From NCBI GenBank assembly GCA_963662615.2, contig CAXXSR010000001.1, positions 1,088,001 to 1,152,000 of the forward strand: a stretch of DNA of 64,000 nucleotides, read 5' to 3'. The stretch comes from Dehalococcoidia bacterium. GTDB taxonomy: Bacteria; Chloroflexota; Dehalococcoidia; Bin125. The position numbers and the translations under genes were made by a program. Below are positions 1-64,000 of the stretch, piece by piece (positions within the stretch are counted from its first letter, which is position 1; each line of letters begins with the position of its first letter). The notes beneath the pieces were generated by a model that was not told the DNA's origin, made no database searches, and worked only from the letters and a program-made list of their open reading frames with translations.

Positions 1-633
1 GAAGCCCTGATAGTCCGATTCCGATCGCACCCCTGCCTGCCGCAGGTGACGTGAAGCAATGTAGGCGAAACGCTCCCAGTCCGGGGCATGCTCGGTCACA
101 CTGGCGCTCACGTCCCGCCACTTCTCCAGCGTGGCCCGATCGACGAACCCCGCATCGATCTCGACGGCCGTCGCGAACAGAGCGTCGCGAACGGCCAGCA
201 TCGTCTCCTGGTCCTCGCGTTCGCGCCGGTCCAGTTCGTATTGCAGGATCCGGTCGAGCAGATTCGCCCGTTCGCTGCCCCCCAACGCGGAGCGCACGCC
301 GAAGTGGGGGCGGTACACCTGGGTGATGTACAGCTGATCCATGATCAGGTGCGTGACGAAGCCGCAGGCCCAGGCGCAGGTGCTGCTGCTCAAGTTCGCG
401 GGGTCGCGCAGGTGCGGATGCGCGGCGAAGAACGCTCCCACGCTGTCCTGATGCCCTTCTTCGCGCAGATCAAAAAAGTGCGTGCGCTCGCGTTCCCAGC
501 GCGTCAGGACGCGGATGTCCGGCGTGGTGGCGCCCAACAAAAATTCGCCCGACCGCTCCTCCAGCAGGGGCGCGTCAATGAGCGCCCCCGCACGGCGCGC
601 CGTCACCATGTGCGACACGAGCGGTGGCACCAT
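1..633 (-). CDS. Zinc-dependent phospholipase C-like protein (3' end runs off the window; not in the ORF track)
   Basis: Manual translation from 633: MVPPLVSHMV...FLLGATTPDIRV...RERTHFF...GFVTHLIMDQLYITQVYRP, open to position 1. The N-terminal His, GxxxPD, THF and HLxxD motifs are typical of the Zn-dependent PLC family. Confidence 0.7.
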   Translation of the reverse strand, partial: MVPPLVSHMVTARRAGALIDAPLLEERSGEFLLGATTPDIRVLTRWERERTHFFDLREEGHQDSVGAFFAAHPHLRDPANLSSSTCAWACGFVTHLIMDQLYITQVYRPHFGVRSALGGSERANLLDRILQYELDRREREDQETMLAVRDALFATAVEIDAGFVDRATLEKWRDVSASVTEHAPDWERFAYIASRHLRQAGVRSESDYQGF

Positions 634-636
634 TGT

Positions 637-802
637 CCTCGCAGACGACGACCTCGCAGCCGGTGACCTCGCAGCTGCACTCGCGGAAGGGCCCGCGCCC
701 GCCCGCGTGCGCACCAGTGTACATGCGGGGGTTCGCCACTGCGTCCACAGATACAGCGTCCATCGACACGGCGTCCACCAATACGGCGTCCACCTATACT
801 GC
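637..802. repeat. Two degenerate 15-nt tandem arrays in the divergent intergenic region
   Basis: GCAGacgacGACCTC-like x2-3 at 637-687; ACNGCGTCCAYNNAY x4 at 738-797, ending in TATACT (795-800). Confidence 0.8.
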
Positions 803-878
803 AACGAAATTGACCTCCAGACGCGGGGCGGGCCACTGTGACGCCCGTGTGCTCAGGCACCACGAAGGGAGTTGCCGC

Positions 879-2399
879 GTGCGCTCGCCTGTCGCCCCCC
901 GTTCCGGCGTCCCACGTCACAGGCGCCCGCCGCGGGCGCTCCTCTTCGGCCTCGTCGCGGTCGCCGGCTTGCTCCTCTTCGCCTGCGGCGACGACGTCCC
1001 CCGCCGCGCCGTGCACCTCTCCGAACTCGACAACGACATCGGCCCGGTGACGGCCAACTTCGTTGACCGCGCCCTCGATCACGCCGAGAACCATGACGCC
1101 GCCGCCTGGATCCTCCTCCTCGACACGCCCGGCGGCCTCGTCACCGCCACCGACGACATCGTCCAGCGCATCGCGAAGGCAACCGTGCCTGTGGCGGTCT
1201 ACGTCAGCCCCGCCGGCGCCCGCGCCGCCTCCGCCGGCACCTTCATCACCATGGCCGCGCACGTCGCCGCCATGGCGCCCAGCACACAGATCGGCGCGGC
1301 CACGCCGGTGGGCGCGGGCGGCGCGGACATTGAGGGCTCCTTGGGCCGCAAGATCCTCAACGACGCCTCCGCCGACATTCGCGCCATCGCCCAGCTGCGC
1401 GAGCGCAACCAGGAATGGGCCGAAAGCGCGGTCCGCGAAGCGGTCTCCGCCACCGCGGAGGAGGCCGTCGAGCTCAACGTCGTCGACCTCGTCGCCACCG
1501 ACGTCACGGATCTCCTCGCCCAGATCGACGGGCGCAGCATCGTCCTCGCCGGCTTCGTCGCGGGCGAGCCCGCCGGCCCCGCCCTCACGATTCGCACCCG
1601 CGGCGCGCCCATCGTTGAGACCAACATGAACTTCTTTGAGAACGTGTTGGACTTCGTGGCGGACCCCAACATCGCCTTCCTGCTCATTACCCTCGGTGGT
1701 CTCGCCTTGGTGATCGAGCTGTTCTCGCCGGGCCTCCTCGGCCCCGGCATCTTCGGTGTGATCGCGCTCCTGCTCGGTTTCTTCGCCTTGGGCAGCCTGG
1801 ACACCAACCCGGCCGGGCTCGCCCTGCTCGCCATCGCCCTCGTCCTCATCGTCGCGGAGATCTTCGTGGCCGGCTTCGGAGTGCTCGGGATCGGCGGGAT
1901 CATCGCCCTCTTCTTCGGCGGCCTCTTGCTGATCAGCGACTCCCCCAACGCCGAAAAGGTCTCGCTCTGGCTTCTCTTCGCTGTCGTAGCCGCCGTCGCC
2001 GCCACGGTCCTCGCCCTCTTCCTCCTGATCGTGAGCGACCGCCGCAAGCAGAAGGTGGCCACCAGCCTCGCCGACCGTATGGTCGGGCAGACGGGCGTCG
2101 TCCGCTCCACTCTCGACCCCGTAGGTACCGCGCTCGTCGGCTCCGAACTCTGGACCGCCCGCAGCGAGGGCGGATCCCTCCCCGCCGAGACCCCCGTCCG
2201 CGTTGTCGGCGTCGACGGTCTCCGCCTCCTCGTCGAGGCCCCCGCGGCTGCCGAGGGCAGCCAGGACTCCGAAGACACTCCGGACACCGAAGACACCGTC
2301 GCGCCACCGTCCCCGCCCGACGCGCCGCCGCTCGAGCGCCCGCCGGGGTCCAGCGCCGCTAGGGAGGGGTCGGAGAAGCCGCCGGCGGACGCAGGCTGA
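879..2399 (+). CDS. nfeD: NfeD family membrane-bound serine protease (long form)
   Basis: LDTPGG, AASAG, IGAATPV and RKILND motifs, TM block and C-terminal OB fold (GELWTA-like SELWTA). GTG at 879 follows GAAGGGA. Confidence 0.9.
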   Translation: MRSPVAPRSGVPRHRRPPRALLFGLVAVAGLLLFACGDDVPRRAVHLSELDNDIGPVTANFVDRALDHAENHDAAAWILLLDTPGGLVTATDDIVQRIAKATVPVAVYVSPAGARAASAGTFITMAAHVAAMAPSTQIGAATPVGAGGADIEGSLGRKILNDASADIRAIAQLRERNQEWAESAVREAVSATAEEAVELNVVDLVATDVTDLLAQIDGRSIVLAGFVAGEPAGPALTIRTRGAPIVETNMNFFENVLDFVADPNIAFLLITLGGLALVIELFSPGLLGPGIFGVIALLLGFFALGSLDTNPAGLALLAIALVLIVAEIFVAGFGVLGIGGIIALFFGGLLLISDSPNAEKVSLWLLFAVVAAVAATVLALFLLIVSDRRKQKVATSLADRMVGQTGVVRSTLDPVGTALVGSELWTARSEGGSLPAETPVRVVGVDGLRLLVEAPAAAEGSQDSEDTPDTEDTVAPPSPPDAPPLERPPGSSAAREGSEKPPADAG

Positions 2400-3165
2400 C
2401 CTCACCGGCAAGAAAGCGTCGCCGCTCCCCCGTCTCCAGGCGCACCACCAGCGCCCCCTCCTCCGTCACGTCCTCGGCCACCCCCTCCACCACACCACCG
2501 GCCTGGTCCGCCAGGCTGACGGGCCGTCCCAGCGTCTCCAGCCGTGCCCGCCACCCCTGCAGCAGCGCCGGCGTGGTGGCACCGTCGTAGGCCCGTTCAA
2601 AGGCGTTCAGCGTCGCCGCCAGGATCGGCTCGCGCGCCAGCGGCCTGCCCCGCTCCAGCGCCAGGCTCGTGGCCGGTCCCTCAATGGCGCCGCCGAACGC
2701 GCCGGGGTCGAAGTTGACGTTGATGCCAATCCCCACCAGCGCGAAGCGCGGCCGCCCCCCCACCCACTCGCTCTCCACCAAGATGCCCACGAACTTCTTG
2801 CCCCGCAGGTGCAGGTCGTTCGGCCACTTGATCCGCGGGTAAAGGTTGACCACCTGCTCCACCGCGTTCGCGACCGCCACCGCCGTCAGTATGCTCAGCC
2901 GCTGCAATCGCGCCGCCGAAGGCCGCACCACGATGGTGAAGTAGAGGTTTTGCCCCCCCGGGGAGACCCAGGACCGGCCGCGCGTCCCCCGGCCCCGGCT
3001 CTGCTCCTCCGCGATGACGACGGTGCCCGTCGGCGCTCCGTCCTCCGCGGCGGCGCGAGCGTCGTCCATCGTCGACGTGGTGCGCAGGCGATAGATCAGC
3101 CGCCGCCCCACCCGCCGCGTGCGCAGGTCCTCGGCCACGGCCTTGCGGCTCAGTCGGACTCCCAC
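2359..3165 (-). CDS. birA: Biotin--[acetyl-CoA-carboxylase] ligase
   Basis: STMD, QSRGRGTRGRSW, KWPND and KKFVGIL motifs. Likely leaderless GTG at 3165, 6 nt after a TACCGT -10. Confidence 0.93.
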   Translation of the reverse strand: MGVRLSRKAVAEDLRTRRVGRRLIYRLRTTSTMDDARAAAEDGAPTGTVVIAEEQSRGRGTRGRSWVSPGGQNLYFTIVVRPSAARLQRLSILTAVAVANAVEQVVNLYPRIKWPNDLHLRGKKFVGILVESEWVGGRPRFALVGIGINVNFDPGAFGGAIEGPATSLALERGRPLAREPILAATLNAFERAYDGATTPALLQGWRARLETLGRPVSLADQAGGVVEGVAEDVTEEGALVVRLETGERRRFLAGEVSLRPPAASPTPP

Positions 3166-3219
3166 GCCCCCACGGTAGGCCGCATCACTGTGCGGAGCGA
3201 AACCGTGCGCAACGCGAGC

Positions 3220-3253
3220 AAAGAGCAAGCCCCCGGCTCGCGCCGGGGGCTTG
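3220..3253 (-). terminator. Intrinsic terminator hairpin
   Basis: Perfect 12-bp stem CAAGCCCCCGGC/GCCGGGGGCTTG with a 4-nt loop, followed by CTCTTT on the minus strand. Confidence 0.75.
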
Positions 3254-3279
3254 TCAGATTTCGTGCCCAGGTGATGCTC

Positions 3280-3348
3280 CTAGGACTCACCCACCTCCTT
3301 CGATGCGCGGTCGTCGGCTCCATCCCTGGGCAGCAAACTATGTCCCAA
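3280..3348 (-). CDS. Putative 22-aa peptide MGHSLLPRDGADDRASKEVGES
   Basis: TTG start 5 nt after a 12-nt perfect SD; TAG stop at 3282-3280. Confidence 0.4.
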   Translation of the reverse strand: MGHSLLPRDGADDRASKEVGES

Positions 3349-3661
3349 GTCGCATCACCTCCTTTCCTGCTCTCCAGTGTACCAGGCCTTCCTGATCCCC
3401 ACTATGGCGGCAAAGACCTGCCCCCCAATGGCTGGGAGGGACCGCCTCCGGTAGGCGCTGGCGTCGGCCCGCCCGCTCCGATGCCGAGCGACCCGAAACC
3501 GCGGCGATTACCCGAAATTGTTCGACGGCTTGGCTGACCTGCTCAAGCCTCTCCTGATAAACCGCTTAGGGTTTGATCGATCTCGTACATGACGAGGGCC
3601 CTATGAAAAGCCGTACGAAAAACTACACGCCTTGGGATTGTCAAGGTCGCGATGCTGGGGA

Positions 3662-3970
3662 CTACATCTCCATCACTTCGGCGACTTCAACTGTGCCCAT
3701 TTCAAGGAACGGGCACCCCTTCACCATTGCAACAGCAGCATCCATGCTGTCGGCTTTCACGATAGAAAAACCCATCAAGGGATTCGACCCACCATCGTCT
3801 GAGACGCCACCGGAGCTTACGGTCTTAGCCTTTCCCAAGGGAGTACCGGGGTTGACCACGGCATCCCCCAGGCCGCCGACCCAGGATTCGAATCTCGCCT
3901 TTTGTTTGGCTCCCTCTTCAGGGCTCTCAGGCATTTTCCCACCGTGATAGGCAAGGACGTATTCAGACAT
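3662..3970 (-). CDS. YciI-like protein
   Basis: MSEYVLAYHGG...W...G...VNPGTPLG...GFSIVKADSMDAAV...CP...GTVEV pattern. Visibly lower GC than the neighbours. Confidence 0.8.
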   Translation of the reverse strand: MSEYVLAYHGGKMPESPEEGAKQKARFESWVGGLGDAVVNPGTPLGKAKTVSSGGVSDDGGSNPLMGFSIVKADSMDAAVAMVKGCPFLEMGTVEVAEVMEM

Positions 3971-4036
3971 CGATCTCCTCTTTCTCATTTGCAGTTCGTA
4001 AGACGCTCTAGTTTCCGAACCAACGATCGTGAGGTC

Positions 4037-5386
4037 TTACAGATTGCCCGTCACCTCTTTGACCCCCTCCTCCACGATGGTGAGGATCGCGTCCACCTCC
4101 TCCGCCGTCGCCACCAGCGGTGGCGCCAGCACGAAGGAGTCCCCGCGAATGCGCGTGATCAGACCCCGACGTTGGCAGGCGTTCCGCAGCCGCACGCCCA
4201 TGCGCATCTCCTCGTCGAAGGGGACGTCGTTCTCGGGATCTTGCAGTAGGTCCAGGCCGCACATGAAGCCCAGCCCCCGCACATTGCCCACGTAGCGGTT
4301 CTCGCCGAGCAGCATCAGCCCGTTCAGAAGCTGCTCGCCCCGTGCCGCAGCGTTCTCCACCAGCCCCTCCTCTTCGATGATGGCGAGGTTGCGCAGCGCC
4401 ACCGCCGCCGCAACGGCGTGACCCGAGTTCGTATAGCCGTGCATGAACTTGACGCTGGGGTCGGCGCCGGTGATCGTCTCGAACACCTCCCGCGACCACA
4501 CCGACGCCCCCAGCGGCATGTACGCGCTCGTGATCGCCTTCGACACCGACATCAGGTCCGGCAGCACCCCAAAGTGCTCCAGCGCGAACCACCTCCCCGT
4601 GCGGCCGAAGCCCGTGATCACTTCGTCCGCGATCAGGAGCACCTCGTAGCGGTCGCAGACCTCGCGTAGCTGACGGAAGTAATCCGGCGGCGGCGGGTGG
4701 ACGCCACCGCCGCCCTGCACCGGCTCCGCGATCACCGCCGCCACCGTCTCCGGCCCCTCTCGCTCGATCGTCTCCGCAATGTTGTCAACATTGTTGTTGC
4801 CGGGATCAATGCGCGCCCCGCCGCTCGGCATCGGCTCCACGCTCGCCGCCGGCACGATCTCGTGTACCCGCGGTTCAAAATTGGGGTAATACATGGACAT
4901 CCCCGTCGCCGACATGCAGGCCAGGGTCGTCCCGTGGTACCCCTCCACCCGGCTGATCACCTTGACCTTCCCCGGCCGCCCCTTCATTGCCCAGTAGAAA
5001 CGCGCCGTCTTAAAGCTGGTCTCGTTTGAATCCGCGCCCGAGGTGCCGAAAAACACCGCCTGCATGTTGTCGTAGGCCAGCTCCACCAGCTTGGCCGCCA
5101 GCTCAATGGCCGGCTCGTTGCTGGAGCCCACGTAACTGCTGTTGAAGGCCAGCCGCTCCATCTGCCGCGCGGCGGCCTCCGCCAGCTCTCGGCGCCCGTG
5201 CCCCACCGCCACGTTCCACAGCGAGGAGAGGCCGTCAATGTAGCGCTGCCCGTCGTGCCCGTAGAGGTAGATCCCTTCCCCTCGCTCGTACAGCAGCGGC
5301 TCCTGGTGATCGCTGGGATGGGAGAGCGGATGCACCCAGTGGGCGAGATCTTTCCGCACCAGCTCCCGGTACCGTGCATCGTCCAT
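4037..5386 (-). CDS. Class III PLP-dependent aminotransferase (omega-amino acid/diamine type)
   Basis: YIDGLSSLWNVAVGHG, GYHG, AEPVQGGGG, LIADEVITGFGRTG and the PLP lysine in SKAITS. Confidence 0.92.
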   Translation of the reverse strand: MDDARYRELVRKDLAHWVHPLSHPSDHQEPLLYERGEGIYLYGHDGQRYIDGLSSLWNVAVGHGRRELAEAAARQMERLAFNSSYVGSSNEPAIELAAKLVELAYDNMQAVFFGTSGADSNETSFKTARFYWAMKGRPGKVKVISRVEGYHGTTLACMSATGMSMYYPNFEPRVHEIVPAASVEPMPSGGARIDPGNNNVDNIAETIEREGPETVAAVIAEPVQGGGGVHPPPPDYFRQLREVCDRYEVLLIADEVITGFGRTGRWFALEHFGVLPDLMSVSKAITSAYMPLGASVWSREVFETITGADPSVKFMHGYTNSGHAVAAAVALRNLAIIEEEGLVENAAARGEQLLNGLMLLGENRYVGNVRGLGFMCGLDLLQDPENDVPFDEEMRMGVRLRNACQRRGLITRIRGDSFVLAPPLVATAEEVDAILTIVEEGVKEVTGNL

Positions 5387-5422
5387 GCTGAGTCCTTCCT
5401 TGCGATCCACCCTCGACGGCGA

Positions 5423-7024
5423 TCAGCCCTGCCGCCCCGCCAGCAGCTCCCGCGCGACCGCCCGATCATCCCACGGCTCCACCGTCTCGCCAACGATGAG
5501 CGTCTGCTCCGCGCCCTTCCCGGCGATCAGCACGTAATCCCCCGCCGAGGCCAGCATGAACGCCCGCCCGATTGCCCGTCGGCGGTCGGGCTCCTCCTCG
5601 AAATCGGCGCCCGCCTGGCGTCCTGCCGCCTCCATCGCCTTCGCGATCTCCCGCACGATCGCCGCCGGATCCTCCGAGCGCGGATTCTCACTGGTGAGCA
5701 CCGCGTAGTCGGCGAACTCCGCCGCCGCCGCTCCCATCCCGCCGCGCCGGCCCGGGTCGCGCTCCCCCGCGCAGCCGAAGACAACGATCAGCCGGCCCTG
5801 CACCAGCGCTCTCACCTCCGCCAACACCACGCCAAACGCCGCCGCCGTCGCGGCCGCATCCACCACCACCGTGAACGGTTGCCCCGCCTCGATCCGCTCC
5901 ATCCGGCCCGGCACCTCGCGCAGTTGGCCAATCCCCCGCGCCATCGCCTCCGGCCCCACACCCAGCGCCCAGCAAGCGCCCGCCGCCGACAGCGCATTGC
6001 GCACGTTGAAGCGCCCCGGCAGCGCCAGCCGCGCCGTGGCGGCGCCCGCCCGCGTCGCGATCCGGAACTCGGAGCGCTCCACCTCCAGCACCACGTCCCC
6101 CGCCGATACGTCCAGCTCGCCGCCATTGACGCCACCTCGGCCGTTGAAACCCCCGCCGTCGAAGCCAACGCGGACCATTGCGGCCGAGGTGGCGGCCCCC
6201 ACGGCTTCGGCATACGGGTCGTCGGCATGGACCACGCCGCGCTTCGGGGTCCCCTTCGCCACGGACGTATCCAGCGCCTGGAACAGGCGCAGCTTTGCCG
6301 CCAGGTACTCCTCGCGCGTCTTGTGGAAATCCAGATGGTCGTCGCTGAGGCCGGTAAAGACGCCCACGTCGTACTCGCAACCGTCCAGACGGTGCAGCGC
6401 CAGCCCGTGCGACGTCGACTCGATCACCGCGTACGTTACCCCCGCCGCCACCATCTCCGCCAGCAGCGACTGCACCTGCGGCGCTTCTGGGCTGCTCTGC
6501 GTGATCGTGTTCATGCGCCACTCGTCGCCCACCTTGAACTGCACGCCACCGATGATCCCGGTGCGCCGGCCCGCCGCCTCCAATATTGACGATGTCAAGT
6601 AGCAGGTCGTGCTCTTGCCGTCCGTGCCCGTCACCCCCACCACGGTGAGACGGCGCGCCGGGAAGCCGTGGAACGCCGCCGACAGGGCCGCCAGCGCGAC
6701 GCGCGTATCGGCGACCTCCACGACGCTGACGTCGTCGCGCCCGAGCAACGGTTCCCACTGCGCTCGACGGTCGCTCTGCACCACGACGGCCTGGGCCCCG
6801 GCCGCCACGACCGCGTCCAAGAAGCTGTGCCCGTCCACGTGAAAGCCCGGCACGGCCACGAAACAGGCGCCGGCTTGCAGGTCACGGGAATCCTGACTGA
6901 TCTGGGTCACGGCGCCACCACTGGCGACACCGCGGGCGCCACCGCGGGCGACACCGCCCTGGGGGCCGTGCTGCGCCTTGACGGGCGTGGCCTCCAGCAG
7001 GGCGGCAAGAGTACGATCCGTCAC
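5423..7024 (-). CDS. murE: MurE-like UDP-MurNAc-peptide ligase (divergent C-terminal domain)
   Basis: DSR, GVTGTDGKSTT P-loop, ESTSHGL, DHLDFH, VPGRME, FGCAGERD, SENPR and AGKG motifs. Confidence 0.85.
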   Translation of the reverse strand: MTDRTLAALLEATPVKAQHGPQGGVARGGARGVASGGAVTQISQDSRDLQAGACFVAVPGFHVDGHSFLDAVVAAGAQAVVVQSDRRAQWEPLLGRDDVSVVEVADTRVALAALSAAFHGFPARRLTVVGVTGTDGKSTTCYLTSSILEAAGRRTGIIGGVQFKVGDEWRMNTITQSSPEAPQVQSLLAEMVAAGVTYAVIESTSHGLALHRLDGCEYDVGVFTGLSDDHLDFHKTREEYLAAKLRLFQALDTSVAKGTPKRGVVHADDPYAEAVGAATSAAMVRVGFDGGGFNGRGGVNGGELDVSAGDVVLEVERSEFRIATRAGAATARLALPGRFNVRNALSAAGACWALGVGPEAMARGIGQLREVPGRMERIEAGQPFTVVVDAAATAAAFGVVLAEVRALVQGRLIVVFGCAGERDPGRRGGMGAAAAEFADYAVLTSENPRSEDPAAIVREIAKAMEAAGRQAGADFEEEPDRRRAIGRAFMLASAGDYVLIAGKGAEQTLIVGETVEPWDDRAVARELLAGRQG

Positions 7025-7112
7025 GCGCCGCTCCCCTCACCAGAGCAGCATCGCGCCCCCTGCAGGGCGTCGCAACGGCGGGGGTGGCACGGCGCGACGG
7101 CACTCGAGGTCG

Positions 7113-7519
7113 TGGCGGCCAGGCGACCTGTAAGCCGAGTTCTGTATCCCTCCCGCCGTGCCCGCCCGCCGTTGCCGGCGCGCGGGAGCAGGAAGGACGG
7201 TGGCCATCTCTCTACGACGACGGTTACCCGCCGCCTCCAGCGACCTACCCGAGGGCGGAGTGAGGCGCTCCCTGGCCCTCCTATTTGGTCTTGCTCCGGG
7301 CGGGGCTTGCCCAGCCGGCCGGTCACCCGACCGCTGGTGCGCTCTTACCGCACCATTTCACCCTTACCCTCCCCGAATAGGAAGGGCGGTATGTTTCTGT
7401 GGCGCTATCCGTGAGGTCGCCCTCCCTGGGAGTTACCCAGCGCCCTGCCTCAATGGAGCTCGGACTTTCCTCGACCCTTCCTCGCAGGAAGGGCCGCGAC
7501 CACCCGGTCGCCTGGCCGC
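7113..7519 (-). ncRNA. rnpB: RNase P RNA (bacterial type A)
   Basis: GAGGAAAGTCCGAGCTCC, AGCGCCACAGAAA, GGTAAGAGCGCACC, GGAGCAAG and ACAGAACTCGGCTTA conserved regions. P1 helix GCGGCCAGGCGACC/GGTCGCCTGGCCGC; TAGGAT -10 6 nt upstream. Confidence 0.97.
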
Positions 7520-7557
7520 ACGTCGATCCTACTACGTCGCGCCCACAGCTCCGGCAG

Positions 7558-7971
7558 CTACAGCACTTGCGACAGCCGTCCGTCCAGCGCCGCGTTCGCC
7601 AGCGCGTCGGCGCGCGCGTTCTCGGCGCGCGGCACATGCTGGACGCTGAAGCCCTCCAGCCGCTCAATGAGCGCGGAGAGTCGCGCGAAGAGCGGCTTCA
7701 ACTTCGCGTTGCGAACGCGGTAGCGCCCCTCCAACTGTCGCACCAGCAGCTCGGAATCCAAATTTAATTCCAGGGCGGTTGCGCCCAGGGCCAGCGCCGC
7801 CTCAACGGCGGCGATGGCGCCTCGGTACTCAGCGACGTTATTGGTGGCGCGGCCAATGGCCTCCGCCAGAGCCCGCAGCTCCCCGCCGTTCTCGTCCAGC
7901 ACCGACACCCCGTAGGCGGCCGGTCCGGGATTGCCGCGGGCGGCGCCGTCGGCGTAGGCGATCAGGCGCAC
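7558..7971 (-). CDS. rnhA: Ribonuclease HI (RNase_HI_like)
   Basis: YADGAARGNPG, TNNVAEY, DSELLVRQ and ENARADALAN motifs. Confidence 0.93.
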   Translation of the reverse strand: MRLIAYADGAARGNPGPAAYGVSVLDENGGELRALAEAIGRATNNVAEYRGAIAAVEAALALGATALELNLDSELLVRQLEGRYRVRNAKLKPLFARLSALIERLEGFSVQHVPRAENARADALANAALDGRLSQVL

Positions 7972-8014
7972 GGTGCACTGCCTCGCGCTGCGCCGCCCGC
8001 GCTGCCGCGTGGGA

Positions 8015-9442
8015 TCATGGGCGCAGGATCGTGCGCACGCGATCGTCGTCCACCAGCACCTTCTCCACCAGGTCGCGCACCAGCGCCTGCCGCTCCTCGA
8101 ACGGCAAGCGTCCCCACTCACTGCGCACCCGTTCGCGCTGCTGTTCCTGGTGGCGCCGGCGATCGCTGTCGGAGGCCTGCGCCTCGGCCCGATGAGCCAG
8201 CGTCGCCAGATCCGCCTCGGCCAGCAGATACTCTCCCGCGACCTCGTGCGCCGTCTCCCGAAGCTGCTCCGGCCGCAGCCGGCCGCCGGCGGCGAGCCCC
8301 AAGCTCCCGCTCAACTGCCGGTCCAGCGACCGCATCCGGCTCCGCACCCGCGCTTCCGCCATGGCCGTCTCCGCCGCTACCGCCTTCGAATCGCCGGCGC
8401 TCACCACCGTCGATTGCAGCGCCCCGCTCGCTTCACCCGTCAGGTGCCGCACCACCTCGGCCTCCAGGTCATCGGCCCGCTGCGTGTGGTACGCCCCCAC
8501 CGACTGATTCGTACGCGCCTCGCTCTGGTAGTAGCGATAGGTGCTCTTCACCACCTCCCCATCTCGACGCGTCCACTGCTGCCGTCGTGTGACGCCGATC
8601 ATCCGCGTGCCGCCGTCATTGCAGTGGACCAAGCCCGACAACAGAAAGTGGCTGGGGCGCGCCGGCGCCGCCGGCCGGCGGCGGCCCTGCATCCGCTCCT
8701 CCACGGCGTCGAAGTCGCTCACCGACACGATCGCGGTGTGGTTGCTGGGCACCCGTACCCCAAAGCGCGCATAGGTTCCCAGATAGACGCGATTGCGCAG
8801 CAGGTCGCGAATGGTGACCATGCTCCAGTTGCCGTCCCGGCGCGTGCGGTAGCCCTCTTCATTCAGACGCTTGGCGATCCGGCGGATGCCGAGCCCTTCC
8901 CGCAGGTAGAGGCGAAAGATATGGCGCAGCAGCGCCGCCTCGTCCTCTACGATCGCCAAACGCCCGTCCGCTCCGGCCCGATAGCCGTACGGCGGTCGCC
9001 CCAACACCTGCCCTTGGACTGCGAGTCGCCGCATCGCCTCCCGCACCCGCTCGCCCACCCCCGAAGACGCCCGTTGCGCCGACCACAGTTTCAGCATCCG
9101 CGCCTCGTCCAGCGCCCCTTCTTCCATGGAGATGACCCGCGCCCCGCTGGCCGTGATCTGAAAGTAGGCCCGCGCCGCCTCCGTAGCGCCCGCGCCCAGC
9201 CGCTCGAACGACGCCGCCACCACCACCAGGAACCCCTTCTCCGGCCTGCTGAGGTACTCCAGCAACTGCCGCAGACCCGGACGTTCCCCGTCGCCGCTGG
9301 GATCGAGGAATGCCGCCGCCGGCTCGTAGCCGTTCGCATCGCAGTAGGCCAGGAAATCGTCGTTTTGCTGCGACAGAGAAGCGCCGCGTGGCGCGTCGGC
9401 TCGCCTTCCCGGAAATTCGCTGAAGTAGCCAACGGCCCGCAT
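8015..9442 (-). CDS. Large serine recombinase-family protein, apparently catalytically dead
   Basis: Resolvase-like N-terminus (SLSQQ...YC, ERPGL), recombinase DNA-binding domain (GRPPYGY, EAALLRHIF, IAKRLN, W...IRDLLRNRVYLG, H.AIVS), degenerate Zn ribbon (FLLSGLVHC) and coiled coil. Confidence 0.88.
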   Translation of the reverse strand: MRAVGYFSEFPGRRADAPRGASLSQQNDDFLAYCDANGYEPAAAFLDPSGDGERPGLRQLLEYLSRPEKGFLVVVAASFERLGAGATEAARAYFQITASGARVISMEEGALDEARMLKLWSAQRASSGVGERVREAMRRLAVQGQVLGRPPYGYRAGADGRLAIVEDEAALLRHIFRLYLREGLGIRRIAKRLNEEGYRTRRDGNWSMVTIRDLLRNRVYLGTYARFGVRVPSNHTAIVSVSDFDAVEERMQGRRRPAAPARPSHFLLSGLVHCNDGGTRMIGVTRRQQWTRRDGEVVKSTYRYYQSEARTNQSVGAYHTQRADDLEAEVVRHLTGEASGALQSTVVSAGDSKAVAAETAMAEARVRSRMRSLDRQLSGSLGLAAGGRLRPEQLRETAHEVAGEYLLAEADLATLAHRAEAQASDSDRRRHQEQQRERVRSEWGRLPFEERQALVRDLVEKVLVDDDRVRTILRP

Positions 9443-9463
9443 GCTGCTCCTAGGGCAGTGCTC

Positions 9464-10162
9464 TTACCGCAAGAAGACGATCCGTCCACAGGCAGGACAG
9501 TTCACCACCTCGGCCCCGCGCCGCGCCCGCGTCAGCATCATGGTCGGCAGCGTCAGCCGACAGGCGCCACAGACGCCGCCCTCCGCCACGGCCACGACCA
9601 GCGGATTGCGGCTGCGGTGGTCGTCGTAGACGGCCAAGTCCCCCTCTTTCATCGAGGCCCGCTGCTCGCCCGCTTCCACATCGATCGAATCGGATTGCTC
9701 GACCAGCTCGCGGCGTTGCGTCTCCAGCTCCGACTCCCGCTCGCTCCAGTCGGCCTCCACACGCTTCAACAGCCGCACCAGGTAATCGCGCGCCTCCCGG
9801 TCCAGCTCCTCCCGCTCCAGCTGGGCCAGCCCGCTCTCTTCCTGCGCCTTCAGCCCACGCCGCAGAGCAAATATCTCCTCCTGCAGGCTGCGCAGCTCGC
9901 GAGATTCGGTGATGGCGCCGCTGTAGAGCTTTTCCTCTTCCGCCGTGATCTTCAGCCGTGACGCCTCGGCCTCCGCTTCTTTCTTCTTGCGATCGCCGGT
10001 CGCCTCCTTGAGCAGCCCCTTCTGAGCGTCCACTTCGCCACGCAGCGCATCCAGAAACGGCGGCCGGCCCAACAACGCCTCCACCTCTTTGAGCCGCTTC
10101 TTGATCGTGTCTAACCGCCCATCCACCTCCTGGAGGGTGATCATCTCCGCGATGTTGTCCAC
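9464..10162 (-). CDS. Coiled-coil C4-type zinc-ribbon protein (DUF164/CT398-like)
   Basis: LQEVD N-terminus, long coiled coil, KLYSG, CGAC...CPACGRI; GGAGA SD before the GTG. Confidence 0.88.
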   Translation of the reverse strand: MDNIAEMITLQEVDGRLDTIKKRLKEVEALLGRPPFLDALRGEVDAQKGLLKEATGDRKKKEAEAEASRLKITAEEEKLYSGAITESRELRSLQEEIFALRRGLKAQEESGLAQLEREELDREARDYLVRLLKRVEADWSERESELETQRRELVEQSDSIDVEAGEQRASMKEGDLAVYDDHRSRNPLVVAVAEGGVCGACRLTLPTMMLTRARRGAEVVNCPACGRIVFLR

Positions 10163-10216
10163 GCGATTCTCCGCTTCGATTAGGTAACCACAGTCTACGA
10201 ACCGCGACTCGCGCCG

Positions 10217-10288
10217 CGCAAGCACCACCGCGGGCACCACCGCAAGCACCACCGCAAGCACCACCGCAAGCACCACCGCGGGCGCCGC
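10217..10288. repeat. 12-nt tandem array (CGCRRGCACCAC x6) in a divergent promoter region
   Basis: Direct reading; followed by a duplicated CCTCTGGTTGC that abuts TAGGAT. Confidence 0.85.
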
Positions 10289-10327
10289 TTCCTCTGGTTG
10301 CAAGCCTCTGGTTGCTAGGATACTGCC

Positions 10328-10873
10328 GTGACCCGGCAACGTCCGCGCCCGGCCGACAGTGAGGCCTCCCTCTCGTTCAATGTCTCCACCCTGCTCGCCG
10401 AGCCCATCGGCAGCCAGCGGCGCCACACCATCGCCGAGGCGCCGTTCACCTTCAACGGCTTCGTCACGCGCGTGGCGGGAACCGTCGATTTCCTTCGCAC
10501 CGACGGCTCCATCATGGTCACCGCGGACCTGTCGCTGCACATCGAGGAGATCTGCGGCCGCTGCCTCCGACCCTTCGTAACGCCCTTCACCGTTCGCTTC
10601 AGCGAGGAGTTCTGGCCTGCGTTCGACCCTCTCACGCGCGAGCGCGTGCACGTCCCCGAAGAGCGCGAAGGCTTTCCCATCAGCGACGGGCACCTCGACC
10701 TTGGCGAAGCCATCCGCCAATATGTGGAGATGGCGCGCTCCATGCGGCCGCTCTGCGGGCGGCCGGCCTGCCCCGCGGTCGCGGAGCCGGTGCCCCTCGA
10801 CCGCCGCGACGAGGCGGCCGTCGACAGTCGCTGGGCCGCGCTCCAAACCCTGCGCGACCACCTCAACGAGTGA
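10328..10873 (+). CDS. yceD: DUF177/YceD family protein
   Basis: CGRCL, HLDLGEAIRQ and DSRWAAL motifs; lies upstream of rpmF; leaderless start. Confidence 0.9.
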   Translation: MTRQRPRPADSEASLSFNVSTLLAEPIGSQRRHTIAEAPFTFNGFVTRVAGTVDFLRTDGSIMVTADLSLHIEEICGRCLRPFVTPFTVRFSEEFWPAFDPLTRERVHVPEEREGFPISDGHLDLGEAIRQYVEMARSMRPLCGRPACPAVAEPVPLDRRDEAAVDSRWAALQTLRDHLNE

Positions 10874-10905
10874 TCGGCGCGCGCGGCCTGCGAGAGGACT
10901 AGGCT

Positions 10906-11091
10906 GTGGCCCCGCTACCGAAACGCAAATATGCCAAAACCCGACAACGGCTGCGGCGGCACCACCTTGTGCAACGCCGCGCCACCTTGACCACCTGTCC
11001 CACCTGCCACTCCACCACGGTCGCGCATCAGGTCTGCTACGAGTGCGGCCGCTACCGGGGCCGGCAAGTGCTGGAAGTCGGCGAGGAGTAG
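10906..11091 (+). CDS. rpmF: 50S ribosomal protein L32
   Basis: MAPLPKRK...RRHH...CPTC...HQVCYECGRYRGRQV. Confidence 0.95.
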   Translation: MAPLPKRKYAKTRQRLRRHHLVQRRATLTTCPTCHSTTVAHQVCYECGRYRGRQVLEVGEE

Positions 11092-11093
11092 GC

Positions 11094-12044
11094 ATGGGCG
11101 CCGCGCTTACCGCCCCGGCCTGGCTCTTCCCAGGACAGGGCGCCCAGAAGGTGGGTATGGGCCGCGACCTTTACGAAGCGATCCCGCAAGCACGCGAGAT
11201 CTTCGAGCGCGCCGACGCCGCCCTCGACCGCCCCCTCTCCGAGATCATCTTCAACGGCCCGGAAGAGACGCTGGTGCAGACGGTCAACGCCCAGCCCGCC
11301 ATCTTTACCACCAGCCTCGCCTGCCTGGCCGGCGCGCGGGCGCTCAACGCCGATCTTCGCGCGCCCCCCGCCTTCGTCGCCGGCCACAGCCTGGGCGAAT
11401 ACACCGCCCTGGTCGCCGCCGGCTCCCTCGCAATCGAAGACGGCGTCCGCCTGGTCCAGCGGCGCGGCCGCCTCATGCAACGGGCCGGCGAAGAGCAGCC
11501 CGGCACGCTCGCCGCCATCTTGGGCCTGGGCGAAAATGAGATCGAAGCCGTCTGCCTGGAGACCGGCGCCGAGATCTGCAACGTCAACGCCCCCACCCAG
11601 ATCGTCGTGGGCGGCAGCCACCCCGCCGTCGCCCGCGCCATGGACCTCGCCCGGGCCCGCGGCGCCCGCCGCACCCTTCCCCTCCGGGTCAGCGCCGCCT
11701 TCCACTCCTCCCTCATGCAGCCGGCCGCCGACACCATGAAGCGCGAGCTGGAGCGGGTGTCCTTCCAGCAACCCCAAGTGCCCCTGGTCGCCAACGTCAC
11801 CGGCGCCGTCATCAATTCCAGCGACGCCGTCCGCACCGAACTTGCCCAGCAAGTGGGCCGCGCCGTCCGCTGGCGCGAGTCCGTCGAGTTCATGCTCGCC
11901 GCCGGCGTCCGCACTTTCGTCGAGATCGGCCCCGGCACCGCGCTCACCAGCCTGGTCAAGGCCGCCGCCAAGGACCTCAAGCTCACGCTCACGCTCACGC
12001 TGCACAACTTCAACACCATCGACTCGATCCGCGGCGGCCGCTAG
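11094..12044 (+). CDS. fabD: Malonyl-CoA:ACP transacylase
   Basis: FPGQGAQ, GHSLGEY, SAAFHS and EIGPG motifs. Confidence 0.95.
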   Translation: MGAALTAPAWLFPGQGAQKVGMGRDLYEAIPQAREIFERADAALDRPLSEIIFNGPEETLVQTVNAQPAIFTTSLACLAGARALNADLRAPPAFVAGHSLGEYTALVAAGSLAIEDGVRLVQRRGRLMQRAGEEQPGTLAAILGLGENEIEAVCLETGAEICNVNAPTQIVVGGSHPAVARAMDLARARGARRTLPLRVSAAFHSSLMQPAADTMKRELERVSFQQPQVPLVANVTGAVINSSDAVRTELAQQVGRAVRWRESVEFMLAAGVRTFVEIGPGTALTSLVKAAAKDLKLTLTLTLHNFNTIDSIRGGR

Positions 12045-12061
12045 CCGCCCAAGGGCGGACC

Positions 12062-12538
12062 GTGGCCAAGATCTACAAGCGAGCCCGCGTTCGCGCCTTC
12101 CGCGCCCTCTTCGAGGCGGAGTTCGGCCGCTGTGCCGCTCTGGATGCCCTCCGCCGCGACCTCGCCGGCCCCGAGGGCAGCCACGCCACCGTCTCCAACG
12201 CCGACCGTGCCTACGCCGAGGCCCTGGTCCAGGGCCTGCAGCAACACCGTGAGCAGCTGGACCGCATCATTGCGGAAACGGCGCCCCGCTGGCCGCTGGA
12301 CCAGATCGCCGTCGTGGACCTCACCATCCTCCGCATTGCGCTCTACGAGCTCCTGGTCAATAATGCCGCCGTCCCCACCGCGGCCGTGATCAACGAAGCC
12401 GTGGAGCTGGCCAAGACCTACGGCGCCGACGCGAGCTCCCGCTTTGTCAACGGCGTCCTGGGAACTGTCAGCCGCGACCGCCTGGCCGCGCCGGTCGCTC
12501 GGAAACCGGAATCGGAGGAACCGCATGGCTCTCTATGA
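12062..12538 (+). CDS. nusB: Transcription antitermination factor NusB
   Basis: [28 protein letters not shown] and FVNGVLG motifs. Confidence 0.95.
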
Positions 12539-12782
12539 GCGGATCCGCGGGATTATCGAGAACCAGTTGGGCGTCGACGCGGAGCAGGTCACGCTCCAAG
12601 CCTCGTTCGTCGACGATCTCGGCGCCGACTCGCTCGACCTTGTCGAACTGATCATGGCCTTCGAGGACGAGTTCAAAGACGAGGTGAAGGAGCTGGAGAT
12701 TACCGACGAAGAGGCCGAAGGCCTCGCTACCGTCCAGGCCGCCATCGATTTCCTCGTCAGCAAGGGCGTGCCCAAGGACTGA
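12525..12782 (+). CDS. acpP: Acyl carrier protein
   Basis: [17 protein letters not shown]; GGAGG SD. Confidence 0.95.
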
Positions 12783-12797
12783 TCGTCGCCCCGGACG

Positions 12798-12885
12798 GCG
12801 CCACTGTCTTCGCACCACTGTCTTGGCGCCACCCTCTTCGCGCCACGGTCTTCGCGCGCAACGGTCTTCGGCCCACTGTCTTCGC
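12798..12885. repeat. Degenerate 14-nt tandem array (GCGCCACTGTCTTC consensus x6)
   Basis: Direct reading between acpP and tatB. Confidence 0.85.
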
Positions 12886-12959
12886 GGCCCACAGCGGCGC
12901 GCTAAAAGATCGGATACGCTGGAGCGGGCGCGCGTCCGCGCAGCGCACGCGGGAGCGGC

Positions 12960-13487
12960 ATGGAACTCTTCGGCATCGGCATCCTTGAGATCCTGCTCAT
13001 CTTCGTGCTCTTCGCCATCATCTTCGGTCCTCACCGCCTCCCCGAGATCGCCGCACAGTTCGGTCGCGCCGTCCGCGTCCTGCGCGCCTACGCCCGCGAC
13101 TTCCGCGACGAATACCTCACCGACATTGAAGAGATGAAGGATGAGGTGCTCGATCTGCGCCAGGACCTGCAGGCCACCGACGCGGAATTGCGCCGCGAGG
13201 TCCAAGACGTGGATCAGGAACTCCGCATGGCCGTGCGCGAAGCGGAGCGCGACGCCGAGAGCGTCGTGCGCGAGACCAAGGAGGGGGCGCTGGGCAAGGA
13301 GTCGCCCCCATCACCGGCTGGCGGGAACGCGTCTCGCCAAGAGCAAGCAATCCCGCGCCGGCGCTTCGCCAGGCGCCGCGCGCGGACGAGCGCGCCTCCC
13401 TCCTCCCGCCCGACCAACGTCATCTCCATCGCCGCGCGCCGGCCCGCCCGCGGGGCGCCCTCTCGCGGGGTGAAGGATCGCCCCTAA
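12960..13487 (+). CDS. tatB: Twin-arginine translocase TatB/TatA family
   Basis: FGIGILEILLI...IIFGPHRLPE, amphipathic helix; upstream of tatC. Confidence 0.88.
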   Translation: MELFGIGILEILLIFVLFAIIFGPHRLPEIAAQFGRAVRVLRAYARDFRDEYLTDIEEMKDEVLDLRQDLQATDAELRREVQDVDQELRMAVREAERDAESVVRETKEGALGKESPPSPAGGNASRQEQAIPRRRFARRRARTSAPPSSRPTNVISIAARRPARGAPSRGVKDRP

Positions 13488-13493
13488 GCCACC

Positions 13494-14267
13494 GTGGCCA
13501 CCCAGCCCGACCCAGAGAGCGACCCCGACCCCGCCGCCGGTCAGCTCCTCACCCTGGGCGAGCACCTCGCGGAGCTGCGTCGGCGCCTGACTATCTCGCT
13601 CCTCGCTCTTCTCCTCGCCACAGTCTCCGCCCTCGTCTTCGCCGGGGACATCATGAATTACTTGCTGGAGCCGGCCCGTGACGCCGATCCGGGCTTTGAC
13701 CCCATCTTCACCGAGCTGCTCGGCTACGTCTCGGCCTACGTCAAGGTGGGCCTCCTCGTCGGCGTCGCCGGGGCCATGCCCGTGGTGCTCTACCAGATGC
13801 TCGCCTTCATCAAGCCCGGCCTTACCAAGCGGGAGCGCCGCTGGGTGATCCCCATCGTCCTGCTTGGCGCCCTCTCGTTCGCCGGCGGCGGCGCCTTCGC
13901 CTTCTACATCGCCTGGCCGCCCGCGCTCGACTTCCTCCTCAATTTCGGCGACGATATCGCCGACGCCGAAATTCGCATCAACAACTACATTGACATGCTC
14001 TCCCGCTTCATCTTCTGGACCGGCCTGGTCTTCCAGATGCCCCTGTTGCTCATGGGCCTGGGAGCGCTGGGGCTGGTCCGCGCCCGGCGTCTCATCCGTG
14101 GGTGGCGCTGGGCCGTGATCGGCACCTTCCTCATCGCCGCCCTCATCACCCCCTCCATCGATCCCGTGACGCAGGCGACGGTTGCCCTGCCCCTCATGGC
14201 CCTCTACGGGCTGGGCGTGCTCCTGGTCTGGCTCGTGCAGGATCGCGGCCTCGGCCGCCCCCTCTGA
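13494..14267 (+). CDS. tatC: Twin-arginine translocase TatC
   Basis: HLAELRRRL, FIKPGL, FQMP and ITPSIDP motifs. Confidence 0.95.
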   Translation: MATQPDPESDPDPAAGQLLTLGEHLAELRRRLTISLLALLLATVSALVFAGDIMNYLLEPARDADPGFDPIFTELLGYVSAYVKVGLLVGVAGAMPVVLYQMLAFIKPGLTKRERRWVIPIVLLGALSFAGGGAFAFYIAWPPALDFLLNFGDDIADAEIRINNYIDMLSRFIFWTGLVFQMPLLLMGLGALGLVRARRLIRGWRWAVIGTFLIAALITPSIDPVTQATVALPLMALYGLGVLLVWLVQDRGLGRPL

Positions 14268-14463
14268 CCGCCGCCCCCTCCCACGCACGACAGCCCTCAC
14301 GGCTGAGCCTGCCCTGAGAACCCTGTTGAACCTCGTTATGCCCCTGAGGATGCCCTCACAAGGATGCGATGCCCAGCCGGCCGTGTTACTTCTGGGGAGC
14401 TACCGCTGAGAGAGTGGCGGCCGCGGCGCACGAACCCGCGGCGACGAGAGCCACGGTGTCGCC

Positions 14464-15093
14464 ATGGACCTCGAACAACTTCACGACGTCAACGAGCGCA
14501 TCGCGTCTTGCATCGCCTGCCCGCTCGCCGCCGGCCGCACCCGCACCGTCCCCGGCGATGGCGACCCCAACGCCGAGCTGATGTTCATTGGCGAAGCGCC
14601 GGGCTTTCACGAGGACCGCCAGGGGCGGCCGTTCGTGGGCCAGTCCGGCAAGATCCTGGATGACCTCTTGGCCACCATTGGCCTCAGCCGCGCCCACGTC
14701 TTCGTGGCCAACATGGTCAAATGCCGCCCCCCCAGCAACCGCGACCCTGAGATCGCCGAGATGGCCGCCTGTGAGCCGTTCCTGAGCGAGCAGATTGCCG
14801 GCATCCGCCCCAAGCTGATCGTCCCCCTCGGGCGCATCGCCCTGCAGTACTTCGTCCCGGGAGCGACCATCTCACGCACGCACGGCAAATCCGTCCGCGC
14901 CGGCGTCCACCTCATCTACCCCGTCTATCATCCCGCCGCCGCCCTCCGCCAAGGCGCCTTACTCCGCGTCCTGCGCCAGGATTTCCAGCGCATCCCCGAA
15001 CTGCTCGCCGGCGCCCCGCGCCCCACGGTGCAGGAAACCGTGCAGGAAGAGGCCCCCGCCCAGGAAAGCGCATCGCAGCTGCCCCTTCTTTAG
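14464..15093 (+). CDS. Uracil-DNA glycosylase family 4
   Basis: CxxC, IGEAPG, RPFVG, VKCRPP and YHPAA motifs. Confidence 0.93.
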   Translation: MDLEQLHDVNERIASCIACPLAAGRTRTVPGDGDPNAELMFIGEAPGFHEDRQGRPFVGQSGKILDDLLATIGLSRAHVFVANMVKCRPPSNRDPEIAEMAACEPFLSEQIAGIRPKLIVPLGRIALQYFVPGATISRTHGKSVRAGVHLIYPVYHPAAALRQGALLRVLRQDFQRIPELLAGAPRPTVQETVQEEAPAQESASQLPLL

Positions 15094-15130
15094 CCGCAGT
15101 GCGCCGGGCCCCATCCTGCCGTACCGTGGT

Positions 15131-15215
15131 CGCATGACCAGGCGCATGACCAGGCGCATGACCAGGCGCATGACCAGGCGCATGACCAGGCGCATGACCA
15201 GGCGCATGACCAGGC
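15131..15215 (+). repeat. Perfect 12-nt tandem repeat CGCATGACCAGG x7
   Basis: Direct reading. Confidence 0.97.
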
Positions 15216-15226
15216 TGGCCCTGTGA
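15134..15226 (+). CDS. Putative leaderless uORF (MTRR)6MTRLAL, coupled to rnj
   Basis: TACCGT at 15122-15127, then 6 nt, then ATG. The TGA stop overlaps the rnj GTG (GTGA). Confidence 0.4.
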   Translation: MTRRMTRRMTRRMTRRMTRRMTRRMTRLAL

Positions 15227-16890
15227 AGGAGGTTCCGGCCAACGCACTGCGCGTGGTCCCGCTGGGCGGGCTGGGCGAAATCGGCCGCAACATGATGGTC
15301 TTCGAGACCGCCGACGACATGGTCGTCGTCGACGCCGGCATCATGTTCCCGCCCCAGGAGATGCTCGGTGTTGACGCCATCATCCCGGACATCACCTACA
15401 TCACCGAGCGACGCGCCAAGCTGCGCGCCTACCTGATCACGCACGGGCATGAGGATCACATCGGCGCTCTGCCCTACGTGGTGCCGGAGATTCCGGCGCC
15501 CATCTACGCCACCCGCCTCACGCAAGGGCTCATCGACGTCAAGTTTCGCGACCTCCGCGGCGAGAACATCGAACGGGTCACGCTCACTCCGGACTTCCGC
15601 GCGGACTTTGGCTCAATTCAGGCGGAATTCTTCTCCGTCGCCCACTCCATTCCCGACGCCATGGGCATCGCGCTGCGGACCCCCGCCGGCCTCGTCGTCC
15701 ACACCGGCGACTTCAAGATCGACCACACGCCGGTGATGAGCCCCCCCACCGACCTGCCCCGCCTGGCCGCCTACGGCGACGAGGGCATCCGCCTCCTCTG
15801 CAGCGACTCCACCTACGCCGACCGAGCCGGCCACACCCCCTCGGAGCGCGTCGTCGGCGAGGCCCTGGAGCAGATCATGCTGACCGCACCCGGACGCGTG
15901 ATCATCGCCACCTTCGCCTCCCAGATCGCCCGCGTGCAGCAGATCATCCACGGCGCTCAGGCCGCCGGCCGCACGGTCTTCGTGACCGGCCGCTCCATGG
16001 TCCAGAACGTGCGCATGGCGCGGGAGCTGGCCTACATCCAGGCCGAGGCCGGCGCCATCCGCGACATCAGCGAGCACGCGCGCTTCCCCGACGAGGAGGT
16101 CCTCATCATCTGCACCGGCGGCCAAGGCGAGCCCATGTCCGCCCTCGCGCGCATGGCCACCGGCGACCATCGCGACGTCACCCTCAAGCCCGGCGACACC
16201 GTCGTGCTCTCCTCCAGCCCCATCCCCGGCAACGAGGCCGCCGTCAACCGCACCATTGACAACCTCTACCGCGTCGGCGCCGACGTCCGCTACACCGGCG
16301 GCGGGGACCAGGACGTCCACGTCCACGGCCACGCCGCCCAAGAAGAGCTCAAAACGGTCTTGGGTCTCACCCGCCCCCACCACTTCATCCCCATCCACGG
16401 CGAATTCCGCCACCTGACGCACCACGTCCGCCTCGCCGCCGCCACGGGGGTGCCCGGCGACCAATGTCATGTGCTCGTGGACGGCGCCGTCTTCCAGATC
16501 ACCGCGGACACCGCGACCACCTTGGAGGACGTCCCCGCCTCCTACGTCTACGTGGACGGCCTCAACGTCGGGGGCGTGGACCACACGGTCCTCCGCGACC
16601 GCCGCCATCTCGCCTCCGAGGGCGTCGTCGTGCTCGTCGTCGCCGTCGATCACCAGACCGGGCAGATCGTCGGCGACGTTGACCTCGTCTCCCGAGGCGT
16701 CGCCGACTTGGACGAATCCCCCGAACTGAACAAGCGCACCGTCGATCGCGTCTATGAGGCGCTCGGCCGCGAGGATCACCCTGTGGAGTGGAACCTCCTG
16801 CAGGACATCCTCAAACGTGAGATCTCCAAGTTCCTGTACCGCGAAACTCACCAGCGCCCTATGGTGTTACCGGTGGCTGTGGAGGTCTAG
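15223..16890 (+). CDS. rnj: Ribonuclease J
   Basis: PLGGLGEIGRN, THGHEDHIG, HTGDFK, SDST and HVHGHA motifs. Confidence 0.96.
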   Translation: MKEVPANALRVVPLGGLGEIGRNMMVFETADDMVVVDAGIMFPPQEMLGVDAIIPDITYITERRAKLRAYLITHGHEDHIGALPYVVPEIPAPIYATRLTQGLIDVKFRDLRGENIERVTLTPDFRADFGSIQAEFFSVAHSIPDAMGIALRTPAGLVVHTGDFKIDHTPVMSPPTDLPRLAAYGDEGIRLLCSDSTYADRAGHTPSERVVGEALEQIMLTAPGRVIIATFASQIARVQQIIHGAQAAGRTVFVTGRSMVQNVRMARELAYIQAEAGAIRDISEHARFPDEEVLIICTGGQGEPMSALARMATGDHRDVTLKPGDTVVLSSSPIPGNEAAVNRTIDNLYRVGADVRYTGGGDQDVHVHGHAAQEELKTVLGLTRPHHFIPIHGEFRHLTHHVRLAAATGVPGDQCHVLVDGAVFQITADTATTLEDVPASYVYVDGLNVGGVDHTVLRDRRHLASEGVVVLVVAVDHQTGQIVGDVDLVSRGVADLDESPELNKRTVDRVYEALGREDHPVEWNLLQDILKREISKFLYRETHQRPMVLPVAVEV

Positions 16891-16936
16891 CCCTCTCCGG
16901 GGTGAGCGCTGCTGTGCGCAGCGGGCGGGACCGGGC

Positions 16937-19330
16937 ATGGCCGGCGCAGCAACGAGATCTCGAGCAGGGCGGCGCCGTCTGGCGTCCCGTTTCAGCCCTC
17001 GTGCGAAACTCCTCCCCCTCGCCTCCGCGAGCTTGCGCGCGTACCGCCTCCCCCTCCTTGGCGTCGCGACCGTGCTCGCCGTCGCCGCCATCACGAACTG
17101 GCTCACCGCACCGGTGGATCTGCTGCCTTCGCTCCGCGACGGCCTCGTCGAGGCGCTGGGACTGGGCGTGTTCCTCGTCGTCGCGGCCCTGCTGCTCGCC
17201 GCCCTCTGGCTCCTGGCGGGCGCGCCGACCCCCGGCTGGCCCGTCCTGCGACGGCTGACCGGCGCCGTGCTCTGGGCCCTCTTTGCCCTCGGCATCGCCG
17301 GGCTCTTCCGCCCCGCCTGGGACGTCGGCGACGTGGACCTCGCCGCGACCACCGTCGGCGGCGACGTCGGAGATCGGCTCAGCTCCCCCCTGGGCGCCGT
17401 CATCATGCTCGCGCTCGCCCTCAGCGCCGCCTTGCTGACCGCACCCTCCCTGACCCTGCGCGGCCTCGGCGCCACCCTCGGCGGCACCGCCGCCGGCATC
17501 GGCGCCATTGCCGCCGCGACCGCCCACCTCCGCCCTCCAATGCTCTCCCTGCGCCTTCCAGGCCGCAGCCGCCACGACCCTTGGGACCACTCCACCCGAC
17601 ACGATGCCACAGCCGCGGCTGACGCGGACGATGCCGACGCCATCGGCCTCACTGAGGATGACGATGCGGACTTGTTCGAGGCCGACGACGACCTCGCGGA
17701 GGAAGACGGCGCGGACTCCGATGAGCCTGACGAAATGGCGCTCCCACCGGCGGTCGACGGCCGCACCAGCGCCGGCGGCTGGGAGCTGCCGCCCCTGAGC
17801 CTGCTCAATCCGGACCACGCGCCCCGCAACCGGCGCGACAGTGAGCGCCTGGCCCGGACCATCATTGAGACTCTGGCCTCGTTCGGGGTGGACGCCGCCG
17901 TCACACAGATCAATCAGGGCCCGGCGGTGACGCAGTTCGGCGTGGAACCGGGGTGGGAAGTCAAGACCAAGCTGGTCTCCCTTCGCGACGAGACGGGCCG
18001 CCCGCTCCTGGACGACAGCGGCCGCCCGCTCCAGCGCGAGGAAGAGGTGGGACGCACGCGCGTGCGCGTCAGCAAGATCACCCGCCTCGCCAACGACCTC
18101 GCCCTCGCCCTCGCCGCACCCTCCATCCGCGTGGAGGCGCCCGTGCCGGGCCGCTCCGTGATCGGCATTGAGGTGCCCACCGCCGACCGGCGCCTCGTCG
18201 CCCTGCGCGACGTCATTGAATCGGCCGAGTGCCAGAAGGCGCTCCGCAACGGCGGCCTGCCCATCGCGCTCGGGCGCGCCGTCAGCGGCAAGCCGGTGGT
18301 CCGCGACCTCACCCGCATGCCGCACCTGCTCATCGCCGGCGCCACCGGTTCCGGCAAGAGCGTCTGCATCAACTCCATCATCGCCTGCCTTCTGATGCAC
18401 TTCTCGCCGCAGGAGCTGCGACTGGTCCTCATCGATCCCAAGCGCGTGGAACTGACCGACTACGCCGCCGTTCCCCATCTCGCCTTCTCCCGCGTCATCA
18501 CCGACGCCGATGAAGTGGTCACGGTCCTGGCCGCCATGCTCACGGAGATGGAGCGCCGCTACCTCCTCTTCCAGCGCACCGGCGCGCGCAACGTCGCCGC
18601 CTACAACGCCGCCGGCCATCCCAGCGGCAAGCTGCCCTTCTGGGTCGTCGTCGTTGACGAACTCGCCGATCTGATGATGACCGCCCCCGCCGAGGTGGAG
18701 CAGCAGCTCGTGCGCCTGGCCCAGCTCGCCCGGGCCACCGGCATCCACCTCGTCATCGCCACCCAGCGCCCCTCGGTGGACGTGGTCACCGGACTCATCA
18801 AAGCGAATTTCCCCACCCGGCTCGCCTTCGCCACCTCCTCGGCGACGGACTCGCGCGTCATCATCGATCACGGCGGCGCCGAAAAGCTGCTCGGCCGCGG
18901 CGACATGCTCTTCGTCAGCAGCGAGGGGCACGCCCTGCAACGCGTCCAGGGCACCTACGTCTCCGACGACGAGATCGCCGCGCTCATTGACTTCTGGACG
19001 GACGAGCGCTTCCGGCACATCCCCCGCCCCACCCTGGACCATCTCTTGCAAGAGGCTGCCGCCAAGCAGGACGGGGAGTCGTCAGAGGCAGAGCTTCCCG
19101 TCGACACCCCCTCCCCCGGCGAGCGCGACACGCTCTACCCCCGCGCCCTCGCCCTGGCCCGCGACCACTCGCGCGTCTCCGCCTCCTTGCTGCAACGACG
19201 CCTACGCGTGGGCTACCCTCGCGCCGCCCGCCTCATTGACGAACTCGAAGCGGAAGGCGTTGTCGCCCCTGCCGAGGGCGGCCAGTCGCGGCCGGTGCTC
19301 GCGCCCGAGACGACCGTGGAGTCGCGCTAA
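16937..19330 (+). CDS. ftsK: DNA translocase FtsK/SpoIIIE
   Basis: N-terminal TMs, AGATGSGKS, VVDELADLM, ATQRPS, GRGDML and the gamma-domain LQRRLRVGYPRAARL. Confidence 0.95.
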   Translation: MAGAATRSRAGRRRLASRFSPRAKLLPLASASLRAYRLPLLGVATVLAVAAITNWLTAPVDLLPSLRDGLVEALGLGVFLVVAALLLAALWLLAGAPTPGWPVLRRLTGAVLWALFALGIAGLFRPAWDVGDVDLAATTVGGDVGDRLSSPLGAVIMLALALSAALLTAPSLTLRGLGATLGGTAAGIGAIAAATAHLRPPMLSLRLPGRSRHDPWDHSTRHDATAAADADDADAIGLTEDDDADLFEADDDLAEEDGADSDEPDEMALPPAVDGRTSAGGWELPPLSLLNPDHAPRNRRDSERLARTIIETLASFGVDAAVTQINQGPAVTQFGVEPGWEVKTKLVSLRDETGRPLLDDSGRPLQREEEVGRTRVRVSKITRLANDLALALAAPSIRVEAPVPGRSVIGIEVPTADRRLVALRDVIESAECQKALRNGGLPIALGRAVSGKPVVRDLTRMPHLLIAGATGSGKSVCINSIIACLLMHFSPQELRLVLIDPKRVELTDYAAVPHLAFSRVITDADEVVTVLAAMLTEMERRYLLFQRTGARNVAAYNAAGHPSGKLPFWVVVVDELADLMMTAPAEVEQQLVRLAQLARATGIHLVIATQRPSVDVVTGLIKANFPTRLAFATSSATDSRVIIDHGGAEKLLGRGDMLFVSSEGHALQRVQGTYVSDDEIAALIDFWTDERFRHIPRPTLDHLLQEAAAKQDGESSEAELPVDTPSPGERDTLYPRALALARDHSRVSASLLQRRLRVGYPRAARLIDELEAEGVVAPAEGGQSRPVLAPETTVESR

Positions 19331-19399
19331 GGGGCGTCAGGCCCCGCATCTCCTGTTCCGTCGGCGCTGGCCTCCCCACGCCGCACCACACATAATGGG

Positions 19400-21283
19400 A
19401 TGGCGGACCCAGCGGCATCCGCACCCGCGCAGAGAGAAGGACCGAACGGCATGCGCGCCCTCGCCGACCTCGTCGCTCGCTGGCGCACGCCCCAGCCGGA
19501 GCCGGCTCAGCTCCCGGCCGATCAGGGAGCCTGTGTCCTCTGCGGCGCTGCCACCGCCGACATGGAGGCGTTTGCCTTCAAAGGAGTCTGCGAGCGCTGC
19601 GGATTCCACCACGCCATCAGCGCGCGCACGCGCATCCGACTCCTCTCCGACGCCGAAACCTTTCGCGAAACGCGCGCCTCCACCACCGCCATCGATCCGC
19701 TCTCGTTTGCGGACGGCGGCGCCTACAAGCGCCAGTTGCGGGACGCCTTCCGCCGCACCGCCCTGCGTGAGGCCGCCCTCACCGGCGTCTGCCGCCTGCA
19801 CGGCCGCCCCGTCATGCTCGTCGTGCTGGACTTCGGCTTCATGGGCGGCAGCATGGGCGTCGTCGTCGGCGAGCGCGTCGCCCAGGCCTTCGAGGACGCC
19901 GCCAAGGACAAACTCCCGCTCATCTCCGTCATCTCCAGCAGCGGCATGCGCATGCGTGAAGGGCTGCTCGCCCTCTCCCAGATGGCCAAGACCGCCGCCG
20001 CCGCCCGCCGCCATCACGATCGCGGCCTCGCCCACTTCAGCATCTTCGCCAACCCCTCCACGGGAGGCGTCTTCGCCTCCTTCGCCAATCTCGCCGACGT
20101 GATCATTGGCGAGCCCGGCGCCCTCATGGGCTACGCCTCCCTGCGCGCTATCGAAGAGAATGAGGGCGCGCCGCTGCCACCCCACGCGCACAGCGCCGAA
20201 TCGCACCTGGAGCACGGCCTGATCGACCAGGTCATCGGGCGCGACCGCCAGCGCGAGCTGCTCGGCGCCCTGATCGACCTCACCAGCCCCCCCTACCGCC
20301 TGGAGATCACGCGGCCCCTGGAGCCGTTCCGCCAGCGGGCCCAGCGGCAGTTGAGCCCCTGGCACGAAGTCGCCCTCGCCCGCCACGCCCGCCGCCCCTC
20401 CGCGCTGGGCTACATCGGCCGCATGACCACTTCCTTCGTGGAGATTCACGGCGACCGCAGCAGCGGCGACGACCCCACCGTCGTCGCCGGCTTCGCCGAT
20501 CTCGGCGGGGAAGCCGTGATGATCGTCGGCCAGCAGCGCTCCGAGAACGGCGCCGAGCAGCCCTCCCGCATCGGCGCCGAGGGCGTCCGCAAGGCGACGC
20601 GCGCGCTGCGCCTGGCCGAGAAGTTCTCCCTCCCCGTGCTCACGCTCATTGACACCCAGGGCGCCGCCCGCACCCGCCAGGCGGAGGAGCGGGGCATTGG
20701 CCATGCCATCGCCGAGAACCTGGCGGCCATGTCCGCCCTGCGCACGCCCATCGTCGCCGCCGTTATCGGCGAAGGCGGCAGCGGCGCCGCGCTCGCCTTC
20801 GGCCTTGCTGACCGCGTCCTCATGCTGGAGCACGCCATCTTCAGCGTGGTCTCTCCGGAGGATGCCGCCGCCGCCCTGTACCGCGACGCGCAGCGCGCCG
20901 ATCAGATGGCCGGCGCCCTCCGTCTCACCGTCCAAGACGCCGTCGAACTCGGCCTCGTGGACCACGTCGTCCCCGAACCGCCCGGAGGCGCCCATGAAGA
21001 TCACGACGCTGCCGCCGCCATGCTGAAAAGCGCGGTCCTGCAGCAGTTGGGCGATCTCAGACGGACGGGGACGTCACGCCTCCTCAAGCGCCGCTACGCC
21101 AAGTACCGACACACACCGGGGTACCAGAACTTCTTCCGCGTCAGCCTGGAACGGAACCTCAGCGACCTGCGCGCCTCGCTGCGGGGGCGCTTGCACCGCG
21201 CCCTGCACCGCGCTCTGCCCCGGCGCTCACCCGCTCCCCCGGCCGACAGCGACGACGACGCCGGCGGCATTCCCATCCCATAA
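19400..21283 (+). CDS. Fused acetyl-CoA carboxylase carboxyltransferase beta/alpha (AccD-AccA)
   Basis: N-terminal CxxC...CxxC, FMGGSMG and TGGVFASF (beta part), then HGDR, DTQGA, IGEGGSG and VSPE (alpha part), all in one frame. Confidence 0.9.
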   Translation: MADPAASAPAQREGPNGMRALADLVARWRTPQPEPAQLPADQGACVLCGAATADMEAFAFKGVCERCGFHHAISARTRIRLLSDAETFRETRASTTAIDPLSFADGGAYKRQLRDAFRRTALREAALTGVCRLHGRPVMLVVLDFGFMGGSMGVVVGERVAQAFEDAAKDKLPLISVISSSGMRMREGLLALSQMAKTAAAARRHHDRGLAHFSIFANPSTGGVFASFANLADVIIGEPGALMGYASLRAIEENEGAPLPPHAHSAESHLEHGLIDQVIGRDRQRELLGALIDLTSPPYRLEITRPLEPFRQRAQRQLSPWHEVALARHARRPSALGYIGRMTTSFVEIHGDRSSGDDPTVVAGFADLGGEAVMIVGQQRSENGAEQPSRIGAEGVRKATRALRLAEKFSLPVLTLIDTQGAARTRQAEERGIGHAIAENLAAMSALRTPIVAAVIGEGGSGAALAFGLADRVLMLEHAIFSVVSPEDAAAALYRDAQRADQMAGALRLTVQDAVELGLVDHVVPEPPGGAHEDHDAAAAMLKSAVLQQLGDLRRTGTSRLLKRRYAKYRHTPGYQNFFRVSLERNLSDLRASLRGRLHRALHRALPRRSPAPPADSDDDAGGIPIP

Positions 21284-21314
21284 CCCACCAGCTAGCCCAC
21301 CGCCGAGCCAATCG

Positions 21315-22114
21315 CTAGCTATGAGCCTCCGCTTCCCCGGGGATCTCGCTGGCGGACACAGTCCCCTCCTGCACGCTGTCGCCCCCCTCGTCGGCGGCCG
21401 GCGCCATCAGTTCGTAGAGGCGTTGGCGCTCCCCACGCCCCGCAGCCGTCGCATGCCGCGGTCCAACCAGCGCGACGGGCCAAAGGCCGCGGCCGCCGCC
21501 TCAAACACGTGCCCCGACAGCCAGATCTCGCCGCCTGCGCTCTTCGCCAAGATTCGCTCCGCCATGTTGACGGTCCGCCCCAGGACGTCCCCGCCCGGTC
21601 GCAGGATCACTTCCCCCCGGTGCAGCCCCATCCGCACCCGCACCGGCCAGTCCGGCCGCCCTGCCGCCCGCGCCGCGATCCGCTGCTGGATGTTTACCGC
21701 GCACGCCACCGCCTGCGCCGCGTCCGCGAAGAGAACGAGAAAGCCGTCACCCGTGTTCTTCACCTCAAAGCCGGCGTAGCGCCCGATCGCTTCGCGGACA
21801 ATGCTGTTGTGATCGTCGACGATCTCGGCCCAGGCGCGGTCCCCCAGCCGCTCCGTGAGCTGCACCGAGTCCTCAATGTCGGTGAAGAGCACGGTCAGCG
21901 GCTCGCCACTGGCCGGGATCAGCGCTGCCGTCAGCGCGCGCCCATCGTTGGGGCAGAAGGCGGAATCCGCTGGGGCCTGCTCCCCACAGAACGCGCACAC
22001 TCGCGGCCCCGACGACTCCGCTCCCAGGTCATCGGACAGGATCCATTCCGGCACACTGGCGGGGCGTCGCCGCAGCGCGTCCGGCCGGTCGCTTGCGGTC
22101 AATGCTGTTCCCAC
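21315..22114 (-). CDS. Class III adenylate cyclase with an N-terminal zinc ribbon; apparent 1-nt frameshift near 21431
   Basis: CAFC...CPND, LFTDIEDS, VKNTGDG, GLHRG and DVLGRTVNMAER motifs. The C-terminal LRGVG continues as ERQRLYEL only after a frame change in a G run. Confidence 0.85.
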
Positions 22115-22165
22115 CCCCCCGCAGTGGCAACGGTCGCCCCGGCAGGGGCCGCCACGTCCCCCTCA

Positions 22166-22269
22166 CCCACTGCGCGAACCGCCCACTGTGCCAACCACCA
22201 ACAGCGCCAACCACCCACTGGCCAACCCACCCAGAGTGCAAACCGCCCACCGAAGTCGTAGCGGTGGGC
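22166..22269. repeat. Degenerate 16-nt tandem array x5 followed by a hairpin
   Basis: CCCACTGYGCCAACCR-like units at 22166-22245; hairpin GCCCACCG/CGGTGGGC. Confidence 0.8.
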
Positions 22270-22354
22270 AGTCAACGGCGGCGCTGGCGCCGGCGGGCGG
22301 CGTCTCCAACGGCGCCACCGTGCTCCCGGCGATTCTGACGGCGAGTGAAACGTC

Positions 22355-22390
22355 ATCCTAGCAAGGCGCTTGGAACCGGTCAAATGTTCT
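22355..22390 (-). promoter_or_regulatory. Sigma-70-type promoter with an overlapping imperfect SOS box
   Basis: TTGACC-17 nt-TAGGAT with TG extension; AGAACATTTGACC overlaps the -35. Confidence 0.65.
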
Positions 22391-22406
22391 AAACAGCACC
22401 TTGCCT

Positions 22407-24527
22407 TCAGCCCCGCTCCCCCCCCGGCGACGCCGGCTCCTTGCGCCGCCGCCCTTGCCGCCGCAGCGGCCGCCGCCGGCGCCCGTACGACTGGTCCGTC
22501 CACTGCGGCAGATCCTCCAGCTCGTCGCCCGTGAGTTCCCGTCGCAGGTCCACAATTTGGTCGCGCAGCGCCGCCGCCTGCTCGAACGCCAGCTCCCTGG
22601 CGGCCTGCTTCATCTCTTGCTCCAGCCGCTTGATCATCCGAGCGATCTGGTCCCGCGATTCCGGGACCGGACCGGCCCGGTACTCGCCGGGCTCCTCCGC
22701 CGCCTGCCGCACCTGATCGGTGATGTCGCGCACCGCCTTCTGAATGCTCGTGGGCACAATCCCGTGCTCAGCGTTGTGGCGCTCTTGCGCCCCGCGCCGA
22801 CGCTGCGTCTCCGCGATCGCGTGGCGCATGGAATCCGTGATCGAATCCGCGTACATGATCGCGTGGCCGTTCGCGTGCCGCGCCGCCCGGCCCATGGTCT
22901 GAATCATCGTCGTCTCGCTGCGCAGGTAGCCCTCTTTGTCGGCGTCCAAGATCACCACCAGGCTCACCTCGGGCAGGTCCAGCCCCTCACGCAGCAGGTT
23001 GATCCCCACCACGCAGTCGAACACCCCCAGCCGCAGATCGCGCAGCACCTCCACCCGTTCAAACGTGTCCTGCTCGCTGTGCAGATAGTGCGTCTTGATG
23101 CCCACCTCGCGCAGATAGTCGGCCAGGTCCTCCGCCATCTTCTTGGTCAGCGTCGTCACCAGCGCCCGCTCGCCCTGTGTCACGCGCGCCTTGACTTCCG
23201 CCACCAGGTCGTCAATCTGCCCCGCCGTGGGCCGCACTTCCACTTGCGGGTCCAGCAGGCCCGTGGGCCGGATGATCTGCTCCACTACCTGGGTCGAGTT
23301 TCGACGCTCGTAGTCGCTCGGCGTCGCCGACACGAAGATGACTTGGTTGATGTGGCGCTCGAACTCCTCGAAGCTCAAGGGCCGATTGTCCAGCGCCGAG
23401 GGCAGCCGGAAGCCGTAGTCCACCAGCGTTTGTTTGCGGCTGACGTCGCCGCCGTACATGCCCCGCAACTGCGGCACGGACATGTGGCTCTCGTCAACGA
23501 TCAGCAGCCAATCGCGCGGGAAGTAGTCCAGCAGCGTCCACGGCGTGCTCCCCGGCCCCCGCCGCGCCAGGTGACGCGAGTAGTTCTCAATGCCTGGGCA
23601 ATAGCCCACCTCGCGCAGCGTTTCCAGGTCATAGCGCGTGCGCTCTTCCAGCCGCGCCGCCTCTAAGATCTTGTCCTCCGCCCGAAATTGTCGCAGCCGC
23701 TCCGCCAGCTCCACCTCAATGTCGGCCACGGCCGCCTCCAGCCGCTCGTCCGACGTCACGAAATGCTTCGCCGGGTAGATGTCCACCCGCTCCCGCTCCG
23801 CCAGCAGCTCCCCCGTCAGCGGATCCAACTCCACGACCCGCTCCACCACGTCGTCCCAGAACTCGATCCGCACCGCCAGATCTTCGTAGGAGGGATGGAT
23901 GGTGAGCGTATCGCCGCGAATCCGGAAGCGACCGCGCGTCAGCGTCATCTCGTCGCGCTCGTACTGCTGGTCCACCAGCCGACGCAGGATCTGGTTGCGC
24001 GGCGTCCGCTGCCCCTTCTTCAACGTCAGCACCATGGACTGGTACTCTTCCGGCTCGCCCAAGCCGAAGATGCACGACACGGACGCCACGATCAGCACGT
24101 CGCGCCGCTCGAACAGCGCCCGCGTCGCCGCGTGCCGGAGCTTGTCGATCTCGGCGTTGATGTCGGACTCTTTCGCAATGTACGTGTCCGACCGCGGCAC
24201 ATACGCCTCCGGCTGGTAGTAGTCGTAGTAGGAGACGAAAAACTCCACCGAGTTGTTGGGGAAGAACTCCCGGAACTCGGAACAGAGCTGTGCCGCCAGC
24301 GTCTTGTTGTGTGCCAGCACCAGCGTGGGACGGTTCACCTGCGCCACCACGTTCGCGATCGTGAACGTTTTGCCGGAGCCCGTGACGCCGAGCAAGGTCT
24401 GGGCCCGGTCGCCCCGGCGCAGCCCCTCGACCAGCGGCCCGATCGCCTGCTCCTGATCGCCCTGCGGCGCAAACGCCGACACTAGCTCGAACTGCGACGC
24501 TGTCGCCGTCCCGCCTTCTGCGGCCAT
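22407..24527 (-). CDS. uvrB: Excinuclease ABC subunit B
   Basis: [32 protein letters not shown] and the C-terminal UVR domain. Confidence 0.98.
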
Positions 24528-24958
24528 CACCACCTGCTCACAGGAATTGCGCCTCGCCATGCCGGACGCGATGCCGAACGGGCGGCGCCCTCGTGCCACG
24601 CGCGCATCAGATAGGCCTCCTTGGGCACAAGCCTGCCGTCGACCGGGTCCACCATCAGCAGAAACGCCTCCAGGGCGTGAGCGCCAATGAGGGGCGGCGC
24701 GGCTGGCACGCCGAACAGGCAGAAGATCGGTCGCCGCACTCCGTCCAACTCGGCGTTCACTTGGCCCAAGTCCAACTGCTCCTCCTCGCCATTGGCCAGG
24801 CGCGCGCGAATCTGTCCAAATGGCGTCACGCGCAAGCGCTCCAGCACGGCGGCTGGAAACATGCTGAACGTCGCGCCCGTATCGATCAGCGCATCGATGG
24901 TCTCGGAGTCCTGCCCCGTCGCCGACACCAGCGTGATCGGATGCGTAAACGTACCCAC
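24527..24958 (-). CDS. Retroviral-like (clan AA) aspartyl protease
   Basis: MGTF...ALIDTGAT...LIGAHALE. Leaderless start; the stop overlaps the uvrB ATG (TGATG). Confidence 0.85.
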
Positions 24959-25151
24959 GCCATCACCATATAGGACGGCGCGATGCCGTCGCGAGTCGCG
25001 GTATCGACCCAGGAACACAAGCATCCATCGGGAGGGTGAGTGCGTGCGAGGAGCGCCGGGCCCTGCGTCCCGCTAAGCGGTTCGGTCCCCGGCGGCGGCG
25101 ATCACCCCAAGCACAGGCGCCCGACGGACAGGCACCCAAGGCCCAGGCGCC

Positions 25152-25970
25152 CTAGGCGCTGAGCGCCTGGGCGTCGTCCATGTCGGCCGCCACCACGCGA
25201 TTGCGGCCGGCGTGTTTGGCTTCATACAGGGCCAAGTCTGCTTGGCGCAGCAGGCCCATTGCATCCAGCGCCCGTCCCGACCGCCCACAGGCCACCCCGA
25301 CCGACGCCGTCACCGGCGGGCCGCTCCACCGCTCGCCCCAATGCAGCGTGGCGACATGCCGGCGCATCTTCTCCGCCACGATCCGCGCCTCCTCCACCGA
25401 TGCCTCCGGCAGCAGCACGGCGAACTCGTCGCCACCAAGCCGCCCGATCAAGTCGGACTGGCGCAGCGCGGCCCGCAGCGCTTCCGCCACTGCCGCCAGC
25501 AGCTGGTCGCCCGCGTCATGCCCGGCGCGGTCGTTCACGGCCTTGAAGTGGTCCAGGTCCAGCATGATCAGGGACGGCGCACTGCCGTAGCGATCCGCTC
25601 GGCGCCACTCCTGCTCCAGCTTCTCGTGCCACGACCGCCGGTTGTCCAACCCCGTCAGTGCGTCCACGCGCGCCAGCCGTTCCATCGCCGCCGCGCTCTG
25701 CCGCAGCTCCAAATTGGCCCGGATGAATCGCCATTCCTGCCGCACGCGCCGTCGCCGTTCGCGCCGGGCCTGCAGCGAGACGAACGCCAGCGCCGCCAGC
25801 AGAGGCAGCACGACGACCGCCAGCACATCCGCCGACGCGCCCGTCCACGCCGCCAAGCGCTCGCCCACCTCCAGCAACGCGGCAACCGCGCCGATCGCCT
25901 CCGTCGCCACGACCGTGGTCAAGAAGTACGCGTGGTAGCGCCGCGCCCGGCGCAGCCAATCCGCTCCCAT
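25152..25970 (-). CDS. Membrane-anchored diguanylate cyclase
   Basis: Two TMs; DALTGL, DLDHFK, RQSD I-site, GGDEF and ALYEAK motifs. Confidence 0.93.
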   Translation of the reverse strand: MGADWLRRARRYHAYFLTTVVATEAIGAVAALLEVGERLAAWTGASADVLAVVVLPLLAALAFVSLQARRERRRRVRQEWRFIRANLELRQSAAAMERLARVDALTGLDNRRSWHEKLEQEWRRADRYGSAPSLIMLDLDHFKAVNDRAGHDAGDQLLAAVAEALRAALRQSDLIGRLGGDEFAVLLPEASVEEARIVAEKMRRHVATLHWGERWSGPPVTASVGVACGRSGRALDAMGLLRQADLALYEAKHAGRNRVVAADMDDAQALSA

Positions 25971-26083
25971 ACCAAAAGGATCGCCCCTGGACGGCGGCGC
26001 CGATGTCGGGGGTTTCCCTTACGACGGCGCCCTGATCGCCTGTATTCTTTCCCCGCCCGGCCCGCCGCCGGCGGGAAACGGCC

Positions 26084-26716
26084 TCAGCTCGCCCCCGCCC
26101 CCAGCCGCCGGAAGACCGCCCGCAGGACCGCCTCGGCCGCGGGCTCCAGATCCTCCGACGCCACCTCCTGCACCCACTCTTGCGCTTCCCGCCGTTGGTA
26201 GCCCAGGCTGACCAGGGCCGCCACGGCGTCGGCCAGGGCCCGCTCAAGCTCCCGCGGCGGCTCCGGCGGCGGCTCGCGGTAGTGCTCGTCGCGCAGCAGC
26301 GCCTCCTCCACCACCTTCCCTTTCAGCTCGGCCACGATCTGGTCGGCCTGCCGCTTGCCCACGCCGGGAAGCTGCTGCAACGCTGCCTTGTCCTCCGCCT
26401 CGATCCACCGCGCAATCGTTGACACCGACGCCGCCAGCGCCCGTTGCGCCTTCGTGGCGCCGATCCCGCGCACCTTCATGAACTTCTTGAAGAACTCTCG
26501 CTCCACCGGCCGCAGGAAGCCGATCAAAATCGGCGTGGGCGCGCGCTCCGAGACGTGGTAGTAGGTGTAGAAGTCCACCCGCTCGGGCCGCCCCTCCATC
26601 GCCCGCCAGCAGTAGGTGGGCAGATACACCTCGTACCACAGCCCCCCCACCTCAATCTCGACGCTCTGCGTCTCGTCGTTCCAGCGCTTCGCCGCGCCCT
26701 GAATCCGCGAGATCAT
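26084..26716 (-). CDS. ruvA: Holliday junction branch migration protein RuvA (divergent)
   Basis: MISRIQG, GGLWYEV, VRGIG, LPGVGKRQA and AVAALVSLGY motifs; downstream of ruvC. Confidence 0.88.
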   Translation of the reverse strand: MISRIQGAAKRWNDETQSVEIEVGGLWYEVYLPTYCWRAMEGRPERVDFYTYYHVSERAPTPILIGFLRPVEREFFKKFMKVRGIGATKAQRALAASVSTIARWIEAEDKAALQQLPGVGKRQADQIVAELKGKVVEEALLRDEHYREPPPEPPRELERALADAVAALVSLGYQRREAQEWVQEVASEDLEPAAEAVLRAVFRRLGAGAS

Positions 26717-27267
26717 GGCGCCGGCGTCCGCGCCCAGGCGCCGCCGCCGAGAAGGAAGTGACAGTACGCCACCGCCAGCGCATCCGACGCGTCGTGTGGC
26801 GCGACCTCAGCTGCCAGGTCCAAGCGCAGGCGCAGCGCTTCCGCCACCGCCCCTTTGGCCGCATTGCCGTCCCCGGTCACCGCCTGCTTCACTTGCCGCG
26901 GGGCGTACTCGAAGACGGGCAGATCACGCTGCGCCGCTGCCAGCATGGCCGCCGCCTGCGCCTGCGCCAGCGCCAGCGCCGACTGCGCATTCACCTTGAC
27001 GAACGGCCGCTCCAACGCCACCGCCAGCGGCTCGTGCGCGTCGATCACCTCCAGCAGGCTCGCCATGATCGTCTGCAGACGCGCCGGCCGCGCCGCCGAC
27101 GGGTCCGGGGCAATCACCCCGAACGCGCCCAGTTGCGCTTCCCGGCCCACGATCAGAATGCCCCAGCCCGTGTGCCGCAACCCAGGATCGAGCCCCAGGA
27201 GGCGCCCGCCGGCGCTCTCCCCGACGGCGACACGTTCCCCGGCAGCCACCGCGTTCCTCTCAGGCAT
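26713..27267 (-). CDS. ruvC: Crossover junction endodeoxyribonuclease RuvC
   Basis: LGLDPGL, ALE, VKQAVTGDGNA.K and DASDALAVA motifs. Confidence 0.94.
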   Translation of the reverse strand: MPERNAVAAGERVAVGESAGGRLLGLDPGLRHTGWGILIVGREAQLGAFGVIAPDPSAARPARLQTIMASLLEVIDAHEPLAVALERPFVKVNAQSALALAQAQAAAMLAAAQRDLPVFEYAPRQVKQAVTGDGNAAKGAVAEALRLRLDLAAEVAPHDASDALAVAYCHFLLGGGAWARTPAP

Positions 27268-28006
27268 CAACCAGGACGGAGTCCGGGAAATCCGCGTTGG
27301 TGTAGACGCGCTGGACGTCGTCCAGATCCTCCAACGCCTCAATCAGGCGCAGCAGCGCCCGCGCTGTGGCCTCCTCCACCGCTACCACGCTCTTCGGGCG
27401 CATCACCACTTCGGCCGACCCAATCGTCGCCCCAGACGCCGCCAGCCGGTCTCGCATCGCCTCCAGATCGGAGGGCGCCGTCACCACTTCAATCAGCTCC
27501 GCATCCGCGTCCACGTCCTCGGCGCCCGCGTCGATCGCCGCCAGCGCGATCTCGCTGCTCTCGGCGCCCGCCTCCACGTCAATGGCAATGACGCCCTTCT
27601 GCTCAAAGACCCAGGCGACGCTCCCGGTTTCGCCCATGCTGCCGCCGGCTTTCGTCAGCGTCGAGCGAATATCCGCCACCGAGCGGTTGCGATTGTCCGT
27701 CAGGGAGTCGATCAGGAGCGCCCCACCACCCGGCCCGTAAGCCTCGTAGAGGATCTCCTCCCAAGTGTTGCCCCCGGCGCTGCTCGTCGCCCGTTTAATG
27801 GCCCGCTGAATCGTCTCCTTGGGCATATTGGCCTGGCGCGCCCGGTTCAGCGCCAGCCGCAGCGTCGCGTTGTCGTCCGCGTTGGGCCCGCCCTGCCGCG
27901 CCGCGACGCTGATCTCTCGCCCGATCTTCGTGAACAGCTTGGACCGGCGTGCGTCCGTGACGCCCTTCTGCCGTTTGATCTGCGACCATTTCGAATGTCC
28001 GGACAT
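27260..28006 (-). CDS. yebC: YebC/PmpR family protein
   Basis: MSGHSKWSQIKRQK, YEAYGPGG, TDNRNR and LEDLDDVQRVY motifs. Confidence 0.96.
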   Translation of the reverse strand: MSGHSKWSQIKRQKGVTDARRSKLFTKIGREISVAARQGGPNADDNATLRLALNRARQANMPKETIQRAIKRATSSAGGNTWEEILYEAYGPGGGALLIDSLTDNRNRSVADIRSTLTKAGGSMGETGSVAWVFEQKGVIAIDVEAGAESSEIALAAIDAGAEDVDADAELIEVVTAPSDLEAMRDRLAASGATIGSAEVVMRPKSVVAVEEATARALLRLIEALEDLDDVQRVYTNADFPDSVLVDA

Positions 28007-28157
28007 CACCGTCCTCCGCAGCCCGGCCGGTCGGCGCGGGCCCATCGTACCACCAGCGTCCGGCCGCCCTCGCGGGGCCACGGCGCGGCGCTGCTCGGTC
28101 GTGAACGCGCCCCCCGTCCGCTAACGCGCTCTCTACCGCGAACGCGCTCCTCTGCCA

Positions 28158-28916
28158 CTAACCCAACAGCAGTTGACGCGCCTCGTCCAGCGCGTGGAAG
28201 GCGGTCAGGTCCGTGTCCAGCGGCGTCACCGACACCAGCCCGTGCCCCACCGCCCACACGTCCGTGCCCTCCGGGAGGTTCGCCTGCGCGACGTATTCCA
28301 GCCGCCGCTGGATCATCCCCTCCGGCGTCACCTCGTCCAGCAGCCGCTCCACACTGCGCGACGCCAGCGTCGTCACGCGCGTCGTCGCCAGCTCCTCGGG
28401 CGGCCGTGGCGGCACGTTCACGTTGAGAAAGAGCGCCCGTCCCGACGCCAGCAACGCCCCCGCGATTCGCGCCCCCACCGCCGCCGCCGCTCCCAAATAC
28501 GTCGGCTCCGACGACGCCAGCGACACCGCCAGCGACGGCAGCCCCCGGTGGAACCCCTGCATGGCGGCGCCCACGGTCCCGGAGTGGATCACGTCCGCTC
28601 CCAAGTTGGGGCCCGGATTGACCCCGGAGACCACCATGTCCACCGGCCGCGGCGCATGCTGGCGCAGCCCAACGATCACCGCGTCCGTGGGCGTGCCGCT
28701 CACCTGCCACGCGGCCACCCCGTCCACGAGGCTGGGGGCCCGCTCCGACTGCAGCTCTTGGTGGAGTGTGAAGGCCGTGCCGCTGCCCGACTGCTGGAGC
28801 GCCGGCGCGGCCACCATGACCTCGCCCAGCGGCAGCAGGGCCTGCACCAGCAGCCGCAGGCCCTCCGCATCAATCCCGTCGTCGTTGGTCACCAGGATGA
28901 GGGGCGGTGGGCTCAC
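28158..28916 (-). CDS. surE: 5'/3'-nucleotidase SurE
   Basis: LVTNDDG, GTPTD, SGVNPGPNLG and SGTVGAA motifs. Confidence 0.95.
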   Translation of the reverse strand: MSPPPLILVTNDDGIDAEGLRLLVQALLPLGEVMVAAPALQQSGSGTAFTLHQELQSERAPSLVDGVAAWQVSGTPTDAVIVGLRQHAPRPVDMVVSGVNPGPNLGADVIHSGTVGAAMQGFHRGLPSLAVSLASSEPTYLGAAAAVGARIAGALLASGRALFLNVNVPPRPPEELATTRVTTLASRSVERLLDEVTPEGMIQRRLEYVAQANLPEGTDVWAVGHGLVSVTPLDTDLTAFHALDEARQLLLG

Positions 28917-28941
28917 GCCTCGATAATGGCCCCCAGCGCCT

Positions 28942-29838
28942 TCAGGCGGAAGAGCGCAGCGCCCGCGGCAGCGCCTCCTGGCTGAGGCCGCTCGGGTCGG
29001 GCAGCCCCAACCAGCGATTGTCGATCAGCCGCGTCGAGCCGACTTGCGCCGCCACCGCCAGCAGCGCCATCTCGTCCACCTCGTCCAGCTCCTCCAGCGT
29101 ATCGATCGACGCGCAGGCAACGTAGCCGGTCTGGAGCGCCGCCTCCCCTTCCAGCACCTCCCGCACCGCCCCCCGCAGCGCATCCCCGCGGCGCTCGCCT
29201 TGGGCGAAGAGCGTCGCTCCGGCCTCCAAACCTCGAGGGATCGCGCCGGCCGATGACCGCTCCTCCGCCGTCAGGTTCCGATTGCGACTGCTCAGCGCCA
29301 GGCCGTCGGCCTCCCGCACGGTCGGCACGGGCACCACGGTGGTGGGAATCGCCAGGTCGCGCACCAGCTTCGCCAGCACCAGCAGTTGCTGGGCGTCCTT
29401 CATCCCGAAGTAGGTCCGCTCCGCCTGCGCTATCTGCATCAGCTTGACCACGACGGTGGTCACGCCGCGAAAGTGCCCCGGCCGGCTCGACCCCTCCAGC
29501 CGCTCTGCCAGCGAGCCGCCCACCTCCACCGACGTCGAGAACCCTTCCGGATACATCATGGCGCCGGTCGGCAGGAAGACCGCACGCACCCCCAGATCGG
29601 CCAGGAGGCGCGCGTCACCTTCAAGGTCGCGCGGGTACTGCTCGAAGTCCTCGTGCGGGCCGAATTGCAGCGGGTTGACGAAGATCGAGACGATCACCCG
29701 GTCGCTCTCGGCAGCGGCCCGACGCACCAACGCCAGGTGGCCGTCGTGCAGCGCGCCCATCGTCGGCACGAAGCCCACGCTGCCCGTATCGGCCGCCCGC
29801 CACGCCCGCACCGCCGCGATCGTCGCCAAGCGCTCCAC
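28942..29838 (-). CDS. panC: Pantoate--beta-alanine ligase
   Basis: VPTMGALHDGH, FVNPLQF, RPGHFRGV, KDAQQ and ALSSRN motifs. Confidence 0.97.
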   Translation of the reverse strand: MERLATIAAVRAWRAADTGSVGFVPTMGALHDGHLALVRRAAAESDRVIVSIFVNPLQFGPHEDFEQYPRDLEGDARLLADLGVRAVFLPTGAMMYPEGFSTSVEVGGSLAERLEGSSRPGHFRGVTTVVVKLMQIAQAERTYFGMKDAQQLLVLAKLVRDLAIPTTVVPVPTVREADGLALSSRNRNLTAEERSSAGAIPRGLEAGATLFAQGERRGDALRGAVREVLEGEAALQTGYVACASIDTLEELDEVDEMALLAVAAQVGSTRLIDNRWLGLPDPSGLSQEALPRALRSSA

Positions 29839-29871
29839 GGCTACCGTCTCCGAACAAAGAGCGAAACGGCC

Positions 29872-30735
29872 TCAGGGCGCCGTCGCGTTGATCTCGTCAA
29901 TCAGTCGCGCCAGCACGTCGCCCGCCTTCGCCTCCACCCCCACCGACTGCGCCGCTGTGGGGAACTCGCCCCGCCGCACCGCGTGGAGGTAGTTCTCCAG
30001 CCCGTGCCGGACCTGCGGCCCCAGCTTGGCAAAGTGCCGGCTGTGCCGCGGCAGGAACTCCTCCAGCAGCCCCAGGATATCGTGCCAGACCTGGATCTCG
30101 GCGTCGCACTCGCGGCCGGCCCCAATGCCGATGGTCGGGATGCGCAGCGCCCGGCTGACCTCGCCGGCCAGCGGCGCCGGAATCAGCTCCAGCACGATGG
30201 CGAAGCAACCCGCGGCCTCCAGCGCCGTGGCGTCTTCCCGTAGCCGCGCCGCGTCGGCCTGGGACTTGCCCTGCACCTTGTGGCCGCCGAACTGCCGCAC
30301 CGACTGCGGCGTCAGGCCCAGATGGCCCATCACGGGAATGCCGCTGGCCACCATCCGCTCGACCGCCGGCACCACGCGGGCGCCGCCCTCCAGCTTCACC
30401 GCCGTCGCGCCGCCCTCTTGCATCAACCGCGCCGCGTTGCGCAGCGCCTCGTCGTCGGAGACCTGGTACGACCCGAACGGCATGTCCGCCACCACAATGG
30501 TCCGCACCGTGCCCCGCACCACCGGCTTCGTGTGGTGCAGGATCTCCTCCAGCGTCACCGGGATGGTGGAGTCGTAGCCCAGCAGCGCCGTCCCCAGCGA
30601 GTCGCCCACCAACACGGCCGGAAACCCCACCGACTCGGCCAGCCGCGCGCTGGGGTGGTCGTAGCACGTCACCATCGCGAAGCGTTCGCCCCGCTCCTTC
30701 ATCGCCCGCAGGCTGTGCACCGATTGACGTCCCAT
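29872..30735 (-). CDS. panB: 3-methyl-2-oxobutanoate hydroxymethyltransferase
   Basis: TCYD, LVGDS, DMPFGSY, VKLEGG and GHLGLTPQ motifs. Confidence 0.97.
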   Translation of the reverse strand: MGRQSVHSLRAMKERGERFAMVTCYDHPSARLAESVGFPAVLVGDSLGTALLGYDSTIPVTLEEILHHTKPVVRGTVRTIVVADMPFGSYQVSDDEALRNAARLMQEGGATAVKLEGGARVVPAVERMVASGIPVMGHLGLTPQSVRQFGGHKVQGKSQADAARLREDATALEAAGCFAIVLELIPAPLAGEVSRALRIPTIGIGAGRECDAEIQVWHDILGLLEEFLPRHSRHFAKLGPQVRHGLENYLHAVRRGEFPTAAQSVGVEAKAGDVLARLIDEINATAP

Positions 30736-30774
30736 CGTGCCCGTCTCCCTCCGCCGGAATCTCCAGGCGCCCGG

Positions 30775-30804
30775 AACGTAACGACCCCCGGATCACCCTG
30801 TCAA
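30775..30804 (-). promoter_or_regulatory. Putative panBC promoter
   Basis: TTGACA-18 nt-TACGTT upstream of the panB SD. Confidence 0.55.
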
Positions 30805-30840
30805 TGCGACCGCCTGCCCAGCGGCGCGCAAGGCAACGAT

Positions 30841-31066
30841 CCGCTCACCCTGACCTGTCCTTCGCGCAGCGAAGGAGCCTGTCGAAGGGCGAACACGGGC
30901 GCCGACATCGTCCCGATCACCAAGCCCCAGCGCGACCAAGTCCGTTCCCGGACGCCGCGATCGTCCTGATCATCAAGCCCCCGCGCGAGCGATGCGGTCA
31001 CGAACGCCGCCGTGGTCCAGACGGGCCGCGAGCGCGGGCGAAAAAGTCGAACCGCGAACACGAACG
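30841..31066 (+). repeat. Composite REP-like element, copy 1
   Basis: CCGCTCACCCTGA..GCCTGTCGAAGGGCGAAC plus GGCGCCGACATCGTCC plus CGCGAGCGCGGGCGAAAAA modules. Confidence 0.8.
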
Positions 31067-31199
31067 CTGGCGCCGAGTGCCGCCGCCCTTGGCGCCGCCA
31101 CTCCTGTTGCTAGGGCTTTAATACCGACTGCGCGGATCGCGCAGTGATAGCGCGATGCGACTCTTCCGTTCCTCGACCTCCAGATGCCGAGTGGCATTG

Positions 31200-32266
31200 G
31201 CGCTCGAGCCCGGGTCGTGAGATGAATCGATACGAACGAGCTGGTTCAGTGTCTCCTCAAATAGCTTGTGGAGGTCGATCAGGCGCTGAGCGTCCTTGAT
31301 CGTACCCACCTCTTCGAAGTAGAGGCTACTGGGACTCTTGATTTCGAGACGGTGGCCGTCGTGTGGAGGGCACACCGAACCAGCTGGCGGAGATCGGCGC
31401 TCGAAAAGAGCCGCCGAACGCTCTCCTCGTCGCTGCCCTTGACGATGAACTGATGATCGAACTCCGAGTCGCCCGTCTCGATGTCCTGCGCCCCGAGCCA
31501 TCGCCATCAACCGGCGGAATGAACCGCCGCTCGGCACACCTTGAAGCGAAACCGACGCCCGCCCTGGTACTGTGCCTCCATCCGTGTGTAGGTATTGTAG
31601 TCTTCCTGACCTGCCCTTCGTCGGGATCATCGTAGCCGCATTGACGCCGACGGCTTGGACCTTGACCAACACCTCATCGTCCCCAACCGTCGGTTCTGGG
31701 ATCTCTTCGAGCTTCAGAACATCGGGCGAACCATATTTGTGGCGGACGATTGCTTTCATCGTGTCGCCCGTCCAATGTGCAGGGCTCGCCCGTCCCTGAC
31801 TTAGCCGGCGGTCCGCGCCTCACACGATGCGAGCGTGTCCCTCTGCCAGATAACGGATGGCCTCGGCGACACCTTTCCGGCTTCGATGAACTCTTTCAAG
31901 ACAACCAGGGGGTCTGTGGTTTCCTTCGAAATGCGGCGCGGGCCCGGCAGCTGGCTCACGAACGGTGACAACACGAGCATTTTGAAAAAGCGACCCAGGC
32001 TTTTTCCGACCGTGTCCGATGAGGACGTACGTCCCCTTCGGGGTGGAGGTCTGACAACGAATGGTTCCCAGGAATATCGAGGATGAGATCGTAGCGCTCG
32101 CCACTTTGGGTGAAGTCCTCTTGGGTGTAATCAATACCGGGACGACGACCTTCTCTTTGACGTACTTGAAGATCCACCAACCAGTCTCCTCCGACGCGAC
32201 GCGCCCACCGACATCTTGGGCGAAGCGGCGCCAAGCTTGGTCGAGGCTCACTGCGGCACCCTCCAC
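31200..32266 (-). pseudogene. Mosaic pseudogene: a hypothetical protein split by fragments of NAD(P)-dependent MDR-family (alcohol dehydrogenase-like) genes
   Basis: MKAIVRHKYGSPDVL (from 31759) and IDYTQEDF...YDLILD...EAIRYLAEGHAR (32135-31820). Flanking frameshifted pieces read TYTRM...QDIETGDSEFD...LFEETLNQL. Confidence 0.75.
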
Positions 32267-32299
32267 GAGCGCTGACGCATGTTATCAGCATCGGCGCGT

Positions 32300-32390
32300 G
32301 CGGCGGGCCCGCCGCCCTGGCCCAAACGAACCGCGAGCGCGGCCGAAAAACCCGTTCGTCCTGAGCCTGTCGAAGGGCGAACACGGAACC
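32300..32390 (+). repeat. Composite REP-like element, copy 2
   Basis: CGCGAGCGCGGCCGAAAAA followed by CCGTTCGTCCTGAGCCTGTCGAAGGGCGAAC. Confidence 0.8.
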
Positions 32391-32412
32391 GAGGATTGAG
32401 CCCCCGCGGCTC

Positions 32413-33447
32413 CTAACCCCCCCACTCCCCCACCGACGGCACCCCCGCCAACCCCACCGCTTCCCGCACCGCCCCCACGATCGCCCGACTCACGCACGTA
32501 GCGGCCATGCTCCCCAGCAACGCCATCAACCCCGGCACCGCCCCGGCCTCCAGATCCATCCGCCCCGTCGCCAGCGCGAAGACGGCGTCGCCGTCGCCGG
32601 GTGTGTGCGCCGGTCGCACCGCCAGCGCGATGCCGTCATTGGCCATGATCGCCAGGCGGGTGGCCTCGGCCTTGTCCAGGCGCGCGTTGGTCGCGACCAC
32701 CGCCAGCGTCGTGTTCGTCAGCGGGTCGGCCGGCGACGCGAACGTCCGCCACCCCCCCTCCGCCTCGGCCAGGTAGTCCTGCAACGGCCGCTCCAGCAGT
32801 AGATCGGCGGCCCGCCCCATCTCCCCCCGCCGCTTCCCCCGTGGCCCCGCGACCAACGCTCCGCTCTCGACGTCGTAGATGTCGCCCAGCGAGTTCACCG
32901 CCACGATCGCTCCCACCACCAACCCGGAGCTGTGCGCCATCGACGCCGTCCCCACGCCACCCTTGAGGGCGTGCTCCATCCCGTCGAGCTTGGCGACCGT
33001 GCAGCCGGTGCCGACGCCGACGCTGCCCTGCTCCACCTTGCCGCTCGTTGCCCGCTCCGCCGCCCGCCTCCCGCTCTCCGCCGTCGGGTACGCGTCGGCC
33101 GCGCCAACGCCCAGGTCGAACACCACCGCTCCGCTCACGATCGGCACCGGCGGCACGCCCCCCCGGACCCGATACCCGTATCCCCGCTCGAGCAGCAGGC
33201 CCCGGATCCCCGCCGCCGCGTCCAGCCCGAAGGCGCTCCCCCCCGTGAGGAGAACGGCGTTCAGCCCCGGCACCGTATTTTCCGGGCGCAATAGGTCCGT
33301 GTTCAGCGTGCCGGGCGCGCCGCCGGCCACGTGCACTCCCGCCGACGCGCCCTCCTCCGCCAACACCACCGTGCAGCCGGTGGCCCGCCGACGGTCGCTC
33401 CAGTGCCCCACTTTGATTCCGGGAACGTCGGTGATCGCGTCCCGCAT
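32413..33447 (-). CDS. P1 family peptidase (DmpA/S58-like)
   Basis: AITDVPGIKVGH, TGCTV, GGAPGT, GGSAFGL, NTT and DGDAVF motifs. Confidence 0.92.
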   Translation of the reverse strand: MRDAITDVPGIKVGHWSDRRRATGCTVVLAEEGASAGVHVAGGAPGTLNTDLLRPENTVPGLNAVLLTGGSAFGLDAAAGIRGLLLERGYGYRVRGGVPPVPIVSGAVVFDLGVGAADAYPTAESGRRAAERATSGKVEQGSVGVGTGCTVAKLDGMEHALKGGVGTASMAHSSGLVVGAIVAVNSLGDIYDVESGALVAGPRGKRRGEMGRAADLLLERPLQDYLAEAEGGWRTFASPADPLTNTTLAVVATNARLDKAEATRLAIMANDGIALAVRPAHTPGDGDAVFALATGRMDLEAGAVPGLMALLGSMAATCVSRAIVGAVREAVGLAGVPSVGEWGG

Positions 33448-33453
33448 CGGCGA

Positions 33454-34280
33454 CTATTTTCGCGCCGGCGCCGGGTCCAGCGCCCACAGGTTCAGCGTGC
33501 CGGGCGCGCCGCCGGCCCGTAGCCTCCCGATACGTCGATCACTTCTCCGGTCACGAATCGCGCCGCCTCCGACAGCAGGTAGACCACGGCCCCCGCCACC
33601 TCCTCCGGCTGCCCCCATCGACGCAGCGCCGCGTGGTTCTCCGTCTTGCTCGCGTACCAGGCCGGGATCTCGCCTGTGAACTCCGTCGCCATCCACCCCG
33701 GCGCGACGCAGTTGACCCGGATCGGCGCCGTCAGGGCGAAGCCCCACTCCGCCGCCATCGTCTTCGACATCGCCTCCACCGCCGCCCGGCTCATCGCGTA
33801 GGCGCTCAGCCGCGGCAGTCCGAACCGCGCCGCCGTCGACGAGATCGTCACCACCGATCCCCCCACCTCGCGCTCGATCCAGCGCTTGGCGACCGCCTGC
33901 GTCAAGAAGAAGGTGCCCCGTTGATTCACCTGTTGAATGGCGTCGAAGTGCTCCGGGGTGAGCTGGTCCGCCCGTGCGAAGCTGGGGCTCACCCCCGCGA
34001 CGTTGACCAGCCCGCGCAGCTCGCCGCAGGCCGCCTCCACCTCGTCCAGGAAGGCGTCGTGCCGCTCAATGGCGCCCACGTCGATCCGAAACGCCTGCGC
34101 CTGGCCTCCGGCCGCGCGAATGGCCTCCGCCCCCGCCTCCACCTGCGACTGTGTCCGCGCCGCCAGCGCCACTGTGCCGCCGCACTGCGCGATCAGCTTG
34201 GCGCACGCCAGCCCCATGCCCCGGCCCGCGCCGCTGACCAGCACCACCTGCCCTTCCAGCGAGAACGGATTCTCCGCCAC
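33454..34280 (-). CDS. SDR family oxidoreductase; as assembled it stops at 33492 because of a 26-28 nt insertion
   Basis: SGAGRGMG, NVAG, YAMSR, RVNCVAPG and TGEVIDVSGGY motifs. Confidence 0.88.
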
Positions 34281-34349
34281 TGCGCTCTCCCGCCGCCCCA
34301 AGCTCCGTGGCAGTCTGCTCGGTCGAACAGTAGGGGGCAAGCGAGGCGG

Positions 34350-34964
34350 CTAGGCGGACTCCGGCACCCGTGCGCGGATCACGCGGTAGGGCACCAGTCG
34401 CGGTGTGCCGAGCACGTCCGCCACGCTCTGCACCTCGAAGCCGGCCTCCGCGACCGCCGCCACCGTGTCCCGATTCAGATGGCAGCCGTCCGCCAGCCGG
34501 CGCCAGACCGGCGTCAGCCCGTTCTGGATGCGCTGCGCCCGATGCCCATCAGCACGCACATGTTCCAGCAGTCGCAGGCTCCCGCCGGGCTTCGTCACGC
34601 GCCTAAGCTCGCCCAGCCCTCGCGCCGGGTCCGCCACGCTGCAAAACACCAGGGTGGCCACCGCGTGATCGAACTGCTCGTCCGCGAACGGCAACCGCTC
34701 CACGTCCGCGGCCTGGACCGTGATCGTCGCGACGGCCTCAGCCGCCCGCCGACGCGCCCGCCGCAGCATGTGTTCGTTGGAGTCGATCGCCGTCACCCGC
34801 GCGCCGGCCGCGTAGAGGTCGAACGTCGTGCCGGGCCCCGCGCCAATCTCCAGGACCTCTCCGCTCAGGTCCGCAACCAGTTCGCGCCGCGCCTCCCGTG
34901 CGCTCTTCGGCTCCAGCCGCAGCGCGACGTTCGAGTAGACCGCGGCGAAGAGCCTGGATCCCAT
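34350..34964 (-). CDS. Class I SAM-dependent methyltransferase
   Basis: VLEIGAGPG, LPFADEQFD, FCSV, KPGG and GCHLNR motifs. Confidence 0.92.
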   Translation of the reverse strand: MGSRLFAAVYSNVALRLEPKSAREARRELVADLSGEVLEIGAGPGTTFDLYAAGARVTAIDSNEHMLRRARRRAAEAVATITVQAADVERLPFADEQFDHAVATLVFCSVADPARGLGELRRVTKPGGSLRLLEHVRADGHRAQRIQNGLTPVWRRLADGCHLNRDTVAAVAEAGFEVQSVADVLGTPRLVPYRVIRARVPESA

Positions 34965-34992
34965 GCGCCCTCCTCACCCCCACCGACGGCCG

Positions 34993-35877
34993 CTACGACT
35001 GCGACGCGCCTGCCCCCGCCACCTCCCGCACGTGCAGGTACAGCCAGATCATGTCCCGCGTCGCGCACGTGATCCGGTCAATCGCGTCCACGAACGACTG
35101 CAACTGGCGCTCTTGGATCGCCAGCGGATACGCCGCCAGCACCCGACGCTTCTGCTCCAGCACCAGCAGCGCCACCTGATCCGGCTGCATCCGACGGTCC
35201 GGCAGCCAGTCCAATTTATGCGTCAGCGTCTTCGACCGCTGCAGCCCGCTCGCGATCTGCAGCAGCGCGCCCTGCTCCACCCGCGTCAGCCGCTCCAGCC
35301 CCGTCACCACCGACTCCACCGCCGTCCGCATCTGCTTGTAGTCCCGACGCTTCACCTCGCCTCGCGCCCCCTCCACGTCGCGCAGCGTCGGCAGGCCCAG
35401 CTCCCGCATGATCTCGTCGTCGCTGCGACCATGTGTGAGCACGCGGAAGTCGGTCATGGAGCGGACGTTCAGCTCAAAGCCCAGGAACGTGTCCAGCACC
35501 GGCGCCTCCTGCCGACGCCGCAGCGCCAGGTAGAGGCCAATCAACTCCGCGGCCGCGTTGAGGTACTCCTCCACGACCCGCATCCCCATCACCTTGCGGT
35601 CGTCCGGGTCCGCCAGCGCCAGCGCCCGCAGCAGCGCCTCCGCCACCGTGCGATGCGCCTTCGCCCCAAAGCGCGCGTAGTTCTCCAGGAACGGCGTCTC
35701 CAGCCCGTGCAGATAGGCCGCGAAGCACGACGCGCACAGCGCCGTCGACGCCTCCACCGTCGACAGGTCGAACGGCTGCCCGCAGTCCCGGCACAGCGCC
35801 ATCGCCAGCGCCGACGGCCCCCCGGCGCCGTCCCCTGCCGCGACCGGCTCGCGCCCGTGCGTCGCCGGATCTGCCAT
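34993..35877 (-). CDS. Hypothetical protein with an N-terminal CxxC...CxxC
   Basis: Host-like codon usage, helical protein-like composition, CRDC...CASC. Confidence 0.75.
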   Translation of the reverse strand: MADPATHGREPVAAGDGAGGPSALAMALCRDCGQPFDLSTVEASTALCASCFAAYLHGLETPFLENYARFGAKAHRTVAEALLRALALADPDDRKVMGMRVVEEYLNAAAELIGLYLALRRRQEAPVLDTFLGFELNVRSMTDFRVLTHGRSDDEIMRELGLPTLRDVEGARGEVKRRDYKQMRTAVESVVTGLERLTRVEQGALLQIASGLQRSKTLTHKLDWLPDRRMQPDQVALLVLEQKRRVLAAYPLAIQERQLQSFVDAIDRITCATRDMIWLYLHVREVAGAGASQS

Positions 35878-35958
35878 CGCCGCCTCTCCCTGCACCGCCG
35901 CTACCTCGCCGGCCACCAGCCTACCAGCGCGACGCGCCCCTCGCCCGCCGCCCTGCCG

Positions 35959-36190
35959 CCCGCTCACCCTGAGCACCTCCTGATCCGTTCGCCCTGAGCT
36001 TGTCGAATGGGCGAACGGCCCAACAACAAGCAGCGCAGCCGCTCACACGCCCATCCCTCGGCGCGAGCGATCACGAACACCGCGCTGACCCAGACGACCC
36101 GCGAGCGCGGGCGAAAAAACCGCTCGCACCCCCATCGCCCGGCGCGAGCCGTCCCCAGCCGACAATCACTCCGCAGCCGGCCGCGAGCGC
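35959..36190 (+). repeat. Composite REP-like element, copy 3 (runs into the mutM 3' end)
   Basis: CCGTTCGCCCTGAGCTTGTCGAATGGGCGAACGG and GCGCGAGCGATCACGAAC...CGCGAGCGCGGGCGAAAAAA. Confidence 0.78.
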
Positions 36191-37038
36191 TTACTGAAAA
36201 CTCTCCGCCCCGCCTGCCGCGCCGGCTGGCAGCGCGGGCACCAGTGCGACCCCCGGCCCCCCACCACCGTCCGCCGGATCGGCGACCCGCACACGTCGCA
36301 CGGCTCGTCCGTCCGGCGGAACACCTTCACGAAGAACTGCTGCCGCCCCTTCCGGCCGTCGGCGTCGGTGTAATCCCGGAATGACGCCCCCCGATGTCGG
36401 ATCCCCTCCCGCAGCACCTCTTCCACGGCCGCATGCAGAGCCCGCCGCTCCGCCGGTCGCAACGACCCCGCCGGCGCCAACGGATGCAGGCGCGCCAGGA
36501 ACAGCGCCTCGTCCGTGTAGATGTTCCCCAGCCCCGCGATCAGCTCCTGATTGAGCAAGATCGATTTCACCGGCGCCTGCCGGCCTCGCAGCGCCTCCCA
36601 CAGCGCCTCGACGGTGAACGCGGGGGTCAACGGCTCCGGGCCCAGCTTGCCGGCCACCTCCTCGACGCCGTCCACGACCGCGAACGTGCCGAACTTGCGC
36701 ACGTCCACGAAACGGAGATCCGCGCCGTCGTCCAGGGAGACCGCGGCGCGCAGGAACGGGTCGGCCGGCGCATCCGCGCGGCGATGCCGCAGCGACCCCG
36801 TCATGCGCAGGTGCACGACCCACGCCGATCCGTCATCGAGGTGGAAGAAGAGGTACTTGCCCCGCCGCCCCACGCCGTCGATGCGCCGCCCTACCAGCCG
36901 GCGGCGGAGCGCTTGCTTGGAGACCCCCTGCAGCAGCCGCTCGCCCCCCGGCTCCACGCGGAACGCCCGAATCCGCCGTCCCACCACCCGCGATTCCAGG
37001 TCCCGCCGCAGCGTCTCGACCTCCGGCAGCTCCGGCAT
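36166..37038 (-). CDS. mutM: Formamidopyrimidine-DNA glycosylase
   Basis: MPELPEVE, RRGKY, HLRMTG, GLGNIY and the C-terminal zinc finger. Confidence 0.97.
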   Translation of the reverse strand: MPELPEVETLRRDLESRVVGRRIRAFRVEPGGERLLQGVSKQALRRRLVGRRIDGVGRRGKYLFFHLDDGSAWVVHLRMTGSLRHRRADAPADPFLRAAVSLDDGADLRFVDVRKFGTFAVVDGVEEVAGKLGPEPLTPAFTVEALWEALRGRQAPVKSILLNQELIAGLGNIYTDEALFLARLHPLAPAGSLRPAERRALHAAVEEVLREGIRHRGASFRDYTDADGRKGRQQFFVKVFRRTDEPCDVCGSPIRRTVVGGRGSHWCPRCQPARQAGRRVFSKRSRPAAE

Positions 37039-37053
37039 ATCCGCATCCTAAGG

Positions 37054-37280
37054 CCGCTCATTCGGAGCTTGTCGAACGGCGCCGACATCGTCCCGATCAT
37101 CGACCCCCGGCGCGAGCGGTCACGAACGCCGCGCTGGCCCAGACGAGTCGCGAGCGCGGGCGAAAAAGTCGAAGGGCGAACGGCTCTCCACCCCCTCTCC
37201 ATCGCTCTGTGATGGAGAGGGGGGCGGGGGGTGAGGTCCCCTCGTTCGTCCTGAGCTTGCCGAAGGGGCGAACGGCGAAC
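37054..37280 (+). repeat. Composite REP-like element, copy 4, with an extra CCCCCTCTCC...GGAGAGGGGG hairpin module
   Basis: Same modules as the other copies plus a palindrome at about 37191-37223. Confidence 0.8.
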
Positions 37281-37342
37281 CCCCGCCTCCACTTAGCGAG
37301 GAGGACGGTGTGACACTGCGAGCCTGCAATGTGCGGGGTCGC

Positions 37343-37612
37343 TTACCCGGTCCCCTCCCGCCGCCCCTGCTCCTCCAGCAGCTCCCGGATCCGCCGCAGC
37401 TCCTCCGTCATCGCGTCCAGGTCCCCCATCATTCGCCGCGGCCCGAACCCCTGCGGCATCGCCTCCTGGACGCGATGCGGCATCTCGATCACCCGCGCCT
37501 TCACCCCCGGCGCCGCCCGCTTCGCGACAAGCAGCACCAGGATCGAGACCGCGACCCCCGTTGCCACGAACAGACTCCCGGCAACGACCAGCCCAATGGC
37601 CACCCGGTTCAT
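37343..37612 (-). CDS. Small single-TM hypothetical protein
   Basis: AAGAAGGGG SD, hydrophobic N-terminus and C-terminal ELRRIRELLE helix. Confidence 0.65.
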   Translation of the reverse strand: MNRVAIGLVVAGSLFVATGVAVSILVLLVAKRAAPGVKARVIEMPHRVQEAMPQGFGPRRMMGDLDAMTEELRRIRELLEEQGRREGTG

Positions 37613-37741
37613 GCAAACCCCCTTCTTCAATGCTCGACCTGACCCGCCAGATGCCGGGAGTGTACTGTCACTCCCCGGGCCCACCACACGTGCGGGCCAG
37701 TCTCTAGTTATGTCGTCACCGCACGCGGCCGCACGACTTGA

Positions 37742-37770
37742 TTGTGAGTCCTCTTACCGCGTGTTATAGT
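37742..37770 (+). promoter_or_regulatory. Orphan sigma-70-type promoter
   Basis: TTGTGA-17 nt-TATAGT with TG extension; no credible downstream CDS. Confidence 0.5.
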
Positions 37771-37845
37771 TCTCACTTAGGAGACTTCAACGCCAACCGT
37801 CTCCACTCTGTCCCGAGGCAGTCCCGCCCCTGTCCCTTGCCTGTC

Positions 37846-37902
37846 GCAGCCCTGTCCGCAGCCCTGTCCGCTGCCCGTCCGCTGCCCGTCCGCTGCCTGT
37901 CC
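37846..37902. repeat. 11-12-nt C-rich tandem array (GCWGCCC(T)GTCC x5)
   Basis: Direct reading. Confidence 0.8.
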
Positions 37903-38089
37903 TCCTCCAGTCCCTTCCCTGTCCGCCGATGTCCGCCTCCCCGCTGCAAAATCGTGCAAGATCCTGCCGAATCCGCGACGATTTCAGCCCCTGAAACACA
38001 CTCCGCGGCCCTCGCCCATCTGGCAGACGGCCGGGGAAACGCCGCGCCGGCAAAAAAAATCGCGGGCTCGTGCTCGCGACCAACGAGAG

Positions 38090-38110
38090 AGGCCGCCCAT
38101 CGGGCGGCCT
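38090..38110. terminator. Hairpin downstream of the DUF6159-like gene
   Basis: AGGCCGCCC-ATC-GGGCGGCCT; no U-tract. Confidence 0.45.
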
Positions 38111-38140
38111 TCACTGCCATACGGAGCCGCTGATAGCGGC

Positions 38141-38995
38141 TTAGCGCTGGTACCCGGACGTCCCGCCCGCCGTATACGCCCCCGCCAGCGTCTCGCGATC
38201 GTAGAACTGCGGCACGACGCCATCGGCCACGTAATCGTACAGCGCCGCCTTGAAGATCCCCTCCATCGCCAGCACCGTCCCCAGGCCAATTGCGAGCAGC
38301 GGCACACCCGCAAGGATGGCCGCGACGGGGGACAACGGCGCAAGAATAGCGATGACGATGACGGCGGGGACCACCGCCACGATCTGCAGGAGGCCGAAGC
38401 CAAAGTTCGATACGAGCTGCTCGCCCCAAGTCTTGCGGAAGAGGCCGGCGGAGCGCTTGATCGCCTCTTTCGGGCCCACACCCTCGACGATCAGCACGGG
38501 GATCACGAAGAACGTCGCGTAGGCCCAGGCCGCGCCGGCGAGACTAATGAAGATCCGCGCAATGAAGCTCCTACTCTGCAGCCGCGCATACGTCAGGAGA
38601 ATGAACACCACGCCCGCAATCAGCGACCACCCGAACACCGCGCCAATGTGCTTGTTCACCGCTGCGAAGCCGGTGCCCAGGTTGGGGTCGCCCCCCTTCA
38701 GCCGCACTCGCGCCGCGCCGATCAGGGCGGCGTTGAAGTAGTTGATCACGAAGAACGCGGCGAACAGCGCGAATACGCCGACCAGCACGTCGCCTGCTTG
38801 TACCTCGGCCTCTGCGCCCGCAGTGTCCAGACGGCCGAACGTGCCAATCGCCCCAAAAACTCCAGCCGCGATCCCCACCACCACCAGGACGCCAATGCCG
38901 GACATGACCGGGAAAAGGATCAGCTCCTTGTCCTTGCGCAGGACCAGCAAGGAGGTCTTCATCAGCTTCCAGGTGTTGCCGAGGGTGCGAAACAT
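38141..38995 (-). CDS. DUF6159-like membrane protein
   Basis: LRKDKELILFP, YFNAAL, FFVIPVL, KRSAGLFRKTWGE and IFKAALY motifs. Confidence 0.8.
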   Translation of the reverse strand: MFRTLGNTWKLMKTSLLVLRKDKELILFPVMSGIGVLVVVGIAAGVFGAIGTFGRLDTAGAEAEVQAGDVLVGVFALFAAFFVINYFNAALIGAARVRLKGGDPNLGTGFAAVNKHIGAVFGWSLIAGVVFILLTYARLQSRSFIARIFISLAGAAWAYATFFVIPVLIVEGVGPKEAIKRSAGLFRKTWGEQLVSNFGFGLLQIVAVVPAVIVIAILAPLSPVAAILAGVPLLAIGLGTVLAMEGIFKAALYDYVADGVVPQFYDRETLAGAYTAGGTSGYQR

Positions 38996-39087
38996 GGCGC
39001 GGACACTCTATACCACGACCTTCCTAGCGTCAGCCGCGGTCAACGGGACGCGGATCAGCGGCTCTTGGCGCCGGCGCGCCGCCTCGA

Positions 39088-41850
39088 CTACTGCTCTTCA
39101 GCGACGGTGGCGGACTGCAACGGCTCCATGTCGCGCCAGTTCGGCCCCCGCTTCATCTCGATCTTCAGCGGCACCACCATCTCGATCGCCCGCGGCATGA
39201 TCTCTTGCAGGATCGCCGCCACGTCCGCCACCTCCCGCTCAGGCAGCTCAAAGATCAGTTCGTCGTGGACCTGCAGGATCATCCGCGCCGCCAGCTCACG
39301 CTCCCGCAGCGCAGCGAAGATGCGCAACATCGCCAGCTTCATCACGTCCGCCGCCGTGCCCTGCACGGGCATATTGACGGCGACCCGCTCCGCCGCCGAC
39401 CGCACCTGGAAGTTGGACGAGCGGATCTCCGGGATCCGCCGGCGCCGGCCCAGCAGCGTCTCTCCGTACGCGCGCTCCCGCACCGACTCCTTCACTTCCT
39501 CGATCCATTCCTGCACTCGGGCGAACCGTCCGAAGTAGGCATCAATGAACGCTTGGGCATCCTGTCGTTCCATGCCCGACCGCTGCGACAGGCCGTGCGC
39601 CGTCAGACCGTAGATCACGCCGAAGTTCATCATCTTCGCCACCCGGCGCATCTCCGGCTCCACCTCCGCCTGCCCCACCCCGTACACCCCCGACGCTGTC
39701 GCCGCGTGGATGTCCTCGTCGTTTTGGAACGCCTCGATCAGCACCGGATCACCCGACAGGTGCGCCAGCACCCGCAGCTCAATCTGCGAGTAGTCCGCGC
39801 CCAGAAAGAGCACGTCGTCGCCGTCGTGCGCCACGAAGGCGGCGCGGATCTCCCGCCCCATCTCGGTCCGCACGGGAATGTTCTGCAAGTTTGGATTCTC
39901 CGACGACAACCGCCCCGTCGCCGCCACCGTCTGGTTGTAATCCGTGTGAATCCGCCCCGTGCGCTGATTGATCAACGCCGGCAGCGTGTTCACGTAGGTG
40001 GACTTCAGCTTCGTCAGCTCGCGGTACTGCAGGACCTGCTCCACCACCGGATGCACGTTCGTCAACCGCTCCAGCGAGCGCGCATCAGTGCTGTAGCCCT
40101 GCGTCGTCTTGCGCGACTTGGGCAGCTTCAGCTCTTCAAACAGCACCTCGCTCAACTGCTTGGGCGAGCTGACGTTGAACTCCCGGCCCACCTGCTGATG
40201 GATCCGCGCCTCCGTCGCGCCCACCTCCGTATCCAGCGTTGCGGAGAGGTGCTCCAACGCCGACGGTTCCAGGGTCACGCCGCGGCGTTCCATCGCCGCC
40301 AGCACTTCGACCAGCGGCAGCTCGACGTTCCCGTACAGCTCGAACAGCTGCGGCTCCTTCTCGAACTCCTCCGCGTACACGGCGGCCAGCCGCAACGTCA
40401 TGTCGGCGTCCGCGGCCGCGTACGGGCCCGCCTGCCCCGCCGGCACTTCCGTCATCGAGATCTGGCTCTTGCCCGTGCCGATCAGCTCCTCAATCGCCGT
40501 CATCGTCACGCCCAGCCGCTCCAGGGCCAGCGTCTTCAACCCGATCGACTGCTCGCCCAGCAGGTACGCGGCGATCATCGTGTCGTGCCGGAGACCGCGC
40601 AGCGTCACGCCGTGCCCGGCCAGCACCTTCAGGTCGAACTTCGCGTTGTGCAGCGCCTTGGGGATCTGCGCGTCCTCCAGCACGGGGCGCAGCAGCTCCT
40701 TCGCCTCTTCCGACGACAGCAGCGGCTCTCCGTCATCGGCGTGTTTCACGGGGACGTACGCCGCCTCCCCCGGCGCGACGGCGAGCGCGTACCCCGCGAT
40801 CTCGCACGTCATCGTGTCCACCCCGGACGTCTCCAGATCGACGGCCAGCAACGGGGCCCGCCGGGCCCGGTCCACCCAGCCCCGCAGCGCCGCCGCCGTC
40901 CGCACGACCTCGTAGTGCGTCTCCACGGCCGGCTCGCGTCCTTCCGCGGACAGGACGGCCGCGGCGCCGCCCACCGTCTCCGGCAGCCGATCAATCAGGC
41001 TGCGAAACTCCAACGCTTGAAAGAGCTGCAGCACCGCACCGCGGTCGTAGTCCTGGACCTGGGCGGCATCGAGGTCCAGCTGCACCGGCACGTCGTGCGC
41101 AATCGTCGCCATCCGCTTCGAGTGCAGCGCCTGCTCGCGATTCTCGCGCAGCGCCTTCTGCGCGCGGGCCGGCTTCACCTCATCCAGCCGTTCGTAGATC
41201 TCCTCCACCGTCCGGTACTCGTTGAGCAGCTTGATCGCCGTCTTCTCGCCGATCCCCGGCACGCCGGGAATGTTGTCGGACGTGTCGCCCTTCAACCCCT
41301 TGAAATCAATGATCTGAATCGGGTCGATCCCGTAGCGGTCGCGCACCTTCTCCGCCGAGTCGTAGCGCACGGTGTCGCGCTGGTAGGGCCGGTACATGAA
41401 CACGTTGACGCCGGGCCGCACCAACTGGATCAGGTCACTGTCCAGCGTCGCGATCCAGGTTTCCACGTCTTGCTCCGCCGCCTGATCGGCCAGCGCCGCC
41501 AGCACGTCGTCCGCCTCATAGCCGGGCGCCTCGAAGATGGGGATGTTGAACGCGCCGATCAGATCCCGGCAACGATCGATCTGGGGCGGGAGATCCTCCG
41601 GCGGCGGCGGCCGGTTGGCTTTGTAGTTCGCGTCCGCCTCGTGGCGGAACGTCGGCTCCGGGGTATCCATCGCCACAGCGATGTGCGTCGGCTTCAGCTC
41701 GTCCAGCACGCTCAGCAGCGTGTTGGCAAATCCGTACACCGCCGTCACGACCTCGCCCGTCTTCCGCACCACCAGCGGCTCGCGCACCGCGAAGTAGGCG
41801 CGAAAGATGATGCCGTGCCCGTCCAGAATCACGAATTTCGACTCGGCCAT
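39088..41850 (-). CDS. polA: DNA polymerase I
   Basis: 5'-3' exonuclease (LDGH, YEADD, GDTSDNIPGV), DYSQIELR, FGVIYG and QVHDE motifs. Confidence 0.98.
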   Translation of the reverse strand: MAESKFVILDGHGIIFRAYFAVREPLVVRKTGEVVTAVYGFANTLLSVLDELKPTHIAVAMDTPEPTFRHEADANYKANRPPPPEDLPPQIDRCRDLIGAFNIPIFEAPGYEADDVLAALADQAAEQDVETWIATLDSDLIQLVRPGVNVFMYRPYQRDTVRYDSAEKVRDRYGIDPIQIIDFKGLKGDTSDNIPGVPGIGEKTAIKLLNEYRTVEEIYERLDEVKPARAQKALRENREQALHSKRMATIAHDVPVQLDLDAAQVQDYDRGAVLQLFQALEFRSLIDRLPETVGGAAAVLSAEGREPAVETHYEVVRTAAALRGWVDRARRAPLLAVDLETSGVDTMTCEIAGYALAVAPGEAAYVPVKHADDGEPLLSSEEAKELLRPVLEDAQIPKALHNAKFDLKVLAGHGVTLRGLRHDTMIAAYLLGEQSIGLKTLALERLGVTMTAIEELIGTGKSQISMTEVPAGQAGPYAAADADMTLRLAAVYAEEFEKEPQLFELYGNVELPLVEVLAAMERRGVTLEPSALEHLSATLDTEVGATEARIHQQVGREFNVSSPKQLSEVLFEELKLPKSRKTTQGYSTDARSLERLTNVHPVVEQVLQYRELTKLKSTYVNTLPALINQRTGRIHTDYNQTVAATGRLSSENPNLQNIPVRTEMGREIRAAFVAHDGDDVLFLGADYSQIELRVLAHLSGDPVLIEAFQNDEDIHAATASGVYGVGQAEVEPEMRRVAKMMNFGVIYGLTAHGLSQRSGMERQDAQAFIDAYFGRFARVQEWIEEVKESVRERAYGETLLGRRRRIPEIRSSNFQVRSAAERVAVNMPVQGTAADVMKLAMLRIFAALRERELAARMILQVHDELIFELPEREVADVAAILQEIMPRAIEMVVPLKIEMKRGPNWRDMEPLQSATVAEEQ

Positions 41851-41895
41851 CGCACTGATCCCGTCGCAAGTATACGGGCCGAGCTGGCCATAAAG

Positions 41896-42100
41896 CCGCT
41901 CACCCTGACCTGTCCTTGCCTCCTGGGAAGGAGCCTGTCGAAGGGTCGGCGGCGAGTCCCCCCGTTCGTCCTGAGCCTGCCTGTCCTGAGCTTGCCGAAG
42001 GGGCGAAGGGCGCCGACATCGTCCTGATCATCGTGCCCCGGCGCGAGCGCTCACAAACCCCGCGCGAGCCCAGACGAGTCGCGAGCGCGGGCCAAAAACT
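41896..42100 (+). repeat. Composite REP-like element, copy 5, with a nested REP
   Basis: CCGTTCGTCCTGAGCCTG[CCTGTCCTGAGCTTGCCGAAGGGG]CGAAGGGCG plus the other modules. Confidence 0.8.
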
Positions 42101-42104
42101 TCTC

Positions 42105-42737
42105 CTACCGAATGACCAACTCCAGGTCCACACCGTTGCCGGCCCGCGCCAGCTGAGGCAGGCAGGCGCCGCAGGCGAGGTTGAAGTCCACCCGTTGATC
42201 GCCGGCGAATCGCAGGCCCACCGCCTCGCTTTCGCCCGGCGCGAGGTCGAACCGCAACACCGTGCGCCCGCGCCCCACGACGGCGCCCGTACGCAACGCC
42301 CCCGCCTGCCGGCGGCCGCTCTCATTGACCACGTGCAGATCGCTTCGCGGCGCCGCCGCTTCCCCCGTCGACAGGATGAACACGACGATCCGCTGTCCCG
42401 CCGCGACGGCGAAGGGCGCGCCCCGACAGCCGATGCAAGTCGCCACGTAGTCCGTCGGCTCCATGGCCGCCGCCAGCGAGAACGTGCTCGCGCTCCCCGC
42501 ATCGACCGTGTGCATCGACAGCGCGATCGTCCCGCCGGCCGCCGTTACCAAGCTCAGCTGGACGCGCCGCTCCACGGCGGACGGGTTCAACAGCGTCACG
42601 ATGGCGGCGTCGGCGTCCTGCTCGGCTTCCTGGGACGGGGCTTCCTGTGACCAAGCCGCCCACAGCGCTCCCGTCGCGCTCACGCCCGCCAGCAACACGA
42701 CTCCCACCATCACCGCGGCGAGGCGACGAACGCCCAT
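42105..42737 (-). CDS. Secreted hypothetical protein with two CxxC-bearing beta-rich repeats
   Basis: Signal-peptide-like N-terminus; CIGC and CGAC in equivalent positions of the two halves. Confidence 0.7.
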
Positions 42738-42826
42738 CGCATCCCCCTCTACGCCGCCATCCCGCGGCGCCTACGCTCAGACAATCCGCTCACACGATCC
42801 GCCCACACGATCCGATCGCCGGCATC

Positions 42827-42840
42827 CGAACGCCTGTTCG
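42827..42840 (+). promoter_or_regulatory. LexA (SOS) box upstream of uvrA
   Basis: CGAAC-GCCT-GTTCG matches the GAAC-N4-GTTC type; TAGACT -10 at 42857-42862. Confidence 0.8.
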
Positions 42841-42928
42841 CTGCCTGCCGCCGATGATAGACTCGTCACGAACCCATCCAGGCAGCTCCCGCGCCGCTGC
42901 CCGGCGACCGACGCGAGGAACATCGCCC

Positions 42929-46000
<3,072 letters not shown>

Positions 46001-46183
46001 CCTGCATCACGGGTCGGACCGAGAGGCTCGCCGACGGGCGCTGCTCTCTGGGGTGCCAAGGTGTTGCGAGAGCCGAGCAGACCGTATATGACGTATATGT
46101 GCAACTGTTGAGGGTGGCGTCTGCCAGCCACGACTGAGCCAGGCGGGGCCGCGGGCAGCGAGCCGCGGGAGGAATAAGCAACC

Positions 46184-46465
46184 ATGACGTACACCATCGC
46201 CGAGCCCTGCATCGACGTCAAAGACCAGTCCTGCGTGGAGGTCTGCCCCGTCGACTGCATTCACGCCGACGACGAGGACCGCATCCTCTACATCAGTCCC
46301 GATGAGTGCATCGACTGCGGGGCCTGCGAACCGGCCTGCCCGGTGACCGCCATCTTCGCCGAGGACGACGTCCCCGAGGAGTGGCAGACCTACACGGAAA
46401 TCAACGCGCTCTGGTTTGAGGACAAAGACGGGGCGCGGGCCAAGGTGGCGGAAATCGCTCCCTAA
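46184..46465 (+). CDS. 7Fe/4Fe-4S dicluster ferredoxin
   Basis: MTYTIAEPC...CVEVCPVDC...CIDCGACEPACP; GGAGG SD. Confidence 0.95.
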   Translation: MTYTIAEPCIDVKDQSCVEVCPVDCIHADDEDRILYISPDECIDCGACEPACPVTAIFAEDDVPEEWQTYTEINALWFEDKDGARAKVAEIAP

Positions 46466-46481
46466 GGACGCCGCCTCGTCG

Positions 46482-47801
46482 CTAGAACCCCAGCTTACCG
46501 CGGACCGCGTCCACGATCTCCGGCACGGCCACCCGAACCTGCTCCTGCGTATCTCGATCGCGGATGGTCACCGCGTTGTCCTCCAGCGAGTCGAAGTCAA
46601 CGGTGACGCAGAGCGGCGTGCCCGCCTCGTCCTGCCGCCGGTAGCGGCGTCCAATGCTCTGCGTCTCGTCAAGCTGCGTGGCCCAATGAGGCCGCAGCCT
46701 GGCCCAAACGTCCTGCGTTAGGGGCATCAGCGCCTCCCGCTTGCTGAGGGGCAAAACCGCCACCTTGATCGGGGCCAGGCGCGGGTGAAACTTGAGAATG
46801 ACGCGGTCATCTCCCTTTTCGTCAGGCTCCACGGTGTAGGCGTCGCAGAGGAAGGCAAGCATGATCCGGTCCACCCCCGCCGAAGGCTCCACCACGTAGG
46901 GCACCAGGTGCTCCTTGGTATCGGGGTCGAAGTAGGCCAAGCGCTTGCCGCTGTGTTGGGAATGCGCCTTGAGGTCAAAGTCAGTCCGATTGGCGATGCC
47001 CTCCAGCTCCTGCCAGCCCCAGGGGAAGCGGTACTGGATGTCCGTGGTGCCGGCGGAGTAGTGGGAGAGCTTCTCCGGCGGATGCACGTCGCGACGGAGG
47101 TTCTCGCGGCGCATCCCCAGGTCCGCATACCACTGCTCGCGTAGTTCGATCCAACGCTGGTACCAGGAGTCCGCCTCCGCGGGATGGACAAAGAACTCCA
47201 GCTCCATCTGTTCAAACTCGCGCGTCCGGAAGATGAAGTTACCCGGCGTGATCTCGTTGCGGAACGCCTTGCCCTGCTGAGCGATGCCGAAGGGCAGCCG
47301 GCGCCGGCTGCTGGTCAGGACATTCTCAAAATTCACGAAGATGCCTTGGGCGGTCTCGGGCCGCAGGTAGGCCACGCTGGCCTCATCTTCCACCGGGCCG
47401 ACCTGGGTCTTGAACATCAAGCTGAACTGACGCGGCGGCGTCATGGAATCCACCGCGCCGCAGTGGGGACAGGCGTTGCCGGCCAGCTCGTCGTGGCGAA
47501 AGCGCTGTTTGCATTCGCGGCAGTCCACCAGCGGATCGGAGAAGCTCGAGAGGTGGCCGCTGGCTGTCCAGACCTGGGGGGCCATCAAGATGGCCGAGTC
47601 AAGGCCAACGACGTCGCGGCGCTCCCACACCATCGCGCGCCACCACTGCTCGCGGATGTTGCGCTTCAGCTCCACGCCCAGCGGCCCGTAGTCATAGGTG
47701 GAGCCAAAGCCGCCGTAGATCTCGCTGCTGGGGAACACGAAGCCGCGCCGCTTGGCCAGCGAGACAATCGTTTCCAAGGTGAGCGGAGAGGCGGTCGCCA
47801 T
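46482..47801 (-). CDS. glyQS: Glycine--tRNA ligase (alpha2 type)
   Basis: KRRGFVF, LRPETAQGIF, FRNEI, ELEGIA, EPSAG and IGRRYRRQDE motifs. Confidence 0.97.
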   Translation of the reverse strand: MATASPLTLETIVSLAKRRGFVFPSSEIYGGFGSTYDYGPLGVELKRNIREQWWRAMVWERRDVVGLDSAILMAPQVWTASGHLSSFSDPLVDCRECKQRFRHDELAGNACPHCGAVDSMTPPRQFSLMFKTQVGPVEDEASVAYLRPETAQGIFVNFENVLTSSRRRLPFGIAQQGKAFRNEITPGNFIFRTREFEQMELEFFVHPAEADSWYQRWIELREQWYADLGMRRENLRRDVHPPEKLSHYSAGTTDIQYRFPWGWQELEGIANRTDFDLKAHSQHSGKRLAYFDPDTKEHLVPYVVEPSAGVDRIMLAFLCDAYTVEPDEKGDDRVILKFHPRLAPIKVAVLPLSKREALMPLTQDVWARLRPHWATQLDETQSIGRRYRRQDEAGTPLCVTVDFDSLEDNAVTIRDRDTQEQVRVAVPEIVDAVRGKLGF

Positions 47802-47982
47802 CGGTCGCTCCCTCTCTGGTGGGGATTCGGGGGCTGGGAGAGCGCGTACGCTCACGCTACCAGCGGGCGCCGACCCCGGCAATTGGCCGCGACGCTCGCA
47901 CCGCACATCATTGACGTCCGTGGTTTGATGGAGCCCAACGCCGTGACGCGCGTTCGGGGAATCCGGAAGAGGAGGGAAGAGG

Positions 47983-48147
47983 GTGCGATTTCTGCTTGGC
48001 TTTCTCGTCGGCCTCGCCTCGGGCGTAGCGGTCGCCGCCCTCGCGGAGAGTGGCGCCCTGCCGGTGGCTCTGCCGCGGGCGCGGGGCCGGGCCACCCCGC
48101 CTGAAGCCACCGCGCATGAAGACACCGCCCATGAGGATCGCGAATGA
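47983..48147 (+). CDS. Small membrane protein (54 aa; not in the ORF track)
   Basis: GGAGGGA SD, then MRFLLGFLVGLASGVAVAALAE...HEDRE; the stop overlaps the next ATG (ATGA). Confidence 0.6.
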   Translation: MRFLLGFLVGLASGVAVAALAESGALPVALPRARGRATPPEATAHEDTAHEDRE

Positions 48148-48473
48148 AGGTGATCCTGATCGTCGCCGAGACCGCCGACGTGGATCACCTCTCCAACGAA
48201 TTGGTCGGCGCCGGCTATCCCGTCACCAAGCTCGGCAGCAGCGGCGGCCTCCTCCGCCGCGGGAATAGCACGCTGATCTCTGGCGTGCCCGACGATGCCG
48301 TGGATGGCGTGATCGAGATTGTGAGGCGCCTCACCCATGCCCGGACGGAACTGGTGCCCGTCCGTGAGCTGCCGTTGCTCGGTCAGCTTGACCTCACCCG
48401 CGAGCCGCTGGAGGTGCGCCGGGGCGGCGCCGTGATCTGGGTGCTGCCGGTGGACCGCTACGAGCGCTGCTAG
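48144..48473 (+). CDS. PII-like cyclic-di-AMP receptor (DarA/PstA family)
   Basis: TKLGSSGGLLRRGNSTL and EVRRGGAVIWV motifs. Confidence 0.85.
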   Translation: MKVILIVAETADVDHLSNELVGAGYPVTKLGSSGGLLRRGNSTLISGVPDDAVDGVIEIVRRLTHARTELVPVRELPLLGQLDLTREPLEVRRGGAVIWVLPVDRYERC

Positions 48474-49879
48474 CCCGTTTCGCCGTCCGCGCTCGCCGAC
48501 TCCTGGCCCAGGAGGTCCAGCATCACCTTCACCAAGAAGGGGTCCCACTGGCTGCCGGCGCCTGCCTCCAACATGGCTCGGGCATCCTTATGCGACAGCG
48601 CCTCCCGATAGGGGCGGCGTGAGGTCATGGCGACATACGCGTCGGCAATCGAGAGGATGCCGGCCTCCGTGGGGATCATGCTGCCGGACAACATCTCCGG
48701 ATAGCCATTGCCGTCCAGCCGCTCGTGGTGGGCGGCCACCCAGGCCGCCGCCGGCTCCAAGGCGGGCAGGCGCCGGAGGATCTCGGCGGAGAAGGCGGGG
48801 TGACTCTGCACGCGCTGCATCTCCTCGACCGTCAGGAGATCCCGCTTGACGAGGATGCGTGCCGGCACGCCCAACGCGCCCAGGTCGTTCCAGAGCGCCG
48901 CCAGAGCGATGCTCTCCGCCCGCGCGGGGCTCATATCGAGGCGAGTCGCCATCCCGCGGGCATAGTGGGCCACGCGCTGGGCACGGCCTCGCTCATGGCC
49001 CGCCTTGGCGTCCACCAGGTCCGCCGCCGCCTCGCTGAAGGACCACAGGAGGGCATCGCTGCTGGGCACGCCGGCGGCCGGCGCGTTCGTGAGGACCCGC
49101 TCGGCCACAGCATCGCCGTAGAAGCCGAGCCAGAAGGAGTCGTCTTCCGAAACCGCGGCGAGGGCAACGGCGATCCGCGGGTCGATCTCGCGGCCCGCCC
49201 AGGCGCGGATCGTGCGGCGGCAGCGGGCCCGCGCCGTCAGCGGGTTCGTTTCACCCGACACCACGCTCTCGAACAAGTCGGCGGCCCGGACCACGCGCCC
49301 CACCACGGGGATCGCCTCGCCCTTTGCGCTTGCCGGATAGCCGCTGCCATCCCAGTTCTCGTGGCTCGCCCGGACGGCCGCGTATGTGGCGTCCGGAAAC
49401 CACGGGGTGGTGAGAAACTCCGCCCCGGCGCTGACGTGGGTGGCCAGCACCTGTTGCACCAGGCCGCGGCTGCGCCGCGGCACCTCCGCCGCGTCCAGAT
49501 CGTTTTGGGGGGCGAAGCCGAAGATCAGCTCTTCATCAACGCCCGGCACGCCTAGCAGGCCCGCGGCCGCAATCGGCACGCCCACGTCATGGAGGAGTCC
49601 GGCGTGGAAGGCGGCGCGCCCCGCCTCATCGCCGAGAGCGAGCGCGCGTACCAGCAACGTTGCGATATAGCCCACGCGAGCGGCATGTCCGGGCTCACGC
49701 CCTTCCGCCGCGTCAAGCCCGAACGCGAAGGCGGTGACCAGTTCCGCCAGCGACGCGACGAGACCGGAGTCGGGCTGCAGCCCCTCCTGCCGGGCAACGC
49801 TTAAGGTGGTCACCGCTCTGCCCCCCACCCGCGCTCGGGCGCGCTCAATCGCCCTCCGGCGGCGCGCCATCCTGGGCAA
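48470..49879 (-). CDS. Tandem HD-GYP phosphodiesterase (start uncertain)
   Basis: LLHDVG...HENWDGSGYP, then a second domain LWNDLG...HHERLDGNGYP...RPYR. Confidence 0.88.
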   Translation of the reverse strand: MPRMARRRRAIERARARVGGRAVTTLSVARQEGLQPDSGLVASLAELVTAFAFGLDAAEGREPGHAARVGYIATLLVRALALGDEAGRAAFHAGLLHDVGVPIAAAGLLGVPGVDEELIFGFAPQNDLDAAEVPRRSRGLVQQVLATHVSAGAEFLTTPWFPDATYAAVRASHENWDGSGYPASAKGEAIPVVGRVVRAADLFESVVSGETNPLTARARCRRTIRAWAGREIDPRIAVALAAVSEDDSFWLGFYGDAVAERVLTNAPAAGVPSSDALLWSFSEAAADLVDAKAGHERGRAQRVAHYARGMATRLDMSPARAESIALAALWNDLGALGVPARILVKRDLLTVEEMQRVQSHPAFSAEILRRLPALEPAAAWVAAHHERLDGNGYPEMLSGSMIPTEAGILSIADAYVAMTSRRPYREALSHKDARAMLEAGAGSQWDPFLVKVMLDLLGQESASADGETG

Positions 49880-50044
49880 GCGCCACCCGCACTTCAGTTA
49901 TCGGCAGGTGCAGACAGAAGTCGTAGTGGAGGGGCCCGGTCCGAGCGGGGCGCGCTCGGCCCCGCTCGGTGCCCGCACAGGGACGGCCCCCTGGAACGAG
50001 GGATATCCCCGGCCCGCCCCCGGCGGCTCGCCCAGAGAATTCGC

Positions 50045-52153
50045 CTAGAGAAAGAGTGGGCCGAAGACGACAGCGACGATTGACATCAGCTTCAGCAGGA
50101 TATTCAGCGACGGGCCGGACGTGTCCTTGAACGGGTCACCCACCGTATCGCCCACGACTGCCGCCTTGTGCGCCTCCGAACCCTTCCCCCCGAAGTTGCC
50201 CGCCTCAATGTACTTCTTGGCGTTGTCCCAGGCTCCGCCCGCATTGGCCATGGTGATCGCCATCAGGGCGCCGGCGGCGATCGAGCCGATCAGCAGGCCG
50301 CCCAACGCCTCCACCCCCATGACGGCGCCCACGAAGATCGGCACCGTCACCGCCAGGAGACCGGGCAGCACCATCTCTTTGAGTGCGCCGTTGGTGGAGA
50401 TCTCGATCGCCCGCGCATGGTCCGGCTGCTCCGTTCCGTCCATGATGCCCGGATGCTCGCGGAACTGGCGCCGAACCTCCTCCACCATGGCCATGGCCGC
50501 CCGCCCCACGGCGCCCATGCTGAGGGCGCTGAAAAGGAAAGGCATCAGGCCGCCGAGGAGGATCCCCGCCATGACCTCCGCGTCCAGGAGATTGAACAGG
50601 GAGACGTTGGTCACCGTGGCGTAGGTGGCGAGGAGCGCGAGCGCCGTGAGCGTGGCGGAGCCAATGGCGAAGCCCTTGCCCGTGGCCGCCGTGGTGTTGC
50701 CCAACTGATCGAGGGCATCGGTGCGCTCGCGCACTTCCGGTGGCAGGCCCGCTTGCTCCGCAATGCCGCCGGCATTGTCCGCCACGGGGCCGTAGGCGTC
50801 GCTGGCAAGCGTCACCCCCAGCGGCGCCAGCATCCCCACCGCCGCCAGGGCGATGCCGTAGAGACCCGCCACCTCATTGGTGATGACGATGGCCACGACA
50901 ATGGTCAGCACGGGAATCGCACTGGAGAGCATGCCCAGACTCATCCCACCAATGATCAGGGGACCGGCCCCGGACTCCGCCTGCCGGGCCAGGCTGGTGG
51001 TAGGGCTGTAGTGGAGGCGCCCCAGCCGGAACCCCGCGGAGGACGTGAAGCCCTCCGTCACGGTCCCGATGATCTGACCCGCGATGAGGCCGACGAGGAC
51101 GGCGAAGAAGAGGTTGGCGTCCAGCCCCATGACAGCGATGGCGATGCCGGAGCCGAGCAGGACCAGGGCGCTGGCGCTGTAGACGCCCGCGCGCAGGGCC
51201 CAGAGGAGACGCCCCTGGTCGGCCCCTTCGCTCGTGCGAACCAGAAATGTCCCGATGATGGACGCGAAGATGCCAATCGCGGCCACCAGGATCGGCAGCA
51301 CGAAGGCGTCCGAATCGAACGCAGCCGTCGCCTCGGCGCTAAAGATGCCCAGCGCTTGGGCGGCGTCCGCGAGGTCGCCGGTCGCGCCGGCGGTGAACAG
51401 GAGCGCGAGCGACATCGTTGCGACGATGGAGCCCACGTACGACTCGAAGAGGTCTGCGCCCATCCCCGCCACGTCGCCCACGTTGTCGCCCACGTTGTCC
51501 GCAATCGTGGCGGGGTTGCGCGGGTCGTCCTCGGGAATGCCGACCTCGATCTTCCCGACCAGGTCGGCGCCCACATCCGCCGCCTTCGTGAAGATGCCCC
51601 CGCCCACGCGCGCAAAGAGAGCGATGGATGAGGCGCCAAAGGCGAAGCCGGCCAGGGGGCCCGGCTTCTCCCAGATGAGGTACAGGATGGCAAGACCCAG
51701 AATCCCCAGCGCGACCACCGTCATCCCCATGACGGTGCCGGAGTTGAAGGCGGTGCGAAGAGCGCCGTTGAGCCCCTCCCGCGCCTTGGCGGCCGTCCGC
51801 ACGTTGGCGCGCACGGCAATGGTCATGCCGAAGTAGCCGGCCGCGCCGGAGAGAATGGCGCCGATCAGATAGCTCAGGGCGGTCTTGGGGATGTCGGAGC
51901 CGTCGTCCAACTGCTCCTTGTCCAAAATGTTGAGGTCAATGAACAGTACGAGCACGAGAAAGACCACGGCCACGAAGCCGGCCAGAACCGTGTACTCCCT
52001 GCGCAGGAAGGCCGATGCTCCGATCTGAATCGACCGGGCGATCGCCTGCATGCGCTCGTCACCCGGGTCCTCCGAGAGGACGTCGCGCACGCGCAGCGCC
52101 GCGAAGGCGAGCGCCACCACGCCGCCGACAATCGCAAGAACCAGGGTCTCCAT
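50045..52153 (-). CDS. hppA: Membrane-integral pyrophosphatase (K+-dependent, likely Na+-translocating)
   Basis: GGGIFTKAADVGADLVGK, DNVGDNVGD, DLFESY, GNTTAA and DTVGDPFKD motifs. Confidence 0.96.
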   Translation of the reverse strand: METLVLAIVGGVVALAFAALRVRDVLSEDPGDERMQAIARSIQIGASAFLRREYTVLAGFVAVVFLVLVLFIDLNILDKEQLDDGSDIPKTALSYLIGAILSGAAGYFGMTIAVRANVRTAAKAREGLNGALRTAFNSGTVMGMTVVALGILGLAILYLIWEKPGPLAGFAFGASSIALFARVGGGIFTKAADVGADLVGKIEVGIPEDDPRNPATIADNVGDNVGDVAGMGADLFESYVGSIVATMSLALLFTAGATGDLADAAQALGIFSAEATAAFDSDAFVLPILVAAIGIFASIIGTFLVRTSEGADQGRLLWALRAGVYSASALVLLGSGIAIAVMGLDANLFFAVLVGLIAGQIIGTVTEGFTSSAGFRLGRLHYSPTTSLARQAESGAGPLIIGGMSLGMLSSAIPVLTIVVAIVITNEVAGLYGIALAAVGMLAPLGVTLASDAYGPVADNAGGIAEQAGLPPEVRERTDALDQLGNTTAATGKGFAIGSATLTALALLATYATVTNVSLFNLLDAEVMAGILLGGLMPFLFSALSMGAVGRAAMAMVEEVRRQFREHPGIMDGTEQPDHARAIEISTNGALKEMVLPGLLAVTVPIFVGAVMGVEALGGLLIGSIAAGALMAITMANAGGAWDNAKKYIEAGNFGGKGSEAHKAAVVGDTVGDPFKDTSGPSLNILLKLMSIVAVVFGPLFL

Positions 52154-52308
52154 CGGGCCTCCACACAGGGATCGAGGGGAGACGGCGCGGCGTCCGGCAG
52201 CGGCTCCCTGCCTTACTGCGACCGGCCCGAACTCTACCGCGCGCCGATCTCGCGATCAACGGCCAAGCCCAGCCGGGGCCGCTTGCTCCAGGGCGAAGCG
52301 GAGAGCGC

Positions 52309-53010
52309 TCAGTCGGACGGATCCGGGCCTACCTCCCGAGGGAGATGGCGCCGAAGCGTCTGCATCTCCTGCCGTACGCGCTCCTGCATGGCCGCCACGG
52401 TCAGGTCACCGCGCGTCCTCTCGGTGACACCTCGGACCATGTCCGTGTGGCGGCGCAGCCCTCGCGTGATCGCGTCGGGATAGTCGACGGTCACGAGCAG
52501 CGTGTAGATCTCGTCCATGGCGGCGAGCAGCGCTTCGGAGCGGGCCAGATCGCCATCGCGGAGGGCGTCGAGCGTGTGGCGCCGCAGCTCCCCCACCGCC
52601 TCCGCAAGGCCGTTGAGGTAGGCGGCATACTCCACCCCAAGCTCCGACGGCCCGGGCAGCGGGCGGCCGGTCACCAGGGCCAGCGTCAACGTTGCCTCGG
52701 CGTACTCCTTGACGGCGTCATGGAGAAAGCCCGAGTGGTAGATGTCGGGAAAGTCGGCCAGCGCTGCCTGCGCCCGCCGGGCGCTCTGGCGCGCGGTCCC
52801 CAAAAGCTCCGCCGCCCTCTCGTGCTCATGCCGGTGAGTGGCGCGGATGGAGTTGGCGCTGTATTGGATCACCTGCCGAGCGGCGGCGAGAGCCTCTTCA
52901 CGGGCGCGGTGCTTGGCATCAAACGCGGGCCGAATCTCCGCCATCACGCGATCCAGCGCGGCGCCCAGCCCTTCGCCCGCGGCCGTCCCGGCGCCATCAT
53001 TGCTGGCCAT
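52309..53010 (-). CDS. Translin-family protein
   Basis: RE.AL...R..I..S...IR..HR, KEYAEA, YLNGLAEAVGELRR and LRRHTD motifs. Confidence 0.82.
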   Translation of the reverse strand: MASNDGAGTAAGEGLGAALDRVMAEIRPAFDAKHRAREEALAAARQVIQYSANSIRATHRHEHERAAELLGTARQSARRAQAALADFPDIYHSGFLHDAVKEYAEATLTLALVTGRPLPGPSELGVEYAAYLNGLAEAVGELRRHTLDALRDGDLARSEALLAAMDEIYTLLVTVDYPDAITRGLRRHTDMVRGVTERTRGDLTVAAMQERVRQEMQTLRRHLPREVGPDPSD

Positions 53011-53015
53011 GCGCT

Positions 53016-53360
53016 TTAGAGATCCTTCAACGGCTGGGGGAGCTCACCGTCGCGGGCGGCGTCGATCATCGTGCGCGCTTCCGCCGGCATGTCCACACCC
53101 AGCTCGGCAATGCGCTCCTCCGCCCAGCGACCGATCTGGCGCGGGTCCCGATAAGCATCCGGGCCTGCCCCCGGCGCCGGCGTGCCATGCCGCTCCCGCA
53201 CCTGCTGCTCGGTCAGCGGCGTCGCGAAGCGGGAGAGCGCCCGGCGCGTCCGCTTGCCCCCGCAGTGGCCGCAGAGCGGCGGCTTGGCGGTACGGCGAGA
53301 GCGAAAATACACCTCCGTGCGCTTGTCGCAATCTCTGCAGAGGTACTCATAGATCGGCAT
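53016..53360 (-). CDS. FmdB-family zinc-ribbon protein
   Basis: MPIYEYLCRDC...CGHCG...RALSRF. Confidence 0.88.
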   Translation of the reverse strand: MPIYEYLCRDCDKRTEVYFRSRRTAKPPLCGHCGGKRTRRALSRFATPLTEQQVRERHGTPAPGAGPDAYRDPRQIGRWAEERIAELGVDMPAEARTMIDAARDGELPQPLKDL

Positions 53361-53535
53361 TGCCAACTCATCGCACGGGCTTCGCCATCAGCCGTCAGGA
53401 GGTAGCCGCAAGAGCGACGGCAGCGGACGCCGTGGGGCGCCACGACGGCATTCCGGCGGGGCGCAGGCGCTGCCGGCGGGGGTGCGAGCACCGCCGAGCC
53501 CGGCTGGAGCCGAGCGTAACACACGCCGACGGCGC

Positions 53536-53907
53536 TCAAGCTTCAACGGCGTTCTCCACGTGCCGGACCGAGAGGACGCGGCCGTCCACGCCCACGGCAA
53601 TGGCAATCACGTCGATGCGCGCATCTTCGGCGGACGGACGTTCGGCGAGGTATTCGCCCGCAAGCTCGGCCAGGCGGCGCTGCTTGCGCTGGTCCACCGC
53701 CTCGATCACGGTCGCCTCCGCATCCGCCCCCCGCCGCGTGCGCACCTCCACGATAACCAGCACGCCCTCGGGCGATCGCGCCACAAGGTCCAGCTCTCCG
53801 TGAGCGCTGCGGACGTTGCGCTCCATGATCTCATAGCCCTTCGATTCCAGGTGCGCGGCGGCGAGCCGTTCGCCGGCGGCGCCGAGCGCCTGACGGGCAT
53901 TGGTCAT
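53536..53907 (-). CDS. yraN: YraN (UPF0102) family putative endonuclease
   Basis: G..GE..AA.HL...GY, GELDLV, VEVRTR and RIDV motifs. Confidence 0.92.
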   Translation of the reverse strand: MTNARQALGAAGERLAAAHLESKGYEIMERNVRSAHGELDLVARSPEGVLVIVEVRTRRGADAEATVIEAVDQRKQRRLAELAGEYLAERPSAEDARIDVIAIAVGVDGRVLSVRHVENAVEA

Positions 53908-54563
53908 GGCGGCGCCACCAATCGACGCACGGGCGCAAACGAGGCCCGGTGCTGAGAGCAGGGACCATGCCGTTCCAGCGCCGCCAGATGAGCGGCGGTG
54001 CCATAGCCCTTGTTGCTGGCGAAGCCGTAGCCGCGGAAGCGCGTGTCAGCCCGCTCCATCCAGGCATCACGGGCGACCTTCGCCAGCACGGAGGCCGCGG
54101 CAATGCTCGTCACCTGCACATCGCCCCGCACGATCGCCTCCACCGGGCAGTCGAGCGGGAGCGCGTCGGTCCCGTCAACCAGGACGAAGGAAGGCGGCTC
54201 GGCGAGGGCGGCCAGCGCGCGCCGCATCGCCCGCCGCGTCGCCTCCACCACGCCCGCGTCGTCCACTTCCCAGGCGGAGGCCCAGCCCACGGCCCAATCG
54301 GTCACGGCCGTTTTGATGGCGGCGGCGATCCGGCGTCGCGACACGGCCGTCAACTGCTTGCTGTCGCGCACGTCCGCCAGCCAGGCCGGACGGGCGTAGG
54401 GGCGCAGCACCACGGCGCCTGCCGTGACCGGGCCGGCAAGCGGACCCCGTCCGACCTCATCCAGGCCGGCTACGGCTCGGTAGCCCTCTCGCCAGAGCCG
54501 AAGCTCCCGAGCAACGCTAGGGCGAACCGCCTTTCTCGCTCCAAGCAGCTGGGGAGACGCCAT
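53904..54563 (-). CDS. rnhB: Ribonuclease HII
   Basis: GLDEVGRGPLAGPV, DSK, VDG, IAAASVLAKV and NKGYGT motifs. Confidence 0.96.
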   Translation of the reverse strand: MASPQLLGARKAVRPSVARELRLWREGYRAVAGLDEVGRGPLAGPVTAGAVVLRPYARPAWLADVRDSKQLTAVSRRRIAAAIKTAVTDWAVGWASAWEVDDAGVVEATRRAMRRALAALAEPPSFVLVDGTDALPLDCPVEAIVRGDVQVTSIAAASVLAKVARDAWMERADTRFRGYGFASNKGYGTAAHLAALERHGPCSQHRASFAPVRRLVAPP

Positions 54564-54906
54564 CCTCCGTCCCTCCTCCTAAGGGGTACTGCTTAAGGCA
54601 CCTTGGCAATTGTGAGATGGATGGCGCAAGCCGAAGATCTCCAATGAGGCGGGGTTCGTACGCTTCCAGTGGGCCTCCGACTCAGCGCGATTGGGGGGGC
54701 CGTCGCGGATAATCCTTCTGGGCGGCAGAGTCTCCCTGGACGGTCTGGCGCCGTTGTAGGGGCTGGAGGGCCCGGCAGGGGGCGTCGAACCGCGCAGTCG
54801 AACGACAGAGAGGGCTCCGCAACCCTGCTATATTTGTAAACAGGGGCGGAGTACATCTCACTGCTGGGCTCCACGAGCCCGGAGAGACCGAAAGAGAGAA
54901 CGAGGC

Positions 54907-56892
<1,986 letters not shown>

Positions 56893-56975
56893 GGCCGCTT
56901 CGCTGCCACCGCGTCGACGCGCGCTCGCGCCCGCGATGGGCGTTGGTCCGTCCCTGCGGGGACGCTCAACCGTGC

Positions 56976-57005
56976 TTGACCCGCCCGGAAGCGCGGCCGT
57001 ACGCT
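56976..57005 (+). promoter_or_regulatory. rplU operon promoter
   Basis: TTGACC-18 nt-TACGCT. Confidence 0.55.
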
Positions 57006-57046
57006 GGAACTGAACCGTTTCCCACCGAAATCGTACGAGGGCCCCC

Positions 57047-57523
57047 ATGTACGCCGTGATTCGCACCGGCGGAAAGCAATACCGCGTGGAACCGGGCCAA
57101 CGACTGCGAATTGACCGATTACCGGGCGCCGAGGGAGACCGCATCGATTTTCCAGACGTTCTGCTGCTGGGCGAGGGCGAAGAGACCGAGATCGGGACGC
57201 CCACCGTGGCGGACGCTCGCGTGGTGGCGGAGATCCTCACGCAAGGGCGCGACAAGAAAGTGCTGGTCTTCAAATACAAGAACAAGATTCGCTATCGCCG
57301 CTTGATTGGCCACCGTCAGCGCTCCACCACGGTCGCAATTCAAGAGATCGTCGGGCCGGACGGCCGCTCCTGGGGCCCGCCGGTCAAGGCGCAGGAACGA
57401 GCGGGGAGTGAGACGGACGCGACGGACACGGCGGACGCCCCGGACGCCGATGCCGACGGCGCGGTGGAGGCGCCGGCAGGCGAAGCCGCTCCTGATCCCC
57501 AGGCCACGCGCGAGGAGGATTAG
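57047..57523 (+). CDS. rplU: 50S ribosomal protein L21 with an acidic C-terminal extension
   Basis: [12 protein letters not shown] and GHRQ motifs. Confidence 0.96.
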
Positions 57524-57525
57524 CG

Positions 57526-57798
57526 ATGGCACACAAGAAGGGAGTTGGCTCGTCCCGCAACGGCCGCGACAGCGCTTCCAAGCGATTGGGCGTGAAGCTT
57601 TACGACGGCCAAGCGGTGCGGACCGGCGGTATCCTGGTGCGGCAGCGAGGAACGCGATTCCATCCCGGTCGCAACGTCGGGGTGGGCCGCGACCATACCC
57701 TCTACGCGCTGGCCGACGGCGTGGTCAAGTTTGAGCCCTACGCCAAAGGACGGCGGAAGAAGGTCAGTGTGTACGGGGCCGCGGCGGTTGGCGCCTGA
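57526..57798 (+). CDS. rpmA: 50S ribosomal protein L27
   Basis: [16 protein letters not shown]. Confidence 0.97.
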
Positions 57799-57800
57799 CC

Positions 57801-58067
57801 ATGAAGAGCGACATCCACCCGCAGTACGGCCCGGCGGTCATCCACTGCGGCTGCGGGAATCGCTGGGAGACGCGCTCCACGAAGACGGACATGCGGATCG
57901 AGATCTGCAGCCAGTGCCATCCGTTCTTTACGGGCGAGCAGCGGATCGTGGATACCGCCGGCCGCGTCGAACGGTTCCGTCGGCGCTACGGTCTGGCCGA
58001 AGACGAAGCGACCGTGGCGGAAGAGGCGGCGCCGGAAGACGAGAGCCGGTCTGACACACCCGAGTAG
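57801..58067 (+). CDS. rpmE: 50S ribosomal protein L31 (Zn-binding type)
   Basis: MKSDIHP, CGCG and [10 protein letters not shown] motifs. Confidence 0.97.
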
Positions 58068-58168
58068 ATCGCAGCGCCCAGCAGGGACTCCTCTCCCGCC
58101 GGACGAGCGCCGGCGCAGGCCGGAATCCGTTGCCACCGCCATCGCTGCCGCCCCCCTATCCTGAAGGC

Positions 58169-59128
58169 ATGGCTCTCAGACGTCAGGTAGAGGTGAGGCG
58201 CGCCGGCTTCGGTGGTCAGGCCGTGATCGAAGGCGTCATGATCCGCGGCCCGCGCCACGCGACCGTGGTCTGCCGGCGACCGGACGGCTCCCTCTCGTAC
58301 CGTCAGCGGACGCTGCAGAGAGGCTACACGGGCCGGCTCGCCCGACTCCCGCTGGTCCGGGGGATAATCACGCTGGCCGAGACCCTGCATCTGGGGATCT
58401 GGGCGCTGATCTTCTCGCAGAATGTCGCCCTGGCGGAGGAGGGAGAGGAGGAGGAGGAGGAGGGCCTGGGCATCATTGGGGGCGTTACGATCTTTCTCGC
58501 CTTCGCTATCGGAATCGGCATCTTCTTCCTGGGGCCCGTGGCAGCGGCGCGATGGCTGCAGAGTCGCCTGGACCCCGAAATCATTGCCGTGATCCTGGAA
58601 GGCGTTCTTCGCCTCATCCTCTTGCTCGGCTACCTCTGGCTGGTGGGCCGGATGCCGGACATCCGACGGGTGTTTGAGTATCACGGCGCGGAGCACAAGA
58701 CCATTGCCGCCTGGGAGGCGGAAGAGCCGCTCACCGTGGATCGGGTGCGACCGTTCAGCCGCGCTCACCCCCGCTGCGGCACGTCGTTCCTGCTCGTCGT
58801 GGCGGTGGTCGCGATCTTGGTCTTCACCGCGTTGGGCAATCCCCCGCTGTGGTGGCACCTGACCAGCCGCATCGTGTTCGTGCCCGTCATCGCGGCGATC
58901 GCGTATGAAGCCATTCGGGCCGGCGGCCGCTACCGCCACCGACGCGTGGTCGGCTGGCTCTTCGCGCCCAACCTCTGGCTGCAAGGGCTGACGACGCGCG
59001 AGCCGGAGGACGAGCAGATTCGGGTCGCCATTGCCGCCATGGAGCGCGCGCTGGCGCAGGAAGAGGCCCAGCGGGCGCAGGGCCGGTCGTCCGATGCGCC
59101 GCAAATGGAGGCGGCGCCGGGGGATTAG
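58169..59128 (+). CDS. DUF1385 membrane protein
   Basis: [25 protein letters not shown] and LQGLTTREP motifs; leaderless ATG after TATCCT. Confidence 0.92.
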
Positions 59129-59502
59129 TCCTGGTTGAGGCCGCGGTGGAAGCAGCTCACCTGGCCGGTGTGGCAGGTGGGACCGGCGGGCTCCGCGCGC
59201 ACGAGCAGGGCGTCGGCGTCACAGTCCTTGCGGATCGACTTCAGGCGAAGGACGTTGCCGCTGGTCTCCCCCTTGGTCCAGTACGTCTGCCGGCTCCGGC
59301 TCCAGAACGTGACCAGCCCCGACGCCAGCGTCCGTCGCACCGCCTCTTCATCCATGTAGGCAAGCATCAGCACCTCCCCGCTGGCGTCGTTCTGGACGAC
59401 GGCGGGGAGAAGCCCGTCCGCACCGTACCGCAGCGGCGGAACGACCGTGGCGGCCTCGGTGGCGGCCTGGGTGGCGGCATCATTGTCAGGAGACGGCGTC
59501 AT
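59125..59502 (-). CDS. hisI: Phosphoribosyl-AMP cyclohydrolase
   Basis: VLMLAYM, WSRSR, KGETSG, DCDAD and CHTG..SCF motifs. Confidence 0.95.
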
Positions 59503-60271
59503 AGCGTGGTTGCTCCAATCGCACGGGCACGCCTGCCTGCGCCATGCTGCGCTTGACGTCCAGGATACGACAGGTTCCGAAGTGAAAGATGCTGGCCGCC
59601 AAGACGGCGTCGGCGTGGCCTTCGACGATGGCGTCAATCATGTGCTGTGCGTTGCCGGCGCCGCCGCTGGCGATCACCGGGACCGGGACGGCGTCCGCAA
59701 TGGCTCGCAGCATGGGGAGGTCGAAACCGTCCTGGTGGCCGTCGGTGTCCATGGAGGTCAGCAGGATCTCACCGGCGCCACGCTCCACCGCCTCGCGCGC
59801 CCAGGCCACGGCATCGCGGCCGGTGGTCCGGCGGCCACCGTGCGTGTAGACCTCAAAGCCCCCTTGCGCCCGCGCCTTCGCGTCGATGGCGACGACGATG
59901 CACTGGCTGCCGAAGCGCTGCGCCCCTTGCGTGATCAACTCTGGCGTGGTGAGGGCCGCCGTGTTGATAGAGACCTTGTCGGCGCCCGCTTCCAGCATCC
60001 CCCGCATGTCGGCGGTGCTCCGAATCCCGCCGCCCACCGTAAACGGAATGAACACCTCGTCCGCGGTGCGGCGCACCATCTCCACGACCGTCTCGCGTTC
60101 CTCGTGCGAGGCGGTGATATCCAAGAAGACCAGCTCGTCCGCCCCCTCGCGATCGTAGAGGCGGGCCAGCTCCACGGGATCACCGGCGTCGCGCAGATCC
60201 ACGAATGAGACGCCCTTGACGACCCGTCCCCGGTCGACGTCGAAGCAGGCGATGACGCGCTTCGTCAGCAT
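59486..60271 (-). CDS. hisF: Imidazole glycerol phosphate synthase cyclase subunit
   Basis: [29 protein letters not shown] and IASGG motifs. Confidence 0.97.
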
Positions 60272-60361
60272 TTTGTCGCCCGACCCCCATCCAAGCCGGC
60301 GGGCTTGCTCCGGTCGTCACCGCCCGCTGAGCCCACGCCCCCAACCGGCCCGGCCCGGCCG

Positions 60362-61081
60362 TTACCCCAGTGCCCTCGCCGCAGCGACGGCCGCCGCCAA
60401 GTCCACTTGTCCATCGTAAAGAGCGCGGCCAATGATCGCCGCCTCCGCGCCCGCTTCCGCCAACGCGGCGATTTGGGCAACGTTGGCGACACCGCCGGAG
60501 GCGATGACCGGGACTGCCACCGCCGCCACGAGGCGCCGCAAAGCGTCGTAGTTCGGCTCGGTCACCGTCCCGTCGCGGGCGATATCCGTGGCGATCAAGC
60601 GGCGCACGCCGGCCCCGACCAACGTCTCCGCGAGGTCCACGACGCCGAGGCCACTGGTCTGCGTCCAGCCGTCTGTCGCGACCAGGCCCTCGCGCGCGTC
60701 CAGCGAGACCACGATGGCCTCGCCGTGTTCACGGCAGAGCGCCTCCACCAGCGCCTGATCACGGACCGCGGCCGTGCCCAGCACCACCCGATCGATTCCG
60801 GCGGCCCGGTGGCGGGCGACTGCCGCGGCGGAGCGGATGCCGCCGCCGGCCTGCACCGGCACCCCCAGCCGCCCGATCGCCGCCACGAGATTGAAATTGA
60901 CGGGCTCGCCGCTGCGCGCGCCATCAAGGTCCACCACGTGGAGGCGGGTCGCGCCGGCCTGGACCCAGCGCCGGGCGGCCGCGACCGGATCGGCGTCGAA
61001 GACGGTCTCGGCGCCGTAATCGCCCCGCAGGAGGCGGACGCAGCGCCCGCCGAGAATATCGACCGCCGGGATGATGTCCAT
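60362..61081 (-). CDS. hisA: ProFAR isomerase
   Basis: IIPAVDI..G.CVRL, HVVDLDGA, GGGIR and TDIARDG motifs. Confidence 0.96.
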   Translation of the reverse strand: MDIIPAVDILGGRCVRLLRGDYGAETVFDADPVAAARRWVQAGATRLHVVDLDGARSGEPVNFNLVAAIGRLGVPVQAGGGIRSAAAVARHRAAGIDRVVLGTAAVRDQALVEALCREHGEAIVVSLDAREGLVATDGWTQTSGLGVVDLAETLVGAGVRRLIATDIARDGTVTEPNYDALRRLVAAVAVPVIASGGVANVAQIAALAEAGAEAAIIGRALYDGQVDLAAAVAAARALG

Positions 61082-61087
61082 CTGCCG

Positions 61088-63944
<2,857 letters not shown>

Positions 63945-64000
63945 CCGGCCCCGACGTGGTCCTGCGGGCGCGATTGCTCCGGCCACGCGCGCTGTCCACC

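Follow-up and report, generated by a model that had tools for sequence, protein, structure and literature searches.

The window analyzed here, a 64,000-nucleotide stretch of a Dehalococcoidia bacterium genome, carries on its minus strand, beside the biotin ligase gene birA, a compact element that would encode an RNA of ~150 nt. An earlier note on this DNA had listed an extended -10, a strong SD (SD1), a TTG-initiated ORF, a second SD (SD2), two competing segments and a terminator, and all of these features are present on the minus strand (coordinates are those of the window):

3384..3216, minus strand: whole element, the promoter-to-terminator unit of the predicted ~150-nt RNA
3376..3384, minus strand: extended -10 TGGTACACT, with the hexamer TACACT at 3381-3376, read from the sequence
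A3368, minus strand: predicted transcript start, 7 nt 3' of the -10 hexamer, placed by geometry
3354..3367, minus strand: SD1, GGAAAGGAGGTGAT, pairing with the 16S tail through 13 Watson-Crick pairs and one G-U from the predicted +2
3280..3348, minus strand: micro-ORF MGHSLLPRDGADDRASKEVGES, from TTG 3348 through 22 codons to TAG 3282-3280, read from the sequence
3321..3332, minus strand: 5' arm of helix P1, UGCCCAGG (3332-3325) plus GAUG, internal to the ORF, from folding
3292..3301, minus strand: SD2, GAAGGAGGTG, separated from the stop codon by 9 nt, read from the sequence
3277-3269, minus strand: anti-SD1 segment GCATCACCT = GCAUCACCU, overlapping the P1 3' arm
3271-3264, minus strand: 3' arm of P1, CCTGGGCA / CCUGGGCA, from sequence and folds
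3216..3253, minus strand: intrinsic terminator, a 12-bp stem (3253-3226) followed by CTCTTTGCTC, read from the sequence
3163..3177, minus strand: putative birA start region, outside the RNA, with TACCGT at 3177-3172, 6 nt, then GTG at 3165
3165..2359, minus strand: birA, the neighbour of the element

DNA reads from runs X1 and X6 confirm this locus in the window, and X7, the sole possible RNA run, has no reads at 2900-3800, which speaks neither for nor against a transcript. The combination of an SD, a small ORF, the motif G[AG]GGTG-N9-stop and a terminator occurs only once in the window's genome. A covariance model recovered one copy in each of 63 of the 65 genomes of the window's family, and two sequence patterns, TTG-type and ATG-type, matched 28 and 61, respectively, of the same 401 sampled genomes, reaching 13 families of the class. 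The 61 genomes matched by the ATG-type pattern compare with a single match for its reversed control. The 28 genomes matched by the TTG-type pattern belong to families f1 and f2; matches to this pattern beyond these two families (11 genomes vs 13 for the reversed control) were rejected as instances of the element, and the matches in the five of those 11 genomes that were inspected, together with a second match in genome G019, all lie in ordinary coding DNA.

Across the homologues, the promoter with its geometry, SD1, the start codon, a frame of 15-25 codons, its stop with a preceding GGNGG motif, P1 and the other modelled helices, and the terminator are all kept. In alignments fitted to the covariance model, which favours structure, 93.7% of helix cells are paired (vs 64.4% for shuffles and 36-55% when the partners are slid), and double-sided changes are found in 24 of the 25 modelled helix pairs. 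The earlier note had suggested that a covariance model from Chloroflexota homologues would tell whether nucleotides or peptide are conserved; the nucleotide structure is kept and the peptide is not. Conservation of the unit across relatives makes the features seen in the window more than chance. Sequence comparison thus indicates that this is a real small RNA gene, previously undescribed and spread across a whole class of Chloroflexota.

The extended -10 originally noticed, TGgTACACT, is borne out by the relatives: of 92 distinct homologues, 89 have a TAnnnT hexamer at a fixed offset (±1), 56 have TG in front of the hexamer, and 59 have a -35 matching at least 4 of 6 positions. The predicted RNA start falls one base before the 16S-tail complement (13-14 nt), GGAAAGGAGG. 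The 3' end of the host 16S rRNA, read from the window's own genome, is ...GGAUCACCUCCUUUCU; SD1, whose core AAAGGAGGTGAT sits within GAAAGGAGGTGAT (3366-3354), is therefore a 13-nt perfect complement, which extends the perfect 12-nt match first reported. Apart from the rDNA itself, SD1 is the sole complement of at least 12 nt to the 16S tail in the 2.66-Mb genome. Contiguous pairing between SD1 and 16S rRNA spans 14 nt in 83 of the 92 distinct homologues and at least 13 nt in 89, and variation 5' of GGAGG consists mostly of A/G swaps opposite U, so that pairing is kept. The start codon follows 8-9 nt 3' of GGAGG. One reading of the SD1 region was set aside: a 5-codon ATG mini-ORF (MQLGT-stop) over SD1 lies within the SD duplex, and the corresponding ATG in genus g3, family f2 and all ATG-type families is in frame with the real start. 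When the genome was searched for complements of CTTGGGACATAGT, the conserved 5' block, with up to two mismatches, six scattered sites came up and no trans target.

Downstream of SD1, all 61 distinct sequences keep the homologous frame open as far as a structurally fixed stop, and stops interrupt the two alternative frames in 43 and 61 of them. The frame starts with TTG in 53, ATG in 5 and CTG in 3 of these sequences, ends with TAA in 28, TAG in 27 and TGA in 6, and falls into five length classes, every one of which is in frame. The 22-codon TTG-initiated ORF claimed for the window is thus present, with start, frame and stop kept in homologues. CTG takes the place of the start codon in genus g4 (3 genomes), and an indel in family f20 puts a conserved nucleotide block into another frame, so that two of five ORFs stop early; therefore, full-length translation is not strictly kept everywhere. 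Among 22 distinct 21-codon ORFs, column entropies summed to 12.3, 13.6 and 13.9 for the three codon positions, with no periodicity and no third-position excess of the kind that marks purifying selection on amino acids. Because the three codon positions are equally variable, the peptide is not conserved and is free to change. In these sequences it seems to be the act of translation that matters rather than the peptide product.

The helices around the frame were examined in folds of the window's sequence. A 161-nt fold pairs SD1 with GCAUCACC (-79.1 kcal/mol, z = -5.4), and a 185-nt fold forms the UGCCCAGGGAUG/CAUC-A-CCUGGGCA helix instead of the SD1 pairing. The original proposal of two competing helices therefore stands as far as both folds are predicted to form in the window; its other half, a switch that hides SD1, appears to be lineage-specific, since the anti-SD1 sequence is found in genera g1, g5 and g9 only. 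SD1 is predicted to be almost fully paired only in g9, and is ~0.35-0.4 unpaired in the window and g5. P1, which joins the early ORF to a segment 3' of the stop, covaries: all 7 modelled P1 pairs have changed on both sides, and its 3' arm (GGCCUGGCAAC type) is both conserved and covarying. In the ATG-type families the P1 5' arm begins ~13 nt after the A of ATG. At the 3' end, each of the 67 sequences analyzed has a terminator stem (-15 to -34 kcal/mol) followed by a U-rich tail, and all 12 modelled terminator pairs have changed on both sides.

SD2 is positioned as first described, ending 9 nt before the TAG stop, and 57 of the 58 distinct SD2-bearing sequences of the window's family share this spacing; across homologues, the GGNGG motif lies 6-10 nt 5' of the stop. 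Such spacing would fit a hold on a terminating ribosome. The SD2 sequence is kept although its pairing partner varies between lineages, and an E-to-G change that converts GGAGG to GGGGG retains 16S pairing. In the free RNA, SD2 is predicted to be buried (probability unpaired 0.02-0.07 in most lineages); family f2 is without it, and it is degenerate elsewhere.

In its surroundings, the element is most often followed by birA, which lies downstream on the same strand at 92 of 93 and 21 of 27 loci. The birA gene of the window's family carries its own predicted leaderless-type -10, and hexamers of the types found there also act as the element's own -10 in relatives. In family f53, a convergent gene lies downstream of the element at all 6 complete loci, and birA lies elsewhere, with no element beside it, in 5 of 5 genomes. 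The earlier note had argued that birA has its own leaderless promoter, so that the element need not be a leader; this agrees with the window's family and with f53 and fails in several families in which birA begins 14-40 nt 3' of the terminator, has no separate -10 and must therefore be co-transcribed. At locus L196, birA has its own SD. These arrangements suggest that in many genomes birA, having neither its own promoter nor its own SD, relies on transcripts reading through from the unit, and the frequent birA neighbourhood could mean a cis role that is invisible to folding simulations. The view of the element as a stand-alone unit nonetheless appears sound, as it forms a promoter-to-terminator unit that f53 keeps without an adjoining birA.

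Several explanations other than an autonomous RNA deserve weight. If the element were a small-protein gene, the hydrophilic peptide of 19-25 residues (MGHS...EV..S or MD.HS...) would be the functional product and the RNA structure would tune its synthesis. This reading draws on the start, frame and stop kept in all 61 sequences, on a recurrent N-terminal M-D/G with frequent His at positions 3-4 and EV near the C-terminus, on the motif VRSIARL..EVS.G shared by genera g4 and g10, and on the 34% of single-step codon variants (26 of 77) that are synonymous. Against these stand the equal variability of all codon positions, the identity of EV with the SD2 nucleotides GAGGUG (E becomes G where GGGGG keeps the pairing), the covariation of the mid-peptide as an RNA helix and the f20 frame shift over conserved nucleotides. 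The peptides are polar, rich in Ser, Arg, Asp and His, and their charge ranges from acidic to strongly basic between genera; none of those compared is a hydrophobic membrane peptide as encoded by type I toxin mRNAs. Six peptides were sought in a collection of 15 billion proteins, where none was present, and four compared with NCBIfam at E up to 10 gave no match. We consider a small-protein gene unlikely, and the tightly gated peptide gene offered by the earlier note is unlikely because the peptide lacks coding-type conservation. Much the same standing, also unlikely, belongs to the idea that the 5' SD acts on the anti-SD of 30S or 70S particles, capping or titrating it as a sponge, protector or licensing RNA, with the ORF serving only to release the ribosome. 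In its favour, no feature varies less than the complement to the full 16S tail, which is found nowhere else in the genome, lies at the predicted 5' terminus and far exceeds the length that initiation requires; however, the well-spaced start and the kept frame and stop are ordinary mRNA traits, and a single gene copy would need to match ribosome numbers. The version in which a pair of anti-16S sites makes the RNA a 30S sponge fails, because SD2 is hidden in the free RNA, absent from f2 and degenerate elsewhere.

The position of the element directly 5' of birA also raises a classical leader-peptide attenuator, in which ribosome position would pick a terminator or an antiterminator. The SD-led ORF, the hairpins, the terminator and the several families whose birA has no -10 of its own speak for such a device. 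Yet simulations with a ribosome at the stop left the terminator as it was in 29 of 33 and in 34 of 34 sequences (63 of 67 in total); of the other four, three form the hairpin in a shifted register and L043 alone adopts a different fold. The 12-bp terminator that had been proposed is present at 3253-3226, and the terminator hairpin persists in 66 of the 67 simulated cases. With a stalled ribosome, pairing between the P1 3' arm and the terminator 5' arm did not exceed that in shuffled controls (5.1 vs 6.5, 5.0 vs 6.2 and 4.3 vs 7.5 nt), and no antiterminator helix competing with the terminator by ribosome position emerged in the simulations of the 67 sequences. No regulatory codon run is common to the homologues (Ser is frequent in some lineages, although not in the window or f2), and the element without birA in f53 and the leaderless-type -10 of birA in the window's family also count against attenuation. 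Antitermination was rejected on these three simulations, and we regard an attenuator of birA as quite improbable. A recoding site, in which stop read-through or a frameshift near SD2 and the stop would fuse the micro-ORF to birA, is far less credible. The window's ORF shares its frame with birA and no further stop intervenes after its TAG, as at loci L003, L008, L042 and L043, and the +1 frame is open at L010 and L016; an SD near the stop codon also recalls the prfB frameshift site. But the frame is closed at the other 7 of the 14 loci inspected (5 open in frame 0 and 2 in frame +1), so that a fusion is not conserved, a strong terminator intervenes, all three stop codons are used, open frames are common at 68% GC, and f53 has no birA downstream.

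Together, these data lead us to favour, with a probability of roughly 0.45, an autonomous RNA whose shape would be switched by translation and which would often also drive birA through read-through. We hypothesize that transcription begins one base before the 13-14-nt complement of the whole single-stranded 16S 3' tail, so that a 30S subunit would be caught at the extreme 5' end as the RNA emerges. Initiation at the TTG or ATG 8-9 nt downstream would be followed by translation of 15-25 codons, which would melt the long hairpin. With the arms of P1 lying in the ORF and 3' of the stop, the RNA may alternate between a closed (i.e., untranslated) and an open (i.e., translated) state. Lying 6-10 nt before the stop, the GGAGG-type motif would then re-pair with the anti-SD of the same ribosome and hold it at the stop, and a ribosome held there would never reach the P1 3' arm or the terminator. 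The terminator would form in every state, making the short RNA the main product and the micro-ORF peptide a by-product, and a small read-through fraction may transcribe birA, or help to, in most lineages.

A more speculative extension, which we rate as distinctly unlikely, is that the element is a dedicated partner RNA of the ribosomal anti-SD tail, combining a near-blunt 5'-terminal duplex of 13-14 bases with a short "test" translation and a stop guarded by SD2. Such a partner could license or proof-read new 30S subunits, protect the 16S 3' end from exonucleases, or shift the balance between SD-led and leaderless initiation, the last of which would fit the leaderless birA next door; in that case, an entire bacterial class would have a new housekeeping RNA. 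Under the favoured reading of an autonomous, translation-switched RNA, an RNA state that depends on ribosome passage would make the element a simple natural sensor of translation activity, and a clean system in which SD pairing at initiation and at termination could be studied on one 150-nt molecule. The element adds an undescribed class-wide RNA gene to a poorly studied and mostly uncultured group whose records bear the labels Dehalococcoidia or Chloroflexota, and its design is unusual: a maximal SD at the 5' end, translation that is kept although the peptide is not, SD2 at the stop and a terminator that is never off. One carrier record, L140, bears the label Tepidiformaceae, and Tepidiforma strains are available in culture.

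Searches of Rfam 15 with window positions 2600-4200 and 12 diverse loci gave nothing near a gathering threshold. The best same-strand match was RF01867 (Caulobacter CC2171), at 21.2 and 28.7 bits against a threshold of 75; BSnc120, on the opposite strand, reached 26.8 against 114, and SorY 29.4 against 111. The 5' GAAAGGAGGUGA and terminal hairpin of the RF01867 model align with the element, but membership was rejected on a score below gathering and a middle of the model that is unaligned. The Chloroflexi-1 RNA (RF01698; PMC2864571, in its accessible part) is in the Rfam library that was searched and gave no match to the element. The Rfam check called for by the earlier note accordingly places the element in no described Rfam family, with no match in NCBIfam, and a literature search of main texts (i.e., excluding supplements) found no description of it.

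Among known systems, the nearest in layout are the leader-peptide attenuators of the trp type (trpL, hisL and thrL), which are ribosome-dependent. Like the element, these place an SD-led short ORF, a hairpin built partly from ORF sequence and an intrinsic terminator ahead of a gene. The element differs in having no antiterminator, no regulatory codon run and a constitutive terminator, and in its maximal SD at the 5' end, its SD-like motif before the stop and its survival without the downstream gene in one family. In Sinorhizobium meliloti, the attenuator RNA rnTrpL is released and encodes the peptide peTrpL, according to the accessible parts of the reports (PMC7298713, 10.1101/606483, 10.1101/864512). 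A terminated leader of the rnTrpL type is a discrete small RNA that may act alone, as proposed for the element. Dual-function sRNAs, as outlined in the accessible portions of two reviews (PMC12310071, PMC12612679), are base-pairing RNAs that carry a small ORF. They resemble the element in having their own promoter and terminator (predicted here), a length of ~150 nt and a conserved small ORF within a structured RNA. Familiar examples are SgrS/SgrT, RNAIII/hld and SR1/SR1P. In contrast to these, the peptide of the element is not conserved as a protein, the search with the conserved 5' block identified no target or seed, and translation seemingly serves the RNA state rather than a second, separate activity. 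A further likeness is one of mechanism and not of family: in the standby idea of de Smit and van Duin, an anchored 30S subunit reportedly awaits the opening of a helix over the start region, and mRNAs of this structured-start kind share with the element a very strong SD ahead of a start region whose 3' portion is drawn into a helix. Finally, genome-wide selection for strong rRNA-mRNA pairing at positions -9 to -22 from stop codons has been described, with the suggestion that it arrests the ribosome and raises the fidelity of termination, as set out in the available text of that study (10.1101/2020.07.24.220731). On that account, SD-like motifs before stops and SD2 both suit the anti-SD of a terminating ribosome. 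Unlike the genome-wide trend, which concerns many genes, SD2 has no conserved frameshift product, doubles as one strand of a hairpin and is a lineage-wide fixed feature of a single tiny ORF.

Reading the minus strand from 3700 to 2900, we found every feature that the earlier note had listed for the element, a ~150-nt small RNA gene (3384..3216) that usually lies ahead of birA. Its parts include SD1 (the 5' complement of the 16S 3' tail) and SD2 (an SD-like motif before the stop of a micro-ORF):

3384-3376, minus strand: extended -10, TGGTACACT
3367-3354, minus strand: SD1, GGAAAGGAGGTGAT
TTG 3348 to TAG 3282-3280, minus strand: micro-ORF of 22 codons, MGHSLLPRDGADDRASKEVGES
3332-3325, minus strand: ORF-internal TGCCCAGG
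3301-3292, minus strand: SD2, GAAGGAGGTG, ending 9 nt ahead of the stop
3277-3269, minus strand: anti-SD1, GCATCACCT, overlapping CCTGGGCA
3271-3264, minus strand: CCTGGGCA, overlapping GCATCACCT
3253-3226, minus strand: 12-bp terminator with the tail CTCTTTG

The RNA folds at -79.1 kcal/mol (z = -5.4), a value equalled by 0 of 200 shuffles, and the two mutually exclusive pairings proposed previously each appear in folds, set by the length of 3' sequence folded. The proposal that one of them hides SD1 held in part: SD1 is predicted to be about half accessible in most lineages (unpaired probability), intermediate in the window (0.35), and almost fully sequestered by the 3' anti-SD1 in genus g9 alone. 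Because near-full sequestration is confined to g9, these predictions suggest that the SD1-hiding switch is a lineage-specific addition.

The element is a conserved gene rather than a chance arrangement of features. Among 40 relatives compared by BLAST, many from the window's family carry the region, and a covariance model built on 22 sequences gave one full-length match in 63 of its 65 genomes, spanning all 10 genera; of the two misses, one has a weak match under laxer filters (G003) and the other is an 84% complete genome (G010). We then used two sequence patterns for the start region, split by start codon, with the reversed pattern as control, in a class sample of 401 genomes. The TTG-type pattern matched 39 genomes, among them 24 of 25 from family f1, the window's own genome, and 3/3 from family f2. 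Matches beyond f1 and f2 (11 genomes) were in no excess over the control (13 genomes), and the 5 inspected were ordinary coding DNA. The ATG-type pattern matched 61 genomes vs 1 control match: 22/25 in f16, 5/5 in f20, 4/5 in f25, 1/1 in f26, 6/8 in f27, 6/8 in f30, and 17/221 in other families (f53, f58, f88, f48, f38). The same architecture was present in all 30 ATG-type places fetched of the 62 matched, which came from f20, f26, f27, f30, f53, f58 and f88. A model scan of 80 birA loci, collected from public genomes by BirA-alignment search, gave 11 matches, all just upstream of birA and with distant ATG-start elements among them. Close relatives with the element are labelled Dehalococcoidia or Chloroflexota metagenome-assembled genomes, and one carrier bears the label Tepidiformaceae; the genomes in all these counts are related and so not independent. 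A TTG-type match in G097 (C1:1218299-1218316, AGGAGGTGATGCAGTTGG) is identical to the variant of the element in genus g3, and its family, f6, is otherwise without the element. Extra contigs in two DNA sequencing runs, X1 and X6, match only the block with SD1 and the start codon (window 3337..3370) at 90-99% and then diverge; relatives with their own copy therefore share the same samples.

The single detected 16S gene of the window's genome ends ...GGAUCACCUCCUUUCU, making GAAAGGAGGTGAT a perfect 13-nt complement of the 16S 3' end, and the preceding G can wobble with the terminal U. The whole 2.66-Mb assembly contains no other 16S-tail complement of at least 12 nt, save the opposite strand of the rDNA itself. 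Measured against the 16S tail of the window's genome alone, contiguous SD1 pairing extends over 14 nt in 83 of 92 distinct sequences, and 89 have 13 nt or more. Changes upstream of GGAGG, where bases lay outside the search patterns, are mostly A/G swaps opposite U. In the same 92 sequences, a TAnnnT hexamer begins 19 nt (+/-1) ahead of GGAGG in 89, is preceded by TG in 56, and is accompanied by a -35 that matches at 4 or more of its 6 positions in 59. From this promoter geometry, we infer that the transcript would start at a conserved A, one base 5' of the SD complement.

Downstream of SD1, the RNA is predicted to form a long imperfect hairpin whose 5' arm lies in the ORF and whose 3' arm is untranslated; the apical hairpin contains SD2, and the stop codon sits at its 3' foot. 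Across 30 diverse sequences, 93.7% of helix cells are paired vs 64.4% in shuffles (0/500 reach it), and slid partners pair in 36-55% of cells. Both sides have changed in 24 of 25 modelled pairs, and 73 distinct rows agree, although these counts come from model-fitted alignments, which favour the structure. Independent of any alignment, one helix is built from lineage-specific sequences (UCGCCCAGG/CCUGGGCGA, GUUGCNAGGCC/GGCCUGGCAAC and CGUAGUUACGGCC/GGCCUUAGCUGCG). SD2 (G[AG]GGUG) lies exactly 9 nt ahead of the stop in 57 of the 58 sequences possessing it, and f2 has a covarying hairpin in its place. In most cases, the ATG-type families carry a GGNGG-like motif 6-10 nt before the stop; among 28 complete loci, 11 match strictly at 9 nt. 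In free RNA, SD2 is predicted to be buried in most lineages (probability unpaired 0.02-0.07). A stable terminator follows in 67/67 sequences analysed. In two f27 loci (L194, L195), its 3' arm and tail form GGCCUCCUUUCUUUU, which resembles the 3' tail of 16S and is complementary to the 5' end of the element itself; a third AGGAGG lies in the 5' arm of this terminator.

Starts of the micro-ORF among 61 distinct sequences are TTG (53), ATG (5) or CTG (3), always 8-9 nt past GGAGG, and ATG is the start codon in 30/30 further (ATG-type) loci. The frame is open up to the structurally homologous stop in 61/61, while stops interrupt the +1 frame in 43/61 and the +2 frame in 61/61. Stop identity (TAA 28, TAG 27, TGA 6) varies, as does ORF length (19-25 codons in this first set, in five length classes that all stay in frame; 15-24 in the ATG-type set). 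The peptide itself is free to change: over 22 distinct 21-codon ORFs, summed column entropy at codon positions 1/2/3 is 12.3/13.6/13.9, with no third-position excess, and 26 of 77 single-step codon variants are synonymous. The conserved 'EV' corresponds to the SD2 nucleotides GAGGUG, and where E is replaced by G the resulting GGGGG can still pair; the middle of the peptide coincides with the covarying helix, and net charge swings from genus to genus. An indel in f20 moves the reading frame across a nucleotide-conserved block, with early stops in 2/5 (L188 and L192, of 15 or 19 codons rather than 23-24). None of 6 micro-ORF peptides was present in a 15-billion-protein collection, and none of 4 matched NCBIfam. 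We conclude from these sequence patterns that selection apparently acts on the RNA signals and on translation as such, and not on the peptide.

At the start position, three genomes of genus g4 (L084, L085, L090; about 1510-1600) carry CTG in place of the TTG or ATG seen in all the rest; the 25 codons that follow form an open frame, and the encoded peptide is similar to the one in genus g10. A 5-codon ATG mini-ORF overlapping SD1 is not conserved. In the window, the micro-ORF (3348..) shares its frame with birA, with no stop from TAG 3282-3280 to GTG 3165. The frame is similarly open in L003, L008, L042 and L043; L010 and L016 are open in +1 instead, and the 7 remaining loci of the 14 compared are closed. 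Such open frames are probably chance in 68% GC DNA.

The downstream gene encodes a class-I biotin protein ligase (TIGR00121, 152 bits; BPL_LplA_LipB and BPL_C), and domain searches of the window BirA found no DNA-binding domain. birA is next on the same strand in 92 of the 93 loci fetched for the first set, which contains several genomes more than once, and the sole exception is cut by a contig end. Upstream, a class-III aminotransferase gene adjoins in 58 loci and lies farther off in 7; murE is the neighbour in 7, other genes in 19, and a YCII gene in the window only (2 loci). This YCII-domain gene (108 residues, 3988..3662, minus strand; PF03795, E = 1.2e-7), present only in the window's genome, sits between the element and the aminotransferase gene (5410..4037, minus strand), and across relatives this junction on the upstream side of the element is a hot spot of rearrangement. 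The aminotransferase falls below all NCBIfam equivalog cut-offs (bioA, 342 vs 405 bits; daptide-type RiPP aminotransferase, 279 vs 450 bits).

Ahead of the birA start codon, the window's family has TAnnnT at a distance of 6-7 nt (in the window, TACCGT 3177-3172, 6 nt, GTG 3165, minus strand). Because such hexamers (TAGCCT, TACCGT, TACCCT) also serve as the element's own -10 in relatives, a leaderless birA transcript is plausible there. Three loci (L008, L034, L035) carry an extra 120-250 nt GC-rich, hairpin-forming insert between terminator and birA, which retains TACCCT + 6 nt + ATG. In Tepidiformaceae-like loci and f27, no such hexamer precedes birA, which starts 14-40 nt past the terminator and has its own SD in L196; this suggests that it must be transcribed by read-through. 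In f53, a convergent gene follows the terminator in 6/6 complete loci, and birA lies elsewhere, without the element, in 5/5 genomes searched. The f53 element is still well conserved, which argues that its core function is independent of birA in cis.

The best-supported reading, to which we give a probability of roughly 0.45, is an autonomous, translation-gated RNA. The maximal SD would catch a 30S subunit at the RNA 5' end, and translating the short frame would open the hairpin. Because SD2 is buried in free RNA, it would be exposed only to the translating ribosome. With 8 nt separating GGAGG from the last sense codon, SD2 could pair with the anti-SD of that same ribosome once the stop enters the A site. 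A hold there would keep the 3' arm and terminator free of ribosomes, in agreement with one study that reports selection, as a general trend, for strong pairing between rRNA and mRNA 9-22 nt ahead of stop codons (10.1101/2020.07.24.220731). The terminated RNA would be the main product, and read-through would feed promoterless birA.

Alternatively, the element could be a leader-peptide attenuator, in which ribosome position on the micro-ORF would choose between terminator and antiterminator; we consider this improbable. With a ribosome simulated on the stop, the terminator hairpin was unchanged in 29/33 and 34/34 sequences; 3 of the 4 altered sequences retain it in a shifted register, leaving L043 as the sole different fold. 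When the ribosome was instead stalled early in the ORF and folding was limited to the RNA preceding the terminator's 3' arm, the terminator 5' arm paired upstream no more than in shuffles (5.1 vs 6.5, 5.0 vs 6.2 and 4.3 vs 7.5 nt), and the freed 3' arm tended toward its own local hairpin. No regulatory codon run is common to the ORFs. Together, these results point to a constitutive terminator, within what folding predictions can show.

No Rfam 15 family reached threshold for the window region or 12 diverse loci (best same-strand match, Caulobacter CC2171, 21-29 bits vs 75), and the literature searched, supplements excepted, contained no description of the element. In concept, the element comes nearest to leader-peptide attenuators, with the released attenuator RNA rnTrpL, to dual-function sRNAs and to SD-like motifs before stops. 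We class it with the translated small RNAs or leader RNAs, as a member of none of the named families.

What the first reader, a model, noticed from the sequence alone, without database searches (positions are those of the whole stretch)
8015..9442. Domesticated 'dead' large serine recombinase inside a housekeeping RNA-processing gene run
Seen: a 475-aa intact ORF with full large-serine-recombinase architecture. The catalytic YxRxS motif reads YFSEFPG, DRLxR reads ERLGA, and the zinc ribbon keeps only one Cys (VHCNDGG; YYQSEAR...SVGAYH). The recombinase DNA-binding domain (GRPPYGY...IAKRLN...W...RNRVYLG...H.AIV) is well preserved and the codon style looks native. It lies 21 nt after a DUF164 zinc-ribbon gene and 43 nt before RNase HI, followed by rnpB, with no phage or ICE genes and no att-like repeats. 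Established: these recombinases need the Ser nucleophile and the Arg cluster, and DUF164 and RNase H genes are neighbours in Actinobacteria. Inference: a mobile-element enzyme exapted as a sequence-specific DNA-binding or synapsing protein (regulator, nucleoid or segregation factor), possibly acting with RNase HI at R-loops. This is my best candidate for an undescribed system here.
Basis: partly seen in the sequence, partly recalled or inferred. Interest (0 to 1): 0.78.

Follow-up and report, generated by a model that had tools for sequence, protein, structure and literature searches.

The report
Dead phage integrase kept as core gene
A gene that descends from a phage-type DNA integrase has lost its cutting residues, yet many Dehalococcoidia bacteria keep it intact beside the same housekeeping genes, so it probably now serves as a DNA-binding protein and no longer as a recombinase.

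Summary
Window 8015-9442 (-) is an intact 475-aa ORF with the full large-serine-recombinase (LSR) architecture. A profile alignment to the solved SPbeta integrase puts F10 at the Ser nucleophile and S8 at the first catalytic Arg. The DRLxR motif reads ERLGA, and 3 of 4 zinc Cys are gone.

It is not a relic. Orthologues occur in 216 of 401 sampled genomes of the class, nearly always single copy and all-or-none by family, and in no other class of the phylum sample. dN/dS is 0.07-0.30 in every domain. Divergence tracks murE (rho 0.90) and codon use is native. Of 291 family sequences, only 3 distant canonical LSRs keep the catalytic tetrad.

The DNA-binding domains are the most conserved part. A DUF164/CT398 gene lies directly upstream in 80 of 80 loci and RNase HI directly downstream in 69 of 80. 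Genomes without the gene show the empty DUF164-(rnhA)-rnpB site.

Best reading: an exapted, catalytically dead integrase acting as a sequence-specific DNA binder, probably with DUF164. The function is inferred and no target site was found. I found no description of this in print.

The parts
8015..9442 (-). Dead LSR-like gene ('LSRL'), 475 aa plus stop
   Evidence: ORF. Pfam Resolvase, Recombinase and sub-threshold Zn ribbon. AF2 model with pLDDT 83.9. Foldseek top hits are the SPbeta, Bxb1, PhiC31 and A118 integrases.
9098..9442 (-). aa 1-115: degenerate resolvase-type catalytic domain (S8 at the catalytic Arg position, F10 at the Ser nucleophile position, ERLGA in place of DRLxR)
   Evidence: The register comes from the profile alignment to SPbeta integrase. 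Residue counts across 291 sequences are. dN/dS is 0.08-0.31. Only 3 of 115 columns are at least 90% conserved.
8993..9097 (-). aa 116-150: long helix (alpha-E equivalent) and the GRPPYGY linker
   Evidence: The AF2 model has a helix at 113-142. It aligns to the SPbeta integrase helix and linker. G144, G148 and P151-Y154 are at least 90% conserved.
8657..8992 (-). aa 151-262: recombinase domain (first DNA-binding domain)
   Evidence: PF07508 at 9.5e-22. It aligns to the A118 integrase C-terminal-domain/DNA complex chains 4kis and 6dnw. 23 of 112 columns are at least 90% conserved.
8438..8656 (-). aa 263-335: zinc-ribbon-type domain with 1 of 4 Cys left (C274)
   Evidence: PF13408 scores 24.3 bits against a 25.3-bit cut-off. 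Four Cys are kept in about half of the family and lost in the window's clade. 15 of 73 columns are at least 90% conserved.
8123..8437 (-). aa 336-440: helical hairpin, equivalent to the LSR coiled-coil motif
   Evidence: The AF2 model has helices at 352-385 and 391-445. It aligns with the A118 coiled-coil region. Sequence conservation is low: 1 of 105 columns.
8018..8122 (-). aa 441-475: C-terminal helix and two strands that close the zinc-ribbon domain
   Evidence: AF2 strands at 459-464 and 469-473. It aligns to the A118 C-terminus.
9464..10165 (-). DUF164 / CT398-family gene (coiled-coil hairpin plus C4 zinc ribbon), 21 nt upstream
   Evidence: Pfam PF02591 at 5.9e-11 and PF24481 at 2.3e-6. 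It is directly upstream on the same strand in 80 of 80 loci, with a median gap of 14 nt.
7558..7971 (-). RNase HI gene, 43 nt downstream
   Evidence: Pfam RVT_3 at 4.7e-19 and RNase_H at 2.3e-9. The start is set by alignment with relatives. It is directly downstream in 69 of 80 loci.
7115..7515 (-). rnpB (RNase P RNA, class A), 42 nt after the RNase HI stop
   Evidence: Rfam RF00010, 294.8 bits, full length.
10166..10327 (.). Divergent intergenic region (DUF164 operon versus DUF177-rpmF). It holds a promoter-like stretch and a leader motif shared with close relatives.
   Evidence: Comparison of intergenic regions across loci. No conserved palindrome was seen.

Best explanation
The gene is an exapted large serine integrase. 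An LSR gene, presumably from a prophage or integrative element, landed between the DUF164 gene and rnhA-rnpB in an ancestor of a large Dehalococcoidia clade. It lost its catalytic Arg residues and later, in many lineages, the Ser nucleophile and first Arg. It has since been inherited vertically as a single-copy core gene. What selection preserves is the non-catalytic machinery of an integrase: the long dimerisation helix, the GRPPYGY linker, the two DNA-binding domains (recombinase domain and zinc-ribbon-type domain) and a coiled-coil arm. The most likely mode of action is a dimer that binds a specific, roughly palindromic DNA site without cutting it. It would then act as a regulator, roadblock or DNA-bridging factor. 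It is co-expressed, and probably works, with the upstream DUF164/CT398 protein, a family for which RNA-polymerase binding has been predicted. Shown here: homology and fold, loss of catalytic residues, purifying selection, vertical inheritance, fixed synteny. Inferred: dimerisation, DNA binding, the partnership with DUF164 and the cellular role.
For: Architecture and fold: Pfam hits, an AF2 model with pLDDT 83.9, and Foldseek E 2e-21 to 4e-15 to the SPbeta, Bxb1, PhiC31 and A118 integrases.

Catalytic loss: the profile alignment to SPbeta integrase aligns family positions 8 and 10 with its catalytic Arg and Ser. The window has S8 and F10. Among 291 distinct sequences, position 10 is Ser in 30, position 81 (R68 equivalent) is Arg in 46, and position 84 (R71 equivalent) is Arg in 18. 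Only 3 sequences carry the whole tetrad, and these are canonical LSRs at 29-32% identity that form the outgroup of the tree. As an internal control, the three other LSR genes of the same genome keep YxRVS and DRxxR.

Selection: dN/dS is 0.07-0.30 overall, 0.08-0.31 in the dead domain and 0.03-0.36 in the zinc-ribbon domain, over 12 pairs.

Vertical inheritance: 24 of 24 genomes of the window's family have it. So do 216 of 401 genomes of the class, with families all-or-none and nearly always one match per genome. All 7 of 301 phylum-sample hits lie in the class. Pairwise identity tracks murE (rho 0.90) and DUF164 (rho 0.92) over 47 loci. The codon index of 0.666 lies within one sd of the genome mean of 0.705, while two canonical paralogues score 0.55-0.56.

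What is conserved: 23 of 112 recombinase-domain columns and 15 of 73 zinc-ribbon-domain columns are at least 90% conserved, against 3 of 115 in the N-terminal domain. In distant lineages Pfam no longer detects the resolvase domain, but the two DNA-binding domains still score 1e-18 to 1e-22 and 1e-11 to 1e-14.

Context: DUF164 is directly upstream in 80 of 80 loci with a median gap of 14 nt and in 12 of 15 loci from more distant families. Genomes without the gene show DUF164-rnhA-rnpB or DUF164-rnpB, the empty site. A 2026 preprint predicts that DUF164 homologues ML1638 and CT398 bind RNA polymerase beta-prime (passages read).
Against: No DNA target was found. The operon's upstream region shows only promoter-like and leader conservation. 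A genome-wide palindrome search found only a REP-like element with no tie to this gene.

The partnership with DUF164 is not obligatory. In two families (f38 and f6) the gene persists while no DUF164 was found with an alignment profile or with PF24481. The genomes searched were 94-100% complete, and one gave a sub-threshold hit.

A sub-lineage (14 sequences, N-terminus GYFRES) keeps Tyr, the first Arg and the Ser, so residual chemistry there cannot be excluded from sequence.

A few copies look damaged: one has an internal TAG (G001) and one is split into three frames (G030), out of 35 genomes with a match.

Expression was not shown.
Confidence: 0.55

Rival explanations
1. The protein acts on RNA or RNA-DNA hybrids, not on duplex DNA. 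Its conserved nucleic-acid-binding domains would serve the neighbouring RNase HI and RNase P RNA, for example in R-loop handling or in maturation of the operon transcript that ends in rnpB.
For: RNase HI is directly downstream in 69 of 80 loci, and rnpB follows. rnpB starts 42 nt after the RNase HI stop, so co-transcription is likely. The near-invariance of the binding motifs over a whole class would fit a highly conserved nucleic-acid target.
Against: The DUF164-rnhA-rnpB cluster predates the gene and is reported in other phyla (figure legend read in PMC3372290). RNase HI is therefore a neighbour of DUF164, not specifically of this gene. RNase HI is absent from the site in 11 of 80 loci, including the closest relative. 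The domains match duplex-DNA-binding domains of solved integrase-DNA complexes.
Confidence: 0.15
2. The protein is an anti-mobile-element decoy. A dead integrase could occupy an attachment site, or pair through its dimer helix or coiled coil with incoming active integrases and poison them, which would give immunity against related phages or elements.
For: It keeps the dimer helix and the coiled-coil arm, which in active LSRs mediate subunit and synaptic contacts. The same genome carries three canonical LSR genes with foreign-looking codon use.
Against: There is no match to any PADLOC defence model. It is single copy, evolves at a housekeeping-like rate (mean pairwise identity 0.53 against 0.56 for murE) and stays at a fixed locus for the whole clade. 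This is unlike the rapid turnover usual for defence genes (established knowledge, not tested here). The coiled-coil region, which would need to track partners, is the least conserved part but shows no sign of positive selection (dN/dS 0.05-0.45).
Confidence: 0.1
3. It is still an active recombinase that uses non-canonical chemistry, for example Ser8/Thr8 or another nucleophile, on an unrecognised chromosomal site.
For: Position 8 is Ser or Thr in 129 of 291 sequences. The GYFRES sub-lineage keeps the YxRxS motif. The N-terminal domain is under purifying selection.
Against: Position 8 is Arg, the canonical residue, in 114 of 291 sequences, so Ser8 is not a conserved nucleophile. The R68 and R71 equivalents are missing from nearly the whole family, including the GYFRES group. 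Pfam no longer detects the domain in distant members. No repeats bracket an invertible or excisable segment around the gene alone.
Confidence: 0.05
4. It is a decaying relic of an old insertion with no function.
For: Two damaged copies were seen among relatives: an internal TAG in G001 and three frames in G030. Both could also be assembly errors.
Against: The frame is intact in nearly all of 216 genomes down to 34% identity. dN/dS is 0.07-0.30. 45 columns are at least 90% conserved across 288 sequences.
Confidence: 0.02

Closest known systems
Phage large serine integrases with solved structures (SPbeta SprA/YokA 9dxh and 9y66, Bxb1 9iu2, PhiC31 9tep, Listeria A118-type 4kis and 6dnw)
   Same: It has the same five-part architecture and fold: resolvase-type N-terminal domain, long helix, recombinase domain, zinc-ribbon-type domain with an embedded coiled coil, and closing C-terminal strands.
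   Different: It has no Ser nucleophile, no first Arg and no R71 equivalent, and only 1 of 4 zinc Cys. It is not in a mobile element, has no att-like repeats, and is a single-copy gene inherited vertically in a housekeeping operon.
Host-recruited but active LSRs (XisF of Anabaena, SpoIVCA-type developmental recombinases, SCCmec Ccr recombinases)
   Same: These are LSR homologues that serve the host or a fixed element. They are the best NCBIfam matches (XisF 5.4e-17, CcrC 3.6e-15).
   Different: The scores are far below the family cut-offs (61.9 against 375 bits; 55.5 against 900 bits). Those enzymes keep catalysis and excise or invert DNA (recalled knowledge). This one lacks the catalytic residues.
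Non-catalytic uses of serine recombinases: resolvase dimers at accessory sites of res, and Tn3/gamma-delta resolvase acting as a repressor of its own operon (recalled knowledge, not from a call)
   Same: This is the working model. A serine-recombinase dimer binds a dyad site and acts architecturally or as a repressor without cutting.
   Different: Those proteins are still active enzymes at another site, and they are small resolvases with a single HTH. Here the catalytic function is gone altogether and the DNA-binding part is of the two-domain LSR type.
Nuclease-dead transposon proteins turned into transcription factors (TldR from TnpB; only the search listing and abstracts of PMC13418256 and its preprint were seen)
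   Same: It follows the same evolutionary route: a mobile-element enzyme loses catalysis and keeps target recognition for a regulatory role.
   Different: It is a different protein family with protein-based rather than RNA-guided recognition. The role here is not demonstrated.

Membership tests
Large serine recombinase (serine integrase) | Resolvase-type N-terminal catalytic domain fold | tested here: met
   PF00239 scores 37.6 bits against a 23.3-bit cut-off. Foldseek also hits gamma-delta resolvase 1gdt (1.2e-5) and the TP901-1 catalytic domain 3bvp (3.1e-5).
Large serine recombinase (serine integrase) | Ser nucleophile in the N-terminal YxRxS motif | tested here: not met
   The window reads Y6-F-S8-E-F10. 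The profile alignment to SPbeta integrase aligns position 10 with its catalytic Ser. Ser occupies this position in 30 of 291 family sequences.
Large serine recombinase (serine integrase) | Catalytic Arg cluster (gamma-delta R8, R68, R71; numbering recalled) | tested here: not met
   The window has S8, R81 and A84 (ERLGA). Across the family, Arg occupies these positions in 114, 46 and 18 of 291 sequences. The whole tetrad is present only in 3 outgroup LSRs.
Large serine recombinase (serine integrase) | Recombinase domain (PF07508) | tested here: met
   9.5e-22, 77.6 bits, over the full profile. It aligns to A118 integrase chains.
Large serine recombinase (serine integrase) | Zinc-ribbon domain with four Cys ligands | tested here: not met
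   PF13408 scores 24.3 bits against a 25.3-bit cut-off. Only C274 remains in the window. Four Cys are present in roughly half of the family, and the loss is in the derived clade. The fold is still predicted, with strands at 272-307 and 320-322.
Large serine recombinase (serine integrase) | Coiled-coil motif inserted in the zinc-ribbon domain | tested here: met
   AF2 helical hairpin at 352-385 and 391-445. It aligns with the A118 coiled-coil region.
Large serine recombinase (serine integrase) | Encoded by a mobile element next to its attachment site | tested here: not met
   The housekeeping neighbours are conserved in 80 loci. No bracketing repeats surround the gene alone. Codon use is native.
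Large serine recombinase (serine integrase) | Site-specific recombination activity | not testable with these tools
   This needs an in vitro or in vivo assay.
Exapted (domesticated) mobile-element gene | Vertical inheritance at a fixed locus across a clade | tested here: met
   24 of 24 family genomes. 216 of 401 class genomes, with families all-or-none. Synteny in 80 of 80 loci. Co-divergence with murE, rho 0.90.
Exapted (domesticated) mobile-element gene | Purifying selection after loss of the original activity | tested here: met
   dN/dS is 0.07-0.30 overall and below 0.37 in each domain for informative pairs.
Exapted (domesticated) mobile-element gene | A demonstrated new host function | not testable with these tools
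   Only inferred. No target site or phenotype is available.

The most novel reading that the evidence does not exclude
A fossil phage integrase has become a core-genome, sequence-specific DNA anchor that works with the RNA-polymerase-associated DUF164/CT398 protein. That would make it a new class of bacterial transcription or nucleoid factor built on the two-domain DNA-recognition module and coiled-coil arm of a serine integrase. It might bridge two DNA sites without cutting them. As far as my searches show, it would be the first catalytically dead, host-fixed large serine recombinase.
Probability: 0.3. Interest if true: 0.85.

Novelty: new variant of a known kind. Interest (0 to 1): 0.66.

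Why it matters
Serine integrases are known as mobile-element enzymes and genome-engineering tools. The host-recruited examples I know of (invertases, developmental excisionases) all remain active enzymes. A 2022 review of recruited mobile-element genes lists only such active cases in the passages I read (PMC8987985).

This family shows that the integrase scaffold can be kept for a whole bacterial class after catalysis is lost. That implies a useful non-catalytic activity of the recombinase domain, zinc-ribbon domain and coiled-coil module.

The family also offers a natural series of stepwise active-site decay. The R68 and R71 equivalents are absent from nearly all members, the first Arg and the Ser are lost only in some lineages, and the zinc ligands go in one derived clade.

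It also gives a new handle on the poorly understood DUF164/CT398 family, whose gene it follows in 80 of 80 loci.

Finally, genome annotation pipelines call these genes 'recombinase family protein'. That label would wrongly flag a mobile element in hundreds of Dehalococcoidia genomes.

Tried and rejected
Complex prediction of the protein with DUF164 (full-length alignments A2 and A3) returned 'no answer' (score 0.01, mark 0.32). This is evidence neither for nor against binding.

Expression. Of 24 runs listed, I laid three RNA runs and one other run. The RNA contigs covered only the conserved core of rnpB and mostly came from other organisms, so they say nothing about transcription of the gene.

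Target-site search. (a) I compared the DUF177/DUF164 intergenic region over the loci. Only promoter-like hexamers and a short leader motif are shared within clades, and I saw no conserved dyad by eye. (b) I searched the genome for repeated palindromes with 9-nt arms and 8-44 nt spacing. This found one REP-like family of 30 copies and simple GC repeats, with nothing tied to this gene. (c) The consensus promoter and terminator scan of 6800-10500 found 0 promoters and 3 weak terminator-like hairpins, against 1.3 expected.

Other negatives. PADLOC gave no hit for the three proteins. NCBIfam has no family for this protein, and all four hits are far below cut-off.

Literature. Searches for a catalytically inactive, domesticated or exapted serine recombinase, and for serine recombinases in Dehalococcoidia, gave no description of such a family. 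I read only listings and abstracts, plus passages of PMC8987985, PMC3372290 and the 2026 preprint. Supplements were not seen. Subscription journals are not covered.

Rejected reading. I rejected the 12-nt tandem arrays as att-like remnants, because close relatives do not share them. They remain unexplained.

Not done: species-tree reconciliation, formal site-model tests of selection, and automated motif discovery across genomes.
Full report
**1. The observation**

One search lists an intact ORF at window 8015-9442 on the minus strand, 475 aa with an ATG start.

Pfam finds:
- the Recombinase domain (PF07508, 9.5e-22, aa 166-254);
- the resolvase-type N-terminal domain (PF00239, 2.9e-9, aa 20-145, profile positions 13-144, so the stretch that normally holds the nucleophile is not matched);
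- the recombinase zinc ribbon just below its cut-off (24.3 against 25.3 bits).

NCBIfam has no family for the protein. The best matches (XisF, CcrC, CcrB, CcrA) lie far below their cut-offs.

The neighbours are as described. A DUF164/CT398 gene lies 21 nt upstream (9464-10165). An RNase HI gene lies 43 nt downstream (7558-7971, start set by alignment with relatives). rnpB is at 7115-7515. Among the other ORFs listed for 4037-13487 I recognise by eye an aminotransferase, murE, a DUF177 gene, L32, and NusB- and ACP-like genes; these were not checked against a family library. No repeat pair brackets the gene alone.

**2. Architecture and the state of the active site**

An AlphaFold2 model built on a 57-sequence alignment has mean pLDDT 83.9. 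It shows, in order:
- a beta-alpha N-terminal domain;
- a long helix (113-142);
- a helical recombinase domain;
- a beta-rich domain (272-322);
- a helical hairpin (352-445);
- two closing strands.

Foldseek against the PDB puts full-length serine integrases on top: SPbeta 2e-21, Bxb1 8.5e-17, PhiC31 6e-16 and the A118-type C-terminal domain 4e-15. Small resolvases follow for the N-terminal part.

A profile of the family aligned to the SPbeta integrase sequence places family positions 8 and 10 opposite its catalytic Arg and Ser. It places the family's x-(R/H/N)-L-G-x opposite the integrase's R-L-S-R. The window protein therefore has Ser at the first Arg position and Phe at the nucleophile position. 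It reads E-R-L-G-A where D-R-L-x-R is expected. In the zinc ribbon only C274 of four ligands remains.

As an internal control, the three other LSR genes of the same genome keep YxRVS and DRxxR.

**3. It is an old, fixed, selected gene**

In the window's own genome it is single copy. The three other LSR genes are only 25-29% identical to it.

Distribution:
- All 24 other genomes of the same family have one strong full-length orthologue at 47-66% identity.
- In an even sample of the class, 216 of 401 genomes have a match at E<=1e-30 (177 of 300 high-quality genomes). One of the 216 is an unpublished genome, G259.
- Whole families are all-or-none, for example 25/25, 25/25 and 23/25 against 0/11, 0/12 and 0/11. 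There is nearly always one match per genome.
- In a sample of 301 genomes of the phylum, the 7 matches all lie in the window's class.
- Record titles of 80 named loci all read Dehalococcoidia, Chloroflexota or Chloroflexia MAGs.
- The wide protein searches find 1244 proteins at E<=1e-10 among 8000 scored and 142 representatives of 50%-identity clusters at E<=1e-30.

Selection and descent:
- Nei-Gojobori dN/dS for 12 pairs is 0.07-0.30 overall. It is 0.08-0.31 in the dead N-terminal domain, 0.04-0.26 in the recombinase domain and 0.03-0.36 in the zinc-ribbon domain. One nearly identical pair is uninformative.
- Pairwise identities of the protein correlate with those of murE (Spearman 0.90) and of DUF164 (0.92) over 47 loci. 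Its mean identity (0.53) is close to murE's (0.56). Related genomes are not independent, so these correlations describe the pattern and are not a test.
- GC3 (0.84) and a codon index (0.666, against a genome mean of 0.705 with sd 0.064) match the neighbours. Two of the canonical LSR paralogues look foreign at 0.55-0.56.

**4. The pattern of decay**

I assembled 291 distinct sequences: hits of 400-560 aa, plus loci L024-L103.
- Position 8 is Arg in 114, Ser in 111 and Thr in 18.
- Position 10 is Ser in only 30.
- The R68 equivalent is Arg in 46.
- The R71 equivalent is Arg in 18.

Only three sequences carry all four residues. They are canonical LSRs at 29-32% identity. On a FastTree rooted on these three, none of the other 288 sequences has the tetrad. 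The first Arg is common in the earlier-branching groups and lost in the window's clade. A sub-lineage with the N-terminus GYFRES keeps Tyr, Arg and Ser but not the two later Arg. The four-Cys zinc ribbon is ancestral and lost in the derived clade that holds the window.

The sequence set was chosen by similarity to the query, so closer active relatives that were not sampled cannot be excluded.

Conservation is concentrated in the DNA-binding parts:
- 23 of 112 recombinase-domain columns are at least 90% conserved;
- 15 of 73 zinc-ribbon-domain columns;
- 3 of 115 in the N-terminal domain;
- 1 of 105 in the coiled coil.

In distant families Pfam no longer sees a resolvase domain, while the two DNA-binding domains remain strong.

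**5. Context**

In 80 named loci the DUF164 gene is directly upstream on the same strand in 80 of 80, with a median gap of 14 nt between hit ends. Many stop-start distances are only a few nucleotides. RNase HI is directly downstream in 69 of 80, and rnpB and murE usually follow.

In the closest relative the gene is followed directly by rnpB, without RNase HI.

In 15 loci from more distant families, DUF164 is adjacent in 12. In the other three (families f38 and f6) no DUF164 was found anywhere in the genome, either with an alignment profile or with PF24481. The f6 proteins also have an unrelated N-terminus.

Four genomes of the class without the gene show the empty site: DUF164-rnhA-rnpB once, DUF164-rnpB twice, and DUF164 alone once.

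The DUF164-rnhA-rnpB linkage is older and wider. A 2011 paper on HP0958 shows rnhA and the RNase P RNA gene next to DUF164 homologues in other phyla (figure legend read). RNase HI is therefore a neighbour of DUF164 first. The specific and tightest link of this gene is to DUF164.

**6. Most likely mechanism**

What is kept is the part of an integrase that finds and holds DNA: the dimer helix, the GRPPYGY linker, the recombinase domain, the zinc-ribbon-type domain and the coiled-coil arm.

I therefore read the protein as a dimer that binds a specific dyad site without cutting it. It would act as a regulator, roadblock or bridge. It is made together with DUF164, a family predicted in a 2026 preprint to lie across RNA polymerase beta-prime with its coiled coil reaching the sigma-binding region (passages read).

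The purifying selection on the dead domain fits a structural or dimerisation role. Residues corresponding to second-shell active-site positions (Y6, Q26, D47, R54) stay conserved. They may still hold the DNA backbone, but this is inference.

None of the functional steps is shown. Rivals are an RNA or R-loop role with RNase HI and rnpB, an anti-element decoy, residual non-canonical catalysis, and decay. The last is contradicted.

**7. Comparison and novelty**

By homology and fold the protein belongs to the LSR superfamily. It fails the defining catalytic tests (nucleophile, Arg cluster), the zinc ligands and the mobile-element context, so I do not file it as a serine integrase in the functional sense.

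It works most like the non-catalytic uses of serine recombinases: accessory-site architecture and resolvase as a repressor (both recalled, not from a call). It also resembles other dead mobile-element enzymes turned into DNA-targeting factors.

My searches found no description of a catalytically dead, host-fixed LSR. The 2022 review of recruited mobile-element genes mentions only active serine recombinases in the passages I read.

I rate it a new variant of a known kind. The evolutionary finding is well supported, and the function is open and testable.

Noticed in passing
window 10222-10281 and 6912-6962: Two tandem arrays of the same 12-nt unit, in the same orientation, flank the four-gene block rnpB-rnhA-LSRL-DUF164. 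There are 5 units in the DUF164/DUF177 intergenic region. There are 2-4 looser units just upstream of the conserved part of murE, whose relatives' alignments start near residue 39. In the whole 2.66 Mb genome only one other, 2-unit loose match exists. Close relatives lack the array in the DUF164/DUF177 intergenic region; the murE-side array was not compared. The arrays are unexplained.
   Followed up: partly
window 37193-37221 (G000 C1:1125193) and 29 other places in the genome: A REP-like palindromic element has arms of about 10-12 nt around a 9-15 nt loop, embedded in longer conserved flanks. There are 30 copies in the genome and one in the window. No link to the finding was seen.
   Followed up: partly
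L002, L003, L004 (G000 C1:1640782-1645050, 938811-942725, 1681132-1684770): Three canonical large serine recombinase genes with intact YxRVS and DRxxR motifs lie elsewhere in the genome. One match contains a TAG. Two have codon indices about 2.3 sd below the genome mean, so they probably mark mobile elements.
   Followed up: partly
window 7516-7557: rnpB begins only 42 nt after the RNase HI stop codon, and the scan found no promoter-like site in 6800-10500. RNase P RNA may be cut out of the operon transcript.
   Followed up: no
window 10166-10200 and the same place in L024-L034: A short leader motif just upstream of the DUF164 start, ending in a GGAG ribosome-binding site, is conserved in the window's clade together with a -10-like GTATACT. 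Other clades have a TATAAT box and a leader of about 100 nt or more.
   Followed up: no
L107:4693-6126 and L109:4883-6139 (family f6): In this family the orthologue has an N-terminus with no resolvase-domain signal. One copy starts with a Gly/Ala/Met/Thr-rich repeat. It sits in a different gene context, and no DUF164 gene was found in the genome.
   Followed up: partly
L013 (G001) and G030:C1:1956954-1958395: Two relatives carry damaged-looking copies: an internal TAG after 249 aa, and a copy split over three frames. Whether these are assembly errors or real pseudogenes was not resolved.
   Followed up: no
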